Assembly: GCA_965219085.1 (NCBI GenBank)
Contig: OZ244720.1
Location: forward strand, 451,684-515,683
Origin: Dehalococcoidia bacterium
GTDB taxonomy: Bacteria > Chloroflexota > Dehalococcoidia > UBA2979
DNA length: 64,000 nt
Direction: 5' to 3'
Part shown: piece by piece, positions 1 through 64,000 of the stretch
How positions within the stretch are numbered: the stretch's first letter is position 1
Layout: each line of letters begins with the position of its first letter
Made by a program: the position numbers and the translations under genes
Notes under the pieces: model-generated
Databases searched by the model: none
What the model saw: only the letters and a program-made list of their open reading frames with translations
What the model was told of the DNA's origin: nothing

Positions 1-234
1 TTCGCCGCGGGCGCGCGCACGAAGCCGCACCGCCACACCTCGGACCAGTTGCTCTACGTCGTCGCCGGCATCGGCAAGGTCGGCGCGGGCGGCGCGGAGC
101 ACGTGGTCAGCGCGGGTGACTTCATCCACATCCCGGCGGGCGAGGACCACTGGCACGGCGCCGGCGACACCGGCTCGCCGATGTCGCACATCACCGTCAT
201 GCTCGACGATTCCGTGTCGACAGTGACGGGATAG
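1..234 (+). CDS. cupin domain protein (5' partial, continues upstream of window)
   Basis: Frame open from nt 1; motif HIPAGEDHWHG typical of cupin metal site; stop at 232-234. Confidence 0.6.
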   Translation, partial: FAAGARTKPHRHTSDQLLYVVAGIGKVGAGGAEHVVSAGDFIHIPAGEDHWHGAGDTGSPMSHITVMLDDSVSTVTG

Positions 235-268
235 TCCGCCGAACGATCAGTCCTCGACGCGTCCGTCC

Positions 269-568
269 ATGCCGAGCTCCCGGCTCACGGTCCGCGTGAC
301 GCCGCGCGCCGCCCGCGACGAGGTCGCGGGCTTCGAGGACGGCGTGCTCCGAGTCCGCGTGACGGCCGCACCTGTCGATGGCCGCGCGAATCGCGCGCTG
401 GAGCGGCTGCTGGCGAAGCGCCTGGGCGTGCCGAACTCGGCCGTCAGCGTCGTCGTTGGCCACACCGGGCGGCGCAAGGTCGTCGAGGTCGAGGGGCTGG
501 GGAGGAGGAGGCGCGCCGCCGCCTCGAGGATGGTGCGCCTTAGACGCCAGCCTGCAGGACTTGCATGA
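269..568 (+). CDS. DUF167 (YggU) family protein
   Basis: LRVRVTAAPVDGRANRAL...VVGHTGRRKVVEVEG matches YggU pattern; conserved position next to yggT. Confidence 0.7.
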   Translation: MPSSRLTVRVTPRAARDEVAGFEDGVLRVRVTAAPVDGRANRALERLLAKRLGVPNSAVSVVVGHTGRRKVVEVEGLGRRRRAAASRMVRLRRQPAGLA

Positions 569-791
569 GCACGAAGATCAGGATGATCGCGACCATCGGC
601 GTGATGTCGACCATGCCGATGCGCGGCACCACGCGCCGCAGCGGCCCAAGCACCGGCTCGGTGACCGAGTCGAGCGCCTTTACGATGGGGCCCTGGGGGT
701 CGATCGGGAACCAGCTGATGATGGCGCGCGCGAAGATCGCGAACCACAGGATCTGCAGAAGCAGGAAGACGATGGAGATCAAGAAGGTCAT
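540..791 (-). CDS. YggT family membrane protein
   Basis: 83 aa, two TM segments, YggT-like sequence; overlaps proC stop by 4 nt. Confidence 0.75.
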   Translation of the reverse strand: MTFLISIVFLLLQILWFAIFARAIISWFPIDPQGPIVKALDSVTEPVLGPLRRVVPRIGMVDITPMVAIILIFVLMQVLQAGV

Positions 792-1594
792 TCCGGCTCC
801 CTCAGGTCCTGAGCCCGCCCGTAGGCGGCCTCGATAGCGTCATCGAAGGCTGCGCGCAGGCCCGCTGCTTCCAGCTCACCGAGCGCCGCTGCCGTCGTGC
901 CGCCGGGCGAGGTGACGGCGTTGCGCAGCGCCGCCGGGTGCTGCCCGGTCTCGATAGCGTAGCGCGCCGACCCCGCTACGGTCGCGAGCACCAGCGCGCT
1001 CGCGTCCGGGCGCTTCATCCCCAGCCGCACCGCCGAGTCGATCATCGACTCGATCACGAGGTAGACGTACGCGGGCCCGGAGCCGTGCAGCGCCGTCGCG
1101 AGGTCGACGGCGTCGTCGTCGTGGACCTCGACGACCGCGCTCGCGACGCCGCCGAGCAGGCGCTCGACGCGCTCGCGCTGGTCGGCCGTGACCGCGTCGC
1201 CGAGGAGGTAGACGGCCGCGCCTTCGCCCACCGCGGCGGGGAGGTTCGGCATCACGCGCACCGAGGCGGGGTGTCCGCTGTGGCGCTGCACGTCGGCGAG
1301 CGCCACGCCCGCGGCGATCGAGACGAGGACAGCGTCGGGTGTAATCGCGCCGGTCAGGTTCGCGGCCACCTCGGGCAGGTCGTCGGGCTTCACGGCAAGG
1401 AGCACGAGGTCCGCGCCGATGCACGCGCTCTGCGGGTCGTCGGTGACGCGCACGCCGTGCTCGGTGAGCTCGGTGCGTCGGGCCTCGACGACCTCGGCGA
1501 CGGCGATCTCGGCCGGCGATGCGACCTCGGCGCGGAGAATCCCCCGCAGGAAGGCCTCGCCCATGAAGCCGCCGCCGATGATGCCGATGCGCAT
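788..1594 (-). CDS. proC: pyrroline-5-carboxylate reductase
   Basis: MRIGIIGGGFMGEA NAD(P)-binding N-terminus and P5CR C-terminal dimerisation region. Confidence 0.9.
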   Translation of the reverse strand: MRIGIIGGGFMGEAFLRGILRAEVASPAEIAVAEVVEARRTELTEHGVRVTDDPQSACIGADLVLLAVKPDDLPEVAANLTGAITPDAVLVSIAAGVALADVQRHSGHPASVRVMPNLPAAVGEGAAVYLLGDAVTADQRERVERLLGGVASAVVEVHDDDAVDLATALHGSGPAYVYLVIESMIDSAVRLGMKRPDASALVLATVAGSARYAIETGQHPAALRNAVTSPGGTTAAALGELEAAGLRAAFDDAIEAAYGRAQDLREPE

Positions 1595-1619
1595 GCCAGG
1601 TCCCTTCGTCTGGCGCTCG

Positions 1620-2324
1620 CTACGCGCGGCGCGGGCCGAAGATGACGCGCCCGAGCCGCACCACCGTCGCGCCCTCCTCGATGGCGACCTCGTAGTCCTC
1701 GGTCATGCCCATCGAGAGTTCAGCGAGGCCGTGCGCCTCTGCCAGCTCGCGCAGCTCGCGGAACACGGGGCGCACCAGCTCCGGATCGTCGACCTGCGGC
1801 GCGACCGTCATGAGCCCGACCACCTCGACGTGCCGCAGGTCGGCCGCTCCGCGCAGCAGCTCGCCCACGTCGCCGGGCTCGACGCCCTGCTTCGCCGCTT
1901 CGCCGCCGACGTTGACCTCGAGGTAGCACGGGAGCGGGACGTCGGGGTTGGGCGAACGGCCCTGCTCGGCGCGCCGCTCGATCTCGGTGGCGAGCCGCAG
2001 GGAGTCGAGCGAGTGCAGCACGGCGATGTGCGGGAGCACCTGCCGGACCTTGTTGCGCTGCAACCCGCCGATGAAGTGCCAGCGCGGCGCGAGGCCCATG
2101 CCCGCGGCCTCCTCGGCCTTCGGGACGAGCTCCTGCGCGCGGTTCTCACCGAGGTCGACCTGGCCGGCGGCGAGCGCCTCCTCGACGGCGTCGACAGGGT
2201 GCGTCTTGGTCACGCCGACGATGGTGACCCCGGCGGGGTCGCGCCCGGCGCGCTCACACGCCGCCGCGATGCGCTCGCGGACGGCCTCGAGCCGAGTGGC
2301 GATGGTTGCGGTGCTGGTAGTCAT
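1620..2324 (-). CDS. yggS: YggS family PLP homeostasis protein
   Basis: Alanine-racemase-N-like fold sequence (VTKTHP, HFIGGLQRNK); conserved cell-division-cluster position. Confidence 0.85.
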   Translation of the reverse strand: MTTSTATIATRLEAVRERIAAACERAGRDPAGVTIVGVTKTHPVDAVEEALAAGQVDLGENRAQELVPKAEEAAGMGLAPRWHFIGGLQRNKVRQVLPHIAVLHSLDSLRLATEIERRAEQGRSPNPDVPLPCYLEVNVGGEAAKQGVEPGDVGELLRGAADLRHVEVVGLMTVAPQVDDPELVRPVFRELRELAEAHGLAELSMGMTEDYEVAIEEGATVVRLGRVIFGPRRA

Positions 2325-2655
2325 GCCTCAAGGCTACGCTCCCGGCATGGCCGCCGCCAGACGCGCCGCCGAAACCCAATCGTCACGCGCCTGCCACGGA
2401 CTCGTCACGTGCGTTCACCAGACTGCGCCACAAGACGAGGCGGCGACTCCCGCCGGGGCCGGATGGCCCGCGGGAGCCACCGCCGAGGTCGCCGCACCGT
2501 CCCGACGAGTGCTTCGAGGAGTCGTCAGCGCGAGCCGCTCGGAGGCTTGGTGCGCGGCGGGCAGCCCGCTGCGGCTCGCGTTTGGAGACGGGGAGCCGCC
2601 ACCGGAGGAGGAGTACATCTTCCGCGCGCGGGTTCCCGGATAGGCCGAAGCGTTG

Positions 2656-3135
2656 CTACCGACGGCGCCGCCTTCGGCGAGGCTCGGAGGCGGGTGCGCC
2701 CAGCGGGCACGAGCCGTCGTGTGTGAGCAGGTGCAGATGACCGCGATTCTGGTAGACGCTGCCCCGTGGGTGGTCGACGAGGGCGGGATTTCCGAAGTCC
2801 GCGTGTAGTCTGCGGTCCGAAGAACAGAGCAGCCGTGCTCCAGAGACGCGGGCGAGAGCGATGACATGAGCGTCGTTCGAGACGCATTGGCCCTCGACCT
2901 GGGCCGTCTCCGCTGCCACCTCCTCGGGCGAAATGAATCGGGCGAGCTTCGCGCGCTCCCAGTTCCGGAGCAGCCGTCGAGCATCGCCGACCTCGAAGAG
3001 CTCGTCGAGCAGTCGGCCGCCTGCGACAAGCACTCCCTGCCCGCTAGCGATCCATTCCCAGAGCGGCTCGAGTTCTTGATCGACTGGATCGCCAAAGAAC
3101 CGGGGAGCGACGTTCGCGTCGACGATCGCGCACAC
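2656..3135 (-). CDS. PIN-like domain protein, partner of upstream ATPase
   Basis: Starts MCAIVDANV, later SNDAHV and SSD acidic positions resembling PIN catalytic residues; start codon immediately abuts ATPase stop (3136). Confidence 0.5.
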   Translation of the reverse strand: MCAIVDANVAPRFFGDPVDQELEPLWEWIASGQGVLVAGGRLLDELFEVGDARRLLRNWERAKLARFISPEEVAAETAQVEGQCVSNDAHVIALARVSGARLLCSSDRRLHADFGNPALVDHPRGSVYQNRGHLHLLTHDGSCPLGAPASEPRRRRRRR

Positions 3136-4425
3136 TTACTGGCCAACGCCGAAGAAACGGCGGTCCTCTTCAAGAAAGAAGCTGCGGTAGCCCTCCGGCA
3201 CATCAACGACTCGGCCTGCTGCGTCGACTTCGATCTCGTGGATCTGTACCCCGCCGCGGCCCTGCTCGAAGTACAGGATCATCACGTCACTCGGCCTGAT
3301 CTTTTCGTCGCGCACGTCCATGCGCACGCGGTCGACGAGGTAATCGCTGTGCGTCTCGACGACCACGGGATCCCGGCCGCTTGCAGCCAGTTGGGCGAAG
3401 AAGGAGCCTATCGCGGCTTGCGCGCGTGGGTGCAGGTGGACTTCGGGTTGTTGAATGAGCAGCATCTCCATAGGCGAGGCTGAGACACAGTCTGCGATGA
3501 TCGGGATTGCTTGGCTGACCCCGTAGCCGACATCGATAAGGTTGCGCGCCTTCCCGCCGCGAGCAGGCTTAACCTCGATCTGGAACGGGTCGCTCCCCCG
3601 ACTTCCGAGCCTGCGGATGCCGAGGCTGGCGTACAGACCGCTCGCTTTTCCGAAGTCATTGAGTTCTTCGTTGTAGAGCTTGTCTTCACCCGCTAGCCAC
3701 GCGGCCAGCGTAACCGGGATGTGGTCACCCTCGGGACGGCGGGGCTCCGCCGTCGGATCATAGGTTCGGCGCGGGCTCGTTCGGATTGGCGCGAACGCAT
3801 TGGGTCGGTCTAAAGAATCTCTCAGCGCGCCAACGAGCAGCACAAGGAAAGATTCGCTATGTTCGCGCGCTATGCCGGGGTCGGCCCCGTCAGCCGAGAT
3901 GAGCGTGTGGGTTAGGACTGGCCAGAGGCTGGCAGCTTGACGAGCCCTCTGATCCCGAATCCCCAGCGCGACCGGCCTTTCCAGTACTGTCTCACCCCCG
4001 ACGGAGAACGAGACCGCAGGCTCGCCCCCTTCCAGACCCTTGAGCCCTAGCAGGTACTCCCCTGCAGAGGCGCAGAATTCAGAGATACTCGGCTGAGCGT
4101 CTCGGGATATGAAGCGGGATTCGACTCGCAACTCGTGATGCCGACCTCGATTTAGCGGAAAGTCAGGGCTCTCAAACTCGAACTGTAGCCCCACGGCGAA
4201 GCTCTTCGCCGGACGTCCTCGATTGTTGGCGACCTGGTCGTAGCTGCCGAGGCGGAACGGCTCCTCGTTGAAGTTTGGCTCCATCCGGTCGTGGGCTGCT
4301 CGTACCCCAGCGAGGAACGAGGTTTTGCCCGTGCTGTTCTCCCCCACGAGCAGCGTCAGCGGCCGGATCGGCACCTCGTGGCGGCCCGCGAAGCAGCGGA
4401 AGTCCTCGAGGATCAACGTGTTCAT
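3136..4425 (-). CDS. AAA_21/ABC-type (OLD- or abortive-infection-like) ATPase with degenerate Walker B
   Basis: Walker A GENSTGKTS; Walker B region MLLIQQPEVHLHP (QQ instead of DE); H-loop ETHSDYL; lower-GC region. Confidence 0.8.
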   Translation of the reverse strand: MNTLILEDFRCFAGRHEVPIRPLTLLVGENSTGKTSFLAGVRAAHDRMEPNFNEEPFRLGSYDQVANNRGRPAKSFAVGLQFEFESPDFPLNRGRHHELRVESRFISRDAQPSISEFCASAGEYLLGLKGLEGGEPAVSFSVGGETVLERPVALGIRDQRARQAASLWPVLTHTLISADGADPGIAREHSESFLVLLVGALRDSLDRPNAFAPIRTSPRRTYDPTAEPRRPEGDHIPVTLAAWLAGEDKLYNEELNDFGKASGLYASLGIRRLGSRGSDPFQIEVKPARGGKARNLIDVGYGVSQAIPIIADCVSASPMEMLLIQQPEVHLHPRAQAAIGSFFAQLAASGRDPVVVETHSDYLVDRVRMDVRDEKIRPSDVMILYFEQGRGGVQIHEIEVDAAGRVVDVPEGYRSFFLEEDRRFFGVGQ

Positions 4426-4470
4426 GGCGATCAGTCTACCGTAGCGCCTCGCGGTCGCTCCTCGCGCTCG

Positions 4471-4752
4471 CTACCGCATCCCCGCGAACGGGTCGTCGTC
4501 CTCGATGCCCTCGCGCCGCTCACGGTGCTGGCGCTTGTCGTACCAGTAGATGCCGTACAGCATCGCGGCGAAGAGGCCGACGGGGATGAGCGCGAGCGCG
4601 GGGTGCGTCGCCAGCGCGTAGAACAGGAACAGCACGAGCAGCAGTACGCCTGCCAGGGCGGCGACGGCCGGTAACAGGATCTGGAACGCGATGCGCGAGA
4701 GCAGCAATACTTCCCGGCATCCGCCCGGCGCCTGCTCCTGAGGTTCGTACAT
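4471..4752 (-). CDS. small hypothetical membrane protein
   Basis: Two predicted TM helices; start ambiguous (several in-frame ATG). Confidence 0.3.
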   Translation of the reverse strand: MYEPQEQAPGGCREVLLLSRIAFQILLPAVAALAGVLLLVLFLFYALATHPALALIPVGLFAAMLYGIYWYDKRQHRERREGIEDDDPFAGMR

Positions 4753-4823
4753 GCTCCCAGCATAGCGGCGCATCGCGTCGTGAGCCGCTACCATCCTCGC
4801 GCGCCCGCCGGGAGGCCCCTCGC

Positions 4824-5258
4824 ATGCCTGACACCCGCGTTCCACCGGAGTTCGACGCGTTCCTCGCCGAGCCGCGCAACGCGATCATGTGCATCGCCCG
4901 CGGCACCGGCCGCCCGCCCCACGCCACCCCCGTGTGGTTCGAGTACCGCGACGGCGTGTTCCGCATCTCGATCACCCGCACGCGGGTCAAGTACCGGCTG
5001 CTCCTCGACGCCCCCAACGTCACGCTCGTCGTCGACGACCCCGTGACGTACGGCACTGTCATCGTCTCCGGCCACGCCGCGATCGTGGACGACGACGCCT
5101 CGCTCGTCGCGCTGCGCAAGGCGCTGCGAGCCAAGTACGGCGGTGTCCCCGGCGCCGACGCCGAGACCGATGAGGAGCTCGCCCGCGCGCTCCGCGGGGA
5201 GGAGCGCGTGGTCATCGTCGTCGAGCCGGAGCAGGTGCTGTCCTGGGCGGGCGGCTAG
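4824..5258 (+). CDS. pyridoxamine 5'-phosphate oxidase family (F420-dependent-like) protein
   Basis: 144 aa PPOX-like split-barrel sequence. Confidence 0.75.
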   Translation: MPDTRVPPEFDAFLAEPRNAIMCIARGTGRPPHATPVWFEYRDGVFRISITRTRVKYRLLLDAPNVTLVVDDPVTYGTVIVSGHAAIVDDDASLVALRKALRAKYGGVPGADAETDEELARALRGEERVVIVVEPEQVLSWAGG

Positions 5259-5280
5259 CGCCGCCAATCCCCTACGCGCG

Positions 5281-5999
5281 TCGCCGCGGGTTCTTGAGCC
5301 CGGTCTCCAGCTTGTGCCGCACCTCGCGGCGGACGCGCGCGGCGAGGACGTCCTCGTGCGCGTCGAGGAAGGCGCGGACGGCGTCGGGGTCGCGCTCGGA
5401 GAGGGCGCGCAGCGCCCACGACACCGCCTTCACCACCATGTCGTCGCGGTCGTCGGCGAGCCGTTCGCAGAGCGCGAGCGTGCGCGCCGCGTCACCCGTG
5501 CTGCCCGCGCGCTTCCTGTTGAGTGCGGTGGTTGAGACGAGCGCGGCGCGGGGCCACCCAGCGGTCGGGCGACCGCGACCAGCGGTCGATGACCTCGTCG
5601 CTCAGCGGGCCCGCCACCCACGCCGGGCCCGCGACCAGCGTGCAATTACGCGTCGACCGACCCCCAGTTGTCGATGCCCGCGCCCAGCGCCTCGATCTGG
5701 TCCGCGTGCAGCGAGGCGAGAGCGGCGCGATGGCGCGACAGCAGGAGGTAGGCGAGCGTGCGCTCGTCGTACCCGCCGCTCTCGACGAGCCTCGAGGCCA
5801 GCTCGACGGCCGTGTGCGGCTCCTCCCGCAGCCGACGGGCGAGGTCGCCTGCGATGCCGGGGAGCACGGGCGTCCGCACGCTCCGGATGCGCATCGCCGT
5901 CGCGTGGTAGCCCTCGCCGAAGGCGGCGCGCTTCGGGTCGGCCTCCGCGGTGAGGCGCTCCTCGATCTTGCGCCGCAGCGCGGCGGGCACAGCAGGCAC
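5281..5999 (-). pseudogene. DNA alkylation repair protein (AlkD-like HEAT repeat), disrupted by two frameshifts
   Basis: N-terminal 117 aa in one frame ends at a stop at 5646; homologous continuation LVAGPAWVAGPLSDEVIDRW in the second frame; C-terminus ...RTLALCERLADDRDDMVVKAVSWALR... in the third frame. Confidence 0.5.
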
Positions 6000-6002
6000 A
6001 GG

Positions 6003-6644
6003 CTAGTCGCCGCCCTCGTCCTCCATGCGGCGTCTGCGGTCGTCCAGCGACTCACCCCTGTAGTGCCAGTACAACGGGCCCGCAGCACTCCACTTGTCAG
6101 TCCACGTGATTCCGTGTCGTTGCATGATTTCGGTGGCAGCAGCGGAGAGCGAGGTCTCCTCACCCTCGAAGGTGATCCTGTTGTGCGAAGCCACCGTGGC
6201 GCTGAAGGGCTCCCCGTCGTTGGAGATCTCCCGGTACTGGAATTGTAGTTCGGCTCCGGCCTCGATGCCGACCATGTCGAAGTTGAACCGCTCGCGCTTC
6301 TTGCGGGCCTTGTTCAACGCGAGCCGTGCCTCCTCGTCCTCGACCACATCGGAACCCGGAGTGACGTCGCGACCGCGCGTGAGGCGTAGCGCGGCCTCCA
6401 CGCGGTCGGCACTGACCTCGAAGAACTCACGGTTGCTGCGGACGCGGCGATCGCCGAACACATCATGAAGCAGTCGCTCGGTCTCCGCGGCGTCGTCGAC
6501 TTCCATCGCCACGACGCACTCGAACGGCACCGGAACGCTCGTGGTGTCGAGAGAGCGCAGCCGCTGCTCGATGTTGGTCGTCCGCCCGATCTTCACGAGG
6601 TCGGGCATCGCCGGGTTGGTGAGGCAGTAGACGATCCCGGTCAT
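6003..6644 (-). CDS. GIY-YIG nuclease family protein (T5orf172-type) with C-terminal extra domain
   Basis: Real start MTGIVYCLTNPAMPDLVKIGRT at 6644 (ATG); upstream 123 codons of the ORF are low-complexity artefact. Confidence 0.75.
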   Translation of the reverse strand: MTGIVYCLTNPAMPDLVKIGRTTNIEQRLRSLDTTSVPVPFECVVAMEVDDAAETERLLHDVFGDRRVRSNREFFEVSADRVEAALRLTRGRDVTPGSDVVEDEEARLALNKARKKRERFNFDMVGIEAGAELQFQYREISNDGEPFSATVASHNRITFEGEETSLSAAATEIMQRHGITWTDKWSAAGPLYWHYRGESLDDRRRRMEDEGGD

Positions 6645-6697
6645 GGCGGTGTCCCCCGTGCCAACTGCTGTTGGCGCGTGATGGTACGCGGCGGGGG

Positions 6698-9229
6698 TCA
6701 ATGTGCCTCGGCGACGATGCCCGCCTCGGCGCGCTCGACGAGGGCCCGCAGCGTGTCGAGGTCGGCGGCGGCAAGCTCGGGGTCGGCGTCGAGCATCGTC
6801 TCCGCCTCGCGCCGCGTCGCTTCGATGAGGCGGCCGTCGAGCAGCGAGGCCACGCGCAGCGAGGGGATGCCGGACTGGCGCGTGCCGAACAGCTCGCCCG
6901 GCCCGCGCAGCTCGAGGTCGGCCTGGGCGAGATCGAAGCCGTTCGACGTGCGGGCGACGAGCGACAGGCGCTCCTCGGCCTCCGGCGAGGGGTCGTCGGC
7001 GAGCAGGAAGCACGTCGAGGGATGTTCGCCGCGCCCGACGCGGCCGCGGAACTGGTGCATCTGGGAGAGCCCGAAGCGGTCCGCGCCCTCGATCACCATC
7101 ACCGTCGCGTTTGGCACGTCGATGCCGACCTCGACGACGGCGGTCGAGACGAGTACGGCCACCTCGCCCGAGGCGAAGCGCTGCATGACGGCGTCCTTGT
7201 CGCGGCCGGACATCCGGCCGTGCAGCAGCGCGATGCGGTCCGCCAGCTCCGGGAACTGCTCGCCGCGCAGCCGCTCGTACTCCTCGGTCGCGGCGCGCGA
7301 GATGACGGCGTCCGAGCCCTCGACGAGTGGGCAGATCACGAACGCCTGCCGCCCCGCGGCCACCTCGGCGCGCACGTGCTCGAAGGCGGCGGGGCGCTCG
7401 ATGGGCGTGAGCCAGCGCGTCTCGATAGGCGTGCGGCCCGGTGGCATCTCGTCGATCGTGGAGATGTCGAGGTCGCCGTAGAGCGTGAGCGCGAGCGAGC
7501 GCGGGATCGGCGTCGCGGTCATGACGAGCAGGTGCGGCGTCGGTTTGCGGGGCGCTTCGAGGGCCTCGACCTGCTCCTCCTCGTCCGGGACGCCGCGCAG
7601 GGCTGCGCGCTGCATGACGCCGAAGCGGTGCTGCTCGTCGACGACGGCGAGGCCGAGCCGCTCGAAGTCGACGCCCTGCTGGATCAGCGCGTGCGTGCCG
7701 ACGGCGATCTGGGCGCCGCCGTGGCGGATCGCGTCGAGGGCCGCGCGGCGCTCCTTCGCGCGCTTCGAGCCGGTGAGCAGCACCACCTGGAGCGGGTGTT
7801 CGAGGAAGGGCAGCGCGACGACCCCGTTGAGCGGTGGCTCGGGTTCGCCCGACAGCAGCTTGCAGACGGTGCGGAAGTGCTGCTCCGCGAGCACCTCGGT
7901 CGGCGCCATGAGCACGGCCTGGTGACCGGCGGCGACGGCGGCGAGCATCGCCGCGAGCGCGACGACGGTCTTGCCCGATCCGACATCGCCCTGCAGCAGC
8001 CGGCCCATTGGCTGCGAGCGCCCGAGGTCAGCGAGCACATCGTCGAGGGTGCGCCGCTGGGCGGCGGTGAGCGCGAACGGTAGCGTCTCGAGGAACGCCC
8101 CGGCGGTGGCGCGGCCCTCGAAGACCGGCGCGTCACCGTGCTGCTCCCGCTCTCGCTTGCGCCGCACGACGCTGAGTTGCACGGCGAGCAGCTCGTCGAA
8201 GGCGAGGCGCTGGCGGGCCTGCGCGAGCTGCGCCTGGTCGTCCGGGTAATGGATCTGGCGCGTCGCCTCGACGATGCCGGGCAGGCGCCGACGCTCGCGC
8301 AGCTCGGCGGGCAGGGGTTCGCGCATGCGGTCGGCGAAGCGTTCGAGGAGGTCGGCGATCGCCTCGCGCAGCGCGCGCTGCGGGAGGCCCTGCGTGAGGT
8401 GGTACACAGGCACGAGGCGGCCGGTGTGGCGGAGGTCGTCAGTGATGCGCTCGTACGCCGGGTTGTCGAACGTCGGACGCCCGCGGTAGGCGCGCACGCC
8501 GCCGGCGACGGCGATCTCGGTGCCCGGTGGCAGTTGCTTCGCGAGGTATGGCTGGTTGAACCACACGACGCGAATGCGGGCGCCGCTCGCGTCGCTGATC
8601 GTCGCCTCGGTCGCCTGCATGCGGCCGCCGCGACCCATGCGAATAGCGCGAGCGCGGTCGATGGTGCCCCGGATCGTCTGCTCGTGGCCGATGCGCAGTT
8701 GCGAGATGGGCACGGTCTTCGAGAAGTCGTGGTGCCGGTACGGGTAGTGCCGCAGCGCGTCGGCGATGGTGACGACGCCGAGCTTCTCGAGGCGCGTGAG
8801 GTGCGCCCGACCGAGCTTGGTCCCCGCCTGCGCAACCGGCAGCTCGAGCGCCTCGGGGCCTGGCGGGATGGCGACGGTCGGGGGGCGCCGAGGAGCCCTC
8901 GATGCGCCGCGCCTCGGTGCGGCCTGCTTGCGGGCGGAGGCGCGACGCGGGCTCCTGGGGCCGCGGCCCTTGCCCGCTCCCTCGGCCAGGGCGTGAGCGA
9001 CGGTGGCGCGCGCGCGGCGCAGCCAGGCACGACGCTCCTCGGCGTCGAGCGAGCGATAGCCGGTCGCGGGGAGCGCCCCGACCATGCGCAGCAGGGGCGA
9101 GTTGGGCGGCTCGTCGCGGGCTTGCAGCCGCAGCATCTCGTCCAGCCCGCCCTCGACGAGCGCGTCGGTGCAGCCGGCCTCCAGTTCCCGCTCGAGGACC
9201 ATGCCGAGCATATCGAGGTCTACGGTCAC
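6698..9229 (-). CDS. recG: ATP-dependent DNA helicase RecG
   Basis: Wedge domain, helicase motifs (GSGKT, DEQHRFGV, TATPIPRS), C-terminal TRG motif; GTG start overlaps degV stop (GTGA). Confidence 0.9.
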   Translation of the reverse strand: MTVDLDMLGMVLERELEAGCTDALVEGGLDEMLRLQARDEPPNSPLLRMVGALPATGYRSLDAEERRAWLRRARATVAHALAEGAGKGRGPRSPRRASARKQAAPRRGASRAPRRPPTVAIPPGPEALELPVAQAGTKLGRAHLTRLEKLGVVTIADALRHYPYRHHDFSKTVPISQLRIGHEQTIRGTIDRARAIRMGRGGRMQATEATISDASGARIRVVWFNQPYLAKQLPPGTEIAVAGGVRAYRGRPTFDNPAYERITDDLRHTGRLVPVYHLTQGLPQRALREAIADLLERFADRMREPLPAELRERRRLPGIVEATRQIHYPDDQAQLAQARQRLAFDELLAVQLSVVRRKREREQHGDAPVFEGRATAGAFLETLPFALTAAQRRTLDDVLADLGRSQPMGRLLQGDVGSGKTVVALAAMLAAVAAGHQAVLMAPTEVLAEQHFRTVCKLLSGEPEPPLNGVVALPFLEHPLQVVLLTGSKRAKERRAALDAIRHGGAQIAVGTHALIQQGVDFERLGLAVVDEQHRFGVMQRAALRGVPDEEEQVEALEAPRKPTPHLLVMTATPIPRSLALTLYGDLDISTIDEMPPGRTPIETRWLTPIERPAAFEHVRAEVAAGRQAFVICPLVEGSDAVISRAATEEYERLRGEQFPELADRIALLHGRMSGRDKDAVMQRFASGEVAVLVSTAVVEVGIDVPNATVMVIEGADRFGLSQMHQFRGRVGRGEHPSTCFLLADDPSPEAEERLSLVARTSNGFDLAQADLELRGPGELFGTRQSGIPSLRVASLLDGRLIEATRREAETMLDADPELAAADLDTLRALVERAEAGIVAEAH

Positions 9230-10089
9230 GTTGCGGTGGCGGGGGAGCGCTCCTGGGCGGTGACGACGGCGCAGGCGAGCATGCCGGGGCCCGTGTGGAC
9301 GCCGATCGCGGGCCCCACCTCGCCGGTGATGAGCTCGGCGTCGGGCGCGAGGGCGCGCAACTCCCCCGCCAGATCCGCGGAATCGCCGGGGCTGGCGCCG
9401 TGCGCGGCCATCATCTGCTCAATCGGGGCCAACTCGGACACGCGACGCAGCATGTCGGCCACGGCCTTGCGCCTCGTGCGTACGCGGCCGGCCGCCTCCA
9501 CTTCGCCGTCGCGGATCGTGAGCAGGGGCTTCACCCGCAACAGGGTGCCGATCGCCGCGCCCGCCCGTCCGATGCGCCCACCGCGCTGGAGGTACTCGAG
9601 CGTGTCGAGGAGGAAGAAGGTGTGCGTGCGGCCGAACTGGGCCATCGCGAGGTCGCGTACCTCATCGAGGCCGGCGCCGCCCGCGGCCGCCCTCGCGGCG
9701 GTGATCACGCCCAGACCCATCGCCATCGTCGCGAGCGCGGAGTTGATGCACTCGATGCGTACGCCCTCCACGCCCTGGGCGCCCTGGCGCGCCGAGCCGA
9801 GGGTGCCGCTCAGCTTCTCGGAGACGTGGATCGACAGGATCTCCGTGGCCCCCTCGGCGGCGAGCTGTTCGTAGGCCGCACGGAACGCGCCCGGTGCGGG
9901 CTGTGACGTGGTCGGGAGCACGGACTCGCGCCCGAGACGCTCGAAGAAGCCCCGTGACTGGATGTCGACGCCGTCGAGGAGTTCCTCGTCGCCGAACAGC
10001 ACGCTCGCCGGGACGACGGTGATGTTGTGCTCGGCCGCCAGCTCCGGGCTGAGGTCGGCGGTCGAGTCGGTGACGATTCGGAGGCTCAC
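9226..10089 (-). CDS. DegV family fatty-acid-binding protein
   Basis: MSLRIVTDSTADL start typical for DegV. Confidence 0.85.
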   Translation of the reverse strand: MSLRIVTDSTADLSPELAAEHNITVVPASVLFGDEELLDGVDIQSRGFFERLGRESVLPTTSQPAPGAFRAAYEQLAAEGATEILSIHVSEKLSGTLGSARQGAQGVEGVRIECINSALATMAMGLGVITAARAAAGGAGLDEVRDLAMAQFGRTHTFFLLDTLEYLQRGGRIGRAGAAIGTLLRVKPLLTIRDGEVEAAGRVRTRRKAVADMLRRVSELAPIEQMMAAHGASPGDSADLAGELRALAPDAELITGEVGPAIGVHTGPGMLACAVVTAQERSPATAT

Positions 10090-10120
10090 GATGACTGGTC
10101 CATCCGCGTACGCGCGCTCG

Positions 10121-11734
10121 TCATTCGACGCCTGCGAGGTAAGGGTAGTGCGGCTGTCCGCCCATGACCACCTCGACTTCGACGCCGGGGTGGGCCGCCT
10201 CGATCAGGTCCGGCAGGCTGTACGCCGCGCTCTCGGGTGCGTCCGCGCCGAGGATGAGCGTGACGATCTCGCCGTCGTCGCCGATGGCCTCGGCGAGGCC
10301 GATCATCAGCGCTTCCTCAGGCGTCTCGGTGCGGGCCTTGAGCGTGCCGTCGACGAGCACGATGGAGTCGCCGATCCGCACGGCGACCCCGTCGACGGTG
10401 GTGTCGCGGACCGCCTCCGTCACCTCCACGTTGCGCACGGACGTGGCCGCCTCGGCCAGCTCCGCAGCGAGGCCCTCGAGGTCCTCGCCCGGCACGAACG
10501 CGACCGCGGCGGCGAGCCCGGCCGCCACTGACTTCGCGGGCACGACGGTGATACGGTCCGGCTCCTGCGTCGCGGCCTGCTGCGCCGTCATCACGACGTT
10601 CGAGTCGTTGGGGAGGATGAAGGTGTGCTCGGCGCCGGCGCGCAGCGCCGCCTCCAGCACGTCGCCGGCGCTCGGGTTATTCGTCGCGCCACCGTCGACG
10701 ATGCCGGTCGCGCCGAGGTCGCGGAACGCGATCCGGAGCCCGTCTCCCTGCACGACGGCGACGAGGCCGACGGGGGGAGCGTCGCCCGCTGCCTCCTCGT
10801 GGCCCGCGGCCCACTCGTCGTGCTGGGCCTGCATGTCCTCGACCTTGACGTTCTGCAGCTCACCGTAGCTCGCGCCGGCCGCCACTGCAGCCGCGGGCGT
10901 CTCCATGTGGACATGCACGTGGAGTGTGCGCGTGTCACCGACGACCAGTAGCGACTCACCACCCGCCCCCGCCAGCTCGTTCGCAAGCGCGTCGCGGTCC
11001 AGGTCCTGGCCGCTCACCAGGTACTCGACGCAGAAGCCGTGACCCTCGTGCCCTACGCCCTCGAGCTGGACGGCGCCGACGGGCGCCTCCGGCGGCGGCG
11101 GCAACTGCTCGCCCATGACGCCGAAGCGCAGCCCCTCGAGCAGCACGGCGACGCCCTCGCCGCCCGCGTCGACGACGCCGGCGTCGCGCAACTGCGGCAG
11201 CAGCTCGGGCGTGCGCTCCACGCTGTCGCGCGCGGCGGCGACGGTCGCGTCCAGGACCGATGCCAGCGACGGGTCGGCCGCCTGGTTCGCGACGGCGCCC
11301 TCGGCGGCCTCGCGCATCACAGTCAGCATCGTGCCCTCGACGGGCGTGGCGACCGCGGAGTAGGCCGCCGTCGCGGCGGATTCGAGCGCACCGAGCAGTT
11401 CGGACGGGCCGATGTCGGCGTTGCCCTCGAGGCTGTCGGCGAGCCCGCGCACCATTTGCGAGAGGATCACGCCGCTGTTGCCGCGCGCGCCCAGCAGAGC
11501 GCCCTGCGCCATCGCGCCCGTGAAGTCGCCGACGTTGGTGGCAGCTCCCTCGTGCTCATCGGCGGCCCGGCGCGCGGCGCGCAGGGTGAGCAGCATGTTG
11601 GTGCCGGTGTCCCCGTCGGGGACGGGGTAGACGTTGATCGCGTTGATAGCCTCGCGGTTCAATTCGAACCACTCCAGTGCGACGTCGAGCGCGTCGCTGA
11701 ACGCCTCTGCGTGCAGGCGCTGTGGTGGGGTCAT
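10121..11734 (-). CDS. DAK2 domain-containing protein YloV
   Basis: N-terminal Dak2 domain, C-terminal DegV-like fold; conserved rpmB/yloV/degV/recG synteny. Confidence 0.85.
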   Translation of the reverse strand: MTPPQRLHAEAFSDALDVALEWFELNREAINAINVYPVPDGDTGTNMLLTLRAARRAADEHEGAATNVGDFTGAMAQGALLGARGNSGVILSQMVRGLADSLEGNADIGPSELLGALESAATAAYSAVATPVEGTMLTVMREAAEGAVANQAADPSLASVLDATVAAARDSVERTPELLPQLRDAGVVDAGGEGVAVLLEGLRFGVMGEQLPPPPEAPVGAVQLEGVGHEGHGFCVEYLVSGQDLDRDALANELAGAGGESLLVVGDTRTLHVHVHMETPAAAVAAGASYGELQNVKVEDMQAQHDEWAAGHEEAAGDAPPVGLVAVVQGDGLRIAFRDLGATGIVDGGATNNPSAGDVLEAALRAGAEHTFILPNDSNVVMTAQQAATQEPDRITVVPAKSVAAGLAAAVAFVPGEDLEGLAAELAEAATSVRNVEVTEAVRDTTVDGVAVRIGDSIVLVDGTLKARTETPEEALMIGLAEAIGDDGEIVTLILGADAPESAAYSLPDLIEAAHPGVEVEVVMGGQPHYPYLAGVE

Positions 11735-11836
11735 CGCCTCGCCGTTCCTTATCTCCGATAGCGTGTCTTCGGGCTCAATGCTACGCTCTTAATCCCGATC
11801 GCGGATAACGAACGATTACGTTCGTCACGAGGATGG

Positions 11837-12100
11837 TTGGCGATGGCCTCCGGCAAGTGTGACCTCTGCCCGAAGCGCACGACGTTCGGGCGCAACATCC
11901 GCCACAAGCACTCCGGCCGCTGGGAGCGCAAGGCCCCCCGCACGAACCGCGAGTTCCGTCCGAACGTCCAGAGCAAGCGCCTGCTCATCGATGGCCGCAT
12001 GCGCCGCGTCAACGTCTGCACGCGCTGCCTCCGCACGCAGCTCAAGCGCATGGCCGCAGGCAAGCCCGCGATCCCCGAGGGCGCGCTCGCCAGGGCGTAG
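11837..12100 (+). CDS. rpmB: 50S ribosomal protein L28
   Basis: MASGKCDLCPK...RRVNVCTRCL matches L28. Confidence 0.9.
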   Translation: MAMASGKCDLCPKRTTFGRNIRHKHSGRWERKAPRTNREFRPNVQSKRLLIDGRMRRVNVCTRCLRTQLKRMAAGKPAIPEGALARA

Positions 12101-12148
12101 CACCCGCCCCTCCCACCTCCTGTCACATGTGACCGGCGACCTCGTCGC

Positions 12149-12829
12149 CTACGGCGTGCGTCCGATGGCCGCGCGCAGTCCGGCGATCGCCTCTGCCGGG
12201 GTCTCGCGGTCGTTGTAGACGGCCGAGCCGGCGACCAGCAGCGTCGCCCCTGCCTCGACGCACATCGAGGCGTTGTGGGCCTTGACCCCGCCGTCGACCT
12301 CGATCACGAGCGAGGCGCCCGCGGCTTCGGCCATCCGCCGCAGCTCGCCGACCTTCGGTAGCTGGTCGACGAGCAGCTCCTGCCCGCCGCGGCCGGGGTG
12401 TACGAGCATCACGGTCACCATGTCGAGCGCGCCCACCCACGGTTCGAGGCTCGACGCGGGCGTCGGCGGGCTGATAGCGATGCCCGCCTCGCAGCCGAGT
12501 TCGCGCGTGCGCTCGATCGCCCGCTGCGGTTCAGGTGCGGCTTCGAGGTGGAAGATCAGCCGGTCCGCCCCCGCCTCGGCCAGCGGCGCGAGTTGGTCGA
12601 GCGGGTTGGTGACCATCATGTGCGCCTCGACGGGCAGCCGCGTCGCACGGCGTACCGCCTGCAGCACGAGCGGCCCGAGGCTGAGCTGCGGCACGAAGTG
12701 CCCGTCCATCACGTCGATGTGCATCACATCTGCGCCGCCGGCCTCGGCCGCCGCCACGTCTTCGGCGAGGCGGCCGAAGTCGGCCGTGAGGATCGAGGGT
12801 GCGATGAGCACCCGCTGCTCGCCGCTCAC
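12149..12829 (-). CDS. rpe: ribulose-phosphate 3-epimerase
   Basis: Start GTG at 12829 (VSGEQRVLIAPSILTADF) with GGAGG RBS; overlaps argH stop as GTGA; upstream 66 codons of ORF are artefact. Confidence 0.85.
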   Translation of the reverse strand: MSGEQRVLIAPSILTADFGRLAEDVAAAEAGGADVMHIDVMDGHFVPQLSLGPLVLQAVRRATRLPVEAHMMVTNPLDQLAPLAEAGADRLIFHLEAAPEPQRAIERTRELGCEAGIAISPPTPASSLEPWVGALDMVTVMLVHPGRGGQELLVDQLPKVGELRRMAEAAGASLVIEVDGGVKAHNASMCVEAGATLLVAGSAVYNDRETPAEAIAGLRAAIGRTP

Positions 12830-14259
12830 GCCGCCTCCTCGCGCAGGCGCGCCCGCGCCGCCTCGCGCTGCTCGGCGACCCGAGCCGGCGCGGTGCCGCC
12901 GGTCGCGCTGCGCGCGGCCAGCGAGGCCTCGATGTCGAGCGAGAGCACGTCCTCGCCGAACGCGGGGTGGGCGGCGCGGTAGTCGTCGAGCGTCAGCTCC
13001 TCGAACGTGCGGCCTGTTCGCTCGCACTCGGCAACGAGGGCGCCGACGGCCTCGTGGGCTTCGCGGAACGGCACGCCGCGCTGCACGAGGTGGTCGGCGA
13101 GGTCGGTGGCGAGCGCGAAGTCGCCGCCCGCGGCCTCGCGGCCGCGCGCGGCGTCGAAGCGCAGCGTGGGCAGCATGGCGGCTACGACGGCGAGCGTGGC
13201 GAGCAGTGTGTCGACGGAGTCGAACAGAGGCTCCTTGTCCTCCTGCAGGTCGCGGTTGTAGGCCAGCGGCTGGCCCTTGAGCAGCGTCAGCGCCTGCACG
13301 AGGTTACCGATGGTGCGGGCGCTCTTGCCGCGGGCCAGCTCAGCGACGTCCGGGTTGCGCTTCTGCGGCATGATGCTCGACCCCGTCGAGAAGGCGTCGT
13401 CGAGCTGCACGAGGCCGAACTCGGCCGACGCCCAGAGCACGATCTCCTCGGCGAACCGCGACACGTGCACCATCGTCAGCGCGGCGGCTGCGTGGAACTC
13501 CACGACGAAGTCGCGGTCCGAGACCGCGTCGAGCGAGTTGGCTGCGACGGCGTCGAACCCCAGCTCGCGCGCCACGAACGCCCGGTCGATCGGGTAGCCG
13601 ACACCGGCGAGCGCGCCCGAGCCGAGCGGCAGCACGTTCGCGGTCGAGCGCGCGGCGCGGAAGCGCGCGGCGTCGCGGGTCAGCATCTCCTCGTAGGCCT
13701 GGAGGTGGTGCGCGAGCAGCACCGGCTGTGCGCGCTGGAGGTGCGTGTAGCCGGAGATCACCGTCGCCGCCTCGCGCTCGGCGAGGTCGAGCAGCGCGCC
13801 CCGCAGCGCCGCGAGGCGCTCGCCCACCTCGTCGCAGGCGGCGCGGACGAACATGCGCAGGTCGGTCGCGACCTGGTCGTTGCGGGAACGCGCGGTGTGG
13901 AGGCGACGCGCCGGCTCGCCGATGCGCTCGGCCAGCGCCGCCTCGATGTTGAGGTGGATGTCCTCGCGGTCTTCGCGGAACTCGAAGTCGCCGGCGGCGA
14001 TTTCGGCCTCGATCGCCTCGAGGCCGGCGGTGATGGCGTCGCGGTCGGCGTCGGAGATGATGCCCTGCGCGGCGAGCATCCGCGCGTGCGCGAGCGAGCC
14101 CGCGATGTCCTCGCGGTAGAGCCTGCGGTCGAAGGCGATGGAGGCGCCGTACGCCTCGGCGAGCGCGTTGGTGGCGCCCTCGAAGCGGCCGCCCCAGAGC
14201 TTGGCCTCGCCGTCCGGCGCGGGCTGGGCGGGTGGAGTCGTGTCGCTGTCCCCGGTCAT
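12826..14259 (-). CDS. argH: argininosuccinate lyase
   Basis: Full-length fumarate-lyase family sequence with the GSSIMPQKRNPD signature. Confidence 0.92.
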   Translation of the reverse strand: MTGDSDTTPPAQPAPDGEAKLWGGRFEGATNALAEAYGASIAFDRRLYREDIAGSLAHARMLAAQGIISDADRDAITAGLEAIEAEIAAGDFEFREDREDIHLNIEAALAERIGEPARRLHTARSRNDQVATDLRMFVRAACDEVGERLAALRGALLDLAEREAATVISGYTHLQRAQPVLLAHHLQAYEEMLTRDAARFRAARSTANVLPLGSGALAGVGYPIDRAFVARELGFDAVAANSLDAVSDRDFVVEFHAAAALTMVHVSRFAEEIVLWASAEFGLVQLDDAFSTGSSIMPQKRNPDVAELARGKSARTIGNLVQALTLLKGQPLAYNRDLQEDKEPLFDSVDTLLATLAVVAAMLPTLRFDAARGREAAGGDFALATDLADHLVQRGVPFREAHEAVGALVAECERTGRTFEELTLDDYRAAHPAFGEDVLSLDIEASLAARSATGGTAPARVAEQREAARARLREEAA

Positions 14260-14305
14260 GGTTCGAGGCTACATCGGGGCCCTGCGGCGTGCGAGCGGCC
14301 GAGCG

Positions 14306-14756
14306 TCAGGCGCCGGGGCGGAGGTCGCCGAGGTCGATGATCCGGCCCGTGGCCCGCCTGAACGTTCGGATCATGGCGCGGTCGGCCGTGATTACGGAAC
14401 AGCCGTTCCGTATCGCAAGCGCGACGTAGAGGCAGTCATATACGGCATGGCCGAAGGCAAGCGACAGCTCGAGCGCCTGAATTGCGAGGCCGGTTGACGG
14501 GACAAGCGAGGGAAGCGTGAGGACAAGCCGATCCAGGGCGTCTCGCGCTTCATCCGGGGCGAGGTCGTCTCTCAGGTGAGAGCGCGCCCACAGCGCATTC
14601 GTGACCTCGGGGAGGTATGCGTCCGGCGCAAGGAGCTGCACTTCGTCTCGCCGAGCCCGGGCGAGAAGGGCGATCGCGACTTCGGAGTGCTCTTCGGGCA
14701 GCACCCACTTGAGGCCTACACATGCGTCGACGACGAACTGGCTCGCAGTAGTCAAC
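14306..14756 (-). CDS. vapC: type II toxin VapC (PIN domain)
   Basis: TTG start (LTTASQFVVDACVG) overlapping vapB stop by 1 nt; PIN acidic residues. Confidence 0.7.
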
Positions 14757-15006
14757 GATCGCGGAATTCGCGGATGATCGGCCAGCTCTCGTCGAGCAGT
14801 CCACCGTGCCGCTCCTCGATGCGAGCTCGCAGCGCGTTCATTTCGGGGATCACGTCCTGAACGCGCTGTTGCCACTGTCGTCGTTCGACGTGCTCCTGCA
14901 GCGCCACGCGCACCACGGCGTTCACGCTCGTGCCGCCCTCGGCCGCCTCCTCGCGGAGGGCCTCGATCACGTCTTCAGGGACGTTTCTGACGGTGAGTTG
15001 CGACAT
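14752..15006 (-). CDS. vapB: type II antitoxin VapB-like (FitA-type DNA-binding)
   Basis: MSQLTVRNVPEDVIEALREEAAEGGTSVNAVVRVALQEH; 84 aa; palindrome TGCCTCGAGGCA just upstream of ATG. Confidence 0.65.
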   Translation of the reverse strand: MSQLTVRNVPEDVIEALREEAAEGGTSVNAVVRVALQEHVERRQWQQRVQDVIPEMNALRARIEERHGGLLDESWPIIREFRDR

Positions 15007-15115
15007 AGCCTGCCTCGAGGCATGCGAAACGACTACCGATATGTAGGCAGTATGCATGCGCTCGGAAGCCCTGACAACCCTGCTGTCGCGCCGGCGTGCT
15101 CTGACCCAGGTTCGG

Positions 15116-16354
15116 CTAGTCCTCGCCCGGAGCAGCGAGGCGCAGCGGGTCCGTGGGCTCGCGCAGCAGCTGCTGACGCGCCTGCACCTCCAGCGGCAGG
15201 CTCCACAGCTTGATGAAGCCGAGCGCCGCCTGCTGGTCGAAGTCGTCCTCCGCGCCATACGTCGCCAGCGCGTGGTTGTACAGGCTGCGGTCCGAGCGTG
15301 AGCCCACGGCGTCGGCGTGGCCGCGCCACAGCCGCAGCCGCACCTCGCCCGTCACGTGGCGCTGCGTCGAGTGCACGTAGGCGGCGAGGTCCTGGTGGTG
15401 CCCGCTGAACCACTGGCCGTTGTAGACCAGGTCGGCGTACTCCTGCGCCACCCGCGCCTTCATCCGCATCTGGTCCTTGCTCAGCGTCAGCGACTCCAGC
15501 TTGCGGTGCGCGGCCAGCAGCGCCACCGCCGCGGGCGCCTCGTAGACCTCGCGCGACTTGATGCCGACGAGGCGGTTCTCGACCATGTCGAGCCGCCCGA
15601 CGCCGTGCGCCCCGGCCAGCTCGTTCAGGCGGTCGACCAGCTCTACGGGCGTCACCCGCTCGCCGTCGAGCGAGACGGGGATGCCCTGCTCGAAGCCGAG
15701 CTCGACCTCGGCCGGCTCGTCGGGGGTGTCGTCAATCGGGCGGGTCCACATGTACGCGTCCTCGGGCGGAGTGACCCACGGGTCCTCGAGGGCGCCTGCT
15801 TCGATGGCGCGGCCCCACATGTTCTCGTCGATGGAGTAGGGAGAGCGTTCGCCGCCCTCGACGGAGATACCGTGCTGGCGGCAGTACGCGAGCGCCTCGT
15901 CGCGCGTCCACTGGTGCTCGCGCGCCGTCCCGACGATCGTGAGGCCGGGCGCCAGCGTGGCGAGGGCGATGTCGAACCGCACCTGGTCGTTGCCCTTGCC
16001 GGTACAGCCGTGCGCGACGGCGGTCGCGCCGACCTCGCGTGCCTTGTCGACGAGCAGCTTCGCGATGAGGGGGCGCCCGAGGGCCGTCGCGAGGGGGTAC
16101 TCACCCTCGTAGACCGCGTTGGCTGTCAGCGCCGGGAAGGCGAAGTAGCGCATGAAGTCCTCGCGTGCGTCGACCACGGCGTACTCGATCGCGCCGGCCT
16201 CGTGCGCGCGCCGCTCGGCGCCCTCAAGGTCCTCGACGTTGCCGAGGTCGATGAGGAGGCAGATCACCTCGTAGCCGCGATCCTCCTGCAGCCACTTCGT
16301 CGCCGCGGACGTGTCGAGGCCGCCTGAGTAGGCAAGGACGATGCGTTCGGCCAT
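15116..16354 (-). CDS. argG: argininosuccinate synthase
   Basis: MAERIVLAYSGGLDTS PP-loop; 413 codons; the 743-aa ORF's N-terminal part is antisense artefact. Confidence 0.92.
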   Translation of the reverse strand: MAERIVLAYSGGLDTSAATKWLQEDRGYEVICLLIDLGNVEDLEGAERRAHEAGAIEYAVVDAREDFMRYFAFPALTANAVYEGEYPLATALGRPLIAKLLVDKAREVGATAVAHGCTGKGNDQVRFDIALATLAPGLTIVGTAREHQWTRDEALAYCRQHGISVEGGERSPYSIDENMWGRAIEAGALEDPWVTPPEDAYMWTRPIDDTPDEPAEVELGFEQGIPVSLDGERVTPVELVDRLNELAGAHGVGRLDMVENRLVGIKSREVYEAPAAVALLAAHRKLESLTLSKDQMRMKARVAQEYADLVYNGQWFSGHHQDLAAYVHSTQRHVTGEVRLRLWRGHADAVGSRSDRSLYNHALATYGAEDDFDQQAALGFIKLWSLPLEVQARQQLLREPTDPLRLAAPGED

Positions 16355-16367
16355 CAGTGTGTCTCCA

Positions 16368-16778
16368 TCACTCCAGGTGTGAGGCCTCGCCGGCGACCGC
16401 CGAGCCGAGTTCGACGATGATCCCGTCCGGGTCGCGCACGTAGGCGACCGTCTGTCCCCACGGCTTCTCGACGGGCTCCGCGAGCGGTGTCGCGCCTGCC
16501 TCGACGGCGTGGGCGTAGGCTGCCGCGACATCCTCCACCTCGAAGCCAATCTCGAAGGCGGCCGGGGCCTGCCCGGCGTCGTTCTCGCGCATCGGCTGGG
16601 CGAAGTTCGAGGCCGCCATGGTGTTCGACGCGAGCCCGAGCGCGGTCGCACCGGTCTCAAGCTCGGCGTACTCGCCGCCCTCGGCCGCGAAGCGCAGCTC
16701 GAGGCCGAACGCGCGCCCGTAGAAGCGCACGGAGGCCTCCACGTCCCGCACGTAGACGATCGCCCAGCGGAACTGCAT
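16368..16778 (-). CDS. VOC (glyoxalase/bleomycin-resistance) family protein
   Basis: 136 aa tandem beta-alpha-beta-beta-beta VOC sequence. Confidence 0.75.
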   Translation of the reverse strand: MQFRWAIVYVRDVEASVRFYGRAFGLELRFAAEGGEYAELETGATALGLASNTMAASNFAQPMRENDAGQAPAAFEIGFEVEDVAAAYAHAVEAGATPLAEPVEKPWGQTVAYVRDPDGIIVELGSAVAGEASHLE

Positions 16779-16782
16779 GGGT

Positions 16783-17970
16783 TTAGCCGGTGACTTCCGC
16801 GATCGCGCCGTCGATGATGTCGACGACGCTGTCGATCTCCTCGGCGCTGACGTTGAGCGGCGGCATCAACCGCACCACGTCGGGGCGTACCGGGTTGAGC
16901 AGCGCGCCGCGCTGCATCGACTCCACCACGACCTGCGGGGCGATCGGCTCGTTCAGTTCGAGGCCGATCAGCAGGCCTCGCCCGCGTACACCACGCACCA
17001 CGGAGTGCTTCTCGCCGAGGGCGGCGAGGCGGCTCGCCGCCTGGTCGCCGCGCGCGCGGACGTTGGCGAGCGTGTCGCCCTCGATGACGCGGCGCAGCAC
17101 GTGGGCGGCGGCGGCGGTGGCCAGCGGCTGCCCCCCGAACGTCGAGCCGTGGTCGCCGGGCTCGAAGACCGACGCGGCCTCCGTAGCCATCATCGCGGCT
17201 ACGGGCACGCCGCCGCCGAGCGCCTTCGCGCTGGTCATGACGTCGGGCGTGATGCCCGCCTGCTCGTGCGCCCAGAGCGTGCCGGTGCGGCCCATGCCGA
17301 CTTGCACCTCGTCGAGGATGAGCAGCATGCCCTGCTCGTCGCACCACTCGCGAACGGCGCGCAGGTAGTTGTCGCCGGGGATGTTGATGCCGCCCTCGCC
17401 CTGGATCGGCTCCAGCATGACCGCGGTGGTGTGCTCGTTCGTCGCCGCCTGGATCGCCTCGACGTCATCGAAGTCGACGTAGACGAAGCCGGGGACGAGC
17501 GGCTCGAAGGGCTCGCGGTATGCGGGGGTGCCGGTTGCGGCGACGGTCGCCATGGTGCGGCCGTGGAAGCCGTTCTCCGCGACGACGATTTCGTGCGCGC
17601 CGTTGCGGTTCAGCCGGCCCCACTTGCGGGCGAGCTTGAGCGCCGCCTCATTCGCCTCGGCCCCCGAGTTCGCGAAGAACACGCGGTCCATCGGCGAGTG
17701 CTCGATGAGCAGCTGGGCCAGCTCGATCTGCGGCTCGGTGTAGAAGATGTTCGAGACATGGATCAGCGTGCGCGCCTGCTCCGCGATCACCTCGGCAAGC
17801 TCGGGGTCGGAGTGCCCGAAGGTGCACGAGGCGATGCCGGCCACGAAGTCGAGGTACTCCTTGCCCTCGTCGTCCCAGACACGGGTGCCTTCGCCGCGCA
17901 CGAGCGTGAGCGGCAGCCGCCGCGCGGCCTGCATATAGAGCTGGGCTTCCAGGGCCTGGGTATCCGTCAC
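16783..17970 (-). CDS. argD: acetylornithine aminotransferase
   Basis: Class-III PLP aminotransferase, full length 395 aa. Confidence 0.88.
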   Translation of the reverse strand: MTDTQALEAQLYMQAARRLPLTLVRGEGTRVWDDEGKEYLDFVAGIASCTFGHSDPELAEVIAEQARTLIHVSNIFYTEPQIELAQLLIEHSPMDRVFFANSGAEANEAALKLARKWGRLNRNGAHEIVVAENGFHGRTMATVAATGTPAYREPFEPLVPGFVYVDFDDVEAIQAATNEHTTAVMLEPIQGEGGINIPGDNYLRAVREWCDEQGMLLILDEVQVGMGRTGTLWAHEQAGITPDVMTSAKALGGGVPVAAMMATEAASVFEPGDHGSTFGGQPLATAAAAHVLRRVIEGDTLANVRARGDQAASRLAALGEKHSVVRGVRGRGLLIGLELNEPIAPQVVVESMQRGALLNPVRPDVVRLMPPLNVSAEEIDSVVDIIDGAIAEVTG

Positions 17971-18061
17971 GCTGCTCTCCAGTACTCGTTGCGTCGTGTG
18001 TTGTTGGCGTGCCGAGGCACAACGGACAGCTTACCCGTCGTGCCCGTTGCGGGCTTGGGGC

Positions 18062-18084
18062 CGCCGGCGCCAAACGCGCCGGCG
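18062..18084. terminator. GC-rich hairpin downstream of UPF0182 / upstream of argD
   Basis: CGCCGGCGC caaac GCGCCGGCG perfect 9-bp stem; no clear U-tract. Confidence 0.3.
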
Positions 18085-18091
18085 GCGGCTC

Positions 18092-20752
18092 CTACTGTTG
18101 CTGCTGCGACCGCTCGATCTCGTCGAGGATGGCGCGCAGCCGGTTGAGCTCCTCCTGGGCCGCGTCAGCGGCGTCTTGCGCCTGCCGCAGCAGCGTGTCG
18201 AAGTCTCCGGCCGGTACCGAGACGTCGCTGCTGTCCTCACGTGGCGGGGTGGGCGCCGCCTGGGTGATCGTGCCGGCGCCTGGCAACGACGAGGCACGCC
18301 GGCCGAAGACGACATCGAGCGAGCGCTGGAACGTCTGCTCCATCGCGATGTTGTTGCCGTTTGCCACGACGACGCGCTTGAGCTCCGGGATGCGCGAGCT
18401 CTCGGCCTGCAGGTAGATCGGCTCGACGAACAGGAACGAGTCGCCGATGGGGATCATGAGCAGGTTGCCGCGGATCACCTCGGAGCCCGCGCCCTCCCAC
18501 AGCGTGAGCTGCGCGGAGATGCCGGGGTCCTGGTCGATGCGCGCCTCGATCTGCGCGGGGCCGAAGACGAGGTCGTCCGTCGGGAAACGGTAGGAGCGCA
18601 GCGCGCCCAGGTGCTCGCCATCGGAGCGGCCGGCGAGCCAGGCGATGGTGTTCTGCTTGTTGCGTGGCGTGAAGGGCATGATCAGCGAGAACTCCTCGAT
18701 TTCCTCGCCGGGCAGCTTCAGGATCACGTAGTAGGGCTCCAGCGGCTGTTCCTGTTGGCGGAACTTCTCCGTGGGGATGTTCCACAGGTCCTCGCCGAGG
18801 AAGAACACGCGCGGGTCCGTGATGTGGTAGCGCAGGTACTGCTGCGCCTGGAGCTGGAACATGTCCTCGGGGTAGCGCAGGTGCGCCTCGAGGAACGGCG
18901 GCATCTCCGCGCGGTCCGTGAAGAGGTCCGGGAAGATCCTCGCCCACGTCGCCGCGACCGGGTCGTCGCGATCCATGAGGTAGAAGGTCATGTCGCCGGT
19001 CTCGGCGTGGACCACCACCTTCACGCTGTTGCGGATGTAGTTGACGGTCCCGAGGTGCTGCGAGTACGGGAAGTCGCCCGAGACGGTATATGCGTCCTGG
19101 ATCCACAGCAACGCGCCGTCGGCGATGACGATGTACGGGTCAGCGTCGAGCCGCAGGAACGGCGCCACCTTCGTGATGCGGTCCGCCAGCGAACGGTGCA
19201 TGAGCAGCGTGGACTCGCCCGTGACACGGCCGGAGATGAGCAGGTTGCGGTCGCCGAGCTGCCACGCGAGCGCAAAGCGTCGCAGCAAGTTGGAAAGCTG
19301 GATGCCGCGATCCGGCTTGTAGGTCGTCTCGACGGTGGTCTCCCCGTCCGGGTAGTCGAACTCCTTCTCCTTCGTCTTGACGATGATGTAGTGGTCGGTC
19401 AACTCGCCGAAGTAGATGCGGGCGCCATCGTCGCTGATCGGCACGGCCTCGCCGACGGGCGGGATGTCGCGCGTGATCAGCACGGGCAGGCCTTCCGCCG
19501 TGATCTCGTTGACCGGCGCCACGACGGCGCCGAAGCCGTGCGTGAACTGCAGGCGCTCCTGCGTCCAGCCCGAACCCGCTGTCTGCGATGCGCGTCGCAG
19601 GTCCAGCTCGCGCGGCGCGAGCATCACCTGCCGCGGCTCTCCGTCGATCATGTAGCGATCGACGTCCACGTCGTCGAACGTGTAGAGGGGGCGGATCGAC
19701 TGGATCTGGACGAACGTGTCGCGAGTGGGGCGGGCGTCGAGGAGGCGGATGTTGGAGAGCGTCGCCCCATTGGCGGCGATCTCCTCCTCGGTCACGGCGG
19801 GCTCCGCCGGGAACGTGGTGACTTCGATCTCGTTGAGGCCCCAGGCGAGCCGCGTCATGTCGATGTTGCGGTCGATGTACAGCTCTTCCTTCTCGATCTC
19901 GTTCGGGTCGACCTGGAAGGACTGCACGAACGAGGGGTACACGAACCCACCGACGATGCCGGCGACAACCCAGAGCCCGATGGTGAAGGCGGGGACGCGC
20001 CAGCTCCCGCTCAGCACCGAGTTGGCGATGGTTGCCAGGCCCGCGAACGCGCCGAGGGCAACCATGGCGTAGCGCGCCGGCAGGCGCGCGTTGATGTCCG
20101 TGTAGGTCGCGCCGGTCACGATGCCGAGCCGCGAGGTGGCGAGGTCGAAGGCGGAGAGGTAGGTCCCGATCGCAATGACGAGCAGGATCAGTCCCACCAG
20201 CACGGAGATGTGGATGCGCATGCCGCGCGGCACCTGCAACTCGAAGCGCTGCAGCGAGTACGTCAGCGCGTACACCGAGCCCGCGCCCAGCGCGGAGACC
20301 ACGAGCAGCGACAGCACCCAGCCCTGGAAGAGGTGCAGCGCGGGCAGGTCGAACATGTAGAACGAGACGTCGCGGTTGAACGCCGGGTCGTTCAGGCCGA
20401 AGTCGACGGCGTACCACCACGACAGCACCGTCTCCCACGATCCCGCGGCGACCGCGCCGAAGATGATCGCGAGGAACAGCGTCATCGCGATCATGACGAC
20501 CGAGACGACGCGCCGGATGGCGTCGGGGTCGACGTCCTCGATGAACGACTCCTCGAAGCCCTGCGGCGCGAGCCTGCGCGCGAGCCAGATGTTGAAGCCG
20601 AGCACGACGAGCGTGATCAGCGTGCCGATCACGAAGAGCACCGCACGCGCGGCCAGCACGCGGCGGAAGTTGCTGGCGAACTCGACCGAGTCGAACCACA
20701 GGAAGTCGACGTAAAGCGACTTGGCGACATTCGCTGCCACGAACAGCAGCAC
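18092..20752 (-). CDS. UPF0182 family large membrane protein
   Basis: N-terminal TM cluster with YVDFLWF motif, large extracytoplasmic body; conserved N-terminal residues continue in-frame upstream to a CTG at 20881 (see findings). Confidence 0.8.
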   Translation of the reverse strand: MLLFVAANVAKSLYVDFLWFDSVEFASNFRRVLAARAVLFVIGTLITLVVLGFNIWLARRLAPQGFEESFIEDVDPDAIRRVVSVVMIAMTLFLAIIFGAVAAGSWETVLSWWYAVDFGLNDPAFNRDVSFYMFDLPALHLFQGWVLSLLVVSALGAGSVYALTYSLQRFELQVPRGMRIHISVLVGLILLVIAIGTYLSAFDLATSRLGIVTGATYTDINARLPARYAMVALGAFAGLATIANSVLSGSWRVPAFTIGLWVVAGIVGGFVYPSFVQSFQVDPNEIEKEELYIDRNIDMTRLAWGLNEIEVTTFPAEPAVTEEEIAANGATLSNIRLLDARPTRDTFVQIQSIRPLYTFDDVDVDRYMIDGEPRQVMLAPRELDLRRASQTAGSGWTQERLQFTHGFGAVVAPVNEITAEGLPVLITRDIPPVGEAVPISDDGARIYFGELTDHYIIVKTKEKEFDYPDGETTVETTYKPDRGIQLSNLLRRFALAWQLGDRNLLISGRVTGESTLLMHRSLADRITKVAPFLRLDADPYIVIADGALLWIQDAYTVSGDFPYSQHLGTVNYIRNSVKVVVHAETGDMTFYLMDRDDPVAATWARIFPDLFTDRAEMPPFLEAHLRYPEDMFQLQAQQYLRYHITDPRVFFLGEDLWNIPTEKFRQQEQPLEPYYVILKLPGEEIEEFSLIMPFTPRNKQNTIAWLAGRSDGEHLGALRSYRFPTDDLVFGPAQIEARIDQDPGISAQLTLWEGAGSEVIRGNLLMIPIGDSFLFVEPIYLQAESSRIPELKRVVVANGNNIAMEQTFQRSLDVVFGRRASSLPGAGTITQAAPTPPREDSSDVSVPAGDFDTLLRQAQDAADAAQEELNRLRAILDEIERSQQQQ

Positions 20753-20883
20753 GATCGCGGCGAGGAGTCCAATCCAGCGCAGCGAGATGGGTGAGCGGAA
20801 GTTGTTCGCGCCGCCGATCCGGAATGGCTCGTCGGGTGGCCCCAGGGGGCCGCGGTCTTCCCGGTCCTCGAAGAAGCCCAGGG

Positions 20884-21681
20884 TTACACCTCAATCCGTG
20901 TGCCGAGCGGTTCGCCCGCTACGATGCGCTCCAGTGTACGCCGCGCGCGGCCCTGCGCCACATGCACGCGCACGCGCTCCTCGGCGGCGCGCAGGCTGGC
21001 GTCGATTTTGGGCAACATCCCGCCCGCAAGCGTGCCCGCCGCGCGCAGCGTCGAGGCCTGCTCGGCCCCGAGCGTCGTGATGAGCTCGCCGGCATCGTCG
21101 AGGACGCCATCGACGTCCGTCATGAACACCAGCAGTTGCGCCCGCAGCGCGCGCGCGATCTCGCCCGCGACCGTGTCGGCGTTGATGTTGAGTGGCTGGC
21201 TCGGCGGCTCCAGCCCGATCGGGGCGATCACCGGAATCGCGCCGCTCTCGAGGATCGGGTGCAGCACCGAGGCGTCGATGCCCGTGATCTCGCCGACGAA
21301 CCCGAGGCGCTCGTCGGCGCGGCGCGCGCGCACCAGCCCGCCGTCGACGCCGGAGACGCCGACTGCGCGGCCGCCGAGGCGCACGATCTCGCTGACCAGC
21401 CGCGTGTTCACCACGCCGCGCAGCACGCCGATCACCACCTCGAGCGCCTCCTCGCTCGTCGCGCGCAGGCCGTCGACGAAGACGGCGGGCACCTCGAGGC
21501 GTTCGAGCCAGTCGGTGATCATCGCGCCGCCGCCGTGGACGACGATGGGGTAGAGGCCGTTGCGGCGCAGCGAGACGACGTCGACGAGCGTCGTGTCCTC
21601 GTCGCCGAGGGTGGAGCCGCCGATCTTGACGACGATCATGCGGTCGCTGGTGATGGCTCCAGTCGAGGGTGCTGAGGTCAT
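20884..21681 (-). CDS. argB: acetylglutamate kinase
   Basis: ATG at 21681 (MTSAPSTGAITSDRMIVVKIGGS) overlapping argJ stop as ATGA; upstream part of ORF is artefact. Confidence 0.9.
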   Translation of the reverse strand: MTSAPSTGAITSDRMIVVKIGGSTLGDEDTTLVDVVSLRRNGLYPIVVHGGGAMITDWLERLEVPAVFVDGLRATSEEALEVVIGVLRGVVNTRLVSEIVRLGGRAVGVSGVDGGLVRARRADERLGFVGEITGIDASVLHPILESGAIPVIAPIGLEPPSQPLNINADTVAGEIARALRAQLLVFMTDVDGVLDDAGELITTLGAEQASTLRAAGTLAGGMLPKIDASLRAAEERVRVHVAQGRARRTLERIVAGEPLGTRIEV

Positions 21682-22937
21682 GTCGTGTAGTCCGCGTTGA
21701 TGCTCACGTACTCGGCGGTCAGGTCGCATCCCCACGCCGTCGCGGTCGCCTCGCCCGAGGCGAGGTCGATGCGGATCCCGACTTCCTCGGTGTCCATGGC
21801 GGCGGAGATCTCCGCCTCGCTCGTCGCGGCCGGCGCGCCGTGGTCGAATGCGATGTGCTCGCCGATCCACACGCTGGCGGCCGCAAGGTCGAGCGAAGCC
21901 CCGGAGCGCCCGGCCGCCATCAGCACGCGCCCCCAGTTCGGGTCGCGGCCGGTCACCATGGTCTTCACGAGCGGCGACGAGCTGATCGTGCGCGCGCAGA
22001 GCCGCGCGTCCGCGACATTCGCCGCACCCTTGACCACCACCTCGATCAGCGTGTTCGCCCCCTCGCCGTCCCGTGCGAGCTGGCGCGCCAGCGTCACAGA
22101 GACCGCCTCGATGGCGCGTTCGAGGGCGTCCGCTGCGGGGTGACCGTCGGCGACGGGCTCGCCGCCCGCCGCGCCGTTGGCGAGCAGCAGCACCGTGTCG
22201 GACGTCGACGTGTCCATGTCCACGTCGATCATGTTGAACGAGCGGTCGCAGACGCGGCGCAGCGTCGCCTGCAGCCAGCCGTGGTCCGCAGGTGCGTCGG
22301 TCGTCAGGAAGCCGAACATCGTCGCCATGTCCGGGTGGATCATGCCCGAGCCCTTGGCGACCCCGCCGACGGTATATGTGCGGCCGCCCGCCTCGACGCG
22401 GACCGCGGCCTGCTTGGGGTGCGTGTCGGTGGTCATGATCGCGCGGGCGAACGCTTCGCCGCCCACCTCGGACACCTCGACGGCGTCGATGCCGGCCTCG
22501 ATCCGATCCATCGGCAGCAGGCGGCCGATCACGCCCGTCGAGGCGACGAGCACGTGCTGCTCATCGACGCCGAGCTTCGCGGCGGCGAGCGCCGCCATGC
22601 GCACGGCGTCCTCGACGCCCCGCGGGCCTGTCGCGACGTTCGAGTTGCCGGAGTTGGCCACGATGGCGCGCGCGGCGCCGCCCGCGGCGCGCTCGCGCGT
22701 GAGCCGCACCGGCTCACCGACGACGGCGTTGCGGGTGTAGACACCGGCGACGGTGCAGGGGCGGTCGGCGACGAGCATGCCCACGTCGAAGCGCGGCTCG
22801 GGCCCGTAGGTGCGAATACCCGCGTAGCTGCCGCCCGCGACGAACCCCGCGGGCGCGGTCACGCCGCCCTCGATGGTCTCGATGCGCGCCCCGACGGCCT
22901 GCGAGGGGTTGGTCAAGCGTGGCTCCCGTCCGGGCAT
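21678..22937 (-). CDS. argJ: bifunctional glutamate N-acetyltransferase / amino-acid acetyltransferase
   Basis: ArgJ family full-length including the ATML autoprocessing site (here TMFGFLTTD). Confidence 0.9.
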   Translation of the reverse strand: MPGREPRLTNPSQAVGARIETIEGGVTAPAGFVAGGSYAGIRTYGPEPRFDVGMLVADRPCTVAGVYTRNAVVGEPVRLTRERAAGGAARAIVANSGNSNVATGPRGVEDAVRMAALAAAKLGVDEQHVLVASTGVIGRLLPMDRIEAGIDAVEVSEVGGEAFARAIMTTDTHPKQAAVRVEAGGRTYTVGGVAKGSGMIHPDMATMFGFLTTDAPADHGWLQATLRRVCDRSFNMIDVDMDTSTSDTVLLLANGAAGGEPVADGHPAADALERAIEAVSVTLARQLARDGEGANTLIEVVVKGAANVADARLCARTISSSPLVKTMVTGRDPNWGRVLMAAGRSGASLDLAAASVWIGEHIAFDHGAPAATSEAEISAAMDTEEVGIRIDLASGEATATAWGCDLTAEYVSINADYTT

Positions 22938-22954
22938 CGAGTATAGGCAGCCAT

Positions 22955-23230
22955 ATCGCTTGTGCTCAGCCTGCCGGGATCGCTTGTGCTCAGCCTGCCG
23001 GGATCGCTTGTGCTCAGCCTGCCGGGATCGCTTGTGCTCAGCCTGCCGGGATCGCTTGTGCTCAGCCTGCCGGGATCGCTTGTGCTCAGCCTGCCGGGAT
23101 CGCTTGTGCTCAGCCTGCCGGGATCGCCCGCGCTCAGCCTGCCGGGATCGCTTGCGCTCAGCCTGCCGGGATCGCTTGCGCTTAGCCTTCCGGGATCGCT
23201 TGCGCTTAGCCTTCCGGGATCGCTTGCGCT
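22955..23230. repeat. 24-bp direct tandem repeat x11 (7 identical copies, then 4 diverged)
   Basis: Unit ATCGCTTGTGCTCAGCCTGCCGGG repeated head-to-tail; last copies encode the C-terminus of nth. Confidence 0.9.
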
Positions 23231-23937
23231 GAGGCGGCGGGGAGCCCGACGCGCGGGCAGTGCGCGAGCAGGGGGCAGCCTCCGCACTCGGGGTTGCGGG
23301 CGTGGCATGTGCGGCGCCCGTGCTGGATGAGGTCGACGTGGAACGGGAGCATCTGCTCCGGCTCCAGCATCTCCTCGATCAGTTCTGATTGCTGGTCGGG
23401 CGAGGCGCGCTGCGGCGTCAGCCCGAGTCGCATCGCAACACGCCCGACATGCGTGTCGACGGGCATCGCGGGCCGGCCGAGCGCGAACATGAGCGTCACG
23501 GCCGTGCTCTTGTGGCCTACGCCCGGCAGCGAGCGCAGCCACGCCTTGGCCTCCTCGATCGGCATCGCCTCGAGGAAGTCGATGTCGAAGTCCGGGACGC
23601 GGTCGCGCACCTCGGCGAGGAGCGCCTGCAGGCGCGGCGCCTTCGTCGGCGCGAGGCCCCCCGGCCGGATCGCGTCCTCGACCGCGCTCGTCGGCGCCTC
23701 GATCACGGCGTCCCACTCCGGGAAGCGCTCGATGAGGCGGTGGAACGCCCGCCCGGAGTTGTGGTCCGACGTGTGCTGCGAGAGCAGCGCGAGCACGAGC
23801 TCCGAGAGGGCGTCGCCGTGCGGGCGCTCGGGCGGCCGCCCGTACGCCTCGTCGAGGATCGCGAGCATCCCGGCGATGTCCCAACGGTCGGACGCCTCTT
23901 CGGGCGCCGGGGCGGACGTGCTACGTGTCGAGGCCAT
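23206..23937 (-). CDS. nth: endonuclease III
   Basis: HhH-GPD sequence plus C-terminal C-x6-C-x2-C-x5-C FeS cluster; ATG at 23937. Confidence 0.88.
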   Translation of the reverse strand: MASTRSTSAPAPEEASDRWDIAGMLAILDEAYGRPPERPHGDALSELVLALLSQHTSDHNSGRAFHRLIERFPEWDAVIEAPTSAVEDAIRPGGLAPTKAPRLQALLAEVRDRVPDFDIDFLEAMPIEEAKAWLRSLPGVGHKSTAVTLMFALGRPAMPVDTHVGRVAMRLGLTPQRASPDQQSELIEEMLEPEQMLPFHVDLIQHGRRTCHARNPECGGCPLLAHCPRVGLPAASAQAIPEG

Positions 23938-23982
23938 GACCGCATCGTACGATGGGGCGTGCATCGAGCGGAGGGATGGCGC

Positions 23983-25035
23983 GTGACGGCTGAACAGATT
24001 CGCCTCACCGAGCTCGCATCCTGCGGCGGCTGAGCGGGGAAGCTGGGTCTCGCGACCCTGGCGCAGGTGCTGCGCCCCCTGCACGAGGTCTTCGCTCCCG
24101 GGCAGCACCCCGAGCTGCTCGTCGGCCTGGCGCCGTCCGATGACGCCGCCGTGTACCGGCTGAGCGACGACCTCGCGGTCATCCAGACGCTCGACTTCTT
24201 CCCGCCCGTGGTGGATGACCCGTACACCTACGGCCAGATCGCCGCGGCGAACGCCATGTCCGACGTCTACGCGATGGGTGGCGAGGTGCGGCTCGCGCTC
24301 AACATCGCCGCGTTCCCGGAGGACCTCGACCCCGAGTTGCTCGCCGAGATCGTGCGCGGCGGCGCCGACAAGGTGGCCGAGGCGGGCGGTGTCGTCGCCG
24401 GCGGCCACACCGTGATCGACCAGGAGCCGAAGTTCGGGCTGTCGGTGATGGGCGTGATCCACCCCGACGCCGTGCTCACCACCGGTGGCGCGCGGCCCGG
24501 AGACGCGCTGCTGCTCACCAAGCCCCTCGGTACCGGCATCCTCATGAGCGCGGCCGGCGCGCAACACGACGGCGTCGAAGCAGGCTTCGAGGCGGCCGTC
24601 GAGTCGATGCGGACGCTGAACCGCCACCCCGCGCACCTCGCGCGTGCCGCCGGCGTGCACGCGATGACCGACGTGACGGGCTTCGGGCTCGCCGGGCACG
24701 CCTCCGAGATGGCGCTGCAGAGCGGCGCGACGCTCGTGATCGACCTCAACGCGCTGCCGCTGCTGCCCGACGCCGCGCGCTTCGCCGCCGACGGCGTCGT
24801 GACCGGCGGCGGCAACCGCAACGTCGCGCACCTCGGCGACCGCATCCGCATCGAGGGCGAGCCGGAGCAGGCGCTCGTCGACGTGTTCTACGACCCGCAG
24901 ACCTCGGGCGGCCTGCTCATCGCGCTGCCCGCGGCTGACGCCGAGGCGCTCCGCGAGGCGATCGCGGACGGGGGCGGCGGATGCTGGCGCATCGGACACG
25001 TCGAGGAGGGCCCGCCGCTCGTGGTGACCCGGTGA
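23983..25035 (+). CDS. selD: selenide, water dikinase (selenophosphate synthetase), selenocysteine-containing
   Basis: GTG start at 23983 with GGAGGG RBS; N-terminus MTAEQIRLTELASCGG-U-AGKLG with in-frame TGA at 24031-24033 where SelD has its catalytic Cys/Sec; ORF track only reports from 24067. Confidence 0.85.
24045..24058 (+). promoter_or_regulatory. candidate bacterial SECIS hairpin for selD UGA
   Basis: GGGTC tcgc GACCC stem-loop starting 12 nt after the UGA. Confidence 0.35.
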
Positions 25036-25763
25036 CGCCGCTGGCCCGCGCGGCGCTTGGGGCGCTGGGGCTCGCGCTGGCGCTGCTCGCCGCGTCGTGC
25101 AGCGGCGGCGAGGACGCGCCCGAGGCCACGGCGACCTCGACACCCACGGCCACCCCCACGCCCATCGACCCCGCCGCCCTGATCCGCGAGTCCGCCGGCC
25201 GCATGGAGGCCGTCGAGCGCTTCCACTTCACGCTCGATCACGAGAACGGGGCGAGCGAGATCGTGCGCGGCATCATGATGGTGTACGCCGAAGGCGACAT
25301 CGGCGGCGCGCAGCACATGCGCGCGGCGATCGAGGGTGCGCTCGGAACGCTCAAGTTCGAGACGGGCGTCATCGTGCTGCCCGAGGGAAGCTGGATCCAG
25401 AACCCCATCGACCGCAGCTGGGAGCCCGAGGACATTTCGATCGATGCGTTCTTCGACCCGCAGGAGGGCGTCGCAGCTCTCATGCGGGCGGTGCTCGACC
25501 CTGTCCTCGACGGCCGCGAGCGCGTCGGCGGCGTCGAGGCGTACCGCATCGAGGTGACCGCCGACTCGGGCGACCTCGCGATCTTCCCGACCGCCACGCC
25601 GGGCTTCGAGGTGCGCGCGACGCTGTGGATCGGCGTCGAGGATCTGCTCGTCTACCGCGTCGACGTGCGCGGGGCGATCTCCGAGACCGAGTCGCCCGAC
25701 ATCCTGCGCCGCCTCGAGTTGAGCCGCTTCGGCGAGGACGTGGACATTGTCCCGCCGCCCTGA
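25032..25763 (+). CDS. LppX/LprG (LprAFG) family lipoprotein
   Basis: GTG start overlapping selD stop (GTGA); signal peptide with lipobox LLAAS-C; followed by MFS pump as in the LprG-P55 operon. Confidence 0.7.
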   Translation: MTPLARAALGALGLALALLAASCSGGEDAPEATATSTPTATPTPIDPAALIRESAGRMEAVERFHFTLDHENGASEIVRGIMMVYAEGDIGGAQHMRAAIEGALGTLKFETGVIVLPEGSWIQNPIDRSWEPEDISIDAFFDPQEGVAALMRAVLDPVLDGRERVGGVEAYRIEVTADSGDLAIFPTATPGFEVRATLWIGVEDLLVYRVDVRGAISETESPDILRRLELSRFGEDVDIVPPP

Positions 25764-27243
25764 TCCTGGTCGCGCGGAGGCTGGGGATCTCGACGCGGCC
25801 GGGTCGCGCCACAGCGCATGGCTGCTGATCGCCGTCGCGGGCGGCGTGTTCATCGCCGCCGACGATCAGACCTCGGTGGTCACGGTGCTGCCTGCGCTGA
25901 TCCCGGACATCGGGCTGGCCGTCGACGACTTCTTCCTCGCGTCGTGGGTGATCAACGGGTACCTGCTCGGCTACATCGTGGCGCTGCCGATCGTGGGCCG
26001 CATCGCCGACGCGCGCGGTCACGGGCGCGTCTACGCCGCGTCGCTGGGCGTGTTCATGCTGGGCAGCGCGCTGGTGGCCGCTGCGCCGGACTTCTGGTTC
26101 CTGGTCGTCGCGAGGGGCTTGCAGGCCGTCGGGGGCGGCGCGGTCGTCCCGGTGGCGATGGCGATCGTCGTCGGGCAGATGCCGCCCGGGCGCCGCGCGC
26201 TCGGCCTCGGCGCGATCGCCGCGGCGTCCGAGGGGGGCGCCCTCGTCGGCCCGCTCTGGGGCGGCCTCATCACGGAACTGCTCGGCTGGCGGTGGATGTT
26301 CTGGCTCAACATCCCGATGTCGCTGCCCGTGCTCGCCGGCGTGTGGTGGCTCGCGCGCAACGAGCGCGCCGAGGGGCGCATCGACTGGCCGGGGGCGGCG
26401 ATGCTCGCCGCCGCGCTGGCCGCGCTCACCATCGCCATCGCCGACGACCCGATCGCGCCTCGGCCGTGGGCGATCACCGCGCTGCTGTTCACGGTCACGG
26501 CGGCGCTCGCGGTCGCGTTCGCGCTGCGCCAGCGCGGGCTCGAGGAGCCCATGGTGCGGCTCGCGATGTTCGCGCCGAGGCAGGTGTCGAGCTCGGCGGT
26601 GATGAGCGTGCTCGTCGGCGCGGGGCTCATCACCGCGCTCATCAGCGTGCCGCTCTTCGTCAACCTCGTGCTGGTCGAGCGCCCCATCGACGGCGGCGTG
26701 ACACTGCTGCGCTTCACCGCCGCCGTGCCCGTCGGCGCGCTCGCGGGCGGGTGGGTGACGGGGCGGATCGGTCCGCGTCTGCCGGCCGCTGTGGGCGTGC
26801 TGCTCGGGGCGATCTGCTTCGCCGGGCTCGTCGGGTGGGGCGAGGTGCTCCAGGAGGTCTGGCGCACGACACCGCTCGTCGTCGGGGGCTTCGGGTTCGG
26901 GCTGCTCATCGCCCCGCTCGGCGTGGCGGTGCTGAGCCATGTGCGCGACGAGGAGCGCGCCGTGGCCGCCTCGTGGCTCACGCTCGCGCGGATGGTCGGG
27001 ATGCTCGTGGGCACGGGACTGCTCACCTCGCACGGGCTGGGGCGGTTCTACGCGCGTGCCGGCTCGATCGAGTTCGGCTCGCCCGAGTTCGCCGAGCTGG
27101 TCACCGAGGCCCAGGTGTCGACGTTCCACGAGATATGGGTCGTCGCGGCTGCGGTGTTGGTGCTCACGGCCGCGCTGGCGTGGTGGCTGGGCGGCGATGG
27201 AGGGACGGGCGAGGGTGCGGCGGAGTGGTGGTCGGCGCGATGA
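25747..27243 (+). CDS. MFS efflux transporter (P55/Rv1410c-like)
   Basis: 14 TM-type MFS sequence, overlaps lipoprotein gene end. Confidence 0.8.
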   Translation: MSRRPDPGRAEAGDLDAAGSRHSAWLLIAVAGGVFIAADDQTSVVTVLPALIPDIGLAVDDFFLASWVINGYLLGYIVALPIVGRIADARGHGRVYAASLGVFMLGSALVAAAPDFWFLVVARGLQAVGGGAVVPVAMAIVVGQMPPGRRALGLGAIAAASEGGALVGPLWGGLITELLGWRWMFWLNIPMSLPVLAGVWWLARNERAEGRIDWPGAAMLAAALAALTIAIADDPIAPRPWAITALLFTVTAALAVAFALRQRGLEEPMVRLAMFAPRQVSSSAVMSVLVGAGLITALISVPLFVNLVLVERPIDGGVTLLRFTAAVPVGALAGGWVTGRIGPRLPAAVGVLLGAICFAGLVGWGEVLQEVWRTTPLVVGGFGFGLLIAPLGVAVLSHVRDEERAVAASWLTLARMVGMLVGTGLLTSHGLGRFYARAGSIEFGSPEFAELVTEAQVSTFHEIWVVAAAVLVLTAALAWWLGGDGGTGEGAAEWWSAR

Positions 27244-27290
27244 GGATGATCCGTTGGGCGGGTGGCGCCCGGCGGGGCCCAGGCGCGAAC

Positions 27291-27312
27291 GCGCCCCGGG
27301 CAACCGGGGCGC
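27291..27312. terminator. bidirectional GC hairpin between convergent MFS and acyl-CoA dehydrogenase genes
   Basis: GCGCCCCGG gcaa CCGGGGCGC perfect 9-bp stem. Confidence 0.4.
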
Positions 27313-27337
27313 GCTGCGTTGTGCGTGCGAGGTGGGG

Positions 27338-28561
27338 CTAGCCGCGCGGCAGCGCCAGTCCGCGCGTCGCGATGATGTTGCGCTGGATCTCGTTCGAGCC
27401 GCCGAAGATCGTGAACACCACGCTGTGCACGTAGAGCTGCGTGAAGCGCGCGTCCAGCGGGGTCAGCTCGTGCGCGCGGTCCCAGATGTTCGAGTAGAGC
27501 CCGAACGCCTTCATGCCGGTGTTCGCCGTGCGCTGTTCCAGTTCCGAGCCGAAGATCTTCGAGGTTGACGCCTCGTAGTTCGGGACCATGCCGCCCGCCT
27601 GCATCGAGATGATGCGGAACGAGAAGTTGAAGAGCACCTCGGACTCGATCCAGCGGTCGGCGATCGCCGACCGCGTGGTGCGCGCCCGGTCCTGCGTCCG
27701 CAACTGGCCGTCGTCCGTACCCATGTAGTCGATGAGCGACCGGAGCCGCCGCCGCGTCTCGACGGCGCCGGCGATGTTGGAGCGCTCGAAGTCGAGCAGG
27801 GTCATGCCGACGTACCAGCCGCGGTTGACCTCGCCGATGACGTTGTTGGCCGGCACGTGTACGTCCTCGAAGAACGTCTCGTTGGTGGCGTGCTCAAAGC
27901 CCATCGAGATGATGGGGCGGACGGAGATACCGTTGTTGGTCTGCGGCATGACCATGAAGGTGATGCCGCGGTGCTTCGGGGCGTCGGGGTCGGTGCGGAA
28001 CATCCCGAACAGCCAGTTGGACTTGTGGGCCGAAGAGGTCCACATCTTCTGGCCGTTGATGATGTACTCGTCGCCGTCGCGGATGGCGCGCGTCTGCAGC
28101 GAGGCGAGGTCAGAGCCGGCGCCCGGCTCCGAGAAGCCCTGCGACCACAGCATCTCGCCGCTCAGCGACGGCGCCAGCAGGCGCTCCTTCTGCTCGTCGG
28201 TGCCGTGGATCAGGACCGTCGGCCCGAGGAGCGAGAGGCCGCTCCCGCCGACCATCGGCGCCTCGGCCTCGGCCATCTCCATGTTGAAGATGAACTGCTC
28301 CATGGCGGTGAGGCCGGCGCCGCCGTACTCCTGCGGCCAGTGCGGAGCGACCCAGTTGCGCGACGACATGGTGTCGGCCCACTCCTGCGCCGCGGCCTTC
28401 GCCTCGTCGCTGCCGTGGGCCATGTCCTGCTGCCAGTCATCCTCGAGGGTGACGGCGTTCCAGACCCGCTTGTCCCTGTAGTACTGCGGCAGGTTCGAGT
28501 CGATGAACGAGCGCACGTTCTCGCGGAACGCCGCCTGCTCTGCCGTGTCTTCCCAATCCAT
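27338..28561 (-). CDS. acyl-CoA dehydrogenase (copy 1)
   Basis: 407 aa ACAD fold (N, middle, C domains). Confidence 0.88.
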   Translation of the reverse strand: MDWEDTAEQAAFRENVRSFIDSNLPQYYRDKRVWNAVTLEDDWQQDMAHGSDEAKAAAQEWADTMSSRNWVAPHWPQEYGGAGLTAMEQFIFNMEMAEAEAPMVGGSGLSLLGPTVLIHGTDEQKERLLAPSLSGEMLWSQGFSEPGAGSDLASLQTRAIRDGDEYIINGQKMWTSSAHKSNWLFGMFRTDPDAPKHRGITFMVMPQTNNGISVRPIISMGFEHATNETFFEDVHVPANNVIGEVNRGWYVGMTLLDFERSNIAGAVETRRRLRSLIDYMGTDDGQLRTQDRARTTRSAIADRWIESEVLFNFSFRIISMQAGGMVPNYEASTSKIFGSELEQRTANTGMKAFGLYSNIWDRAHELTPLDARFTQLYVHSVVFTIFGGSNEIQRNIIATRGLALPRG

Positions 28562-28679
28562 GTGCTGCCTCCTCGTGTGCGCGTCGCGTCCCGCGTGCTT
28601 GCTGCGGGGGATTCTACCAGCCCTTTCGTTACGTCCCCGGCGGTCGGCCGAGCGCCTTCGGCGGCGGGCACACGCAAAC

Positions 28680-28701
28680 GCGCCCCGGTTGCCCGGGGCG
28701 C
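28680..28701. terminator. duplicated copy of the GC hairpin (part of duplicated unit)
   Basis: GCGCCCCGG ttgc CCGGGGCGC. Confidence 0.35.
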
Positions 28702-28726
28702 GCTGCGTTGTGCGTGCGAGGTGGGA

Positions 28727-29950
28727 CTAGCTGCGAGGCAGCGCCAGTCCGCGCGTCGCGATGATGTTGCGCTGGATCTCGTTCGAGCCGCCGAAGATCG
28801 TGAACACCACGCTGTGCACGTAGAGCTGCGTGAAGCGCGCGTCCAGCGGGGTCAGCTCGTGCGCGCGGTCCCAGATGTTCGCGTACAGGCCGAACGCCTT
28901 CATGCCGGTGTTCGCCGTGCGCTGCGACAGCTCCGAGCTGAAGATCTTGGAGGTCGACGCCTCGTAGTTCGGCACCATGCCGCCCGCCTGCATCGAGATG
29001 ATGCGGAACGAGAAGTTGAACAGCACCTCGGACTCGATCCAGCGGTCGGCGATCGCCGACCGCGTGGTGCGCGCGCGGTCCTGCGTCCGCAGCTCGCCCT
29101 CGTCCGTGCCCATGTAGTCGATGAGCGACTCCAGCCGCCGCCGCGTCTCGACCGCGCCGGCGATGTTGGAGCGCTCGAAGTCGAGCAGCGTCATGCCGAC
29201 GTACCAGCCGCGGTTCTCCTCGCCGATGACGTTGTTAGCGGGGACGTGTACGTCCTCGAAGAAGGTCTCGTTGGTGGCGTGCTCGAAGCCCATCGAGATG
29301 ATCGGGCGTACCGAAATGCCGTTGTCGGTCTGCGGCATGACCATGAAGCTGATGCCGCGGTGCTTCGGCGCGTCGGGGTCGGTGCGGAACAGCCCGAACA
29401 GCCAGTTGGACTTGTGGGCCGTGGAGGTCCACATCTTCTGGCCGTTGATGACGTACTCGTCGCCGTCGCGCACCGCGCGCGTCTGCAGCGAGGCGAGGTC
29501 TGAGCCGGCGCCCGGCTCGGAGAAGCCCTGCGACCACAGCATCTCGCCGCGCAGCGTCGGCGCCAGCAGGCGCTCCTTCTGCTCGTCGGTGCCGTGGATC
29601 AGCACCGTCGGACCCATCAGCGAGAGGCCCTGCCCGCCGACCATGGGGGCCTCGGCCTCGGCCATCTCCATGTTGAAGATGAACTGCTCCATGGTGGTGA
29701 GGCCGGCGCCGCCGTACGCCTGCGGCCAGTGCGGGGCGACCCAGCTGCGCTGCGACATGCGGTCGGACCACTCCTGCGCCGCGGTCTTCGCCTGGTCGCT
29801 GCCGTGGACCATGTCCATCTGCCAGTCATCCTCGAGGGTGACGGCGTCCCACGCGCGCTTGTCCTTGTAGTACTGCGGCAGGTTCGAGTCGATGAACGAC
29901 CGGACGTCATCGCGGAACGTTGCCTGCTCTGCCGTGTCTGCCCAATCCAT
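28727..29950 (-). CDS. acyl-CoA dehydrogenase (copy 2, about 90% identical paralog)
   Basis: Same length and near-identical sequence to copy 1; 1389-bp period. Confidence 0.88.
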   Translation of the reverse strand: MDWADTAEQATFRDDVRSFIDSNLPQYYKDKRAWDAVTLEDDWQMDMVHGSDQAKTAAQEWSDRMSQRSWVAPHWPQAYGGAGLTTMEQFIFNMEMAEAEAPMVGGQGLSLMGPTVLIHGTDEQKERLLAPTLRGEMLWSQGFSEPGAGSDLASLQTRAVRDGDEYVINGQKMWTSTAHKSNWLFGLFRTDPDAPKHRGISFMVMPQTDNGISVRPIISMGFEHATNETFFEDVHVPANNVIGEENRGWYVGMTLLDFERSNIAGAVETRRRLESLIDYMGTDEGELRTQDRARTTRSAIADRWIESEVLFNFSFRIISMQAGGMVPNYEASTSKIFSSELSQRTANTGMKAFGLYANIWDRAHELTPLDARFTQLYVHSVVFTIFGGSNEIQRNIIATRGLALPRS

Positions 29951-30047
29951 GTGTTGCCTCCTCGATGCGCGCGTGGCGTCCCCGCGTACTTGCTGCGGGG
30001 CAGTCTACCAAGCTTTCTTGTTACGTCTCCCCCGTCGCCGACCCTCG

Positions 30048-30713
30048 TCAGGCGGCGGTGATGAACTGGTGGAGCAGGTCGTAGACCTCCTCCTCCACAC
30101 CCTGGAGACGGTGCCCCGTGCCCGGCAGGATCACCATGTGTTTCGGGTCCTTCGCGCGCTGGTAGATGTCGTCCGAGGCCAGCGGCAGCAGGACCTGGTC
30201 GTCCGCCCCGTGGATCAGCAGCAGCGGCTTGTTGAGCTGTTCGACCTCCTGTGTGCCGTAGCGCTGCGCGGCCAGCGCCGCCACGGCCGTGAGGAACGGG
30301 CTGAGCACGCCCGACTTGATCGCGACCGCCCCGGCGTACGAGTGCCCGACGACCACCGCCCGGCCGCCGCCGAGCCCCTTCAGCAGCGAGCACGCCGCGA
30401 GGACGTCGATCACGGTCTCCTCGAGCTCACCGCTGAGCCGCGGGTTGATGCGCAGCGAGGTCACGCCCTGCTCGACGAGGTCCTCCGCGAGGCGGGCGTA
30501 GACGCCCCCGGCGGGGCCCTCGGCGCCGACGAAGATCGCGCACTTCACGCTGCCCTCGCTCGGGTCCATGAGCGCGGTGAGCGGGCCGTGGTTCGTCTCG
30601 ATGCTCAGCTCCAGGCGATTGCCCTCGCCCGTCGGCTGCGCGGAGACCTGTTCGATGCGAACGACGATGTCGCCGTCCGGCTCGGCCATGCTGCCGGATC
30701 CCTGGCTCACCAT
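30048..30713 (-). CDS. alpha/beta hydrolase (dienelactone hydrolase-like)
   Basis: GHSYAG nucleophile elbow, catalytic His near C-terminus. Confidence 0.7.
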   Translation of the reverse strand: MVSQGSGSMAEPDGDIVVRIEQVSAQPTGEGNRLELSIETNHGPLTALMDPSEGSVKCAIFVGAEGPAGGVYARLAEDLVEQGVTSLRINPRLSGELEETVIDVLAACSLLKGLGGGRAVVVGHSYAGAVAIKSGVLSPFLTAVAALAAQRYGTQEVEQLNKPLLLIHGADDQVLLPLASDDIYQRAKDPKHMVILPGTGHRLQGVEEEVYDLLHQFITAA

Positions 30714-30744
30714 CGCTTGCCTCCCCGTGCTGGGGGCCTCGTCA

Positions 30745-31377
30745 TCATCGTCCCCGGCGGCCGAAGCGTTCGCGGAACTCCTCGGTGGTGTTCACGTGCG
30801 GGTACGGGTCGTCGGGCACGGGCACGTCGAAGAACTCGCACAGCGGCCCCCAGCCACTGCCGGTCTCGTAGACTAGGAGCCGGTCCGGCGGGATCGTCGC
30901 CTTCACCTTCTCGGTGTGCGCCTCGTAGACGCCGATGACGTGGTCCTTGTCCTCCATGCGGTCGTCGAAGTTGGCTTCCCAGATCAACGAGTTCGCCCAC
31001 TTCGCCCGCTCCCGCTCCGTCTCATCCTCGGCGGTCAGGCCCGAGGACGTGCTGAGGTGGATCGTGTTGCGGATGCTCGCGTACCAGCGCTCCGGGTCGC
31101 GCACGCTGAGCAGCACCTTCGACTCCGGGTAGTGCTCGGACAGCTCCTCCCAGAAGTCGCACGCGGGCCAGTCGACCGAGGCCTTGAAGCCCTCGAAGAG
31201 GGCATCCCAGTCGACGGGCTCGCCGCGCCGGGCCGCCGACCACTGGTCGCGGTGGTCCGGATAGTTACCGACTTCGAGCATGTGGTAGCACTTGTCGAAG
31301 CCGATCTGCTCCAGCGCGTGCTTCAGCGAGAGCGTGCCCGTGCGGCCGAAGCCCGCGCCGACGATATCCAGCGCCAC
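30745..31377 (-). CDS. sulfotransferase family protein
   Basis: PAPS-binding P-loop-like GAGFGRTGT at N-terminus, about 210 aa. Confidence 0.7.
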   Translation of the reverse strand: MALDIVGAGFGRTGTLSLKHALEQIGFDKCYHMLEVGNYPDHRDQWSAARRGEPVDWDALFEGFKASVDWPACDFWEELSEHYPESKVLLSVRDPERWYASIRNTIHLSTSSGLTAEDETERERAKWANSLIWEANFDDRMEDKDHVIGVYEAHTEKVKATIPPDRLLVYETGSGWGPLCEFFDVPVPDDPYPHVNTTEEFRERFGRRGR

Positions 31378-31384
31378 GGAGCCG

Positions 31385-32506
31385 CTACGCCTCGACCGTG
31401 GCGCCGACGCGTTCGAAGCAGTCCAGCGCCTCCTCGGCGAGGCCGTAGACGACGTCGGCGGCGGGCCGGATGGCGTGGATGCCGACGGCGCTCTGGCCGG
31501 CCGGGGTGGTCATCCACTCCTCCATCTTGCCGTCCTTGATGCCGTCGAGGATGTCCCCGACGAGCATGCCCTGCAGCGGCATCGGCAGCGGGTCCGGCGC
31601 GTCGGGCTGCTTCCACGCGTCCGACCAGCGCGAGGGCAGCTGGCGGACCGGCTTGCCGGACATCGCGCGTGACTGGATCGGGTCCTCGGCGCGCGCCTCG
31701 ATCAGGCGCTGCTTGAGGAACATCTCGGTCTCCGACTCGTGTGTGGCGAGCCAGATCGTGCCCGTCCAGACGCCGGCGGCGCCCATGGTCAGCGTGGCTG
31801 CGAGCTGCTTGCCGTTGTTGATGCCGCCCGCGGCGAGCACGAGCGAGTTCGAGCCCTTCGCCATCTCGACCACCTCAGGCACGAGCGTGAAGGTGCCGAC
31901 GGTGCCGCTGTGGCCGCCCGAGTCGTAGCCCTGCGCGACGATCACGTCGACGCCGGCGTCGACCTGGCGCTGCGCCTGGCGTGGCAGGCCGACCAGACCC
32001 CACACCTTCATCCCCGCCTCGTGCGCGCGTTCGAGGATGAACGCGGGGCTGCCGAGGCCGGACACGAAGATCGGCACCTGCTCCTCGAAGAGGACCTCAA
32101 GCGAGGTGCGCGAGCGTTCGAGCAGGTCGTGGCTGCTGGGCCTGGATTCGTTGGGGTCGGGGTCGGGGATGCCGTGCTCGTCCTTGAGGTTCTGGATGAA
32201 CGCCCGGTGCTCGTCCGGGATCATCTCCTCGAGGTCCTCGAGGTTGCCCTGGACGAAGGACGCCGGCACGAGCAGGTCGATGCCGAACGGCTTGTCGCCG
32301 ACCTTGTCGCGGATCCAGCGGATGTCGGAGCGCAGCTCGTCGGGCGTCAGGCTCGTCGCGCCGAGGACGCCGATGCCGCCGGCGTTGCTGACGGCGGCGA
32401 TGACGTCCTTGGTGTGGGCGAACGCGACGACCGGCAACTCGGCGCCGTACTCCTCGCACAGTCTCGAATGCAGTGGGTTACTCATCGGGGGTCTCCTTTC
32501 GGTCAA
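31385..32506 (-). CDS. nitronate monooxygenase (NMO) family FMN oxidoreductase
   Basis: TIM-barrel NMO sequence; start ambiguous (M1 or M8). Confidence 0.8.
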   Translation of the reverse strand: MTERRPPMSNPLHSRLCEEYGAELPVVAFAHTKDVIAAVSNAGGIGVLGATSLTPDELRSDIRWIRDKVGDKPFGIDLLVPASFVQGNLEDLEEMIPDEHRAFIQNLKDEHGIPDPDPNESRPSSHDLLERSRTSLEVLFEEQVPIFVSGLGSPAFILERAHEAGMKVWGLVGLPRQAQRQVDAGVDVIVAQGYDSGGHSGTVGTFTLVPEVVEMAKGSNSLVLAAGGINNGKQLAATLTMGAAGVWTGTIWLATHESETEMFLKQRLIEARAEDPIQSRAMSGKPVRQLPSRWSDAWKQPDAPDPLPMPLQGMLVGDILDGIKDGKMEEWMTTPAGQSAVGIHAIRPAADVVYGLAEEALDCFERVGATVEA

Positions 32507-32629
32507 GGCGGAGTCTAGGGGAAATCGAGCAGGCGGTGGCGGCCGGGGTCACATCCCCCGCGCCCGACGATGCGAGATACCCTCGACACGCGGCGGTCGA
32601 GGCGTCACGGGAGAGCGGGAGCGAGCGAT

Positions 32630-34585
<1,956 letters not shown>

Positions 34586-34598
34586 GAAGCCGGATGCG

Positions 34599-34625
34599 GT
34601 CTGCGGGGGCATTGCCCCCGCAGAC
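34599..34625. terminator. rho-independent terminator of peptidase gene
   Basis: GTCTGCGGGGG cattg CCCCCGCAGAC 11-bp stem 14 nt after stop, followed by U-rich CGAUCUAUCAUGGGUUGUAUU. Confidence 0.55.
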
Positions 34626-34654
34626 GATCTATCATGGGTTGTATTAGCGTGAGC

Positions 34655-34774
34655 TTAGTCCAGCGTAGTGATGTTCACTATCGTGATGTCCACTGTAGTG
34701 TTGATAACGACTGAAACCCGCAATAGTAGTGCAGCTAAGACAGCGCCACAAAGTAATCGAGCAGTTGTGTACAT
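34655..34774 (-). CDS. 39-aa small ORF (hydrophobic N-terminus, Ile/Thr/Val-rich C-terminus) in low-GC pocket
   Basis: AGAAAGGAGG (full anti-SD complement) 6 nt before ATG at 34774; MYTTARLLCGAVLAALLLRVSVVINTTVDITIVNITTLD; rare codons. Confidence 0.4.
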   Translation of the reverse strand: MYTTARLLCGAVLAALLLRVSVVINTTVDITIVNITTLD

Positions 34775-35011
34775 TGTGTTCCTCCTTTCTGGCGTCGGCG
34801 GGCGTCTGGCTCGACGCCCGGTGCTGATGCAGCGTCGAGGGCGACGGGTCGGACCCACGCCAAGTTCCGACCACGGACATGATACTACGGCGGCGAGACA
34901 GGGGTCATCGGAAGCCGTGACTAAGAGCGCGGGAAGCCGCACCGCGTCGGTTATCTCTGGCCACGCGCGCGGCGACCGGGCCGTACTGGGACAGCGCGCT
35001 AGGATTCGTAT

Positions 35012-36361
35012 ATGAGCCGCTCGTCTGCCGGCCCGGCCGCCGAAGAGCCACCACCCGTGCCGCCCACCGCGAGGCGGCGAGGCGTGTTCTGGGGCTGGTG
35101 GCTCGTCATCGGCGCGACCGTCGGGCAGTTCGTGGCCCTGGGCTCCTCCGGCGGGATTGCCGGCGTCTTCCTGCGCCCGATGACCGAGGACCTCGGCTGG
35201 ACCGCCGCCGAGTACACCCTCGGCGGCTCGGCCGCGTTCCTGCTCGGGGGCGCCATCGGCGTCGTGGTCGGGCAACTCGTCGACCGCTACGGCGCGCGGC
35301 CGCTGATGCTGGTTGGCGCGTTCGTCTATGTCGGCTCGTTCCTCGCCATGGCGCGCGTCGAGGTGCTGTGGCAGTTCGTCGTGCTCTCGATGCTGTCAGG
35401 GGGCGCGGGCTACACGCTGGTCGGGCCGCTCGTCGTCAACGCGGCGCTCGCGAAGTGGTTCGTCGTGCGGCGCGGCTGGGCGATCGCGCTGGGCTCCTCG
35501 GGCATCTCGCTCGCGGGGCTGATCATGCCTGTCACGATGACGCGTGTCGTCGACTCGATCGGGTGGCGCGACGCCTACGTGATCCTCGCCGTGTTCGTGT
35601 TCGCGATCCTGGCGCCGGTCGCGCTCGTCATGCGGAGGCAGCCCGAGGACTACGGGCTGCTGCCGGACGGGCTCGACCCCGACGCCGAGGCAGGCGTCGA
35701 TGCCGAGGCGGTCGAGGCGCAGGAGCGCGACGCCGCCAACTCCTACACGCGCGGCGAGGCGCTGCGCACGCCCGCGATCTGGCTGCTCATCGCCGGCTTC
35801 GGGCTGAACATCATGGCGCTGACGGCGATCCTCGTACACGCCATCCCGTTCCTCACCGACCACGGGTTCACGCGCACCGAGGCCGCGCTGGCGATCGCCG
35901 TCAACGGGGGCGCCAACCTCGGCTCGAAGTTCGTGTGGGGCTACTTCCTGCAGCGCGTCAACGTCCGCTACCTGGGTGCGACGGCGCTGTCGATCTCGGC
36001 GATGGGGGTGGTGCTCATGCTGGTTTCGGGGGAGGCGGGCGCGCTGCCGCTGATGTTCTTCGCGTTTTTCTGCTGGGGCTTCGGCTTCGGCGGCACGATA
36101 CCGGTGAGCGAGTTCATCTGGGCGAAGTACTTCGGGCGCGTGCACATCGGGGCGGTGCGAGGGGTAGGCGTGCCGTTCACCATCGTGTTTGGGGCGCTGG
36201 GCCCGATCCTCGCGGGCCTCTACTTCGACGCAGCCGGGTCGTACGGGGGCGTGTTCGCGTTCTTCGTCGCTGCATACCTCACGGGTGCGCTGGCGATTCT
36301 CGCCTCGCGCGAGCCACCGCCGAAGCCGGTCCCGGCAGTGGCTACGGGTGACGCCGCCTAG
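35012..36361 (+). CDS. MFS transporter (oxalate/formate antiporter-like family)
   Basis: 12-TM MFS sequence; true start possibly further downstream. Confidence 0.8.
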   Translation: MSRSSAGPAAEEPPPVPPTARRRGVFWGWWLVIGATVGQFVALGSSGGIAGVFLRPMTEDLGWTAAEYTLGGSAAFLLGGAIGVVVGQLVDRYGARPLMLVGAFVYVGSFLAMARVEVLWQFVVLSMLSGGAGYTLVGPLVVNAALAKWFVVRRGWAIALGSSGISLAGLIMPVTMTRVVDSIGWRDAYVILAVFVFAILAPVALVMRRQPEDYGLLPDGLDPDAEAGVDAEAVEAQERDAANSYTRGEALRTPAIWLLIAGFGLNIMALTAILVHAIPFLTDHGFTRTEAALAIAVNGGANLGSKFVWGYFLQRVNVRYLGATALSISAMGVVLMLVSGEAGALPLMFFAFFCWGFGFGGTIPVSEFIWAKYFGRVHIGAVRGVGVPFTIVFGALGPILAGLYFDAAGSYGGVFAFFVAAYLTGALAILASREPPPKPVPAVATGDAA

Positions 36362-37151
36362 CGCGACAGCACCTCGTCGAAGAACGCGTCGACGCGCGCG
36401 TTGAACACCTCGGGCATCTCCCAGTACAGCGAGTGGCCAGCCTCCGGCACACGCTCGATGCGCGAGCCGCGCACGCGCTGCTGCGCCGCGGCCGTGACCT
36501 CGATCGGTATGACCCCGTCCTCCTCGCCGGCGAGGAACAGTACCGGCGCCTCGAGCCGCGCGAGGTCCCCGACGGGGATCGCGCCGTCCTCGATCGAGTA
36601 CGTGCTGGGCAGGTTGAGCGGGGGGTTGCCGAGCGTACCTGCTGGTAGAGGAAGACGCCCTCGGGGTGCTCGTCCTTGAAGCGCTGCCCGACCATCGTGG
36701 TCTGCTCGGCGGCCGGCCCGGCCGGATCGATCTGGCTGAGGCCCTCCCAGTGCTTGCGCGCCCGCGCAACGAGGTCCTCGTCGCCGACGCCGAGGAAGGT
36801 GTTGGCCATGACCAGTGCCCACACGCGCTCCGGGTGCGTGCCGGCAAAGGTCATGCCCGTGAACCCGCCCATCGATTGCGCCACGATCGCCGTCGACGCG
36901 ATGCCGAGGTGGTCGAGGAGTTCCTCGAGGTCGCGGCGGTACGCGCGCATGGTCTCGCCGGAGTGGTCGAGGCTCTGGCCGAAGCCGCGGTGGTCGATCG
37001 TGATGCAGCGGTAGCGACGCGAGAAGTGCGGGACCTGCTGCCACCAGCTCATGTGGTTCCCGCCCGCGCCGTGCGCGAAGACGATGGCGCGATCGCCATC
37101 GCCACCATCCTCGTAGTACAGCTCGCCGCCGGTCACCGGGAGCATGGGCAT
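36358..37151 (-). pseudogene. alpha/beta hydrolase, frameshifted near 36620 (next to a G6 run)
   Basis: N-terminal 165 aa (HGAGGNHMSW, AQSMGGF) in one frame, C-terminal ...LGNPPLNLPSTYSIEDG...EAGHSLYWEMPEVFNARVDAFFDEVLSR in the +2 frame; junction next to CCCCCC run. Confidence 0.5.
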
Positions 37152-37270
37152 CGCAGACCTCCCCGCGGGGTATACCCCGCATCCCAGAGCGATGGTGCCA
37201 CGTGCGCAGCCTACCCCGTTATGGGCTCGCGTCGTGGTACCGTCACGCGAGGCACCGAAGGGGGAGCACG

Positions 37271-38131
37271 ATGACGAGCGAGCCGGACACCAGCACCTGG
37301 AAGAAGACGCCCGATGGGATCGCGATCCCGCCGCCCTCGCCCGACGACGTGCTCTACGAGGCCGCCGACGGCGTGGCGAAGATCACGCTCAACCGCCCGA
37401 TCGTGCTCAACGCGATCAACAAGAACGTGACGCGGCTCCTCGATGGGGCGCTCGACCAGGCCGAGGCCGACGAGGACGTGCGCGCGGTGATCCTCACCGG
37501 CGCCGGCCGCGCCTTCTCGGCGGGTGGCGACCTGTGGGCCTCGCTCTACCCGGACGACGACCCCGCGCCGGACGCACTCGACGTGCAGCTGCGCATCTGG
37601 TCGTTCGACAAGCCGGTGATCGCGGCCGTGCGCGGCCACGCGGTCGGGCAGGCGTGCGAGCTGGCCGGGGTGTGCGACTTCACGATCGCGGCGGAGAGCG
37701 CGCGGCTTGGCGAGATCCAGATTCGCCACGGCTTCGGCGTGCCCGTGCTGATCACCCCCTACATCACCGGCCAGAAGCAGGCCAAGGAGGTGATGCTGCT
37801 GGGCGAGGTGATCCTGCCCCAGGACGCGCTGCGCATGGGCCTCGTCAATCGCGTCGTGCCCGACGACGAGTTGGACGAGGCGGCGATGGAGATGGCGCGC
37901 AAGCTCGCGGCGCTGCCGCCGGTGGCGGTGCGGCTCAACAAGCGCCTCGTGAACCTCGTGTACGAGCAGATGGGGCTCATCGACGCCGTGCGCTACCGCG
38001 ACAACGAAGCGCTGCGGGAGCTGCTCGAGGCCGACGACACCGTCGGCGCGGGACGGCAGCGCATTCGGGAGGAGCAGGGCTGGGCCGCGTTCAAGCGCGA
38101 GCGCGACCGCGGATACGAGCAGTCCGGCTAG
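37271..38131 (+). CDS. enoyl-CoA hydratase/isomerase family protein
   Basis: ATG at 37271 with GAAGGGGGAG RBS; crotonase fold motifs. Confidence 0.85.
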   Translation: MTSEPDTSTWKKTPDGIAIPPPSPDDVLYEAADGVAKITLNRPIVLNAINKNVTRLLDGALDQAEADEDVRAVILTGAGRAFSAGGDLWASLYPDDDPAPDALDVQLRIWSFDKPVIAAVRGHAVGQACELAGVCDFTIAAESARLGEIQIRHGFGVPVLITPYITGQKQAKEVMLLGEVILPQDALRMGLVNRVVPDDELDEAAMEMARKLAALPPVAVRLNKRLVNLVYEQMGLIDAVRYRDNEALRELLEADDTVGAGRQRIREEQGWAAFKRERDRGYEQSG

Positions 38132-38337
38132 CAAGAACGCCCAGGCGCCCGCGCGGTGGCGCGGAGCGGTCGCGGCGCTAGAATAGCCCGCGCAATGCCC
38201 ACGGGCGCCAACAAGGAGGCTGCCGCATCGCCAGCACATACTCACCGGTAGCCGTCGACCACCAACTCGACCCCATCTTCAACCCGCGAGGGGTCGCCGT
38301 CGTCGGCGTTTCGACGCGGCCAGGGCCCGACGGGCGC

Positions 38338-39720
38338 ATGGGGGGCATCTTCCTCAACGCGCTGCTCGAACAGGGGTACCAGCACGAGCACGGCCTCTAC
38401 GCCGTGAACCCGAAGATGACCGAAGTGCGGGGCGTCACCTGCTACCCGAGCCTCCTCGCCTGCCCCGACCCGGTTGACCACGTCATCTCGCAGATCCCCT
38501 CCGAGGGGCTCCCCGAGTTGGTCGAGCAGTGCATCGCGAAGGGCGTGCGCTCGCTCCACTCGTTCACGGCGGGCCTCGCCGAGACGGGCGACCCGCAGCT
38601 CGTCGCGCAGGAGCGCGATATGGTGCAGCGCGCCAACGCTGCCGGGATGCGCCTGATCGGCCCGAACTGCATGGGGCTGTACGTCCCCGGCGTGGGCCTC
38701 GGCTTCAACCCGCGCTCGCCGAGTGAGCCGGGCAACGTGTTCTTGCTCTCGCAGTCGGGCGCCAACGCCGGCGGGATCATCGACGGCCTCGGGCGGCGCG
38801 GGCTGCGCTTCTCCAAGGGCGTCTCCTACGGCAATGCCGCCGACCTCAAGTCGCACGATTTCCTCGACTACGCGCTGCACGACCCGCAGACCGAGCTCAT
38901 CGTCGCCTACGTCGAGGGGCCTCGTAACGGCCGCGCGTTCTTCGATGCCCTCAAGAAGCTGGCGCGCGTGAAGCCGACGATCGTGCTCAAGGGCGGCATC
39001 ACCGACGATGGCGCGCGCGCCGCGAACTCGCACACCGGCTCGCTCGCCGGCTCCATCGACGTCTTCGACGCCGTCTGCCGGCAGGCCGGGGCGGTGCGCG
39101 CGCGCACGCTCGAGGACCTGCTCGACCTCGCCGTGGCCATGACCACGGACATGCGCTACCTGCTGGGCAACAAGGTCACGCTCGTCGGCGCGGGCGGCGG
39201 CTTCGCCGTGCTCTCCACCGACCAGATGGCCATGGAGGGCCTCACGGTGCCGTGGCTGCCCGAAGCGACCCAGGAGCAACTGCGGGAGATCATCCCCATC
39301 GCCGGGACGAGCATCCGCAACCCCGTCGACGCCAACTTCGGGCGCGACCACCCGATGGACTTCAGCAGCGACACCGGCCTCACGAGGCGCGTGTTCCAGT
39401 CGATCGCCGCGGCGCACTCGACCGACCTCGTGCTCACGACCGTCGGTACGCGCTGGTACCCCGGCCAGGACCACTCGGACGCGGCACGCCAGGAGCAGCT
39501 CTCGCTGACCGCCGAGGAACTCTCGCTCATCTCGCGCGAACACCAGGTGCCGATGGCGCTGATCCTGCGCGAGGCGAGGCTGGAGGACGCGGGCGATTTC
39601 GTGCACGACCACGGCGTCGCGTCGTTCCCGTCGATCGAGCGCGCGGCGCGCGCCGCCGCGACGATCCTCGAGTGGAAGCGACGGCGCGAGGGGTTGCCGG
39701 ACTTCTTCACGTACAACTAG
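38338..39720 (+). CDS. CoA-binding / acyl-CoA synthetase (NDP-forming) alpha-like protein
   Basis: CoA-binding and ligase-CoA domains; conserved IFNPRGVAVVGVS lies in-frame upstream of this ATG, likely start ATC 38227 behind AAGGAGG. Confidence 0.8.
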   Translation: MGGIFLNALLEQGYQHEHGLYAVNPKMTEVRGVTCYPSLLACPDPVDHVISQIPSEGLPELVEQCIAKGVRSLHSFTAGLAETGDPQLVAQERDMVQRANAAGMRLIGPNCMGLYVPGVGLGFNPRSPSEPGNVFLLSQSGANAGGIIDGLGRRGLRFSKGVSYGNAADLKSHDFLDYALHDPQTELIVAYVEGPRNGRAFFDALKKLARVKPTIVLKGGITDDGARAANSHTGSLAGSIDVFDAVCRQAGAVRARTLEDLLDLAVAMTTDMRYLLGNKVTLVGAGGGFAVLSTDQMAMEGLTVPWLPEATQEQLREIIPIAGTSIRNPVDANFGRDHPMDFSSDTGLTRRVFQSIAAAHSTDLVLTTVGTRWYPGQDHSDAARQEQLSLTAEELSLISREHQVPMALILREARLEDAGDFVHDHGVASFPSIERAARAAATILEWKRRREGLPDFFTYN

Positions 39721-39838
39721 CGGTCCACGGGGAGCGGCCGCCCGCGATGCGCCGGGCCGCGGGCCCGGCGCGGCGCTGGCGTGCGTTGTGAGAACATAGA
39801 CAGCCGCTACGCCGCACACCCACCGCACACGGGAGACC

Positions 39839-41296
39839 ATGGCTCGCACGTCCACAGGCACTACGCCCCCCTCGCCCGCCGCCGATCAGCGCCGCTGCCC
39901 GCGCTGCGGGCGTGATGTGCTCAAGACCAGCATTCGCTGCCGCTTCTGCATGGTCGACCTGCGCGACACCAGGGACTACGGCCCCGTGCGCGTCAGGCGC
40001 GCGAGCGGCCGCCGGCTCCCGCAGATCCGCCACCGCTGGACGCGCCGGCGTGGGTTCATCGTCATCTTTGTCATGGTGGTGCTCTTCTACGGCGGGCGCT
40101 GGGCCTGGGACAACCACATCTCGACGCCCGCGCCGCTCCCGTTGGGGACCTCGCCCGCGATTAGCCTTCTCGAGGCGCCCTCAGCCATCTGGCCCACCCC
40201 CAACGGTGGGCTGTACCAGAACCGCGTTACCGGCGCGCGTCCCGCGCTCGGCGGCGAGGTGGCGTGGCGGATCAGCCTGCCCGAGGTGGTCTTGCGCGCC
40301 CCCGTGGCCGACGAGGAGCGCCTCTACATCACCTACCGCGACAGCTTCGGCGCCTACTCGCTCGAGGACGGCAGCGAGGTGTGGCGGATCGCCCGCCCCG
40401 GCCTGCTGAGCTCCCCGGCAATCGTCGACGACCGGTTATATCTCGCGCTGCGCAGCGGGCGCGTGCTTGGCATTGACGCGGCGACGGGCGAGTTCGAGTG
40501 GACCACGATCCTCGATGAGGAGCTGTTCACCACCCCGATCGTCTTCCGGGGCGTGCTCTACGTCTACGCACCGGGCCGCATCCACGGCCTCGACGCCGAG
40601 AACGGGGACTGGCTGTGGAGCCGGGACATTGAGGGCAGCTTCGGCGAGATCTCGCCCGTGGTCGACGAGCGCCACATCGCCCTCGCGGCCCGCAAGGCAG
40701 TCGTGCTCCTCGATCGCGAGACCGGCGTGCGCACGTTCCGCCACCCGCACACCTCGACCAGCGGGTTGGTGTTCGGCGATGGCTTCGTGTACAGCATCTC
40801 ACCGGGGTTCGCGGCCGGGATCGACCCGGAGTCGACCCTGCCGTGGTGGGAAGGCACGCGGCTGTACTGGAACTGGCTCTGGGCGTTCGGCGCGGCGCCG
40901 CGGCCGCCACGGCCGGAGGTCGAGTGGGTGTCACGCGAGCGGCCGAGCGAGCTGCGTTCGGGCACCGCCTTCACGCTCATGTTCAAGCCGGTATTCGACG
41001 GCGAGCGCATCATCACCTCGGACACCACGGGCCTGGTGCGCGCGTTCGACGGGACGAACGGCGTGCTGGTGTGGGAGACGGACCTCGACGCCGTGCACGG
41101 CCCCCCTACCGCGACGCCAGACGGCCTGCTGGTACCCCTCACCGACTCGATCGCGCTGCTCGAGATCGAGACCGGCGAGTTGCTGGCCGAACGGCAACTC
41201 GGCGCCGTCGGCACGCGCGTCAAGCGCTGGGTGGTCGTGGTGCAGCAGGGCACGTTCGTCGTCGATGCGCCGGGCTCGGCGCTGGCGTTGCGGTAG
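39839..41296 (+). CDS. PQQ-like beta-propeller repeat protein with N-terminal zinc-ribbon and TM anchor
   Basis: CPRCG...CRFC ribbon, one TM helix, repeated PQQ/BamB-like blades. Confidence 0.75.
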   Translation: MARTSTGTTPPSPAADQRRCPRCGRDVLKTSIRCRFCMVDLRDTRDYGPVRVRRASGRRLPQIRHRWTRRRGFIVIFVMVVLFYGGRWAWDNHISTPAPLPLGTSPAISLLEAPSAIWPTPNGGLYQNRVTGARPALGGEVAWRISLPEVVLRAPVADEERLYITYRDSFGAYSLEDGSEVWRIARPGLLSSPAIVDDRLYLALRSGRVLGIDAATGEFEWTTILDEELFTTPIVFRGVLYVYAPGRIHGLDAENGDWLWSRDIEGSFGEISPVVDERHIALAARKAVVLLDRETGVRTFRHPHTSTSGLVFGDGFVYSISPGFAAGIDPESTLPWWEGTRLYWNWLWAFGAAPRPPRPEVEWVSRERPSELRSGTAFTLMFKPVFDGERIITSDTTGLVRAFDGTNGVLVWETDLDAVHGPPTATPDGLLVPLTDSIALLEIETGELLAERQLGAVGTRVKRWVVVVQQGTFVVDAPGSALALR

Positions 41297-41326
41297 CTGT
41301 GTGAACGAGCGCGAGGAGCCACGCAC

Positions 41327-42568
41327 ATGCTGAGCGCAACGGACGCAGCCCCGCCGAGGCGCTACCGCTTCGTGGTCGAGGGCACCCTGCTGTGGGTGCA
41401 GATCGCCATGGGGCTCAGCTTCATCGCGGTTGCCCCGCTCTTCCCGCTGATCATCGATGAGTACGGCGTCGACAACGCGACCGCGAGCCTGCTCATCGGT
41501 GGCACCGCGCTGGCGTTCGCGATTTCGACGATCCCGGGCGGCCTCGTCGCGGCGCGCTTCGGCTGGTGGCGCGCGACGTTCTTCGGCGGCCTGCTGATGT
41601 CGTCGATGGTGTTCTCGCCGTTCGCCGCGAACTTCGCGATGCTGCTCGGGCTGCGGCTCGCCTTCGCCGTCGGGGGCGCGACCGTGATGGGCGCGCTGCC
41701 GTCGGCGGTGATGAGCTGGTTCCCGATGCGCGAGCTGCCTGTGGTCAACGGCACGAACATCGTCGGACAGAGCGTGGGTGTCACCGTGTCCGTGTTCTCG
41801 GTCGCGTTCATCGCCGAACTCGTCGGGTGGCGCGAGTCGCTCATGCTGTTCGGCTTTGTGGGGCTCACCGGGGTATGTGTGTTCGCGCTGTTCGCGCGGA
41901 GTCCCGAGCGGCCGGCCGGCGCGCCGGTGCGCCCGCCCGTCTCGTTCGCCCTGCTGGGCTCGGTCGCACGCGACCGACCGACGCTGCTGCTTGGCATCGG
42001 CGTCGCGGGCGTCGTGGGGGCGTTCATCGGCCTCAACGCGTGGCTGCCGACGTACTACCAGGAGGAGTTCGGGTTCACGCTGGAGCGCTCCGGGCAGGTG
42101 GTGGCGATCCCGTCGTTCTTCGGGATCATCGGCTCGCTGGTTGGTTCGTGGCTGCCCGTCATGCTCGGGCGCCGCAAGCCGCTCATCATGCTCCCGGGGT
42201 TCGTGATGCCGTTCGCCGTGATCGGCTGCTTCGTCACGGACGCGCCGTACGTGCTGTACCCGAGTCTCGCGCTGCTCGGGTTCGTGACCTGGCTCCACTT
42301 CCCCTCGGGGCTGACCTTGCTCATGGAGTTGGGTGGGGCGACGCTGGAGCGCGCCACGCTCTCCGTCGCGATGATGCTGACGGTCGGCAACATCACCGGC
42401 TTCTTCTCGCCGCTGATGGTCGGCTTCCTGCGCGATCAGACGGGCAGCTTCGGGCTCGGCTTCACCCTCTGCGCGCTGTTCCCGCTCACGCTTATCTTGG
42501 CCGGCGCGCTCCTCCCGGAAACCGGCCCCCGCGGCCGGCGACCTACTCCAGTCGCCGAGGCCTCGTAG
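41327..42568 (+). CDS. MFS transporter
   Basis: 12-TM MFS sequence. Confidence 0.8.
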   Translation: MLSATDAAPPRRYRFVVEGTLLWVQIAMGLSFIAVAPLFPLIIDEYGVDNATASLLIGGTALAFAISTIPGGLVAARFGWWRATFFGGLLMSSMVFSPFAANFAMLLGLRLAFAVGGATVMGALPSAVMSWFPMRELPVVNGTNIVGQSVGVTVSVFSVAFIAELVGWRESLMLFGFVGLTGVCVFALFARSPERPAGAPVRPPVSFALLGSVARDRPTLLLGIGVAGVVGAFIGLNAWLPTYYQEEFGFTLERSGQVVAIPSFFGIIGSLVGSWLPVMLGRRKPLIMLPGFVMPFAVIGCFVTDAPYVLYPSLALLGFVTWLHFPSGLTLLMELGGATLERATLSVAMMLTVGNITGFFSPLMVGFLRDQTGSFGLGFTLCALFPLTLILAGALLPETGPRGRRPTPVAEAS

Positions 42569-42574
42569 CCTCGC

Positions 42575-43522
42575 CTACACCACCGCGATCGGGTTCACGG
42601 GCGAGCCGGTGCCGCCGCGCACGCTCAGCGGCGCGACCATGAGCAGGAACTCCCACCGCCCTGCCTCGGCGCACGCGTCCGCGAGGTCCTCGAGGTTGGC
42701 GTTGTCCAGCAGCGGCATCCCCATGTACGGGATCACGATCTCGTGGATGGGCACCCGGATCGGCTCGCCGTCCGGCCGCTGCAGACCGATGCCCAGCGGC
42801 TGCTGACCGGCGTCGAGCAGGTCCCAGACGAGCAGCGAGGCGTCGTTGTTGTACAGGAACTCGATGGCCGAGCCATGCACGCCCGGCATGTCGTTGAACA
42901 TCCCCATCTGGAAGTCCGGCCGCGAGGCGTAGAACGCGTTCGCGCCGGAGCGCACGACCACGGCGTCGCCCGGCATCGGTTCGACGCCCTGCGCCGCGGC
43001 GATGTCCTGGAGCTCCCAGCCGTGTACGGGGGTGTCGATGGTGACGAAGTCCGTACCGCGGTAGCGCGGCACGTCGTACAGCACCGCGCGCGTGACGATG
43101 CCGTCGTGGTACGACTCGACGGAGCCGCTCCCGGCGCCGTCGAGCGTGACGTCGGAGCTGGGACGGCCGTTGTAGAGGGCATTCTCGGGCCCGGCGAAGA
43201 CGTGGCACAACGCATCGAGGTGCGTGGTGGTCCAGCCGTGGAAGTTGATGCTGATGCGGTCGCCGGAGCCCATTTCCATGACGTGCATCTCCTGCTCGAA
43301 GCCCGACACCATGCTCGAACGCGGCTCCTTGCTGATGACGAGCGAGAGCGAGATGGTGCGGCCCTGCTGCGGGAGGGTGAGGGCGTGGCGGCGCACCTCG
43401 GGCGTGATGTGGTTGAGCGTGCCGAGGTGGTCGTCGGGTCCCCAGCGCCCCCAGTTTCTGAAGCGCTCGCGGTAGGTCTCGTACTCCTCCGGGGTGGGAG
43501 GCGTGCGGTCGGCCAGGCTCAT
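42575..43522 (-). CDS. cyclase family protein (kynurenine formamidase-like)
   Basis: ATG at 43522 (MSLADRTPP) with GAGGAG RBS; upstream 66 codons of ORF are artefact. Confidence 0.8.
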   Translation of the reverse strand: MSLADRTPPTPEEYETYRERFRNWGRWGPDDHLGTLNHITPEVRRHALTLPQQGRTISLSLVISKEPRSSMVSGFEQEMHVMEMGSGDRISINFHGWTTTHLDALCHVFAGPENALYNGRPSSDVTLDGAGSGSVESYHDGIVTRAVLYDVPRYRGTDFVTIDTPVHGWELQDIAAAQGVEPMPGDAVVVRSGANAFYASRPDFQMGMFNDMPGVHGSAIEFLYNNDASLLVWDLLDAGQQPLGIGLQRPDGEPIRVPIHEIVIPYMGMPLLDNANLEDLADACAEAGRWEFLLMVAPLSVRGGTGSPVNPIAVV

Positions 43523-43620
43523 CGCGTGCTCCTCTGCGCTGCGGCCGGGATTCGGCGCGGCGACGGTATCACGGGGGTCGAAACGAGTGGGATACTCGCG
43601 ACCGCGAGGGGAGCGAGCGT

Positions 43621-44325
43621 GTGAGTAAGGTGGTCGGTCTCGACGGGTGCCCAGACGGGTGGATCGCCGCTGTGATAGAGGACGGCCGACTCGCGTGTTT
43701 CGAGTTCCACGAGGCAGCACGAGCGGCGCTCGATGCTCACCCGGGCGCTGCGGTGTTCGCGTTCGACATCCCGGTTGGTCTCAGTGCGGGCGGGAGACGG
43801 GAAGCTGACGAAGCTGCGCGCCGCTTTCTGCGCGGGCGCGCGAGTAGCGTGTTCAACGCACCTCCACGCCTCGTCCTCGACATTGCGAGTTCGGCTGTTG
43901 GGGCCAAGAGCCGTGCGGAAGCCTATGCCGAGGCGAACGAGGCAACCAGGCAAGTGAGCGGGCGCGGCCTATTCAGCCAGAGCTTCGCCCTCGCAATGAA
44001 GATTACCGATGTGGACCTCGTGTCGGGAGACCCCCGAGTCTTCGAGGCGCATCCCGAGGTCACATTCGCCGAACTCTCGAATCGCGAGACCCTGGATGGA
44101 GAGCAGCGCGCGGCGCTGCATGAGCCCATCCCACGTCTTCTTGCGGGGGAGCAGCCGTCCGCTCCCGACGTGGTCGGGGATGTAAGCGCGAAGGCCGCGG
44201 CGGACGACATCGTCGATGCGGTCGCCTGCGCGTGGACGGCGGGGCGCATCGCCGTCGGCGCTGCGCGCTCGTTGCCCGACCCGCCGGAACGGATCGACGG
44301 GCGCGAGGTGGCGATCTGGTGCTAG
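43621..44325 (+). CDS. DUF429 domain protein
   Basis: MSKVVGLDGCPDGWIAA N-terminus typical of DUF429. Confidence 0.7.
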   Translation: MSKVVGLDGCPDGWIAAVIEDGRLACFEFHEAARAALDAHPGAAVFAFDIPVGLSAGGRREADEAARRFLRGRASSVFNAPPRLVLDIASSAVGAKSRAEAYAEANEATRQVSGRGLFSQSFALAMKITDVDLVSGDPRVFEAHPEVTFAELSNRETLDGEQRAALHEPIPRLLAGEQPSAPDVVGDVSAKAAADDIVDAVACAWTAGRIAVGAARSLPDPPERIDGREVAIWC

Positions 44326-44345
44326 ACGGCCGCTGACGGCCGGGC

Positions 44346-45149
44346 CTACTCGCGCGCGGGGGCGTTGGTGTCGATGAAGCGGCCGAGCGCCTCCATGTAG
44401 GGCACCTGGCCGACCCAGAGGATGGTGTTGTGGTCCCCGTACGGGATCACCACGATCTCCCGTGACGTGTCCTCCAGCAGGTTGTAGAGCTCCGCCGCCG
44501 ACTGCATCGGGACGAGTTGGTCGACCTCGCCGTGGAGCTGCATCGTCGGCAGGCGGATCGAGCGGATCTTCGCCTCGTGCGCGTCGATCAGCTCGAGCGC
44601 GGTCGCGTGCTCCGCGATGCCGAAGCGCTCGAGCATCCCCCGCACCCCCGCCGCGCCGCTCTCGATGACGACGCCACGGAAGCCCTCGGACGCGCTCGCG
44701 GCGACCTCGAGCGCGGGCGAGGCGCCCATGCTGCGGCCCATCACGAAGCGCCGCCGGTCGTAGCCGAGCTCGTCGAGCGTTGCCTGGAAGAAGGCGGCGA
44801 CGGGGCGGGCGTCGGCCGTGAGGTGCTCCATCGAGGATGTGCCGCCGCTCTTCCCGTACCCGCGGAACTCGGCGACGAAGAGGTTGATGCCGTGGTCGTA
44901 GTAGAGGCTGATGAACTGGTCGTGATCGCCGACGATCTCGCCGTTGCCGTGGAAGTAGAGGATCGTCGGGTACTCGGGCCCTGGTTGGTGGTAGAAACGC
45001 GCGCCGACCGAGACACCGGGGTCGACCTCGATCAGGTAGTCGGTGGCGCCCTCCGGCGGTCCGCCGTGATCCGGGCGTGGGAAGAACGCCATCGAGGCCG
45101 CGCCGAGGCGGTCCAGCAGGGCGTAGTCGGGTTCGTTCGCGTCGGGCAT
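44346..45149 (-). CDS. alpha/beta hydrolase
   Basis: ATG at 45149 with GAGGAGG RBS; GRSMGA nucleophile elbow; the upstream 380 codons of the 648-aa ORF are antisense of the MFS gene. Confidence 0.75.
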   Translation of the reverse strand: MPDANEPDYALLDRLGAASMAFFPRPDHGGPPEGATDYLIEVDPGVSVGARFYHQPGPEYPTILYFHGNGEIVGDHDQFISLYYDHGINLFVAEFRGYGKSGGTSSMEHLTADARPVAAFFQATLDELGYDRRRFVMGRSMGASPALEVAASASEGFRGVVIESGAAGVRGMLERFGIAEHATALELIDAHEAKIRSIRLPTMQLHGEVDQLVPMQSAAELYNLLEDTSREIVVIPYGDHNTILWVGQVPYMEALGRFIDTNAPARE

Positions 45150-45205
45150 CGCCGCCTCCTCGCGTGGTGGGGCGATGATACGTGAGCGGGTGGGTGATGG
45201 GCGGG

Positions 45206-46429
45206 CTACCAGGGCTCGTCCATCTGCGCGAACCCGCCGTGGCTCGCCTGGGCCACGGCGATCGGAGCGCGGTACGGGCGTGTCTGGCCCGTCGCGCGGC
45301 CCACGAGCAGCCACACCATCCCCACGGCGGCGAGGGCTCCAGAGGCCCAGTACACCATCGGGATGTCGAACCAGCTGGCGACGATGCCGAGCACGATGCC
45401 GCCGGCCAGCCCGCTCACGTCCCACGCGAGCTGCAGCACGGCCGTCGCGCGGCCTCGCGCGGTGTCGGCGACGCGGTCGATGGCGAGCGCCAGCAGCGCG
45501 GTGTGCGCCCCGGCGAGCCCGGCGCCGGCCATGAACCCCGCGGCGATCAGCATCAGCGGGCCGTGGGCGACCGCCAGCATCCACATCGACGCGACTGTGG
45601 CCACGAGTCCGGGCAGCGCGACCGGGACACGACCGACGCGGTCGGACGCTGCTCCGGCGACCGGCCGCACGAGCGTGGAGGCGATGCCGACGAGGAGGAA
45701 GAACAGCCCGACGTTGCCGAGATCGCGCTCCTCGCCGAGCAGCGGGAGGAAGGTGCTCGTCGCGGCGAACGAGAACGTGACGGTCATGAAGACGGTCATC
45801 GGGAACAGCGCGGGTCTCGGGAAGAGCGTGGCGCCGCCCTCGACGCCGACGCTGGAGCTCGGCGGCTCGTGCACGGGCTGCACGACCAGCAAGGTCAGGC
45901 CCGCGGTCGCTGCGGCGATGATGAAGACCATGTCGAAGCCCCACGCCGCCGCGACGGCGACGCCGATCGCCGGCGGGAACATCTGCGCGATGCCGGTCGC
46001 CATGCCGAACATCCCGACGCCCTCGCCGCGCCTCGACAGCGGCGACAGCTCGGCGATCATCGAGGCGGACGCCGTCGGGCACAGCGCCATGCCGACGCCC
46101 TGTACGATCCGCAGCAGGAACAGCGAGATGATGTCGTGGGAGAGCGTCATGAGCAGCATCGACGCCACTATCGCCAGCAGCCCGATGCGCATGATCCGCT
46201 TGCGCTGTCCGCGGTCGCTCCAGCGGCCCGCGAACGGCCGCAGTACGAGCGGCACGACGTTGAACCCGCCGACAATGATGCCGATCTGCCACTTCGCCCC
46301 GCCGATCTCGTCGATGTAGTCCGGCAGGACCGAGAGCAGGTAGAAGAAGCTGGCGAAGAAGCCAACGGTGCCCAGCAACGTCAGCGCGAAGTCGAACGTC
46401 CAGAGGCGGGGCCGGGGTGACTGGCTCAC
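45206..46429 (-). CDS. MFS transporter
   Basis: 12-TM MFS sequence. Confidence 0.8.
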   Translation of the reverse strand: MSQSPRPRLWTFDFALTLLGTVGFFASFFYLLSVLPDYIDEIGGAKWQIGIIVGGFNVVPLVLRPFAGRWSDRGQRKRIMRIGLLAIVASMLLMTLSHDIISLFLLRIVQGVGMALCPTASASMIAELSPLSRRGEGVGMFGMATGIAQMFPPAIGVAVAAAWGFDMVFIIAAATAGLTLLVVQPVHEPPSSSVGVEGGATLFPRPALFPMTVFMTVTFSFAATSTFLPLLGEERDLGNVGLFFLLVGIASTLVRPVAGAASDRVGRVPVALPGLVATVASMWMLAVAHGPLMLIAAGFMAGAGLAGAHTALLALAIDRVADTARGRATAVLQLAWDVSGLAGGIVLGIVASWFDIPMVYWASGALAAVGMVWLLVGRATGQTRPYRAPIAVAQASHGGFAQMDEPW

Positions 46430-46551
46430 CGCACCATCGTACGGCCTCGGCTGCGCAGGGGCTGCGAGGGCGCGGCGTGGCGGCTCGCTAGTATCATCGC
46501 GTCGCCGTAGTCAGCCGGGCCGCGCCGCGGGCGCGGAGAAGGGCGAGCGCC

Positions 46552-47859
46552 GTGCCGAACCCTGTCGATGAGTACCGCAACAAGCTCCGCACGCCCGAGG
46601 AGGCCGTCGCGCTCATCCCTGATGGCAGCTTCGTCTTCAAGGGCAACTGCGCGGGCGAGCCGCCCGCCCTCGTGCGGGCCGTCGCCGCTCGCGCGCGGGA
46701 CGGTGGATTCACCAACCTGCGCACGACGAGCCTGCTCCCGATGCGACCCGCCTCCGAGTCGATCCTCGCGCCCGACGTGAGCGATGTGATCCACTGGGAG
46801 TCGCTGTTCGTGAACGGCTTCGACCGCGACCTGATCGGATCCGGCGCGGCGCACTACAACCCGAACTTCTTCCACCAGGTGCCGCGGCTCATCCTCGAGT
46901 TCATGGACATCAACGTGGCGCTGATCGACGTCTCCCGCGCCGACCGGCACGGCTACATGAGCCTCGGCACGAACGTCGACACCCACAAGGCGGCGATCGA
47001 GAAGGCCGACCTCGTCATCGCCGAGGTCAACAACCACATGCCGCGCGTGCACGGCAACTCGTGGGTCCACGTCTCCGAGCTCGACGCCATCGTCGAGCAC
47101 GACGAGCCGCTGCCCGAGCTCCCGCTCGTGCCCGAGCGCCCCGAGGACGAGGCGATGGGGCGGCTGATCGCGGAGATGGTGCCCGACGGCGCAACGATCC
47201 AGCTCGGCATCGGCGGCGTCCCGAACGCCCTCGCGAACGCGCTGAACGGGCACCGCAACCTCGGGATCCACACCGAGATGTTCGTCGACGCGATGGTCGA
47301 CCTGATCGAGAGCGGCGTCGTGGACGGCTCGCAGAAGACGTTCCATCCCGGTAAGGCGGTGTACGCGTTCGCCGCGGGCTCGCGGCGCATGTACGAGTTC
47401 CTGGACGACAACCCGGGCATCGAGGCGCACCCCGTGTCCTACACGAACTTCCCGCCGAACATCGCGCGCAACGACAACATGATCTCGGTCAACTCGACGA
47501 TCGAGGTGGACCTGACGGGGCAGTGCTGCTCGGAGTCGATCGGGACGACGCAGTTCAGCGGGACGGGCGGCCAGCACGACTACGCGCGCGGCGCGTTCGA
47601 CTCGCGCGGCGGCAAGTCGATCATCGCGTTCTACTCGACGGCGAGGGGCGGCGAGGTGTCGCGCATCGTGCCGACGCTGACGCCCGGGGCGGTGGTGACG
47701 ACGCCCCGCAACGAGGTGCACTGGCTGGCGTCGGAGTACGGGCTGACGTGCCTGAAGGGCAAGTCCACACGCGAGCGCGCGATCGCCATCATCGGCCTCG
47801 CGCACCCGAAGTTCCGCGATGAGTTGACGGCGTCGGCCAAGGAGCTGGGGTACCTGTAG
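46552..47859 (+). CDS. acetyl-CoA hydrolase/transferase family protein (4-hydroxybutyrate CoA-transferase-like)
   Basis: Full-length AcetylCoA_hydro N and C domains. Confidence 0.85.
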   Translation: MPNPVDEYRNKLRTPEEAVALIPDGSFVFKGNCAGEPPALVRAVAARARDGGFTNLRTTSLLPMRPASESILAPDVSDVIHWESLFVNGFDRDLIGSGAAHYNPNFFHQVPRLILEFMDINVALIDVSRADRHGYMSLGTNVDTHKAAIEKADLVIAEVNNHMPRVHGNSWVHVSELDAIVEHDEPLPELPLVPERPEDEAMGRLIAEMVPDGATIQLGIGGVPNALANALNGHRNLGIHTEMFVDAMVDLIESGVVDGSQKTFHPGKAVYAFAAGSRRMYEFLDDNPGIEAHPVSYTNFPPNIARNDNMISVNSTIEVDLTGQCCSESIGTTQFSGTGGQHDYARGAFDSRGGKSIIAFYSTARGGEVSRIVPTLTPGAVVTTPRNEVHWLASEYGLTCLKGKSTRERAIAIIGLAHPKFRDELTASAKELGYL

Positions 47860-47884
47860 TTAGCACACATGCTAAATTCGTCCC

Positions 47885-48214
47885 ATGCGGATCGAATTCC
47901 GGGCCGACAGGCGCGGCAGGGAGCCGGTTCGCGAATACACCGAGGCGATCGCTGCGGCAGGGGAACGATCGCGGGTGGCCGCGTTCAGGCGGCTGCTCGG
48001 GTTGTTGAGTGAGCACGGTTCCGCTCGTGGGATGCCGATGGCTCGGCTGATCAATCGCCAGGAACGCGTGTACGAACTCCGATTCGGTGATCACCGCTGC
48101 GCGTACGTAGAGGATGGCCAGGCAACCGTCTTGCTGCACGCCTGGAGGAAGCAGACGCAGAAGCTGGATGCGCGCGAAGAGCGACGCGCGCTCGGGCGTC
48201 TCTCGCAGTTATGA
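47885..48214 (+). CDS. type II toxin, HigB/RelE (Gp49-like) family
   Basis: ...VYELRFGDHRCAYVEDGQATVLLHAWRKQTQK typical of Gp49/HigB. Confidence 0.65.
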   Translation: MRIEFRADRRGREPVREYTEAIAAAGERSRVAAFRRLLGLLSEHGSARGMPMARLINRQERVYELRFGDHRCAYVEDGQATVLLHAWRKQTQKLDAREERRALGRLSQL

Positions 48215-48284
48215 ACCGCGAGGCCGGGCAATTCTCGTGGATGACTTGTTGTCTTGCTCTTGCAGTGACAGAGGGAGCGATGCA

Positions 48285-48599
48285 ATGGAGCGAAAGGAAC
48301 GAACGGACGCGCTCGCATTCCTTGACGAGATGCGTGCGAACGACCCCGAACTGCAAGCCGAGTATGAGCGGCTCGGACCGCGGTTCGAGTTGATCAGCGC
48401 ACTGATCGGCGCTCGCCAGCGGGCTGGGCTCAGCCAGGGCGAACTCGCGAAGCGCATGGGGCGCAGCCAGGCGGTCGTGTCGCGGCTGGAGTCGGCCGAA
48501 CACTCACCACGGATCGAGACCCTGCTTGAGTACGTCGAGGCGTGCGGACACCGCATCGAGTTCAGAATCGTCGAGAGCGGAGAACCCTCCGCGCCGTAG
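48285..48599 (+). CDS. XRE-family HTH antitoxin (HigA-like)
   Basis: ATG 48285 with GAGGGAG RBS; HTH LSQGELAKRMGRSQAVVSRLE. Confidence 0.7.
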   Translation: MERKERTDALAFLDEMRANDPELQAEYERLGPRFELISALIGARQRAGLSQGELAKRMGRSQAVVSRLESAEHSPRIETLLEYVEACGHRIEFRIVESGEPSAP

Positions 48600-48628
48600 C
48601 GAGCGGCCGGCGCGCGCTCGGCTCGCCG

Positions 48629-49357
48629 CTAGTCGCTGAGCGCCAGCGCCAGCCGCGCGTCGATGCTCCGCAGCGCCGCCTCGGCGGTCGAGATGCCCTC
48701 GCGCTCAGCGACGCGCAGCAGCTCCAGCGTGGTTGCTCCGACGCGCTCGATCAGATCTTCGGGCGATGCCGAGCCGGTCGCGTAGTCCACGCCGACGAGG
48801 ATGGCGCCACCGGCGTTCACCACGTAGTCCGGCGCGTACGCGATCCCGCGTTGCGCGAGCAGCTCGGCGTCGGCGGGGTCGCGCAGCAGCTGGTTGTTCG
48901 CGCCACAGCAGACGATGCGGCAGCGCAACTCCGGGATCGTCGACGCGTTGAGCACACCGCCGAGCGCGTTCGGCGAGAACACGTCGCACGGCTGCGCGTA
49001 CGCACCGTCGAGGGCGACCGGCTCGGCGCCGATCTCGTTCGCCAGGGGGACGGCGATCTCATCGTAGAGGTCCGTGACCGCCACATTGGCGCCCTCGGCG
49101 GCCGCGCGGCGCGCGACCGCGCCGCCGACCTTCCCAACGCCGATGACCACGATGCGCCGCCCGGCCAGCGCGCCGTCTCCGACGACGGCTTGCAGTGAGG
49201 CGCGCATCCCGTTGAGCACGGTCCGCACCGTCGGCTCCGCCGTGTCCTTGACGACCTCGCGGGCCGCACTGAGGCCCACGACATGCGACGTCTGCGGGCG
49301 ATCAACGGCAGCTCATCGAGAGCCGTGCCCACGTCCGTGCCGGTCACATAGCGCCCG
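48629..49357 (-). pseudogene. Glu/Leu/Phe/Val dehydrogenase, C-terminal (NAD-binding) fragment, truncated by IS insertion and internally frameshifted
   Basis: GVGKVGGAVARRAAAEGANVAVTDL Rossmann and ...GRYVTGTDVGT immediately at IS boundary; extra 1-nt frameshift near 49290. Confidence 0.7.
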
Positions 49358-49435
49358 TGACCTGACCCCTTGAAACGGGACCACCGTTGATGAGAGTCCT
49401 TTGGCCCATGAAAGTGGGCAGAGGAGGACATCACG

Positions 49436-49714
49436 GTGAAACGACGCAGGCACACGCCCGAGCAGATCGTGCGCAAGCTGCGCGAGGTGGAGCGGCTGCT
49501 CGGTGAGGGGCAGACGATCGCCGAGGCGGCGAAGCAGGTCGAGATCTCGGAGCAGACCTACCACCGCTGGCGCAACCAGTACGGCGCGATGAAGGCCGAC
49601 GACGCCAAACGGCTACGCGAGCTGGAGCGCGAGAACGTCCGGCTGAAGCGGATCGTCGCCGACAAGGAACTCGAGATCGACGCGCTCAAGGAGATCGCCC
49701 GGGGAAACTGGTAA
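49436..49714 (+). CDS. IS3-family transposase OrfA (HTH)
   Basis: MKRRRHTPEQIVRKLREVERLLGEGQTIAEAAKQVEISEQTYHRWRNQYG... Confidence 0.85.
   Translation: MKRRRHTPEQIVRKLREVERLLGEGQTIAEAAKQVEISEQTYHRWRNQYGAMKADDAKRLRELERENVRLKRIVADKELEIDALKEIARGNW
49700..49708 (+). other. putative -1 programmed ribosomal frameshift site for OrfAB fusion
   Basis: X XXY YYZ heptamer G GGA AAC 4 nt before orfA stop; orfB frame is -1. Confidence 0.4.
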
Positions 49715-49923
49715 GCCCGTCGCGCCGGCGCGAGGCAGTCTGCATGTTGCAGGACCGCCTCGAGTTGTCGGAACGGCGGGCATGCCGGGTCACCGGCCAG
49801 CACCGCTCCACACAGCGCCGCCTCCCGACGCGCGGCCGCGGCGACGACGCGCTGCGCGCGGAACCCCACGCCTTCTCGCGTGGCCACCCCCGCTGGGGCT
49901 ACCGCCGGGCCTGGGCGACCTTA
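49703..49923 (+). pseudogene. IS3-family OrfB N-terminal fragment (interrupted by IS1380 element)
   Basis: ...LSERRACRVTGQHRSTQRR...HPRWGYRRAWATL then insertion. Confidence 0.6.
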
Positions 49924-51514
49924 CCCCGAAGCCACCGATCGAAGCTTGACGGGCGGGCTGCCGGGCTGGCGGAGAGTTCGGCGGGTGTGCCGTGGTGCGC
50001 CAGGCGGTGCCGGGGGCGGGCCGGAGCGAGGAGCCGGCGCTCAGCGCGGCTCGGGGGCGCTGAGAGCGCGGGCGCGAGGGTGCGCGAGGCGTGCGCGGGC
50101 ATGCTGGCGCGAGGCTCGGACCCGGGCCGGCGCTGTGAGCGCGCGTCAGGCCGGGAGCGGAAGCGCCCGTAACCGCGCCAGGGCGGCTGCCCACTGCCCG
50201 GCCCAGGGCCAGCGCTTCGGGAGGTGCAGGGTCGTCACGATTCCCTCGCCGAGCCCGAGCCGCGCCGTCCAGCGGGCGAGGTTGTGCGCGATCACCTGCA
50301 CCGCGAGCCATGCCGCGTTCGCGGCGAAGCGGCCCGAGGGGAGATGGTTGAGCCCGACGCCGTACTTGAGGTCGCGGATCGCGTTCTCGATCTCGGCGTG
50401 ACGGCGATGGTCTGCCTCCAGCTCCAGCAGCTCCCCCGCGCGGTCGCTGATGAAGGCGTGGTAGCTGTAGTCCACGAAGAGCGCGAGCTGTGAGCCGGGC
50501 GTCGGCTGGACGCGCCGCACGATGAGCCGCACCGGGGTGGCGTCCGCCGTGTGCTGGAACGGCGTGTAGGTCGTCTCGGCGACATCGGCGCCGCCCGGCA
50601 GCCAGTACGGGATCGGCGTCCAGTCCTCTTGCGGTATCGCCTCGATCAGCCGGCGCACGCTCGGCTGCTGGCGAATGGTGATCGAGAAGCGGAGATCCTG
50701 CTTGCGGCAGACGGCGACGACGGCGTGGTTGTAGAAGCCGCTGTCGGCTCGCACCGTGAGCTGCCCGCTCGCTCCGGCGTCGCGTACCCGCGCCACCGTC
50801 TCACGCAGGAAGTGTGCGGCCCCCCGTGCGGTGTTGGCGCGGCCCTCGCGCAGCCGCGCCATCAGCACGTCACCCGTCCCGGCCGCCACCGCGAGCAGCG
50901 GGTGATAGCCGCGCACGCCCGTGTAGCCGTGGTGCCGGGCGCCCTCCTTGGCCAGGCCGTAGGTCTCACAGATCGTCGAGTCGAGGTCGATCGTGAACGG
51001 CGCCGCGCCGGGTCCCGCCCCGGCCGCCCATGCGCGGGCGAGCAATGCGCGGCTGACGCGGTCGAGCTGGCGGACGTGGCCCCAGCGGAAGCTGCGCAGG
51101 AAGGTTCCGAGGGTGGACGGCGCCTTGACCGTGCAACCCAGCACGCTCGCCGTCCCGCCGGCGCGCAAGGCAGCGGCGTCGTCGATGCAGTCGCCGCCCG
51201 CGAGCGCCGAGGCGACCAGGGTCAGCAGCTTGTCGCCGGCGTTCGCGCGCCCCGCTGCGTCACCGAGGTCGAGGTGGGCGTCCGCCAGTGCACGGAGGCC
51301 GAGCCGGCCAGCGAGCGTGGCGGGGAGCAGCAGGCCTGCGTGGTCCACGAGGCGGTCGTCGCCTGAGGCGATGTCTATCCGGTCGGGGTTACTCGCTGCT
51401 AGCATCGAATGGGTGCTCCTGTGGCTGTGACGTGAATTCTCAAAACCCATTGTCCCAGCTACAGCGGAGCACCCAACCGCAGCCCCTCGCCCGCTCTTCT
51501 TCGGTGGATCAGGG
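49924..51514 (-). mobile_element. IS1380-family insertion sequence (1591 bp)
   Basis: Imperfect terminal IRs CCCCGAAGCCACCGA / CCCTGATCCACCGA; 4-bp target duplication CTTA (49920-49923 and 51515-51518). Confidence 0.8.
50146..51450 (-). CDS. IS1380-family DDE transposase
   Basis: 434 aa, ...RFAANAAWLAVQVIAHNLARW and SITIRQQ motifs typical of IS1380. Confidence 0.85.
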   Translation of the reverse strand: MGFENSRHSHRSTHSMLAASNPDRIDIASGDDRLVDHAGLLLPATLAGRLGLRALADAHLDLGDAAGRANAGDKLLTLVASALAGGDCIDDAAALRAGGTASVLGCTVKAPSTLGTFLRSFRWGHVRQLDRVSRALLARAWAAGAGPGAAPFTIDLDSTICETYGLAKEGARHHGYTGVRGYHPLLAVAAGTGDVLMARLREGRANTARGAAHFLRETVARVRDAGASGQLTVRADSGFYNHAVVAVCRKQDLRFSITIRQQPSVRRLIEAIPQEDWTPIPYWLPGGADVAETTYTPFQHTADATPVRLIVRRVQPTPGSQLALFVDYSYHAFISDRAGELLELEADHRRHAEIENAIRDLKYGVGLNHLPSGRFAANAAWLAVQVIAHNLARWTARLGLGEGIVTTLHLPKRWPWAGQWAAALARLRALPLPA

Positions 51515-51518
51515 CTTA

Positions 51519-52163
51519 CGCGAGGAGGGCTGGGGCGTGAATCGCAAGCGGGTGCAACGGCTCTGGCGTGAAGAAGGGCTGCGCGTCCCGGTGAAACGAC
51601 GCAAGCGTCAGCGCCTGGGGGACTCGGCGGTGCCCGCCGCCAGGCTGCGCGCTGAGCGGCCGAACCACGTCTGGGCGCTGGACTTCCAGTTCGACCAGAC
51701 CGCGGACGGGCGGGTCCTGAAGCTGCTCAACATCGTCGACGAGCACACACGGGAGGCGCTGGCGATCGTGGCCGCCAGGAGCATCAACGCCGACGCCACG
51801 GCCTCAACGCTCGACGGGATCGTCGCCCGGCGCGGGACGGCGCCTGGGTACATCCGCTGCGACAACGGACCTGAGCTCACGGCCAACGCCCTCCGCGACT
51901 GGTGCCGGTTCAGCGGTACGGGCAGCAGCTACATCGAGCCCGGTGCGCCGTGGGAGAACCCGTACGTCGAGTCGTTCAACGGCCGGCTGCGCGACGAGTT
52001 CCTGGCGGTCGAGCAGTTCGACAGCCTGCTCGAGGCGCAGGTGCTGCTCGAGGACTGGCGGATCGAGTACAACACGAAGCGCCCGCATAGCAGCCTGGGC
52101 TGGCTCGCCCCGGCTGCCTACGCCGAGCGCTGGGAGACTCAGCTACACGCTGGACTCTCATAA
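51519..52163 (+). pseudogene. IS3-family OrfB C-terminal fragment (integrase catalytic core)
   Basis: Resumes ...REEGWGVNRKRVQRLWREEGL...; DDE rve domain to stop at 52163. Confidence 0.7.
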
Positions 52164-52192
52164 GCGGTGGACTCGCGAAGGGGGTCCGGTCA

Positions 52193-52641
52193 CCCGCCCA
52201 GCCGCTCGACGAAGCGGCCGTAGGCGGCGAGCTGGTCGGGGGTCTTGGTCGCGGCGTCCCCGATGATCACCGCCTTGCCGCCGTCGCAGTCGAGGCCCGA
52301 GACCGCCATCTTGGCCGTCATGGCCGCCGACAGCCGGAGCACGTCGATCAGCGCCTCACCCACGTCCTCGTAAGGCTGCCAACGCGCCCCGCCCAGACCA
52401 GGGCCGAGGACGGTCGAGTGCAGCGCAATCAGCGCCCTGAGCCCGGACGGCGGGTCGTGATGGTAGTAGACCGCCTCGTGGCGATCGGGGTCGCATGGGC
52501 GACCCGCACGGGCACCGTCACCACCGGGGATTGCGTCGACGTCCAGCGCAACAGGTGCGCATCGAGCACCTCCGCCGGGCCGAGCAGCCGTTCGAGCGCG
52601 AGTCGATCCTCAAGCGGGTCTGGTCCGTCGGTTGTTGCCAT
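52193..52641 (-). pseudogene. Glu/Leu/Phe/Val dehydrogenase, N-terminal fragment (other side of IS insertion)
   Basis: ...SGLRALIALHSTVLGPGLGGARW...GLDCDGGKAVIIGDAATKTPDQLAAYGRFVERLGG ending at IS boundary; N-terminus further frameshifted. Confidence 0.6.
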
Positions 52642-52659
52642 ACCTACTTCAGCACGCGG

Positions 52660-53226
52660 CTACCTCTGGCCGAGCTCAGGCGGCAGCCCGCTCCGCGACG
52701 CGCCGCCCTTGCCCAGCAACTGGCGCAGCAGGTGGATGTAGCCGAGGTGCTGGTTGCCGTGCGAGACGACGACCTGGCCCAGCATCGCGGCGCGCGACAC
52801 CTCGAGCATCTCGCCCTCGATGCGCGCGCTCGCCGTCACGGCGAGGAACTCGTCGTCCATCGTCTCGATCTTCGCGACCACGGCCTCCGCGGTGTCGCGG
52901 CAGTAGCGCTCGAGGCTCTCGACATGCGGGAAGCGCATCGCCTGCACGTCGGCGAGGTCCATGCCGGTGCCCTGCTCGTTACGCGGGAAATCCCACGCCT
53001 GCGCCAGCCCCTGCTGCCCCCAGACCGGGCGCTCCCGGTAGAACACGAAGTGCACGATGTTGTCGGCCGAGCGCAAGACGTGCCACGCGTTGAACCCGAT
53101 CGACGTGCTGTCCTCGATCGGGAGGGCATGGAGCTCGTCGAGGGTGAGGTCGCCGAGGCTGTCGGTGATCTCGGTGAGCACCCGCCGGACCAGCCGCGAG
53201 TACTCACCGGCCAGCACGTTCGACAT
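52660..53226 (-). CDS. DinB family protein
   Basis: 188 aa four-helix-bundle DinB_2-like sequence. Confidence 0.75.
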   Translation of the reverse strand: MSNVLAGEYSRLVRRVLTEITDSLGDLTLDELHALPIEDSTSIGFNAWHVLRSADNIVHFVFYRERPVWGQQGLAQAWDFPRNEQGTGMDLADVQAMRFPHVESLERYCRDTAEAVVAKIETMDDEFLAVTASARIEGEMLEVSRAAMLGQVVVSHGNQHLGYIHLLRQLLGKGGASRSGLPPELGQR

Positions 53227-53255
53227 CGGCGCCGCGTTCCTCCCCTGGTCTCGGG

Positions 53256-53906
53256 CTACTCGCCGTTGAGCTTCGGAACCTTGAGCTGCTCCATCACGCG
53301 CTCGAAGACCTCGTACTCCTGTGCGCCGACGACGGCGTAGCGCTCGTTCAGGATGAACGTCGGCACGCCCGTCACGCCGATCGACTGCGCCCAGGTGATG
53401 CCGTTGTCGACCTGCTGGCGGTAGCGCCCGGTCTCGAGGGCGTCGCGCAGGTCATCGGCATCGAGGCCCGTCTCGTTGCCGATCTGCAGCAGGGTGTCGA
53501 GGTCGCCGAGGTTGCCGTCCTCCTCGAAGTGGGTGCGGAACAGTGCGCGGTGTAGCTCATCGCCGTCGTGGCCGTGTTCCTGCGCGTACTCGGCGGTCTC
53601 GAGCGAGAGGTGCGAGTTCGGCGTGTAGGTGCGGCCGCGCTTGAAGGTGATGCCGGCCTGCTGGCCGCGCAGTTCGAGCGCGGATGGGGGGTCACCGGGC
53701 TTGGTGTAGGGCTCGCGGCTGCGACCCTCGGGCGGGATCGACGGGTCGAGCAGGAAGGGCGCCCAGCGCACGTCCATGTCGTACTCCTGCCGCAGCTTCT
53801 CGACCTCCACGAGGCCGACATAACACCACGGTCAGATGAAGTCGGAGACGATGATGAGCGAGGTGCGGTGCTCCTCGGCGTCGGTGTTGAGTTCGTCGGT
53901 GGTCAT
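53256..53906 (-). CDS. DsbA/FrnE-like thiol:disulfide oxidoreductase, selenocysteine-containing (U-P-W-C)
   Basis: ATG at 53906 with GGGAGGG RBS; MTTDELNTDAEEHRTSLIIVSDFI-U-PWCYVGLVE...: TGA (53832-53834) sits exactly at first Cys of the CPWCYIG DsbA motif; ORF track reports only from 53810. Confidence 0.7.
53801..53817 (-). promoter_or_regulatory. candidate bacterial SECIS hairpin for DsbA-like UGA
   Basis: CGGCCUC gug GAGGUCG 7-bp stem (one G-U) with GUG loop, 14 nt after UGA. Confidence 0.3.
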
Positions 53907-54134
53907 GGAGGGGCCCTCCCGCGGTTGCGCGCCCCAGTGTAGCGCGCTTCTCGCTGTTGTCAGCGTCCCCACGCCTCGCGCAGTCCCGTTATGATGGCGC
54001 CGTGTGAGGCCCGCCGGGCCTTCGAGGGGGGAGATCGCCTAGAAGCACATACGGCAGGGTCAACGCGCCGCGTCGTCACGACGCGTCAACGGGTTGAGCG
54101 TAACGCGAAGAACGCACGTAAGGAGTGCCAGAGC

Positions 54135-54926
54135 ATGGCTGTGAAGACTTTCGAGCTGATCGACTACGAGGTCCGTGATCGGACCGCATGGATCACCATC
54201 AACAACGCCGAACGCATGAACGCGCTGAGTATCGGCGTGGTGAACGGTCTGTACGACGCCTTCGAGGAATTCACGAACGACGATGACGCGCTGGTCGCCG
54301 TCCTGATCGGTGGTGGCGGTCGTGCGTTCTGTGCAGGCGCGGACCTCGTCGCGATGACACAGCGCGACCAGACCGAGGGGCAGGGTGCGCCGGCTCCGAC
54401 ACGCCCGGGGCTGGAGGCCGTCTCCGAATGCCCGAAGCCAATCATCGCGGCCATCGATGGCTACGCACTGGCCGGTGGGATGCAGCTCTCGAGCCGCTGC
54501 GACATCCGCATCGCGACCGAGAAGTCGCGGGTGGGTATGCCCGAGGTACGACGCTCCCTCGTCGCCGTCGGCATGGTCGACACGGCCGAGCGCTACGTGC
54601 CGCGCGGCGAGGCGATGTGGATCCTGCTGACCGCGGACCACATGACCGCCGAGCGCGCCTACGACATCGGCTTCCTGCAGGCGCTGGTACCGGACCGCGA
54701 CGCGCTCATCGTAGAGGCGGAGCGCGTGGCCGGTGAGATCAAGAAGAACGCGCCACTGGCGGTGGCGGCGGTCAAGCGGACCATCCTCCAGACCAGCCAC
54801 ATGTCGCCGCTGGACGCGATCCACCTCCGCAACGCCCTCAACGAGAAGGTGGAGCAGAGCGAGGACCGGATGGAGGGCCCCAAGGCCTTCGCCGAGAAGC
54901 GCGACCCCGTCTGGAAGATGCGCTAG
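54135..54926 (+). CDS. enoyl-CoA hydratase/isomerase family protein
   Basis: ATG 54135 behind AAGGAG; crotonase fold. Confidence 0.8.
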   Translation: MAVKTFELIDYEVRDRTAWITINNAERMNALSIGVVNGLYDAFEEFTNDDDALVAVLIGGGGRAFCAGADLVAMTQRDQTEGQGAPAPTRPGLEAVSECPKPIIAAIDGYALAGGMQLSSRCDIRIATEKSRVGMPEVRRSLVAVGMVDTAERYVPRGEAMWILLTADHMTAERAYDIGFLQALVPDRDALIVEAERVAGEIKKNAPLAVAAVKRTILQTSHMSPLDAIHLRNALNEKVEQSEDRMEGPKAFAEKRDPVWKMR

Positions 54927-55111
54927 ACGATTCCCACCGGAGCGGTGTCCGCGGCGGGACGCCGCTCCACCACGGCGGAGGCAGCCGTCCGGGTTCCCCG
55001 GGCGGCCGCTTCCGCCGGACCACCTTCGCCCGCCTGGCGGGGGAGGAGCACTTCGTTCGAGCAGGCGACGAGGTCGCCGGCCGCCGCTAGCGGCGGCGTG
55101 AGGAGGGCGCC

Positions 55112-57586
55112 ATGACCGGGCCATTCGAGGCGCTGCGGGTCATCGATCTCAGCAGCGGACAAGCGGGCGGCGTCACCACCATGGTGCTGGCCGACTTCGG
55201 GGCCGACGTGATCAAGGTCGAGCCCCCCGGCGGCGACCCCGGGCGTGCCGAGCCAGCCAGCCCGATGTGGCTGCGCGGCAAGCGCAGCGTCGAGCTCGAC
55301 CTCTCCGATGGCGCCGACCGCGGCCGCCTGCATGCGCTCGTGCGCGGCGCCGACGTGGTCGTGGCCTCGTTCGCGCCCGGCGAGGCCGAGGCGGCCGAGG
55401 CCGATTACGCGACGCTGTCCGCGCTGAACCCCGGCCTCGTCTACTGCTCGATCACGGGCTGGGGCTCCACCGGCCCGTACGCCCACTACCCGGCCGACGA
55501 GCGGCTCGTCGCCGCGAAGTCCGGCCGCATGCAGTCCTTTGCCGGCGTCGTGCGCCGCGATGGCCCGTCCTTTGGGGCGGTGCGCATCGGCACGCACGCC
55601 GCAACGCAGTCCGCGATCGCGGGCATCCTCGGCGCACTGCTCGTGCGCGACAAGCTCGGTTCCGGCCAGCTCGTCGAGACGAGCCTGCTGCGCGGAATGC
55701 TCCCGTACGACTTCCGCACGCTGCTCTCCGAGCAGCTCACGCCGCGCTACCCCGAGCTGCTGGACGCCGATCCCTATGCCCGCTTCGACGCGGACACCCA
55801 GCCGATGCTCGGCTACCAGCCGGTGATGGCGAAGGACGGGCGCTGGATCCAGTTCGCGAACCTGCTCGAACACCTCGTGCAGTCCAGCCTCGTCGCGATG
55901 GACCTTGCCGAGGAGCTGTTCGGCAACCCGCGCTACGCCGGCACGCCGAACGCGCTCACCGATGAGGCGCGCGAGGAGGTCCGCAACATCATGCTCGAGC
56001 GCGTCCGCGAGCGGACGGCTGCCGAGTGGATGGAGGCATTCAGCACGAACGGCAACGTCGCCGCCGAGATCGTCGGCACGGCCCAGGAGGCGCTGTACCA
56101 CGCCGACATGGAGGTGAACCGCGAGGTCGTCGACATGGAGCACCCCGACCTCGGCACGGTGCGGCAGCTCGGCCTGCTGGCGCGGCTGACCGCGACGCCG
56201 GGCGAGGTAGGCGGACCCGGCCCGCAGCCGGGCGAGCACACCTCCGAGGTGCTGGCGGAGCCGCCGCGAGCCGCGTGGTCGCGCCCGTCGACGAACGGCT
56301 CGCCGCCCGCGCACCCGCTCGAGGGCGTCACGGTGCTGGAGTTCGCGACGATCATCGCCGCGCCGCTCGGCGCATCGCTGCTGGGTGACATGGGCGCGCG
56401 CGTGATCAAGGTCGAGCCTGTGGACGGCGGGGACCCCATTCGCGGGTTCGGCGCCGGTCTGGGCGCCACCTTCGGGGCGTCCAAGACGACCGCCTCGAAG
56501 GAGAGCATCTGCATCGACCTCAAGTCCGAGCGAGGCCAGGAGATTGTCAGCCGCCTGATTGAGCGCGCGGACGTGATCGTCCACAACTACCGGCCCGGCG
56601 TGCCGGAGCGGCTCGCCATCGGCTACGAGCAGGCGAAGGCGATCAAGCCCGACATCGTGTGGGTGAGCGTGAACGGCTACGGCCCGGACGGGCCGGGTGC
56701 GCACCGGCCCTCGGCACACCCGATCCCGGGCGCCGTCTGCGGCGGCGCGCTCATGCAGTCCGGCGTGGAATGGCCGCCCGCCGAGGTCGCCTCGATCGAC
56801 GAACTGCGCGAGGCCTCGCGCTGGTTCTCGCGCGCCAACGAGGGCAACCCGGACCCGAACACGTCGATGTGCGTCGCCACCACGGCGATGCTCGGCCTCA
56901 TGGCCCGTCACCAGACGGGTAAGGGCCAGCGCATCTTCCTCAGCATGCTGGGGGCCAACGGCTACGCGAACGCCGAGGACTTCCTTGCCTACGAGGGCAA
57001 GCCCGACCGGCCGACGCTCGACCCGGCGCTGCATGGCACGTCGGCGCTAAACCGGCTGTACCGCTCGCAGGACGGCTGGGTGTTCCTGGCCGCCGAGGAT
57101 GAGGCGTCGTGGAACGCGCTCGCCTCGGCCGGCGTGAACGGGCTCGGCTCCGACGACCGCTTCGCAACGGCCGAGGGCCGGCGCGAGCACGACACCGCGC
57201 TCGCAGCGGAACTCGAGTCGATGTTCGCCCTGCGCGACGCCGACGAGTGGGAGCGCGACCTGATCGCGGCCGGCGTCGGCTGCGTGAACGCGGGCGGCTA
57301 CGACAGCCCGGGCGCGTTCTTCGTGCACGACGAGCACGCGCAGGCGAACGGCCTGCTCTCCGACGCGCACCACGCGCTGTGGGGCGACTACCAGCGCTGG
57401 GGGCCGCCTGCGACGTTCAGCGCCACGCCGGGCAACCCGCGTGCGGGCGTGCTCGCCGGCGAGCACACCGACGAGTTGCTGGCCGAGGCCGGCTACAGCC
57501 CGTCGGAGATCGAGGCGCTGCGCACCGACGACGTCGTGTGGTCCGAAGTGCCGATGGAGCTCCCGGAACCGGCGACCGTGGCATAG
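55112..57586 (+). CDS. tandem-fused CoA-transferase family III (CaiB/BaiF) protein
   Basis: Two complete CaiB/BaiF-like halves (MTGPFEALRVIDLS... and ...LEGVTVLEFATIIAAP...) in one 824-aa ORF. Confidence 0.85.
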   Translation: MTGPFEALRVIDLSSGQAGGVTTMVLADFGADVIKVEPPGGDPGRAEPASPMWLRGKRSVELDLSDGADRGRLHALVRGADVVVASFAPGEAEAAEADYATLSALNPGLVYCSITGWGSTGPYAHYPADERLVAAKSGRMQSFAGVVRRDGPSFGAVRIGTHAATQSAIAGILGALLVRDKLGSGQLVETSLLRGMLPYDFRTLLSEQLTPRYPELLDADPYARFDADTQPMLGYQPVMAKDGRWIQFANLLEHLVQSSLVAMDLAEELFGNPRYAGTPNALTDEAREEVRNIMLERVRERTAAEWMEAFSTNGNVAAEIVGTAQEALYHADMEVNREVVDMEHPDLGTVRQLGLLARLTATPGEVGGPGPQPGEHTSEVLAEPPRAAWSRPSTNGSPPAHPLEGVTVLEFATIIAAPLGASLLGDMGARVIKVEPVDGGDPIRGFGAGLGATFGASKTTASKESICIDLKSERGQEIVSRLIERADVIVHNYRPGVPERLAIGYEQAKAIKPDIVWVSVNGYGPDGPGAHRPSAHPIPGAVCGGALMQSGVEWPPAEVASIDELREASRWFSRANEGNPDPNTSMCVATTAMLGLMARHQTGKGQRIFLSMLGANGYANAEDFLAYEGKPDRPTLDPALHGTSALNRLYRSQDGWVFLAAEDEASWNALASAGVNGLGSDDRFATAEGRREHDTALAAELESMFALRDADEWERDLIAAGVGCVNAGGYDSPGAFFVHDEHAQANGLLSDAHHALWGDYQRWGPPATFSATPGNPRAGVLAGEHTDELLAEAGYSPSEIEALRTDDVVWSEVPMELPEPATVA

Positions 57587-57598
57587 CGAGGACTTGCC

Positions 57599-58696
57599 AT
57601 GCCTGGTGACCGCATCGGCGTTGGGATCATCGGCGCCAACGTGCGCTACGGGTGGGGCACGCGCGCTCACCTGCCAGCGCTGCAGGCCCTGCCGGAGTTC
57701 GACCTCGTCGCCGTCGCGACGACGCACATGGAGACTGCCCGCGAGACGGCCGACCGCTACGCGATCCCCAACGCGTTCGACAACGCGCAGGCGCTCGTCG
57801 AGCACGCCGATGTCGAACTCGTGCTGGTGTGCGTGCGCGTGCCGCTGCACCACGAGCTGACCTCGGCGGCGCTGCGCGCGGGCAAGCACGTCTTCACCGA
57901 GTGGCCGCTGGGCGCGAACACTTCCGAGGCGCGCGAGTTGCACGACCTCGCCGTCTCGGTCGGCGTGCGCCACATGGTCGGCCTGCAAGCGCGCGCGGCG
58001 CCACAGTTCGTGCGCATGCAGCAGCTCATCGCCGAGGGCTACGTCGGCGAGGTGCTGTCTGCGACCATGCGACAGACGCTCCCCGGCGCGGGCCCGCGCC
58101 GCGAGTCCTTCGCGTGGGCCGTCGACGCCTCCAGGGGCGCGTCGACGCTCTCGATCGCCTCCGGGCACGCGCTCGACGCGCTCGCGTTCTGCCTCGGCGA
58201 GTTCCGCTCGGTGAGCGCGAACGTCGCGACGCGCGTGCGCACCATCGAGGTCGTCGACACCGGCCGCACCGCCGAGGTGACCTCGCCGGACACGGTGCAC
58301 GTCTCCGGTGAGACGGAGAGTGGGACCGCGGTCTCGGTCGCGATCAGCAGCGTGCCGGGGCACGGCTCCGGGCTGCGCTTCGAGGTACACGGCAGCGAGG
58401 GCGTGCTGCTGCTGACCTCGGACGGCATGTCGCAGATCGCCGGACTCGCGCTCAGCGGGGCGCGCAACGAGGACGGCGCGGTCGCCGAGCTGCCGATCCC
58501 GGACGACTGCTGGTGGGTGCCGCAGGATCTCGTCGGCCCCGGGCTCAACGTGGCGCAGCTGTTCCGCCGCCTCGGCGAGTCGATCCGCGGCGGCGCACCC
58601 GCCGTGCCCGACTTCGCCCACGCCGTGCGCCGCCACGAGATGCTCGACGCGATTCAGCGCGCTTCGGACACGGGAGAGCGGCAGGGGCTGGCCTAG
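57599..58696 (+). CDS. Gfo/Idh/MocA family oxidoreductase
   Basis: N-terminal Rossmann IGVGIIGAN..., C-terminal GFO_IDH_MocA domain. Confidence 0.85.
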   Translation: MPGDRIGVGIIGANVRYGWGTRAHLPALQALPEFDLVAVATTHMETARETADRYAIPNAFDNAQALVEHADVELVLVCVRVPLHHELTSAALRAGKHVFTEWPLGANTSEARELHDLAVSVGVRHMVGLQARAAPQFVRMQQLIAEGYVGEVLSATMRQTLPGAGPRRESFAWAVDASRGASTLSIASGHALDALAFCLGEFRSVSANVATRVRTIEVVDTGRTAEVTSPDTVHVSGETESGTAVSVAISSVPGHGSGLRFEVHGSEGVLLLTSDGMSQIAGLALSGARNEDGAVAELPIPDDCWWVPQDLVGPGLNVAQLFRRLGESIRGGAPAVPDFAHAVRRHEMLDAIQRASDTGERQGLA

Positions 58697-58775
58697 GCTC
58701 GCGGGCCCAGTGGATCCACACTGAGGCGCGGCCGCAGCACGCCCTGCCACGCACTCACTCCGGAGGCCGTACAGG

Positions 58776-59327
58776 ATGATGCGATGGGCGATGCCCGCAG
58801 TCCTCGGAATCGCGTTACTCACGACATCCTGGAGTGCGGTCGCGCTCGTCGTCTCATCGGTGTGCACTGGCGCAGAATCGCCGGGGCCGATCGAGGCCGA
58901 TTCGGAGCGTATCAAGGTCGAGCTGGACGGCCGGTCGTTCCGCCAGTTCGAGCCCGGACGCGACGCCGACAAGCGCAGGGGCGTCGTCCTCGACTTCGTC
59001 AACGGCCTGAGCCTCTGGGCGCAGTACGCCGAGGGCGGCTACGCGGTGAGCGAGTGGCAGATCTCGTCGAACGACTACCGCATCGAGTCGCGGAGCGGTG
59101 ACAGCGGCGAGGTCACGATCTCCTTCATCAACCCGCGATCGAGGCAGCAGTTCCCCGAGGCTTGCGAGGACTGCATCGAGACCTCGGGCGTCTCGATCTC
59201 GATTCGCAACGTCTTGGACGCCGACCAAATCCGGTTCCGGGTGAACGACCCGAACGGCAACCTGCCGAGCCCGTTCCCGGTGTTCGGCTCGTGGACGCGG
59301 TTCGAGGAAGACGAGTACTTCGACTAG
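58776..59327 (+). CDS. secreted hypothetical protein
   Basis: N-terminal signal peptide; no recognisable family. Confidence 0.55.
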   Translation: MMRWAMPAVLGIALLTTSWSAVALVVSSVCTGAESPGPIEADSERIKVELDGRSFRQFEPGRDADKRRGVVLDFVNGLSLWAQYAEGGYAVSEWQISSNDYRIESRSGDSGEVTISFINPRSRQQFPEACEDCIETSGVSISIRNVLDADQIRFRVNDPNGNLPSPFPVFGSWTRFEEDEYFD

Positions 59328-59399
59328 GCGTTGCGTTGTGCACCTACTGATGTGACGGATGTGTATGTATGATGCACACGGCTTGGGAAGGCTTGAGGC

Positions 59400-59675
59400 G
59401 TGGCCAGGGTACAGATCGTTATTGCGGACGAGGATCGTGACCGCTTCGTCGCCCAGGCGCGGCGAGAGGGCCTGACGCTGAGCGCCTGGCTGCGGGCCGC
59501 CGCGCGCGAACGGCTCGCGGCCCGCCAGCGTGCTGCGTTGTTCGAGTCCGAGGAGGACCTCGAAGCGTTCTTCCGTGAGTGCGACGCGATTGAGGGTCCC
59601 GAGCGTGAGCCGGACTGGGAAGAGCACCTCGCTGTCATGCGCGAGTCGCAGCTTTCGGGTACCACCGGCACGTGA
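59400..59675 (+). CDS. vapB: ribbon-helix-helix antitoxin (VapB-type)
   Basis: MARVQIVIADEDRDRFVAQARREGLTLSAWLR; overlaps the downstream PIN gene by 4 nt (ATGA). Confidence 0.65.
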   Translation: MARVQIVIADEDRDRFVAQARREGLTLSAWLRAAARERLAARQRAALFESEEDLEAFFRECDAIEGPEREPDWEEHLAVMRESQLSGTTGT

Positions 59676-60070
59676 TCTTCGTTGACACGAACGTCTTCAT
59701 GTACGCGGTCGGGGGCGCGCATCCTCTGAGGGATCCGGCGCGAGCGTTCTTCCGCGATGCCCATCGGGAACGGGCGCCCCTGTGTACCTCAGCGGAGGTG
59801 CTGCGGGAGCTCATGCACGTCTACCTGCGCGCTGGGCGGGCTGAGGCGCTCGATGCAGCCTCGTCGCTGGTTGCGAGGGCCGGGCTCGATATCTGGGCCC
59901 TTGAACCCGACGACGTAGAACTGGCCCGCCAGCTTATGGACAGCTATCCCGGTCTCGAGCCGCGCGATCTCTGCCATCTCGCCAGTTGCCGCAGGCGAGG
60001 GGTGAGCGAGATCAGGACATTCGACCGCGCCCTCGGCGCCGCAGTGTCCGGGCTTGCAGCCGGAAGCTGA
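59672..60070 (+). CDS. vapC: type II toxin VapC (PIN domain)
   Basis: MIFVDTNVFMYA..., conserved D/E/D/D positions. Confidence 0.75.
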   Translation: MIFVDTNVFMYAVGGAHPLRDPARAFFRDAHRERAPLCTSAEVLRELMHVYLRAGRAEALDAASSLVARAGLDIWALEPDDVELARQLMDSYPGLEPRDLCHLASCRRRGVSEIRTFDRALGAAVSGLAAGS

Positions 60071-60095
60071 AGCTTCGAAGGCACAATCCTCGCGG

Positions 60096-60846
60096 CTAGT
60101 GGACGAACATGCCGCCGTTGACGTTGAACACCGAACCCGTGATGTAGGTGCCCTCGGTCACGATGTAGCGCACGAGGCTCGCGACCTCCTCGGGCCGTCC
60201 AAGCCGCCCCAGCAGGATCTCGCCCCTGAGGTTCTCACGCTGCTGGTCGTTGAGCCCCGACAGCATGTCCGTCTCGATGAAGCCCGGCGCGATCGCGTTG
60301 ACGTGGATGTTGAAGCGCGCGCCCTCGCGCGCGAGCCCGCGCACGAAGCCGATCGCCGCCTCCTTCGAGGTGCCGTAGTTGACCAGCCCGAGGCGGCCCG
60401 TCTCGCCGACGATCGAGGCGATGCAGACCACGTGCCCGCCGCCGGCCTCGCCCATCGCCCGCCAGACCGGGCTCGTCACGTTGTAGAGCCCGTTGACGTT
60501 GGTATCGATGACCGTGTGCCACTCCTCGGGCGTCATGCGCGCGACCGTGCGGTCGGCGGTGGTGCCGGCGTTGTTGATCAGCACGCGCACCGGCCCCAGG
60601 TCGTTCACGACCGCGTCGACCATCGCCTGGCACTGCTCGAGGTCGGAGACGTCGGCCTGGTAGGCGCGCGCCGTGCCGCCCGCGCCCTCGATCTCGCCGA
60701 CGACCCCCGCGGCGGCTTCGGCGTTGGCGACGTAGTTGACGGCGACCGCGGCGCCCTGGCCCGCGAGTTCGAGCGCGATCGCGCGCCCGATGCCCCTCGA
60801 TCCGCCCGTTACCAGTGCGACCTGTCCGTCCAGCGCTCCAGCCATG
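60096..60846 (-). CDS. SDR family oxidoreductase (3-oxoacyl-ACP reductase FabG-like)
   Basis: ATG 60846 with GAGGAGGG RBS; TGGSRGIG, NNAG, YxxxK motifs; upstream part of ORF is artefact. Confidence 0.8.
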
Positions 60847-61083
60847 TGTTGCCCTCCTCGGTGTCGTGTTGCGTTGCCGCGCGCACCGTACCGCACCGGG
60901 GCCGCTGGCGGGGAGTGGGGAGGGCCGCCACCACCTGACGACGCGAGGCCGTATCCTGCGTGCACGGCCCGGGACCGATGCCCGTTCCGGACCGGCCTCC
61001 GAGCGCCCGGCGTGCGTCCCGTTGCGCGAAGGCCGCCCCTGGGGCCGCGCGACCGCCCGCGGCGGCGGTGAGTTGGAGCCTGC

Positions 61084-62520
61084 ATGCTCTCCCGCTCGTT
61101 CGTCGTGCTGTGGATTGCGATGGCCGTTGCGGTCATGGGCATCGCCATGGTCTCGCCGTTGCTCCCCGTGTTCGTACGCGAGGAGCTGCACGGCCCCGAG
61201 TTTGCCGTAGCGCTCTCGTTCTCGGCGATCGCGATCAGCCAGATCGCCACGTCGCCATTCGTGGGGCGGTTCGCCGACAAGTTCGGGCCGAAGCCGTTCA
61301 TCGTGCTCGGCTTCTTCATCTACGCCGCGGGCGGCGTCGGCTTCATCTTCGCGCAGACGTGGGAGATGGTGATCGTCTTCCGCGTCGTCTCCGGTGTCGG
61401 CGCCGCCTCCATGTTCCCGACGACGATGGCATACGTCGGCCGGCTCGCTCCGCCTGGGTTCGAGGGCCGCTACATGGGCGCGTTCTCGATCTCGTGGATC
61501 GCGGGGTTTGGCATCGGGCCGCTGTTTGGTGGCACCATTCGCGACTTCGTCTCCTCGGACGCCGCGTTCGCGACGATGTCATTCATGCTCTTCGCGGTCG
61601 GCGTGGCGGTGTTCCTGCTGCTGCCCAAGGGCCGGCCCGGTGCCGGCTCCGGGCGCGAGGACGACGAGGAGGTCCTCGAGCCGGGACTGCCGATGATCGA
61701 GGTGCTCAAGCGCCCGATCGTCCACGCGGCCATCGGTGGGCACATGGTCGTCTCGCTCGGGTGGGGCGCGGGCTTCACGTTCATCGCCGTCTACGTGGTG
61801 AGCGACGATGGCCTCGCGACGGGCAGCGCGACGTTCGCCGGCGTGCTGCTGGCCTCGCGGGCGCTGCTGACGGCGACGGCGCAACTCGTGACGGGGCCGC
61901 TCGCCGACAAGATGGACCGCGTATTCCTGTCCGTGCTCGGCTTCGGGATCGCGGGAACCGCGCAGTTCTTCGTGCCGGACATACCCGGCGTCAGCGCCAC
62001 GATCGGGATATTCGGCGGCGAACTCGTGATTGTGCCCTGGCTGCTGCTGCTCTTCGTCTTCGTGGGACTGGGCGAGGCCATCGAGTTCCCCGCGCAGCAG
62101 GCGATCTTCGTCGACGCCGGCCGCACGGTGGGTATGGGCACGATCATGGGCATCATCCAGACCGCGGGCGGGTTCGGCTTCCTCGCCGGGTCGATGTTCG
62201 GTGCGCTTGTCGTGAGCATATGGGGGCTCGACGCGGTGTTCCGCTACGCGGGCCTCGCGATGTTCCTCGGCGGCTTCGGTTTCTGGCTGCTCATGCGGCG
62301 CGCCAAGCGCGACTTCGCGATGCTGGACGCGGCCGCCGCGGCCGACCTGCGCACGCGTTTCACGGCCAACAGGCTCGATGGCGCTCGTGCGCTGACCGGC
62401 GGCAACGGCGCGCAGCCCGACGGCGTGCAGCCCGATGGCGTCACGCACCGCGGCATGGCCGACACGCTCCAGGTGGATCGGCCACGGCAACCCGCGGTGG
62501 CGGCTGTCGACGGCGACTGA
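61084..62520 (+). CDS. MFS transporter
   Basis: 12-TM MFS sequence with long C-terminal tail. Confidence 0.8.
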   Translation: MLSRSFVVLWIAMAVAVMGIAMVSPLLPVFVREELHGPEFAVALSFSAIAISQIATSPFVGRFADKFGPKPFIVLGFFIYAAGGVGFIFAQTWEMVIVFRVVSGVGAASMFPTTMAYVGRLAPPGFEGRYMGAFSISWIAGFGIGPLFGGTIRDFVSSDAAFATMSFMLFAVGVAVFLLLPKGRPGAGSGREDDEEVLEPGLPMIEVLKRPIVHAAIGGHMVVSLGWGAGFTFIAVYVVSDDGLATGSATFAGVLLASRALLTATAQLVTGPLADKMDRVFLSVLGFGIAGTAQFFVPDIPGVSATIGIFGGELVIVPWLLLLFVFVGLGEAIEFPAQQAIFVDAGRTVGMGTIMGIIQTAGGFGFLAGSMFGALVVSIWGLDAVFRYAGLAMFLGGFGFWLLMRRAKRDFAMLDAAAAADLRTRFTANRLDGARALTGGNGAQPDGVQPDGVTHRGMADTLQVDRPRQPAVAAVDGD

Positions 62521-62575
62521 GTCGCGTTCTGGCCGCGAGGTGCGCGTTAGCGCCATCCCTTGTCACACTGTCGGC

Positions 62576-63544
62576 GTGATCGGGATCGTACTCGCCAGCG
62601 ACCAGGGTCTCCTGCACGTCCTCCCCGGTGCGGACGCGGAGATGGCGCTGCCCGGCGTGCGCTGCACCTCGCTCGACTACCGCGACGGCGTCGCGATTGC
62701 AGCGGCGCCGGAGCGCGGCGTGTGGATGAACGACGGCGGCGGCTGGGAGCGGGTGTGGGAGGGCAATGCCCACGCCGTGCGCCTCGCCGGCGACGGGGTG
62801 TGCTACGCGGCCGAGACGCCGCCGCGCCTGCACCGCTCGCGCGACGGCGGCGAGACGTGGGCCGAGCTGCCGAACGTGCCGAGCATCGTGCGGGCCCACA
62901 ACGCGCGCCGTCCGGGCGCGCCCCGCAGCGAGGTCGAGATCGTCGGCATCGCGTTCCCGCAGGGGCAGCTACTGCTCGGGATGCGCGGCATGGGCACGTG
63001 GCTGTCGCGCGACGGGGGCCAGTCGTGGATGCGCGGCGATCAAATCGAGCTGTCCGCCCGCTCCGAGCCGCTGCAGGCGGTGGCCCTGGGGGAACACCTC
63101 AACGGCATCTGGGACCACCAGGAGCGTAACGACCGCCTCTACGCGGCGTCGCGGCGCGGCTTCTTCCGCTCCGATGATGGTGGCTTCACGTGGCAGCGCA
63201 CCCAGCAGGGCCTCGACCGCTTCAACGCAAATGGTGTCGCGGTGCTCCCAGGCACGCCCGACGCGCTGCTGCTCTCGATCGCGTCGAGGGGTGTCGATGC
63301 GGAGGACGGGGCCGACGCGGCGCTGTTCCGCTCGGTCAACGGCGGCCTGATGTGGGATCGGGTGACGCTCGGCGACGAGGACGTGTGGCCACGGCCGCCC
63401 CTCGTGAGCGCCGTCACCGGCGGCATGGACATGCTGTTCGCGCACGCCGGCGCGAGCATCTGGGCATCGCACGACCGGGGCGCGCGCTGGCTCCCCATCG
63501 CCGACGGGCTGCCGCCGGCGATCGCGATGGTGGCCGCGCTGTAG
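62576..63544 (+). CDS. BNR/sialidase-like beta-propeller protein
   Basis: GTG start 62576; repeated SxDGGxTW-like BNR motifs (SRDGGETW, SRDGGQSW, SDDGGFTW, SVNGGLMW, SHDRGARW). Confidence 0.6.
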   Translation: MIGIVLASDQGLLHVLPGADAEMALPGVRCTSLDYRDGVAIAAAPERGVWMNDGGGWERVWEGNAHAVRLAGDGVCYAAETPPRLHRSRDGGETWAELPNVPSIVRAHNARRPGAPRSEVEIVGIAFPQGQLLLGMRGMGTWLSRDGGQSWMRGDQIELSARSEPLQAVALGEHLNGIWDHQERNDRLYAASRRGFFRSDDGGFTWQRTQQGLDRFNANGVAVLPGTPDALLLSIASRGVDAEDGADAALFRSVNGGLMWDRVTLGDEDVWPRPPLVSAVTGGMDMLFAHAGASIWASHDRGARWLPIADGLPPAIAMVAAL

Positions 63545-63653
63545 GAGCGTGCAACCCTGGACGGTTCCCCTTACTCTGTCCACGCTGCTCCCACGGTAGC
63601 TCCCGCCCGTCGCCGATCCCACGGCGATCGGACGGAAGGTTGGCGATGCCCTC

Positions 63654-63998
63654 ATGACTGCATTCAACGACGCGACTGCGACAAAGGGCGACCTCCGAGA
63701 ACTGGAGGCGCGGCTGGAGTCGCAGACGAAGACCGGCCTCCGGGAACTGGAGGCGCGGTTGGACTCGCAGACAAAGGCGGACCTCCGCGAACTGGAGGTC
63801 CGCCTCGAGTCTCAGACCAGGGCGGACCTCCGCGACTCGGAGGCACGCCTTGAGTCTCATTTCCGGGACATGTTCGCGACGAAGGCCGATCTCTTCCAGA
63901 TGGAGACTCGCATTACGCGCTGGGTGGTGGGTGCGGTCATGGGAAGCATCGGCGCTGCTACGGCGATTGCCTTCGCGCTTGCCCGCTTCGTCTCCTGA
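63654..63998 (+). CDS. coiled-coil repeat protein with C-terminal TM anchor (DUF1640-like)
   Basis: Four 14-aa repeats DLRELEARLESQTK from 42-bp tandem DNA repeats; hydrophobic C-terminus. Confidence 0.55.
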   Translation: MTAFNDATATKGDLRELEARLESQTKTGLRELEARLDSQTKADLRELEVRLESQTRADLRDSEARLESHFRDMFATKADLFQMETRITRWVVGAVMGSIGAATAIAFALARFVS

Positions 63999-64000
63999 CG

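Follow-up and report, generated by a model that had tools for sequence, protein, structure and literature searches.

The window analyzed in this study, a stretch of 64,000 nucleotides from a Dehalococcoidia bacterium (contig OZ244720.1), contained on its minus strand two abutting genes that encode an ABC-type ATPase of 429 amino acid residues and a PIN-domain protein of 159 amino acid residues. With a probability of about 0.6, we regard this pair as a module of the HEC-03/Menshen NsnB-NsnC type that is complete in its two genes, is exchanged horizontally and most likely serves anti-phage abortive infection. The anti-phage system HEC-03 is a relative of the pair, although a divergent one, and an immune role is therefore probable. 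The first-pass annotation had also put it forward as a candidate for defense, and homology of its ATPase to those of the validated anti-phage systems HEC-03 and Menshen argues for such a role.

The ATPase and PIN genes

The ATPase gene was located at positions 3136–4425 of the minus strand, where the open reading frame listing gave an ATG start and a TAA stop at 3136–3138. The PIN-domain nuclease gene was at positions 2656–3135 of the same strand, with a GTG start at 3133–3135. Thus, as the first-pass annotation had described, the TAA of the ATPase gene and the GTG of the PIN gene formed a stop/start junction of translational coupling at positions 3133–3138 (minus strand) with zero gap. The GTG start was supported by the N-termini of 48 homologs, in which M1-C2 was near-invariant. 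Among 88 loci, the distance from the ATPase stop to the PIN start ranged from −20 to +21 nt with a mode of 2–3 nt, except for a single outlier of +83 nt. Tight coupling of the two genes is therefore the norm of this family. Homolog searches yielded 438 sequences for the small protein and over 7,600 for the ATPase, and dN/dS was ~0.2 for the ATPase gene and the PIN gene alike. These results show that both open reading frames are real genes rather than chance ones and that purifying selection acts on both. Upstream of the pair in the window were a small open reading frame for a two-helix membrane protein (4471–4845) and a PNPOx gene. A consensus scan did not identify any promoter or terminator, and no Rfam match was found within 2200–4900.

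The ATPase is an ABC-type protein of the OLD-ABC (AAA_15) clade whose acidic Walker B dyad is absent. Its Pfam matches were AAA_15 (9e-17), AAA_21 (4e-14), whose Pfam title is "putative AbiEii toxin, Type IV TA system", and, weakly, DUF3696 (E = 0.0028). DUF3696 was detected in 25 of 49 members of the ATPase family, with a best E-value of 8e-9. The PADLOC matches were NsnB (1.7e-45), PDC-M55A (7e-31) and HEC-03B (3e-24), and the HEC-03 ATPase model PDLC04148 (3e-24) spanned residues 160–413. The match to the AriA model was weak (2.8e-18) and far below that to NsnB. An AF2 model of the ATPase (pLDDT 79) resembled the heads of Rad50, SMC, OLD, GajA and PtuA, and the OLD nuclease 6p74 was the only PDB match by sequence. 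These results agree with the AAA_21/ABC-like assignment made earlier from the sequence. The ABC_tran family of Pfam was not matched by the ATPase, nor was a permease gene found adjoining it. A reading of the ATPase as an ABC transporter subunit was rejected, as its best Pfam matches were AAA_15, AAA_21 and DUF3696 and its fold was that of SMC/Rad50/OLD/GajA heads.

The Walker A and signature motifs, an H-loop and the ABC head fold were all present in the ATPase. The Walker A motif GENSTGKT (residues 28–35; 4321–4344, minus strand) contained G28, E29, N30, S31, G33 and K34 that were invariant in 49 homologs. The ABC signature-like motif GYGVSQ (residues 300–305; 3511–3528, minus strand) was a GxG variant, similar to those of NsnB and HEC-03A, and its residues G300, Y301, G302, S304 and Q305 were invariant across the ATPase homologs. 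Between these motifs was a hypervariable central region of about residues 81–200 (3826–4185, minus strand), in which the commonest residue of a column had a frequency of 0.26–0.35, except for the block 101–120 (0.52). By the same measure, most of the ATPase core reached 0.64–0.90, with 0.48 for residues 241–260. In tblastn searches the ATPase was often broken into two pieces, residues 1–70 and 207–427. The structure predicted for the central region comprised beta strands at residues 96–151 and helices at 168–205. A hypervariable insert between conserved cores is what would be expected of a sensor surface, and this region is a candidate for one. Finally, a DUF3696-like C-terminal module (residues 376–412; 3190–3300, minus strand), recognized by Pfam DUF3696, is by analogy predicted to be the docking site of the PIN protein.

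The Walker B region read QQPE (residues 325–328; 3442–3453, minus strand), where OLD-type ATPases have EEPE; the plus strand ttcgggttgttg is the reverse complement of its codons CAA CAA CCC GAA. The sequence QQPE aligned with IIEEPE of the OLD nuclease 6p74. The quoted Walker A motif GENSTGKTS, the LLIQQPEVHLHP motif and the N-terminus MCAIVDANV of the small protein were all found in the translations. The first-pass annotation was thus right that Walker B is unusual, but this is not peculiar to the locus: QQ was found in 119/120 and 141/144 homologs, together 260/264, and is this subfamily's own version, fixed subfamily-wide. Moreover, loss of the catalytic glutamate is a trait of the clade, because HEC-03A reads EQ and NsnB reads EN at this place. 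When clustered at 50% identity, the sequences with the QQ motif formed more than 150 clusters, and their phyla included uncultured Chloroflexota, Acidobacteriota, Planctomycetota, Latescibacterota and others. The QQ ATPase may bind ATP without hydrolyzing it.

The partner of 159 amino acid residues has a PIN fold with its D-E-D-D catalytic acids intact and is VapC-like in fold and residues, so that its earlier description as a PIN-like protein was correct. Its catalytic-type acids were D6 (3118–3120), E45 (3001–3003), D88 (2872–2874) and D107 (2815–2817), all on the minus strand. Among 48 sequences, D88 and D107 were invariant and D6 and E45 were at least 90% conserved. C2, C84, H90, H133 and C143 were further conserved residues. 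The protein scored 21.2 bits against Pfam PF01850, whose gathering cut-off is 23.6, and 14 of 48 homologs matched Pfam PIN at E ≤ 1e-3 (best 1.7e-6). A PDB sequence search with the PIN alignment profile gave chance matches only, for which reason a fold comparison was needed. In PADLOC, the 159-residue protein had no match at E ≤ 1, the HEC-03 PIN model included. When the PIN profile was aligned by hhalign with WP_025259137 (HEC-03B), the probability was 38% over 34 columns only.

Pairing, neighborhood and exchange of the cassette

ATPase and PIN genes were adjacent in 80/80 genomes from many phyla, one of which retained just the final 35 ATPase codons. Clustering of the neighboring genes over these 80 loci did not identify a third conserved gene: no cluster occurred in more than 7 loci, and no NsnA/DUF262-like gene recurred (the in-house ORF caller is unreliable on high-GC loci and was used solely for this clustering and for the choice of neighbors). 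Thus, the pairing is obligate and has no third partner. The two closest genes on each side at 67 loci were also compared with Pfam and PADLOC. They were mostly varied housekeeping genes with a handful of defense-type matches, and the proposed survey of homolog neighborhoods for defense islands therefore yielded a weak argument at best. One locus adjoined CBASS-type genes (SMODS and bacterial HORMA), a DNA methylase gene and a gene for a HEPN protein. No relatives of the PIN profile were found in the 2.9 million viral contigs of IMG/VR, nor did tblastn with the PIN protein give a match among PLSDB plasmids. The ATPase matches on PLSDB plasmids were at most 30% identical and of the HEC-03/EQ type.

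In this clade of Dehalococcoidia, the position of the pair was constant, near recG, a DNA-alkylation repair gene and yggS, and was held across genomes whose YggS identities were 71–100%. Over many phyla, the distribution was patchy and the neighbors were unrelated. The accessory cassette as a whole measured about 2.07 kb (positions 2397–4467) and was absent from related genomes, and empty sites were found in syntenic relatives whose YggS is 90% identical. In blastn comparisons with two such empty sites (L173 and L174), homology was lost immediately past the stop codon of the small upstream open reading frame and resumed at CGCGTGACG. The small membrane open reading frame at 4471–4845 persisted at empty sites and was ~2 kb from the pair in two other genomes (L004 and L008), and it is therefore part of the lineage backbone. 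The GC content of the exact indel was 64.9% vs. 72.3% for its flanks, in line with the lower GC content noted earlier for the pair; over 2751–4500 it was 0.61–0.64 vs. 0.72–0.74 on either side.

The dS values of the pair were 0.64–1.39 and those of the flanking genes 0.12–0.26, a difference of 4–7 times that indicates allele replacement. Decayed copies of the pair also occur, and in one genome (L005) the PIN gene was intact and the ATPase gene was deleted. Neither target-site duplications nor terminal inverted repeats were identified, and the initial 12 kb of the window contained no tRNA gene. A scan of JGI metagenomes found the pair in 0/80 yggS loci, but this is uninformative on its presence or absence at close range, as the best yggS match was 56% identical. 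The cassette is accessory and horizontally exchanged. The horizontal acquisition suggested by the first-pass annotation was thus borne out by empty sites in close relatives and by dS values discordant with those of the flanking genes. In addition to the homology of the ATPase, a defense reading is favored by the HEC-03-like architecture, the retained D-E-D-D acids, the obligate pairing, the accessory state of the cassette with its lower GC content and decayed copies, the hypervariable insert, the one locus beside CBASS-type genes and the mechanistic precedent of PARIS. Counting against a defense reading are the absent PADLOC match of the PIN protein and its weak profile alignment with HEC-03B, the housekeeping neighbors, the lack of viral and PLSDB relatives, the stable site in the lineage and the orphan PIN gene.

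Proposed function and alternative explanations

If the pair functions in abortive infection, the DUF3696-type ABC ATPase would bind ATP and form a head-engaged oligomer, with which the strict conservation of its Walker A, signature and H-loop motifs is consistent. Since both Walker B acids are glutamine, ATP turnover is proposed to be slow or absent. The oligomer would keep the co-translated PIN nuclease inactive, probably via the DUF3696 C-terminus; this contact between ATPase and PIN protein is suggested by published NsnB-NsnC models. A phage-derived cue, the putative trigger, would be recognized by the hypervariable insert in the middle of the ATPase, whereupon the complex would change conformation or the PIN protein would be freed. 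The PIN protein may then cut RNA in a VapC-like way, with tRNA, rRNA or mRNA as its presumed target, and the infected cell would stop growing.

A further reading, which we consider doubtful, is that the QQ clade is an obligately non-hydrolyzing ABC "ATP-latch" and that a stand-alone active PIN protein bound to a DUF3696 ATPase is ancestral to Menshen NsnC. ATP occupancy would then be a signal rather than a fuel, and the PIN protein would be locked while the heads are engaged. It would be freed by nucleotide depletion, which phage infection or another immune system may cause, or by a phage protein prying the heads apart. NsnC would have arisen by inactivation of the PIN domain into an adaptor and gain of a separate nuclease.

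Among the other explanations, an addiction module similar to toxin-antitoxin systems is a somewhat unlikely one. The PIN protein would be a constitutive toxin and the ATPase its neutralizer with no dedicated anti-phage role, and the cassette would persist by post-segregational killing or genomic stabilization. The VapC-like fold and residues of the PIN protein, the compact and translationally coupled bicistron, the swapping of alleles at a fixed site and the toxicity of HEC-03 on induction are all compatible with it, as are the AAA_21 Pfam label, AbiEii toxin of Type IV TA, and the solitary copies scattered among housekeeping genes, which are typical of TA loci. However, the toxin gene is second and the large ATPase gene is first, different from VapBC, and a DNA-binding antitoxin is absent. 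In addition, an ATPase of 429 amino acid residues with a hypervariable insert and strict nucleotide-binding motifs exceeds what neutralization needs, and the closest characterized relatives function in phage defense. The orphan intact PIN gene without an ATPase gene also fits poorly with a PIN protein that would kill the cell if not sequestered. This explanation overlaps with abortive infection, the one that we favor, since many modules of this kind also abort infection.

Much less probable is a housekeeping role, specific to the lineage, in which the pair forms a nuclease complex that processes RNA or repairs DNA in the manner of Rad50-Mre11 or RecF-type ATPase-nuclease pairs. Resemblance of the ATPase model to Rad50 and SMC heads, purifying selection on both genes and the constant position near recG, the DNA-alkylation repair gene and yggS (YggS 71–100% identical) are in its favor. 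Nevertheless, close relatives with identical synteny lack the pair, the 4–7 times higher dS of the pair points to allele replacement, and its GC content is below that of the surroundings. The patchy distribution over many phyla with unrelated neighbors, the decayed copies and the absence of the pair from the 80 more distant yggS loci also argue against a housekeeping role. It is extremely improbable that the ATPase serves a canonical ABC transporter as its nucleotide-binding subunit and that the small gene is unrelated: this reading has only the generic resemblance of ABC-type P-loops on its side, and against it are the SMC/Rad50/OLD/GajA-like fold, the unmatched ABC_tran family, the absence of a permease and the retention of the PIN partner in 80/80 loci.

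The kind of system to which the pair is compared, ATPase-PIN immunity, was already published in 2024, and the locus opens no new category. So far, the Pseudomonas system is the only one in which HEC-03-type ATPase-PIN immunity has been put to the test, and, if the defense reading is true, the HEC-03 type extends to a large, previously unlabeled clade. As PADLOC-DB v2.0.0 has no model that matches the PIN protein, such profiles would probably not call the pair as a complete system. Moreover, natural "double-Q" variants of Walker B could show whether ATP hydrolysis or ATP binding is needed, a question left open by the HEC authors. The locus is also a clean natural case of a defense-type cassette swapped at a fixed chromosomal site, for which the empty site, the divergent alleles and their dS of 4–7 times that of the flanks are the evidence.

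Comparison with known systems

The first-pass annotation had likened the pair to PARIS-, Gabija-, Septu- and AbiL-like systems. Of the known systems, however, HEC-03 and the NsnB-NsnC pair of Menshen are the nearest ones. Similar to the pair, PARIS consists of two genes, for an ABC ATPase of the AAA_15/21 type and a nuclease toxin. The PARIS ATPase sequesters the nuclease and frees it when a phage protein is detected in an ATP-dependent way (PMC11464382). Different from the pair, its effector AriB is a Toprim/DUF4435 protein rather than a PIN protein and AriA is without DUF3696. The homology to PARIS was also much weaker than that to NsnB and HEC-03. The OLD-family nucleases and GajA of Gabija share the AAA_15 clade of ABC ATPases, but they have a fused Toprim nuclease and a canonical EE Walker B, whereas a separate PIN protein and QQ were found here. 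Different from VapBC, the pair has no VapB antitoxin, its upstream partner is an ATPase of 429 amino acid residues, and its gene order and regulatory logic are other ones.

Menshen is composed of NsnA, NsnB and NsnC (Millman et al., 2022; PMC12065111). The ATPase resembles NsnB most closely and shares with it the AAA_15 and DUF3696 layout, the GxG signature reported for NsnB (PMC12065111) and a Walker B motif without the catalytic glutamate (EN in NsnB). A PIN-type fold is also common to the downstream partners, in NsnC as its N-terminal domain, and AlphaFold 3 models are reported to seat this PIN-like domain on the DUF3696 dimer (PMC12065111). The stoichiometry predicted by the NsnB model is 4:2. 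However, the gene of NsnA (ParB-DUF262 and ParBDB), which is directly upstream in Menshen, is absent here. Moreover, the PIN protein here is a stand-alone one with intact acids, whereas the PIN domain of NsnC is an inactive adaptor, to which a separate nuclease is fused at the C-terminus.

HEC-03 is Hma-embedded candidate 03 of Pseudomonas cichorii, WP_025259138 and WP_025259137 (Payne et al., bioRxiv 10.1101/2024.01.29.577857). E. coli phages plaqued less well in its presence, an effect for which both genes were needed, and its induction was toxic (bioRxiv 10.1101/2024.01.29.577857). Phage protection has thus been demonstrated for HEC-03, whereas a defense role of the clade described here is putative. 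In BLASTP, the ATPase was only 26% identical to HEC-03A (WP_025259138) over 233 amino acid residues (E = 9e-20). The PIN protein here scored on Pfam PIN, although below the gathering cut-off, and HEC-03B did not; the cysteines also differed, with C2, C84, C143 and histidines here and CxxxC...CxxxxC in HEC-03B. Plasmid-borne copies of the HEC-03 type have an extra RNA ligase gene that is absent here. Of the features that define HEC-03, a match of the PIN family was not found, but the ATPase match and an abutting gene with a PIN fold were. Similar to the pair, HEC-03 is a two-gene operon in which a DUF3696-type ABC ATPase gene comes first and a PIN gene overlaps or abuts its end; the genes of HEC-03 overlap by 14 nt, and its PIN protein has about 157 amino acid residues. 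The catalytic glutamate of Walker B is replaced by glutamine in both ATPases, which read EQ in HEC-03A and QQ here. They also have in common the motifs PxR, VG(F/Y)GVSQ (VGFGVSQ as the signature of HEC-03A), (E/Q)QPExHLHP and E(S/T)HS. Finally, both PIN proteins possess an initial V-(D/E)-x-N-V-A strand and a (S/N)D-x-x-h-h-A-h-A-R-x-S-G-A core.

ATPase–PIN gene pair

The ATPase gene (429 aa; 3136–4425, minus strand) started with ATG and ended with a TAA at 3136–3138, and the PIN gene (159 aa; 2656–3135, minus strand) started with a GTG at 3133–3135 that abutted this stop codon. The Walker A motif GENSTGKTS, LLIQQPEVHLHP and the N-terminus MCAIVDANV were all found in the two ORFs. Thus, the abutting pair described in the first-pass annotation was recovered in full, as was its lower-GC stretch (0.61–0.64 over 2751–4500 versus 0.72–0.74 on both sides). 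Because M1 and C2 were near-invariant at the N-termini of 48 PIN homologs, the GTG start is correct.

The 159-aa protein is a PIN nuclease, although the case from sequence is marginal. It scored 21.2 bits on Pfam PIN, below the cut-off of 23.6, and 14 of 48 family members matched Pfam PIN at E ≤ 1e-3; no other Pfam family was matched among the 48. As previously suggested, its acidic residues were at the canonical PIN spacing. Among the 48 homologs, D88, D107, and D113 were invariant, and D6 and E45 were at least 90% conserved. Moreover, C84, C143, and H90 were invariant and C2 and H133 near-invariant across the subfamily, suggesting that C2, C84, H90, H133, and C143 form a putative structural metal site. 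The PINs of the HEC-03B type, from the published anti-phage system HEC-03, have a different Cys pattern (CxxxC...CxxxxC).

When one genome from each of 185,579 species was scanned, at least 461 loci encoding a PIN relative were identified. In all 80 loci retrieved, which spanned Chloroflexota, Acidobacteriota, Planctomycetota, Latescibacterota, Gemmatimonadota, Verrucomicrobiota, Proteobacteria, Spirochaetia, Rhodothermales, and others, an ATPase homolog immediately preceded the PIN gene on the same strand. At one of these loci (L005, 9888–10465), the ATPase was deleted except for its last 35 codons, beside an intact orphan PIN ORF with all catalytic-type residues. Across 88 loci, the gap between ATPase stop and PIN start ranged from -20 to +21 nt (mode 2–3 nt), with one outlier of +83 nt. 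Clustering of the neighbors at the 80 loci revealed nothing besides the pair in more than 7 loci. The ATPase and PIN are thus an obligate pair without a third partner, such as NsnA/DUF262. Another locus (L022, 8638–12339) carried two tandem pairs, both with QQ in Walker B; their ATPases were ~35% identical, and the second PIN scored above the Pfam cut-off.

ATPase type and Walker B motif

The ATPase is a DUF3696-type ABC ATPase. It matched AAA_15 (9e-17), AAA_21 (4e-14) and, weakly at its C-terminus, DUF3696; AAA_15 and AAA_21 were matched by 49 of 49 family members and DUF3696 by 25. The only PDB match by sequence was the Thermus OLD nuclease 6p74, whose IIEEPEMYLHP aligned to LLIQQPEVHLHP. 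In the PADLOC defense library, the top matches were NsnB of the anti-phage system Menshen (1.7e-45), PDC-M55A (7e-31), and HEC-03B (3e-24), far above AriA, GajA, and Old. The PARIS- or Gabija-like resemblance proposed earlier was therefore not the closest one.

The QQ reading was found in 119 of the 120 closest homologs and in 141 of 144 further representatives (50% clustering), with identities down to ~38%. Walker A, the GYGVSQ signature, and the THSD H-loop were invariant in the family, and the center of the protein (residues about 81–200) was hypervariable between conserved cores. Walker B of the HEC-03 ATPase reads FMEQPEIHLHP, with EQ also in its plasmid-borne relatives. NsnB is reported to have EN, a GxG signature, and an arginine replacing the Q-loop glutamine (PMC12065111). 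Because the QQ subfamily, HEC-03, and NsnB all lack it, the catalytic glutamate is absent throughout the DUF3696 clade, even from members with demonstrated defense activity, and the only subfamily-specific change is the additional loss of the first Walker B acid. Hence the earlier observation of a missing catalytic glutamate stands, but the motif is not peculiar to this locus. Classical E-to-Q mutants of ABC ATPases bind ATP without fast hydrolysis, and by analogy it is reasonable to infer that the QQ ATPase does likewise.

Allele exchange and genomic contexts

In close relatives, the shared site contained recG, T5orf172, DNA_alkylation, PNPOx, a small ORF, the ATPase and PIN genes, yggS, proC, and yggT. 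Two genomes with the same synteny and a 90% identical YggS lacked the pair, the small ORF being 88 nt from yggS. Alignment placed the indel at about 2397–4467 (2.07 kb), with a GC content of 64.9% versus 72.3% in the flanks; neither a duplication nor an inverted repeat was found at its ends. Compared with genomes whose flanking proteins were 94–97% identical, the identities were 65–69% for the ATPase and 77–79% for the PIN. The dS of the pair was 0.64–1.39 versus 0.12–0.26 for RecG, PNPOx, YggS, and ProC, and its dN/dS was near 0.2. Thus, old, functional alleles were swapped into a younger backbone, rather than having decayed or merely evolved faster as proteins. These dS values and the empty sites support the horizontal acquisition suggested at first pass.

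Besides L005, decayed copies of the cassette occurred in two independent assemblies, where the ATPase aligned full-length but was called as two fragments beside an intact PIN (L086, 8716–9996, 266 + 88 aa; L087, 1076–2356, 221 + 88 aa), and is probably pseudogenized. The small ORF (4471–4845, minus strand), with two predicted membrane helices, preceded the ATPase by 46 nt in the same orientation. It belongs to the backbone rather than the cassette, as it was kept at the empty sites and was ~2 kb from the pair in two other loci (L004 and L008); no confident family match was found for it. The DNA-alkylation repair gene (5272–5999, minus strand) was split into a 117-aa N-terminal piece (5646–5999) and a 55-aa C-terminal piece (5272–5439) and is probably a pseudogene. 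An identical split occurred in a 99%-identical contig (L081), with an IS (DDE_Tnp_1) just beyond, and the gene was intact (212–243 aa) in L083 and at the empty sites L173 and L174. Immediately downstream of recG, the GC content dipped a second time (0.65–0.69), and the T5orf172/MUG113 (GIY-YIG-like) gene located there (6006–6644, minus strand) was only 66–73% identical in relatives with 87–91% identical RecG and was present in duplicate in L172. This gene may likewise be fast-evolving or mobile, within what is a short variable stretch.

At one Latescibacterota locus, the pair was located beside a CBASS-type operon (SMODS, bacterial HORMA) together with genes for a DNA methylase, a HEPN protein, and a further PIN accompanied by an HTH/M78 protein; another locus abutted a transposase. 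Among 244 nearest-neighbor proteins from 67 loci, most were encoded by varied housekeeping genes, and the few defense-type ones were two type III methylases, two mad3-like proteins, one PD-T4-6 kinase, one PDC-S01, and a few AAA_21 ATPases. The pair is therefore not typically found in defense islands; instead, its contexts vary, as would be the case for a mobile module. No member of the subfamily was detected in viral contigs (IMG/VR) or plasmids (PLSDB).

Possible function and comparison with known systems

We consider the pair a PIN module under ATPase control that protects against phages by abortive infection (probability about 0.6), in which the ATPase would contact the PIN, hydrolyze ATP slowly, and respond to a trigger, with RNA as the presumed target. 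A plain addiction-type toxin module, which overlaps with the abortive-infection reading, is possible but distinctly less probable; the orphan PIN of L005 bears on the toxicity of the PIN alone. A housekeeping nuclease complex is improbable. The first-pass annotation had raised consistently housekeeping, non-variable contexts against a defense role; the neighbors were indeed mostly housekeeping, but the contexts varied. That the ATPase is a transporter subunit can be dismissed, given that its AlphaFold2 model (pLDDT 79) resembled the heads of Rad50, SMC, OLD, GajA, and PtuA.

The pair belongs to a kind of system already published and experimentally validated, with which it shares its unusual Walker B in essence; the results are of value mainly because they reveal a large QQ clade that had not been catalogued and a clean signature of allele swapping. 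The best-worked-out mechanism for such pairs is that of PARIS, in which the ABC ATPase serves as a scaffold that keeps the nuclease sequestered until a phage protein is detected in an ATP-dependent manner, whereupon the nuclease is released (PMC11464382). Similar to Menshen, the pair has an NsnB-type ATPase and a PIN-fold partner, which in Menshen is predicted to dock on DUF3696 (PMC12065111). Menshen, however, additionally comprises NsnA, and its PIN is inactive and joined to a separate nuclease; the pair is not Menshen.

HEC-03 consists of a DUF3696 ABC ATPase and, downstream of and overlapping with it, a VapC-like PIN of 157 aa; the system reduced plaquing of E. coli phages, required both genes, and was toxic upon induction (Payne et al., bioRxiv 2024). 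HEC-03-type units on plasmids of Rhodococcus, Aeromonas, and Azotobacter (L089, 3989–6551; L090, 3998–6626; L091, 3998–6616) comprised three genes: that of a DUF3696 ATPase (EQ) overlapped that of a small PIN resembling HEC-03B, and the next gene downstream encoded an RNA ligase (PF09414, 1e-32), which is absent from the window. The position of an RNA ligase gene next to that of an RNA-cutting effector suggests that the system itself repairs or resets the RNA it cleaves. The window ATPase was 26% identical to HEC-03A over 233 aa (E 9e-20). The two PINs were only weakly alignable (hhalign probability 38%), sharing an N-terminal V-(D/E)-x-N-V-A strand and an (S/N)D..hhAhAR.SGA core. Because its PIN did not match the PADLOC model, the pair falls outside HEC-03 in the PADLOC definition; the most fitting classification is a divergent, unlabeled subfamily of systems that work like HEC-03.

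Follow-up and report, generated by a model that had tools for sequence, protein, structure and literature searches.

The question raised by this locus is whether a TGA that interrupts the beginning of a selenophosphate synthetase gene (selD) ends translation or is read as Sec. The locus lies within a 64-kb stretch of DNA, here called the window, for which a mechanical list of open reading frames (ORFs) reports only the part of the gene downstream of the TGA. The first-pass annotation had instead proposed a longer frame starting at an upstream GTG, with the TGA at the catalytic Cys/Sec position and a SECIS-like hairpin behind it. Based on the comparisons described below, selD (23983-25035, plus strand) very probably encodes a selenophosphate synthetase in which the catalytic residue 17 is predicted to be Sec. 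The elements of the gene are as follows.

23970-23985, plus strand: Shine-Dalgarno-like GGAGG (23970-23974) and GTG start codon (23983-23985), recognized from the sequence
23983-25035, plus strand: full selD coding sequence, a frame of 351 codons (350 residues and the stop at 25033-25035), with Sec predicted at codon 17
24031-24033, plus strand: in-frame TGA, predicted Sec codon (residue 17), in the motif C14-G-G-U17 with Lys20 after it, aligned with Cys17 of Escherichia coli
24067-25035, plus strand: shortened selD ORF of the mechanical list, 322 amino acids from a GTG start, without the catalytic Sec/Lys loop

In translation, the frame reads GTG (23983-23985), VTAEQIRLTELASCGG, TGA (24031-24033), AGKLGLATLAQVLRPLHEV, and stays open until the TGA at 25033-25035, the codon at 24031-24033 being the single in-frame TGA within it. 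Every coordinate that the first-pass annotation had given for this frame was correct, including the GTG at 23983, and so was its remark that the ORF track miscalls the gene, as the list gives only 24067-25035 (322 amino acids) and not the full 23983-25035. The mechanical call drops 28 N-terminal residues, which carry the catalytic Sec and Lys.

With Cys written in place of the TGA, the predicted product is unambiguously a SelD. Family membership was scored by the TIGR00476 cut-off, the presence of the AIRS and AIRS_C domains and the Sec/Cys17 plus Lys20 loop, all of which were found. The U-to-C protein reaches 372.3 bits against the NCBIfam equivalog TIGR00476 (selD; cut-off 125) and 321.1 bits against NF002098 (cut-off 299), and Pfam assigns AIRS (PF00586, 89 bits) and AIRS_C (PF02769, 79 bits). 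The best solved-structure matches obtained with phmmer are E. coli SelD (3u0o, E=3e-64, with an alignment spanning residues 2-329) and Aquifex aeolicus SelD (2yye). All of the motifs DDAAVY, DFF, SDxxAMGG and MTDVTGFG appear in the structure alignment, and Lys20 of the E. coli protein is preserved (K20 aligns with K20). The TGA falls on Cys17 of 3u0o, which is the catalytic position assigned to it by the first-pass annotation, and on the equivalent site of 2yye. The region upstream of the listed ORF, which had been read as a SelD N-terminus, aligns as such: the TIGR00476 match already starts before the TGA, at residue 7, and the codons in between are conserved as amino acids.

This conservation was followed in a scan for selD orthologues with one genome per species, which gave 80 loci, nearly all from metagenome-assembled genomes of Dehalococcoidia and other Chloroflexota; the closest relatives (L001-L003) are 90% identical. 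In the orthologue set together with the window, the codon aligned to the TGA is TGA in 61 cases (window included), TGC in 17 and TGT in two, and no other codon is found, so that the alignment to SelD families with Sec and Cys variants, as suggested in the first-pass annotation, gives a column of TGA or Cys codons only. The TGA is shared by at least 60 public Chloroflexota-type genomes, and the closest relatives, L001 to L011, all have it at the Sec codon. Over the 12 codons before the TGA, the amino acids are kept among the Sec forms (R in 60/61, L in 60/61, T in 61/61 and G in 61/61), whereas their synonymous sites are free to change: six Arg codons are in use at position -10, four Thr codons at position -8 and, for Leu, six codons. 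An ATG or GTG stands at the position of the window's start codon (-16 from the TGA) in 45 of the 61 Sec forms, and most of the others begin one codon earlier. Given that the upstream amino acids are conserved and the synonymous sites are free, the stretch before the TGA is translated in the selD frame, and translation of this stretch across orthologues makes it very unlikely that the gene is a pseudogene, that the TGA is an assembly error or that the protein starts at 24067. A UGA aligned with Cys in homologues and flanked by coding conservation on both sides is one mark of a bacterial selenoprotein gene, and both are found here. In 51 of the 61 Sec forms, a further Cys precedes the Sec by three residues (C-G-G-U, a CxxU motif; 24022-24042 in the window), and the Cys-form orthologues have CxxC where the Sec forms have CxxU.

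The stop codons of the 40 confident window genes are TAG in 23 cases, TGA in 13 and TAA in four. With a G+C content of 70%, it is unusual that most stops are TAG. A genetic code with reassigned UGA was considered and rejected, since TGA is the ordinary stop of 13 of these genes.

Two hairpins follow the TGA within the coding sequence.

24045-24058, plus strand: hairpin H1, GGGUC-UCGC-GACCC (arms 24045-24049 and 24054-24058), predicted at -8.2 kcal/mol, beginning 11 nt after the TGA
24060-24076, plus strand: hairpin H2, GGCGCAG-GUG-CUGCGCC, with the loop GUG at 24067-24069, 33 nt after the UGA, predicted at -12.1 kcal/mol

The GGGTC/GACCC hairpin of the first-pass annotation is H1; it does exist at 24045-24058, with an offset of 11 nt from the TGA rather than the 12 nt given. 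Its description as SECIS-like did not survive comparison with the published model. The bacterial SECIS model (PMC13188914, bSECISearch model as quoted there) has a loop of 3-9 nt on a stem of 4-16 bp, a G within the first two loop positions, a UGA-to-loop distance of 16-37 nt and an MFE of -7.5 kcal/mol or lower. H2 agrees with it on all four counts (a loop of 3 nt on a 7-bp stem, G as the first loop base, a distance of 33 nt from the UGA and -12.1 kcal/mol), whereas H1, with its loop UCGC, has no G at either of the two leading positions and fails the loop rule of the same model.

The pairing of H1 and H2 was counted for the named structure over 59 distinct aligned Sec-form segments. For H2, 92.5% of cells are paired, with compensatory changes in three pairs, and the unpaired cells come mostly from clades carrying a bulge of one nucleotide. 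In the loop, G37 and U38 do not vary among the 59 sequences, and the third base varies freely. For H1, 71% of cells are paired in a fixed register, and in four of the five pairs both partners have changed; the register itself differs from clade to clade, however, and the Sec forms do not conserve the loop sequence. RNAalifold alone finds just four pairs of H2, the inner ones, since the Ser and Gln clades have one-nucleotide bulges that displace the outer pairs; the assessment of H2 was therefore based on the named-structure counts and on synonymous sites.

The strongest test of the hairpins compares Sec and Cys forms at synonymous sites, where fourfold-degenerate positions within H2 are frozen in the Sec forms only. 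The Ala codon in H2 is GCG in 57/57 Sec forms versus 7/14 Cys forms (elsewhere in the same genes, GCG makes up 38% of Ala codons), and the Leu codon in the 3' arm of H2 has a third-position G in 61/61 Sec forms versus 11/19 Cys forms (gene-wide background, 51%); each of these contrasts has a Fisher's exact p of ~2.6e-6, a value that ignores the shared ancestry of the sequences. Likewise ignoring shared ancestry, the H2 segment has a predicted energy of -10.65 kcal/mol in the Sec forms versus -4.52 kcal/mol in the Cys forms (p=1e-10), and H1 one of -7.9 versus -3.7 kcal/mol (p=2e-6). One Cys form whose sisters are Sec forms (L071) has retained H1 (-10.2 kcal/mol) and its H2 has decayed (-3.4 kcal/mol), as one would expect were H2 the element specific to Sec. 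We conclude that H2, and more weakly H1, is under selection at the RNA level in the Sec forms only.

Folded as one unit, the 76 nt after the UGA do no better than shuffled sequence (z=-0.38), and a long-range multiloop predicted downstream of the UGA was set aside on this ground. A search of the whole 64-kb window with Rfam at gathering thresholds, SECIS families included, gave no match. Of the two hairpins, H2 is most likely the apical stem-loop of the SECIS and the candidate site of SelB binding, a role given to it because it agrees with all four features of the model and H1 fails the loop-G rule. H1 would then probably be an accessory or spacer element and not the SelB-binding loop.

Proximity of Sec machinery to selD was screened in the window and in its relatives. 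ARAGORN found no tRNA in the 64-kb window, so there is no tRNA-Sec in it, and Rfam detected none either; tblastn queries with the SelA and SelB proteins of E. coli gave no selA or selB in the window, and NCBIfam and Pfam assigned neither selA, selB, selU/ybbB nor any other selenium-metabolism gene among its ~48 genes. Also in the closest relatives (L001-L011), no selA, selB or tRNA-Sec was found within 10 kb of selD. Among the 80 selD loci, ARAGORN places a tRNA-Sec beside selD in a single case, a soil Chloroflexia metagenome-assembled genome (L075), where a compact cluster (10001-14459) has the order selD(TGA)-selB-tRNA-SeC-selA.

10001-11035 of L075: TGA-containing selD
11082-12947 of L075, minus strand: selB
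13022-13118 of L075: tRNA-SeC with anticodon tca, found by ARAGORN
13161-14459 of L075: selA

In four other loci (L040, L051, L080 and L028), selB adjoins selD as well. For the genome under study, we infer that selA, selB and selC are present elsewhere, with indirect support from the L075 cluster and from the second selenoprotein gene described next.

The window was also scanned for other in-frame TGA codons flanked by coding-like sequence. Only one gene was retained, which encodes a DsbA-like protein; a candidate TGA at 42438 was rejected as an antisense shadow.

53256-53906, minus strand: candidate DsbA-like selenoprotein gene, starting at ATG 53906 and with its stop at 53256, with TGA 53834-53832 in the motif U-P-W-C
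53818-53800, minus strand: hairpin of this gene, UCGGCCUC-GUG-GAGGUCGA, 8 bp, -12.2 kcal/mol, starting 13 nt and with its loop 21 nt after the UGA

The PF01323 (DSBA) match of this gene (109.9 bits) spans the TGA, and the listed ORF is only the post-TGA part, 53256-53810. Among metagenome homologues, the TGA is kept in L082, L083, L085 and L091 and replaced by Cys in ~75 others. A DSBA domain, a UxxC motif with Cys homologues and a SECIS-like hairpin are therefore all present, as used to recognize DsbA-like selenoproteins, a listed family (PMC1794560, PMC13188914); the window gene shares its DSBA domain, U-P-W-C motif and SECIS-like hairpin with form 1 of that family (PF01323, UxxC). A second UGA-containing redox gene ~30 kb from selD, with a predicted hairpin of the same GUG-loop type, supports Sec decoding in this organism.

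Other readings of the TGA have to be weighed against this evidence. If it were a true stop, because the gene is a pseudogene or has suffered a nonsense mutation or because the assembly is in error, there would be either no SelD or a truncated protein made from GTG 24067. We regard this as very improbable. The ORF finder does return a clean 322-residue frame from that GTG, TGA is a normal stop in 13 of 40 window genes and the 64-kb window has no Sec machinery; however, the identical TGA recurs in 61 independent genomes, the 16 codons before it are under protein-level purifying selection, and GTG 24067 is the loop of the conserved H2, with a third base that is free to vary among orthologues. Moreover, a protein begun at residue 29 would be devoid of Sec/Cys17 and Lys20. 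In E. coli SelD, Cys17 and Lys20 are both essential. Translation could also continue through the UGA in a way that involves no Sec, either with a near-cognate tRNA inserting Trp or Cys with the aid of the hairpins or with a reassigned UGA. Stable hairpins right after a stop can stimulate read-through in general, and Sec machinery was not directly seen within the 64-kb window, but the codon is exchanged solely with Cys (TGC 17, TGT 2) and never with Trp or Gly, at a position that is the catalytic nucleophile. H2 fits the SelB-type loop rule with G-U opening its loop, relatives with the same TGA have selB, selA and tRNA-Sec beside selD, and TGA still terminates 13 of the 40 window genes. Taken against these points, read-through with another amino acid has only a very small chance of being correct.

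Within the preferred reading, in which Sec is inserted at the UGA, the division of labor between the two hairpins could be the reverse of the one given above, with H1 binding SelB and H2 being accessory or conserved for another reason. The spacing speaks for this: H1 starts 11 nt after the UGA, similar to the 13 nt of the DsbA-like gene, whereas the stem base of H2 is 26 nt from the UGA. In the fdhF gene of E. coli, the SECIS is spaced ~11 nt from the UGA, which is the optimal distance for fdhF. In addition, four of the five H1 pairs have compensatory changes, and H1 is more stable in Sec than in Cys forms. Nevertheless, we hold this assignment to be unlikely, as the loop of H1 (UCGC) lacks the G in its first two positions and is unconserved in sequence, its register shifts between clades with just 71% of cells paired, and the Cys form L071 keeps H1 at -10.2 kcal/mol with H2 decayed to -3.4 kcal/mol. 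The two hairpins might also work together. In this Chloroflexota clade, selD may have a bipartite SECIS, with H1 and H2 both selected only as long as the gene uses Sec, and with H1 as a spacer, or an element that causes pausing, by which the SelB-binding loop could work from a distance of 33 nt; we consider this combination possible, though doubtful. Should it be true, the geometry would fall outside the standard single-stem-loop bSECIS model. Compared with the bSECIS consensus, H2 as the preferred SelB-binding candidate is within the limits, yet its 33-nt spacing is near the upper one, and the window has the covarying H1 between the UGA and H2, not nested with the latter. Compared with the E. 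coli fdhF SECIS, the local sequence CAGGUGCUG resembles the apical CAGGUCUG.

Most of what is described here has precedents. Among bacterial selenoprotein families, FdhA is the most widespread and SelD the second most (PMC1794560, PMC13188914), selenoproteins were recorded in Chloroflexi by 2006 (PMC1794560) and SECIS elements in bacterial Sec-SelD genes were described earlier (PMC4561486). That Sec-SelD genes with an in-frame UGA are missed by simple ORF finders is a known phenomenon. The Sec-SelD of A. aeolicus (PDB 2yye/2zod) and those encoded in Clostridia, Deltaproteobacteria and Pasteurellales share with the window SelD the fold and domains, the UGA in the N-terminal glycine-rich loop, the Lys three residues further on and a SECIS within the coding sequence. 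The window gene differs from them in its motif (C-G-G-U-A-G-K), in its Dehalococcoidia/Chloroflexota lineage, and in having the loop of the candidate SECIS 33 nt from the UGA with an extra hairpin before it. With E. coli SelD (3u0o), it has in common the alignment of Cys17 with Sec17, the Lys20 and the conserved ATP- and metal-binding Asp motifs. The E. coli protein has Cys and not Sec, and therefore needs no SECIS; its local motif is C-G-C-K, where the catalytic Cys is followed two residues later by another Cys, whereas in the window protein the additional Cys lies three residues before the Sec. Only the apparent hairpin pair, as a possible two-part SECIS, and the long UGA-to-loop distance are mildly new, and the rest adds nothing new in kind.

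As for the genomic context, selD is preceded by argD, a UPF0182-type gene, argB, argJ and then a tandem repeat, together with a divergently transcribed nth-like glycosylase gene, and it is followed by genes for an LppX_LprAFG lipoprotein, an MFS transporter and two acyl-CoA dehydrogenases. The tandem repeat (22955-23230) is near-perfect, with 11.5 copies of a 24-nt unit, ATCGCTTGTGCTCAGCCTGCCGGG, at 97% matches; it separates argJ from the nth-like glycosylase gene at the 3' end of the latter, where it overlaps the last codons. In L001, the closest relative, the 2.5 kb upstream of selD contain no tandem repeat according to TRF. The stop of selD overlaps a GTG (GTGA, 25032-25035) that is the probable start of the LppX_LprAFG gene (plus strand), the product of which has both a signal peptide and a lipobox, LAASC. 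Next comes a gene for a DHA2 MFS transporter (25747-27243, plus strand); the pair (25032-27243, plus strand) is arranged like mycobacterial LprG/P55 and appears to be co-transcribed with selD. The acyl-CoA dehydrogenase genes (27338-28561 and 28727-29950, minus strand) are tandem paralogs of 407 amino acids and of PimC-like type, and genes for CoA-transferases, enoyl-CoA hydratases and MFS transporters are abundant across the window. Three islands of lower third-position G+C (2656-4425, 14306-14875 and 50146-51450, all on the minus strand) hold mobile or defense-type genes, namely an AAA_15/AbiEii-like ATPase next to a small ORF, a PIN/VapC-like toxin, assigned by eye from the sequence, with a small upstream partner, and an IS1380-family transposase.

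In the mechanism that we propose for selD, translation would begin at GTG 23983. When UGA 24031-24033 enters the A site, a SelB·GTP·Sec-tRNA(Sec) complex tethered to a hairpin inside the coding sequence, most likely H2, would deliver Sec in place of termination. The resulting SelD is predicted to make selenophosphate from selenide and ATP, and selenophosphate would in turn be the selenium donor for Sec-tRNA(Sec). As selenophosphate is needed for Sec-tRNA(Sec), the Sec-containing SelD would be required for its own synthesis, and such an enzyme would place itself in an autoregulatory dependence on selenium. The idea that Sec decoding is maintained for SelD, which supports its own synthesis, is already published (PMC1794560).

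For the organism, the Sec-SelD together with the DsbA-like U-P-W-C gene would mark the genome as Sec-decoding, so that more TGA-interrupted redox genes are to be expected elsewhere in it. Annotation or metabolic inference that starts from the shortened selD ORF would describe a dead enzyme and miss the use of selenium by this organism.

Follow-up and report, generated by a model that had tools for sequence, protein, structure and literature searches.

We found that the most AT-rich segment of a 64,000-nucleotide (64-kb) stretch of DNA from a Dehalococcoidia bacterium, hereafter the window, encloses a 39-codon small open reading frame (smORF) preceded by a perfect 10-nt Shine-Dalgarno (SD) sequence. 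We tentatively interpret this unit as a lineage-specific orphan mini-gene for a small hydrophobic membrane peptide, either foreign or new, and assign this reading a probability of roughly 0.45. The smORF is convergent with a peptidase gene and divergent from an MFS transporter gene. The features of the locus are listed below, with coordinates given as positions in the window.

32570-34585, plus strand: S9 prolyl-oligopeptidase-family peptidase gene (profile families)
34599..34625, no strand: perfect 13-bp GC-rich palindromic hairpin GTCTGCGGGGGCA/TGCCCCCGCAGAC (inverted repeat I1)
34601..35011, no strand: genome-private peptidase-MFS spacer of 411 nt (blastn and alignments A1 and A2 against relatives)
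34606..34635, plus strand: weak promoter-like site GGGGCA-18-TATCAT, 8/12 match, with its -35 box inside the 13-bp hairpin (lenient scan)
34627..34790, no strand: AT-rich compositional island, comprising the SD, the ORF and the 3' UTR (maximal-scoring segment, GC profiles)
34774..34655, minus strand: 39-codon smORF plus TAA, product MYTTARLLCGAVLAALLLRVSVVINTTVDITIVNITTLD (ORF reading; ATG at 34774..34772, TAA at 34657..34655)
34708..34658, minus strand: 15-nt unit repeated three times in tandem and in frame (71-76% identity), encoding the tail VINTT/VDITI/VNITT (direct-repeat family D1, spacing 15 and 15)
34790..34781, minus strand: SD AGAAAGGAGG, the longest in the window, with the 6-nt spacer AACACA to the ATG, an optimal distance
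34799-34806 / 34813-34820, minus strand: 8-bp hairpin CGGGCGTC-N6-GACGCCCG in the putative 5' UTR, with 8 nt separating it from the SD (inverted repeat I14)
34908..34879, minus strand: sigma-70-like promoter candidate ATGACC-18-TATCAT, 9/12 match, which would give a 5' UTR of ~98 nt (promoter scan)
35012-36361, plus strand: MFS transporter gene (profile families)

An AT-rich island in the peptidase-MFS spacer

The maximal AT-rich segment of the 64-kb window spans positions 34627-34790 (164 nt, 44.5% GC versus 70.3% for the window) and scores 22.8, against 8.1 for the next best segment. The 120-nt GC minimum of the entire 64 kb also falls at the smORF locus, where GC content drops to 44%, >5 standard deviations below the mean (70.3%, sd 4.8). 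The low-GC pocket that a first-pass annotation of this DNA had described between the peptidase and MFS genes is thus both real and extreme. The perfect 13-bp hairpin forms one edge of the island and the first base of the SD 10-mer the other, although the coincidence of this second edge with the SD is good to ~10 nt only, because the SD is itself AT-leaning. On the other side of the ORF, AT-rich DNA extends 29 nt past the stop codon.

The island shows no similarity to sequencing adapters in a weak test. A replication origin or iteron array was also considered and set aside, there being no Rep or DnaA context. The motif TATCATG flanks the island in inverted orientation (34629-34635 on the plus strand, and 34879-34885; inverted repeat I2), and each copy resembles a -10 box pointing inward, so that the two are convergent. 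Chance alone would place an inverted repeat of 7 nt within 300 nt, and this pair is only suggestive.

Initiation site and flanking elements

The SD 10-mer occurs exactly once in the window, compared with 0.04 occurrences expected from shuffles, and the pattern AAGGAGG-N4-8-ATG is also found once, compared with 0.11 expected. Other genes in the window carry AGGAGG or GAAAGGAG at 5-8 nt, and none has an SD as long as that of the smORF. The SD before the NMO gene is GAAAGGAG, which suggests that the anti-SD of the organism may extend into ...CUCCUUUC; the 16S gene is outside the window. The position first reported for the SD, 6 nt upstream of the ATG of a 39-codon minus-strand ORF, was confirmed, and the SD exceeds chance. 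The strong ribosome binding first ascribed to the smORF is a prediction from sequence. Its unpaired probability in the modelled mRNA is ~0.5.

Upstream of the SD, ATGACC-18-TATCAT is the sole promoter-like site within 34300-35300, with 0.1 expected per shuffle. The 8-bp hairpin that had been noted upstream of the ribosome-binding site exists at that place but is ordinary: the window holds 49 perfect hairpins of at least 8 bp, and the putative 5' UTR folds no better than shuffled sequences (z=-0.59). Perfect stems of 11 bp or more number just three in the 64 kb, the 13-bp hairpin among them; it follows the peptidase stop codon by 13 nt and that of the smORF by 29 nt. It lacks a U-tract, and a terminator scan that looks for such tracts did not call it; it is likely the shared tail-to-tail terminator of the peptidase gene and the smORF. 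The plus-strand site GGGGCA-18-TATCAT is not significant alone and, if active, would produce an RNA antisense to the smORF and running toward the MFS gene.

Coding signal and codon usage

At the local composition, chance alone leaves a frame open for 39 codons or more with P=0.156, so the length of the smORF is unremarkable. The island is open in two other frames as well (78 aa on the minus strand and 115 aa on the plus strand). Both were rejected as candidates: they have no SD and no Pfam match and are not in the protein collection searched below.

Two properties of the smORF point to coding. Its base composition varies with codon position (chi-square p=0.007, and p=0.047 when only the 23 non-repeat codons are counted), and its 18-residue hydropathy maximum (KD18) is 2.57. 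We compared the latter with random ORFs generated from the dinucleotide statistics of the island itself. None of ~3,100 random ORFs reached this value (mean 0.43, sd 0.58), which lies 3.7 sd above. Judging from these comparisons, it is unlikely that the initiation site and the hydrophobic reading frame are accidental.

The codon usage of the smORF departs strongly from that of the other genes. Its CAI-like value is 0.12, versus 0.48-0.84 for whole genes of the window, and the lowest value among 1,056 native 39-codon windows is 0.44. GC3 is 49%, versus >90% in nearly all window genes, and differs within the smORF from ~30% in the first 23 codons to ~75% in the repeat-derived tail. More than half of its codons (20 of 39) each make up <5% of their synonymous family in window genes. 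TTA, used twice in the smORF, amounts to 0.1% of their Leu codons, and the richness in rare codons claimed in the first pass therefore stands. Such usage predicts poor elongation, or a frame that may never have adapted to translation in this host. In high-GC Streptomyces, there are genes whose expression depends on TTA codons (bldA-type). The likeness is one of analogy only: here too the genome is GC-rich and TTA is almost unused, and a TTA-containing ORF could be gated by a rare tRNA. In contrast to the bldA case, about half of the smORF codons are rare, rather than one regulatory codon, and no tRNA gene lies in the window (a scan for tRNA and tmRNA genes found neither).

Two other small ORFs were observed elsewhere in the window. 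A 79-codon ORF at 63759-63998 (plus strand) stands behind GGAGG-5-TTG and encodes heptad-like repeats (ADLRELEVRLESQTRADLRDSEARLES) and a C-terminal hydrophobic helix; its 5' end overlaps a hairpin at 63775-63805 that is one of the three strongest in the window. A 24-codon ORF at 53832-53906 (minus strand; MTTDELNTDAEEHRTSLIIVSDFI) stands behind GGAGG-8-ATG and has a native-like GC3 of 0.96. Neither has a Pfam match.

A non-coding reading of the island

The island could instead be non-coding AT-rich DNA, such as a regulatory or promoter region, a site bound by a nucleoid protein, or the template of a long MFS leader or other plus-strand RNA, in which case the arrangement of SD, ATG and ORF would be coincidental. 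Low-GC pockets in the relatives (~47.5% GC; L005 6639-6760 and L016 2727-2850) look like ordinary promoters (TTGTCA..., TTGACA...) of the gene that follows and set a baseline for such pockets in this clade. The MFS gene has no other promoter-like site, and any plus-strand transcript reaching it must cross the island. The three 15-nt-spaced repeats, which contain an AGTGA-N3-TCACT palindrome, would also suit such a role. However, the island is about twice as long as the promoter pockets of the relatives and much deeper, and there is no strong plus-strand promoter. A search of the window against Rfam 15 gave 0 matches at the gathering score and, in 34400-35200, only chance-level matches with E>1 (up to E=10). 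A structured small RNA was rejected on either strand (z = 0.05 and -1.2 with the terminator excluded), the z of about -3 for a longer stretch coming from the 13-bp hairpin. These two results, the lack of an Rfam match and of excess structure on either strand, favour the mini-gene, and a non-coding island leaves the SD, the codon periodicity and the hydrophobic frame unexplained. We consider this reading improbable.

Features of the predicted peptide

In the predicted product, a short N-terminus that includes Arg6 leads into a hydrophobic core (residues 7-24), and the tail is polar, with Thr, Asn and Asp. Within the core, 12 of the 15 residues of LLCGAVLAALLLRVS (residues 7-21) are hydrophobic. 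The C-terminal tail, NTTVDITIVNITTLD, is polar (Thr/Asn), with 3 Asp and without an aromatic or basic cluster. Thr, Ile and Val account for 15 of the last 21 residues, largely from one 5-residue unit present three times; the corresponding 15-nt tandem repeat scores below the TRF threshold. Together with the KD18 value, these counts bear out the transmembrane-like N-terminus and the Ile/Thr/Val-rich tail of the earlier description. A single-sequence AlphaFold model, in itself weak evidence, predicts one helix over residues 3-38 (pLDDT 87). The tryptic peptide of the product would be LLCGAVLAALLLR.

The n- and h-regions resemble those of a signal peptide (MYTTAR, a positive n-region, followed by the hydrophobic LLCGAVLAALLL). 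Inspection of the sequence revealed no AXA-type (small-X-small) cleavage site after the h-region and no lipobox ([LVI][ASTVI][GAS]C), which RLLC at residues 6-9 does not fit. The product matches TIGR03726 weakly and below the cutoff (E=0.043; 13.6 versus 20.85 bits).

A relic leader peptide had been among the first-pass candidates, and we considered a relic or active attenuation leader of the Thr/Ile/Val type, for which the Thr/Ile/Val content of the tail and the hairpin after the ORF speak. The smORF resembles thrL and ilvL in being a short ORF with a strong ribosome-binding site, a run of Thr/Ile/Val codons and a hairpin behind it, but it is longer, has a hydrophobic N-terminal half and lacks a downstream operon, a U-tract terminator and alternative hairpins. 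The Thr/Ile/Val richness is largely the threefold repetition of a single unit, and the hairpin stands 29 nt past the stop codon and was not called as a terminator. We found no convincing antiterminator, and neither the MFE fold nor the centroid fold contains a helix that would compete. The minus strand beyond the hairpin is only the antisense of the peptidase gene. We reject the leader-peptide reading because no gene lies downstream on the minus strand, and give it almost no chance.

Searches for homologues

We searched for homologues of the smORF peptide at several levels. A word-indexed search of 5.8 billion protein clusters found none, and HMMER over 1.84 billion representatives found no true homologue; its single match (E=2e-5) was a protein with FN3 repeats whose score was summed over 7 repeats, and was discarded as spurious. 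Scans of viral and metagenome contigs with a doubled smORF-peptide query returned nothing, and there was no match in Pfam, NCBIfam, PHROGs, PADLOC or the PDB. In a search by blastn for a phage or plasmid origin of the island, no match was significant (37-nt matches under TnpB genes had E = 0.4). The search for the peptide in other genomes that the first-pass annotation had proposed thus yielded no homologue in any database, contig or close relative examined.

No exact copy of the smORF product, or of the other ORFs overlapping the island, is present in a collection of 15 billion protein sequences. The same collection contains the neighbouring MFS protein of this genome (P0002), and the smORF was therefore apparently not called as a gene. 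P0002 (425 aa) begins 24 codons downstream of the ATG at 35012, at position 35084; alignment with relatives (446-447 aa, with a conserved ATG) favours 35012 as the true start. Exact-protein look-up of the MFS protein (from the start assigned here and in the 425-aa P0002 version), the peptidase and the NMO found no conspecific contigs, and a conserved DNA pattern of the peptidase 3' end found nothing in JGI metagenomes. A second copy of the smORF locus was found neither in the window nor in 84 related loci.

Comparison with relatives

The relatives of the peptidase are sponge-type Dehalococcoidia/Chloroflexota MAGs. The gene order NMO-peptidase-MFS is conserved in them, and the peptidase-MFS junction is highly variable. 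Homology by blastn to ten relatives ends at 34576-34600 and resumes at 35012-35082 in the nine that still carry the MFS gene. The whole spacer (34601-35011), island included, is absent from all ten close relatives examined. In L003 and L004 the junction measures ~40 nt, with no intervening gene. Seven relatives, including the four nearest, carry at the junction a GerE/CarboxypepD_reg gene of 2.1-2.4 kb, partly decaying. The L001 junction encodes a 788-aa GerE(LuxR)-HTH protein (6067-8433), and L002 and L005 have inserts of equal size. A search with the MFS protein recovered closer relatives (89-92% identity), whose contigs L081-L084 all have the GerE/CarboxypepD_reg gene. It is intact (684 aa) in L082 (1851-3905) and L084 (1850-3904), 5'-truncated after a 920-nt uncalled gap in L081 (1599-3938), and split into 249 + 198 aa plus a 450-nt gap in L083 (2204-4000). 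The 411-nt spacer contains no remnant of this gene at the protein or DNA level.

On these alignments, the peptidase-MFS junction is a variable hot-spot, and the island is private to this genome and stands in place of an accessory gene that is decaying in sister lineages, because the 411 nt match nothing in the loci of the relatives. The first-pass annotation had named, as evidence against the smORF, a lack of ORF conservation with only the SD-like string conserved. This comparison is uninformative here, because conservation of the ORF is zero but the SD is unconserved as well, the whole locus being private to the genome.

Several other changes were observed around the junction. L006 is rearranged there, and at 6055-6135 its MFS frame is broken after ~20 codons by a hairpin and T-run (CCCACCCCC...GGGGGGTGGG CGTGTTTTTTGATTT). 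In the window, an alpha/beta-hydrolase gene at 36373-37151 (minus strand) is frameshifted, with the break near 36606-36627; the L081 orthologue aligns with frame -3 over its residues 1-182 and with frame -2 over residues 176-260. The frameshift marks either a pseudogene or an indel error. In L083, this gene is a 63-aa remnant. A RiPP-like cluster involving the S9 peptidase was considered and rejected: relatives that lack the smORF keep the peptidase and MFS genes in synteny, and the lasso-isopeptidase score is 169 bits versus a cutoff of 400.

The variability of the junction bears on the possibility that the smORF is a dead relic, the 5' stub (ribosome-binding site and signal-peptide-like N-terminus) of a gene from a lower-GC donor, left by insertion and deletion at a rearrangement hot-spot and either unexpressed or inconsequential. 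The site ranges from direct adjacency of peptidase and MFS genes (L003, L004) through an intact 684-788 aa gene (L001, L002, L005, L082, L084) and a decaying one (L081, L083) to rearrangement (L006), and the frameshift in the neighbouring alpha/beta-hydrolase gene would indicate that gene decay is ongoing in this genome. The foreign codon usage, the signal-peptide-like N-terminus and the AT-rich DNA beyond the stop codon are also what a stub would show. Signal peptides rarely keep detectable homology. Against a relic, the SD is still perfect, and no signal-peptidase (AXA) site or lipobox follows the hydrophobic core on inspection of the sequence. Moreover, a random foreign fragment would not be expected to start at an SD and end at a terminator, yet a GC-rich promoter-like site, a 5' UTR and a terminator are correctly arranged around the AT-rich block. 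It is mainly the neatness of these GC-rich control elements around the AT-rich translated block that separates a mini-gene from a dead stub. We regard the stub as the main rival to the mini-gene, though an unlikely one.

Comparison with type I toxins and other small membrane proteins

The first-pass annotation had listed a type-I-like membrane toxin among its candidates. A type I toxin-antitoxin-like module, in which a membrane toxin is checked by a cis-antisense RNA, would be a special case of the mini-gene reading. Type I toxins (Fst/Ldr, TisB, ZorO, TxpA, BsrG) share with the smORF product a length below 70 aa, one predicted hydrophobic helix and, less clearly, a polar C-terminal tail, and with the smORF itself the organization as a stand-alone intergenic unit with a strong SD. 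Fozo et al. 2010 applied as criteria a length of 16-70 aa and a 15-residue stretch with 10 or more hydrophobic residues (I, V, L, F, C, M, A) (PMC2887945), and the 39-aa intergenic smORF, with its 12 of 15 hydrophobic residues at positions 7-21, agrees with these generic features (PMC2887945); its polar tail, having no aromatic or basic cluster, fits less clearly. The smORF locus is absent from close relatives, much as the zorO locus is missing from E. coli MG1655 (PMC2887945).

Candidate sources of an antisense RNA are read-through from the peptidase gene, a transcript from the TATCAT promoter at 34606-34635 and the MFS leader. The smORF and the peptidase gene would be transcribed convergently across a hairpin without a U-tract, inverted TATCATG boxes flank the island, and rare codons behind a strong SD would suit tightly gated expression. 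However, searches of Pfam, NCBIfam, PADLOC and PHROGs and with HMMER returned no homology to any toxin family, and the locus is a single copy with no tandem copy. Tandem or multiple copies are frequent, but not obligatory, in type I toxin loci. The antisense promoter is weak (8/12, with its -35 box in the hairpin), and the modelled mRNA leaves the SD unsequestered and shows no unusual degree of structure. The C-terminus is acidic, without the aromatic or basic cluster typical of known toxins. The generic peptide features of the proposed toxin thus stand, whereas homology, tandem copies and a strong antisense promoter are missing, and we judge this special case distinctly improbable. A literature search found no paper pairing type I systems with Chloroflexi, and no described type I system in Chloroflexota.

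A more elaborate form of this idea follows from the geometry of the locus: any plus-strand transcript to the MFS gene, whether from read-through of the hairpin or from a start at TATCAT, crosses the island antisense to the smORF mRNA, and antisense expression over the smORF would result. The unit could then be a newly acquired, self-contained, antisense-gated small-toxin or 'excludon-like' module, in which the smORF mRNA and the plus-strand transcript reaching the MFS gene repress each other, and a near-total use of rare codons, TTA included, behind the strongest SD in the window gates translation. We consider such a module a distant prospect.

AcrZ, KdpF, MgtS and CydX are small membrane proteins that modulate larger membrane proteins. 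The smORF product resembles them in size and in its single hydrophobic helix, and the smORF adjoins a transporter gene, that of the divergent MFS protein. It shows no homology to them, and a partnership with the MFS protein finds no support in co-inheritance, since all relatives conserve the MFS gene but lack the smORF. ORFan and de novo small genes in hot-spot intergenic regions offer another comparison. Like the smORF, they are lineage-private, atypical in composition and located at sites of variable accessory content, but such candidates mostly lack an initiation site as strong as that of the smORF.

Proposed origin and significance

For the orphan mini-gene that we favour, we propose the following organization, from which we infer transcription, translation, membrane insertion of the product and any function. 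The minus-strand sigma-70-like promoter at 34908..34879 would yield a transcript with a GC-rich 5' UTR of ~98 nt. The AT-rich block would then supply the perfect 10-nt SD, the 6-nt spacer, the ATG and the 39 codons, followed by a 29-nt 3' UTR and the 13-bp GC hairpin, which the peptidase gene would share from the opposite side, tail to tail. The mini-gene would encode a membrane peptide with a single helix and a polar tail derived from the 5-residue repeat. The unit would have arrived with, or arisen inside, the 411-nt private spacer, replacing the accessory gene of the four nearest relatives.

Composition and codon usage appear to mark the unit as recently foreign or newly born rather than an old resident. 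The horizontally acquired small protein suggested in the first pass fits the data best (SD, periodicity, hydrophobic stretch, foreign codons, absence in relatives), with the qualification that these features agree alike with transfer and with de novo origin. Against the mini-gene stand the lack of a homologue in any of the searches, the absence of the island from ten relatives, the CAI-like value of 0.12 and a promoter that matches at only 9/12 positions. Readings outside those discussed here are together a slim possibility. Most plausibly, the product would be membrane-active or modulatory.

Small hydrophobic orphan ORFs are already familiar from variable intergenic regions, and the smORF is a well-formed new candidate from an uncultivated phylum, set apart by an unusually sharp signature in its composition. 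A dead stub would do no more than mark a hot-spot of rearrangement. An antisense-gated toxin module would be the first type-I-like system on record for Chloroflexota, captured as it took the place of a decaying accessory gene. If the smORF is translated, no concept would change, but an uncultivated, sponge-associated lineage of Chloroflexota would provide a clean case of a small membrane protein that is private to the lineage and escaped annotation, and of a complete mini-gene appearing where an accessory gene is being lost, useful to studies of small-protein discovery and of gene birth or transfer.

Follow-up and report, generated by a model that had tools for sequence, protein, structure and literature searches.

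Does a TGA that interrupts a FrnE/DsbA-like reading frame end translation, or is it read as selenocysteine (Sec)? The question is raised by a gene on the minus strand of the window, by which we mean the whole 64-kb stretch of DNA that was analysed. The frame runs from an ATG at 53906-53904 to a TAG at 53258-53256, and its one interruption is the TGA at 53834-53832. The mechanical ORF call starts at a GTG at 53810 and gives a protein of 184 aa without the CxxC motif, just as the initial annotation had described an annotated ORF that lacks the redox motif; its proposal that the frame extends upstream across the TGA to an ATG was confirmed in all of its minus-strand coordinates. When the TGA is read through, the N-terminus of the translated product is MTTDELNTDAEEHRTSLIIVSDFI-U-PWCYVGLVEVEKLRQ..., with a redox motif U-P-W-C at codons 25-28. 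We consider it highly probable that this is a genuine Sec-encoding gene for a FrnE/DsbA-type oxidoreductase, in which the first active-site Cys has been replaced by a UGA-encoded Sec. The features of the gene and its upstream region are as follows.

53256..53906, minus strand: predicted full-length FrnE/DsbA-like selenoprotein coding sequence, 216 codons, Sec25 among them, followed by the TAG stop

53832..53834, minus strand: in-frame TGA, predicted to be read as Sec (U25), first position of U-P-W-C (from sequence and translation)

53823..53825, minus strand: TGT for Cys28, the putative resolving residue of UxxC and the sole Cys in the protein (from sequence)

53914..53920, minus strand: Shine-Dalgarno-like GGGAGGG, 7 nt 5' of the ATG

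53936..53963, minus strand: promoter-like CTGACA-16 nt-TACACT, a consensus match only, 5' of the full-length start

The base composition of the frame (GC1/GC2/GC3 of 0.71/0.40/0.93, in a window of 70% GC) follows the pattern typical of real coding sequence, and the plus-strand ORFs lying over the gene were rejected as the usual high-GC antisense artefacts. The GGGAGGG that had been claimed as a ribosome-binding site (RBS) before the ATG was found at 53920-53914 with a 7-nt spacer, and GGGAG or GGAGG is present at the equivalent spot in the nearest relatives. The CTGACA-16-TACACT element is the sole sigma-70-like match within positions 52500-54200, where 0.1 would be expected by chance.

With U written as C, the product matched the Pfam DSBA profile (PF01323) along residues 17-204, covering profile positions 2-189 of 191 (E=1.7e-31; 109.9 bits vs a cutoff of 25.6), and the DSBA domain thus begins before the TGA and continues past it. 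Among solved structures, the best relative is Deinococcus radiodurans FrnE (5cnw; phmmer E=2.7e-27, residues 13-205). Its SDIACPWCYIG aligns to SDFI-U-PWCYVG of the window protein, and the TGA falls on the first Cys of CPWC. The match to the DsbA/FrnE N-terminal motif that had been claimed for this gene therefore holds, both in the family alignment, through PF01323, and in the closest solved structure, which is FrnE. The second-best sequence match was SCO1869 (3gl5, E=2.1e-13). NCBIfam contained no equivalog model for the window protein, and the one match it returned, to a (seleno)lipoprotein family of another kind, was below threshold (45.7 bits vs a cutoff of 190).

The fold was assessed on an AlphaFold model of a Cys homologue (P0012; pLDDT 90.9, pTM 0.87) that is 64% identical to the window protein. 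This model has a thioredoxin fold with a helical insertion, and its active site lies at the N-terminus of the first helix, right after strand beta1. Foldseek ranked FrnE at the top for the P0012 model (TM 0.74-0.77), followed by SCO1869 (TM 0.75, rmsd 3.4), with kappa-class GSTs, HCCA isomerases, YjbH and the cytosolic reductase DsbM further down, and periplasmic DsbAs scored lower. Cys28 is invariant among the family members (82/82), no further Cys column is conserved, and a C-terminal CxxxxC tail was absent in all 82 members examined. The N-terminus of the window protein, MTTDELNTDAEEHRTS, is acidic and leads directly into strand beta1, with no hydrophobic signal-like segment.

We searched 5.8 billion proteins and obtained 337 matches. 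All of the close ones (65-87% identity) were calls of ~181-207 aa that cover only ~75-85% of the query, and those retrieved start with MEVEKL or MEVERL, which is the same truncation as in the window ORF call. Full-length Cys proteins were found at 55-65% identity, carrying SDFICPWCYVGL or SDVVCPWCYVGL, with the Cys aligned to the window TGA. We also read the DNA directly at 80 loci returned by a species-level scan with one genome per species (GTDB). These loci are from Chloroflexota MAGs (Dehalococcoidia, Tepidiformaceae and Anaerolineaceae-labelled bins), with the exception of one labelled Actinomycetes and one unclassified; at ~90% identity, sponge-type 'Chloroflexi bacterium SB06xx' bins come closest.

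The equivalent codon is TGA in 74 of the 80 species genomes, at protein identities of 45-90%, and TGT or TGC in the other six (loci L023, L024, L026, L028, L066 and L072). Together with the full-length Cys proteins, these six genomes provide the Cys homologues in relatives that the initial annotation had proposed to look for. The flanks, [LIV]xx[VI]SD[FY][IV]-*-PWCY[VIL]GL, are conserved on either side of the codon down to 45% identity. The frame upstream of the TGA is likewise conserved in the homologues, every locus having a start codon 11-30 codons 5' of the TGA. In many loci a TATACT box lies ~7 nt before the ATG, a spacing that suggests leaderless transcripts beginning at the full-length start.

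A hairpin had been said to follow the UGA, and one was found at 53818-53800.

53800..53818, minus strand: putative bacterial SECIS hairpin with an 8-bp stem, UCGGCCUC/GAGGUCGA, and the apical loop GUG (53810-53808), from folding and comparison

The hairpin UCGGCCUC-GUG-GAGGUCGA consists of 8 pairs, one of them a G-U, and a loop of 3 nt; it begins 13 nt past the UGA, with 21 nt from the UGA to the loop, and has a folding energy of -10.7 kcal/mol. The published consensus for bacterial SECIS elements (bSECIS) describes a loop of 3-9 nt that carries G in its first two positions, usually G[G|U], a stem of 4-16 bp, a UGA-loop distance of 16-37 nt and an MFE <= -7.5 kcal/mol (PMC13188914), and the window hairpin conforms to all of these rules (3-nt loop, GU, 8 bp, 21 nt, -10.7 kcal/mol). 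Rfam gave no match on the window, no generic model having caught the SECIS. When the 65 nt past the UGA were folded alone, they were no more stable than shuffled sequence of 70% GC (z = -0.9), so that the significance of the hairpin comes only from the comparison across genomes.

In this comparison, all 8 stem pairs form in 71 of the 74 unique Sec-type sequences and 7 of 8 in the remaining 3. The loop of the Sec-type sequences always has G followed by U or G, a G[U/G]N pattern (n=74: GUG 42, GUC 10, GGC 9, GUU 7, GGU 3, GGG 2 and GUA 1). In five stem codons (+5, +6, +7, +9 and +10), third-position entropy stays at 0-0.30 bits, against 0.7-1.6 bits in the loop codon and the codons either side of it; the Glu at +9 is GAG in 70/70 sequences, and the Glu at +11 is GAG in 31 and GAA in 30. 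One compensatory pair, C-G to U-A, occurs in L058, L064, L065 and L071 by way of a synonymous GGC-to-GGT change and a Val-to-Ile GTC-to-ATC change, and another stem pair changes from U-A to U-G. Five of the 8 stem pairs never vary, and the lone double change is probably a single event. The covariation is thus thin, and the argument for a SECIS rests mostly on the frozen synonymous sites and on the contrast between Sec and Cys forms. The six Cys forms have only 4-7 pairs (7/8 still in L024), and their loops (AUG, AAA, AAG, UCC and ACG) never have the leading G. As judged from these alignments, the hairpin is under purifying selection at the synonymous sites of its stem. The expectation of a SECIS 3' of the UGA was thereby supported, by agreement with the published bacterial consensus and by comparative conservation. 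RNAalifold also placed an outer stem about the UGA, pairing alignment columns 3-6 with 14-17; this stem falls in invariant codons, which lend it no support, and was rejected.

The window had been claimed to hold a second UGA-Sec gene, which proved to be selD, extending from a GTG at 23983 to 25035.

23983..25035, plus strand: selD (selenide, water dikinase; TIGR00476), with its own TGA at 24031-24033 in the motif SCGG-U-AGK

The ORF at 24034-25035 scored 353 bits with TIGR00476, vs a cutoff of 125. Its frame extends upstream via the TGA to the GTG, giving ...IRLTELASCGG-U-AGKLG, and the U lies opposite Cys17 of E. coli SelD (3u0o) in a phmmer alignment. A Sec-containing SelD is producible only by a Sec-decoding cell, and selD therefore counts toward Sec decoding. 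From the selenoprotein locus and the Sec-containing SelD, we infer that the organism decodes UGA as Sec. Neither the 64-kb window nor the flanking sequences retrieved showed SelA, SelB or tRNA-Sec, whose presence we presume; ARAGORN found no tRNA in the 64-kb window, and no tRNA-Sec was found near the orthologues in 60 related loci. A scan of the window for further in-frame TGA candidates flagged only the FrnE/DsbA-like gene, and the same filter missed selD, so that the scan was not exhaustive; a candidate at a transposase-stop TGA was dismissed as a non-coding artefact. Other likely selenoprotein genes were observed on related contigs, namely a split AhpC-TSA gene (L002) and UGSC-family genes (L004). 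Dehalococcoidia are known to be selenoprotein-rich, with MAGs that have 46-49 selenoproteins (PMC13326102).

That SelA, SelB and tRNA-Sec were seen neither in the window nor in the flanking sequences retrieved, with no tRNA-Sec in the 60 loci, speaks for a decoding of the UGA that uses no selenium, either by hairpin-stimulated near-cognate read-through with Trp or Cys or by a genome-wide reassignment of UGA, with a W/C-xx-C product. The UGA is also followed by C, which is a weak termination context. We nevertheless hold such decoding to be very unlikely. TGA is the terminal stop of many orthologues of the selenoprotein gene, and FakA and other window genes terminate at TGA and have Pfam matches that are complete at the C-terminus, showing that UGA is an ordinary stop in these genomes and is not reassigned. 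The UGA lies at the catalytic Cys of CxxC, the classic site of Sec/Cys exchange; the hairpin, loop G included, fits the consensus for SelB-type SECIS elements; and the window SelD itself needs Sec decoding.

A mixed output, in which translation mostly stops at the UGA, a CxxC-less protein of 184 aa is made from the loop GTG and the full-length Sec form is minor or selenium-conditional, seems very improbable to us as well. The window loop triplet at 53810-53808 is indeed a GTG and was taken as the start by ORF finders. This triplet is, however, a non-start one (GTC, GTT, GGC, GGT, GGG or GTA) in 32 of the 74 sequences, so the internal GTG is not a conserved alternative start. There is no RBS before the GTG at 53810, and from its thioredoxin fold the truncated product would be missing strand beta1 and the N-terminus of the active-site helix. 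Finally, the idea that a Cys-type FrnE gene was inactivated by a nonsense change from TGC to TGA, leaving an N-terminally truncated pseudogene with no functional product, has in its favour that all that gene callers report is a 184-aa remnant devoid of the redox motif and that IS elements lie nearby, but it is extremely unlikely, as a nonsense lesion would not be maintained as the same TGA in 74/80 species at 45-90% identity, with amino-acid conservation on either side of it, with start codons and promoter/RBS signals intact and with purifying selection on the synonymous sites of the hairpin.

The preferred reading, a Sec-encoding gene, places the window protein in a recognised group. The DsbA-like selenoprotein family (COG2761, UxxC) was defined in 2005 from the Sargasso Sea by Zhang, Fomenko and Gladyshev, with a SECIS that has a loop guanosine and with widespread Cys homologues (PMC1088965). 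Such selenoproteins were later found in Anaeromyxobacter, Desulfovibrio and Desulfotomaculum (PMC1794560) and counted in 41 organisms among ~5200 genomes (PMC5029168), and a 2026 review has an entry for 'DsbA-like protein form 1' (PF01323, UxxC; PMC13188914). The window gene resembles this family in PF01323, in UxxC with Sec first and in a bSECIS with a small-loop G directly downstream. The early papers reported such selenoproteins from Deltaproteobacteria, Clostridia and marine metagenomes, to which the window gene is likened by these family features and not by direct orthology; there is no essential difference, the window clade being set apart by its place in Chloroflexota/Dehalococcoidia and its near-universal Sec form (74/80). 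The window gene shows every testable defining feature of the DsbA-like selenoprotein family, and is a case of a known phenomenon and no new system. The initial annotation had called Sec-containing DsbA-like proteins rare, which does not stand, given a recognised family (PMC1088965) with 41 organisms (PMC5029168) and a clade in which Sec is the rule (74/80).

Among characterised proteins, D. radiodurans FrnE (DR_0659) is a cytoplasmic, stress-inducible disulfide reductase/isomerase, and regeneration of its 22-CxxC-25 site is proposed to be aided by a C-terminal 239-CxxxxC-244 tail (PMC8945050). This protein (5cnw, 5co3 and 5e59) is the best match in both sequence and fold and shares with the window protein the active-site context, the thioredoxin fold with helical insertion and the lack of an obvious signal peptide. 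The two differ in that the window protein has Sec for Cys22 and no tail, and their overall identity is ~26-30%. The FrnE proteins of S. roseofulvus and D. maricopensis are also without the CxxxxC tail (PMC8945050), and in this they are like the window family; the tail is thus not strictly defining for the FrnE subfamily (cd03024). SCO1869 of Streptomyces coelicolor (3gl5), a putative DsbA oxidoreductase, is the second-best match in sequence and fold, but is a functionally uncharacterised Cys form.

Periplasmic DsbA (E. coli type), kappa-class GSTs and HCCA isomerases share the DSBA-like thioredoxin fold with helical insertion, but their fold scores are much lower (TM 0.45-0.67), and the GSTs and isomerases are without the CxxC dithiol. 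In contrast to periplasmic DsbA, the window protein is without a signal-like hydrophobic N-terminus, has no DsbB neighbour and has a CPWC-type site, not CPHC. A periplasmic DsbA/DsbB system was rejected on two of these grounds, the N-terminus not being hydrophobic and the neighbours not being DsbB, and the FrnE-type protein of the window is predicted to be cytoplasmic.

In the proposed mechanism, the UGA at 53834-53832 would be recoded co-translationally, giving Sec25 as the nucleophilic N-terminal residue of U25-P-W-C28, and Sec insertion at this codon is what the sequence comparisons predict. The 8-bp hairpin with its GUG loop would serve as a bacterial SECIS, bringing SelB·GTP·Sec-tRNA(Sec) to the ribosome, and the window SelD would supply selenophosphate for Sec synthesis. 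By analogy with D. radiodurans FrnE, the enzyme may cycle between the selenol/thiol and a selenenylsulfide (Se25-S28), with Sec, which is more nucleophilic and has a lower pKa, as the likely attacking residue, and may reduce or isomerise disulfides in cytoplasmic substrates. As the CxxxxC tail is absent in the family, regeneration would have to use an external reductant, for example a thioredoxin/thioredoxin-reductase-type system. The redox direction, the substrates, the regeneration route and the specific role of the FrnE-type selenoprotein are proposed from homology, with less confidence than the identity of the gene.

The gene neighbours in the window are a DinB_2 gene, an enoyl-CoA hydratase, a CoA-transferase and IS elements, with no DsbB among them.

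52660..53226, minus strand: DinB_2 superfamily gene (Pfam DinB_2), co-oriented and 29 nt past the stop of the selenoprotein gene; context, outside the recoding unit

The DinB_2 gene is probably co-transcribed with the selenoprotein gene. Beyond the 8 closest loci their adjacency is not conserved, so this pairing says little on function, and no operon partner was broadly shared among the loci compared. Enoyl-CoA hydratase and CoA-transferase matches at other loci were considered as conserved partners and rejected as mere paralogues.

The history of the Sec codon was viewed on a neighbour-joining tree of the 82 family members, which has no support values. Sec forms are on all deep branches of this tree, and Cys forms are in at least two separate places, one a clade of L023, L024, L026 and L028 and the other L072, which is nested within a Sec clade and has a hairpin with 7 of 8 pairs. 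This distribution suggests that Sec is ancestral in the Chloroflexota family, with occasional Sec-to-Cys replacement. A broader proposal, which we put forward tentatively and regard as slightly less likely than not, is that the tail-less FrnE-type enzyme of Chloroflexota (Dehalococcoidia and Tepidiformaceae, with sponge- and ocean-associated lineages among them) is ancestrally and almost obligately selenium-dependent, with at least two independent late Sec-to-Cys reversions and a SECIS frozen class-wide.

The locus adds a well-supported example, with a predicted Sec at the nucleophilic position of a protein that is probably cytoplasmic and FrnE-type, to a family that is functionally uncharacterised. 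The 74 Sec and 6 Cys genomes give an unusually clean view of the constraint that a SECIS puts on codons and of its decay after Sec-to-Cys replacement. The gene and dozens of its orthologues are stored publicly as 184-aa fragments without the active site, and with such fragments in the collections, counts of redox and selenium metabolism in these Chloroflexota come out too low. If the broader proposal is true, the gene would mark Sec use throughout the lineage and offer a clean natural system in which to follow the conversion of Sec to Cys and the decay of the SECIS, and it could point to a regeneration route unlike that of Deinococcus FrnE.

The selenide, water dikinase gene selD of the window carries an in-frame TGA, and by alignment this UGA, within the motif SCGG-U-AGK, takes the position of Cys17 of E. 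coli SelD. Beginning 11 nt 3' of the UGA, the RNA can form the hairpin GGGUC-UCGC-GACCC. selD is thus itself a selenoprotein gene.

23983-25035, + strand: selD (selenide, water dikinase), in-frame TGA at 24031-24033

Candidate selenoprotein genes were also seen in related genomes. The gene calls on a related Dehalococcoidia contig break an AhpC-TSA peroxiredoxin into two fragments of 43 aa and 95 aa (loci L002, 1-235, and L003, 1-88), probably another selenoprotein gene split by UGA. In another related genome, two genes of the UGSC family (PF24696), a known selenoprotein family, sit side by side ~5 kb from the DsbA-like gene (locus L004, 15848-17590).

Elsewhere in the window, a Glu/Leu/Phe/Val dehydrogenase gene (48629-52609, - strand) is apparently split, and nested insertion sequences occupy the gap between its N- and C-terminal parts.

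52190-52609, - strand: dehydrogenase N-terminal domain
51288-52163, + strand: IS3-type orfB (rve)
50146-51726, - strand: DDE_Tnp_1_4 transposase, separating orfA from orfB
49412-49714, + strand: IS3-type orfA (HTH_Tnp_1)
48629-49312, - strand: dehydrogenase C-terminal domain fragment

Two 407-aa ORFs lie in tandem and in the same frame (27338-28561 and 28727-29950, - strand); they are probably a paralogue pair, given the acyl-CoA dehydrogenase domains found in a domain scan of the first. Many enoyl-CoA hydratase, CoA-transferase, CoA-ligase and MFS transporter genes surround them, and the region may represent an expansion of catabolic paralogues. Close to the window start, in a lower-GC3 stretch, a putative AbiEii-type ORF with AAA_15/AAA_21 ATPase domains (3136-4425, - strand) could be mobile or related to defence.

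Many DsbA-like orthologues lack a Shine-Dalgarno sequence in the 20 nt before the start codon and show there instead a box, TATACT or TAtAcT, whose end is ~6-7 nt 5' of the ATG (loci L034, L038, L040, L042, L047, L048, L050, L059, L060, L067, L068, L070, L073-L075, L077, L078, L080, L081 and L083-L085). The proximity of the box to the ATG, together with the missing Shine-Dalgarno, suggests that these mRNAs are leaderless. The clade of the window differs: it has a Shine-Dalgarno sequence, GGGAGG, and ~30 nt upstream lies a promoter-like site.

The Cys-type orthologue at locus L072 (3085) is positioned inside a Sec clade and was compared with the orthologues at L058, L064, L065 and L071. It keeps seven of the eight SECIS stem pairs, but the loop is ACG. 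Sec seems to have been converted to Cys recently here, and the SECIS to be in decay.
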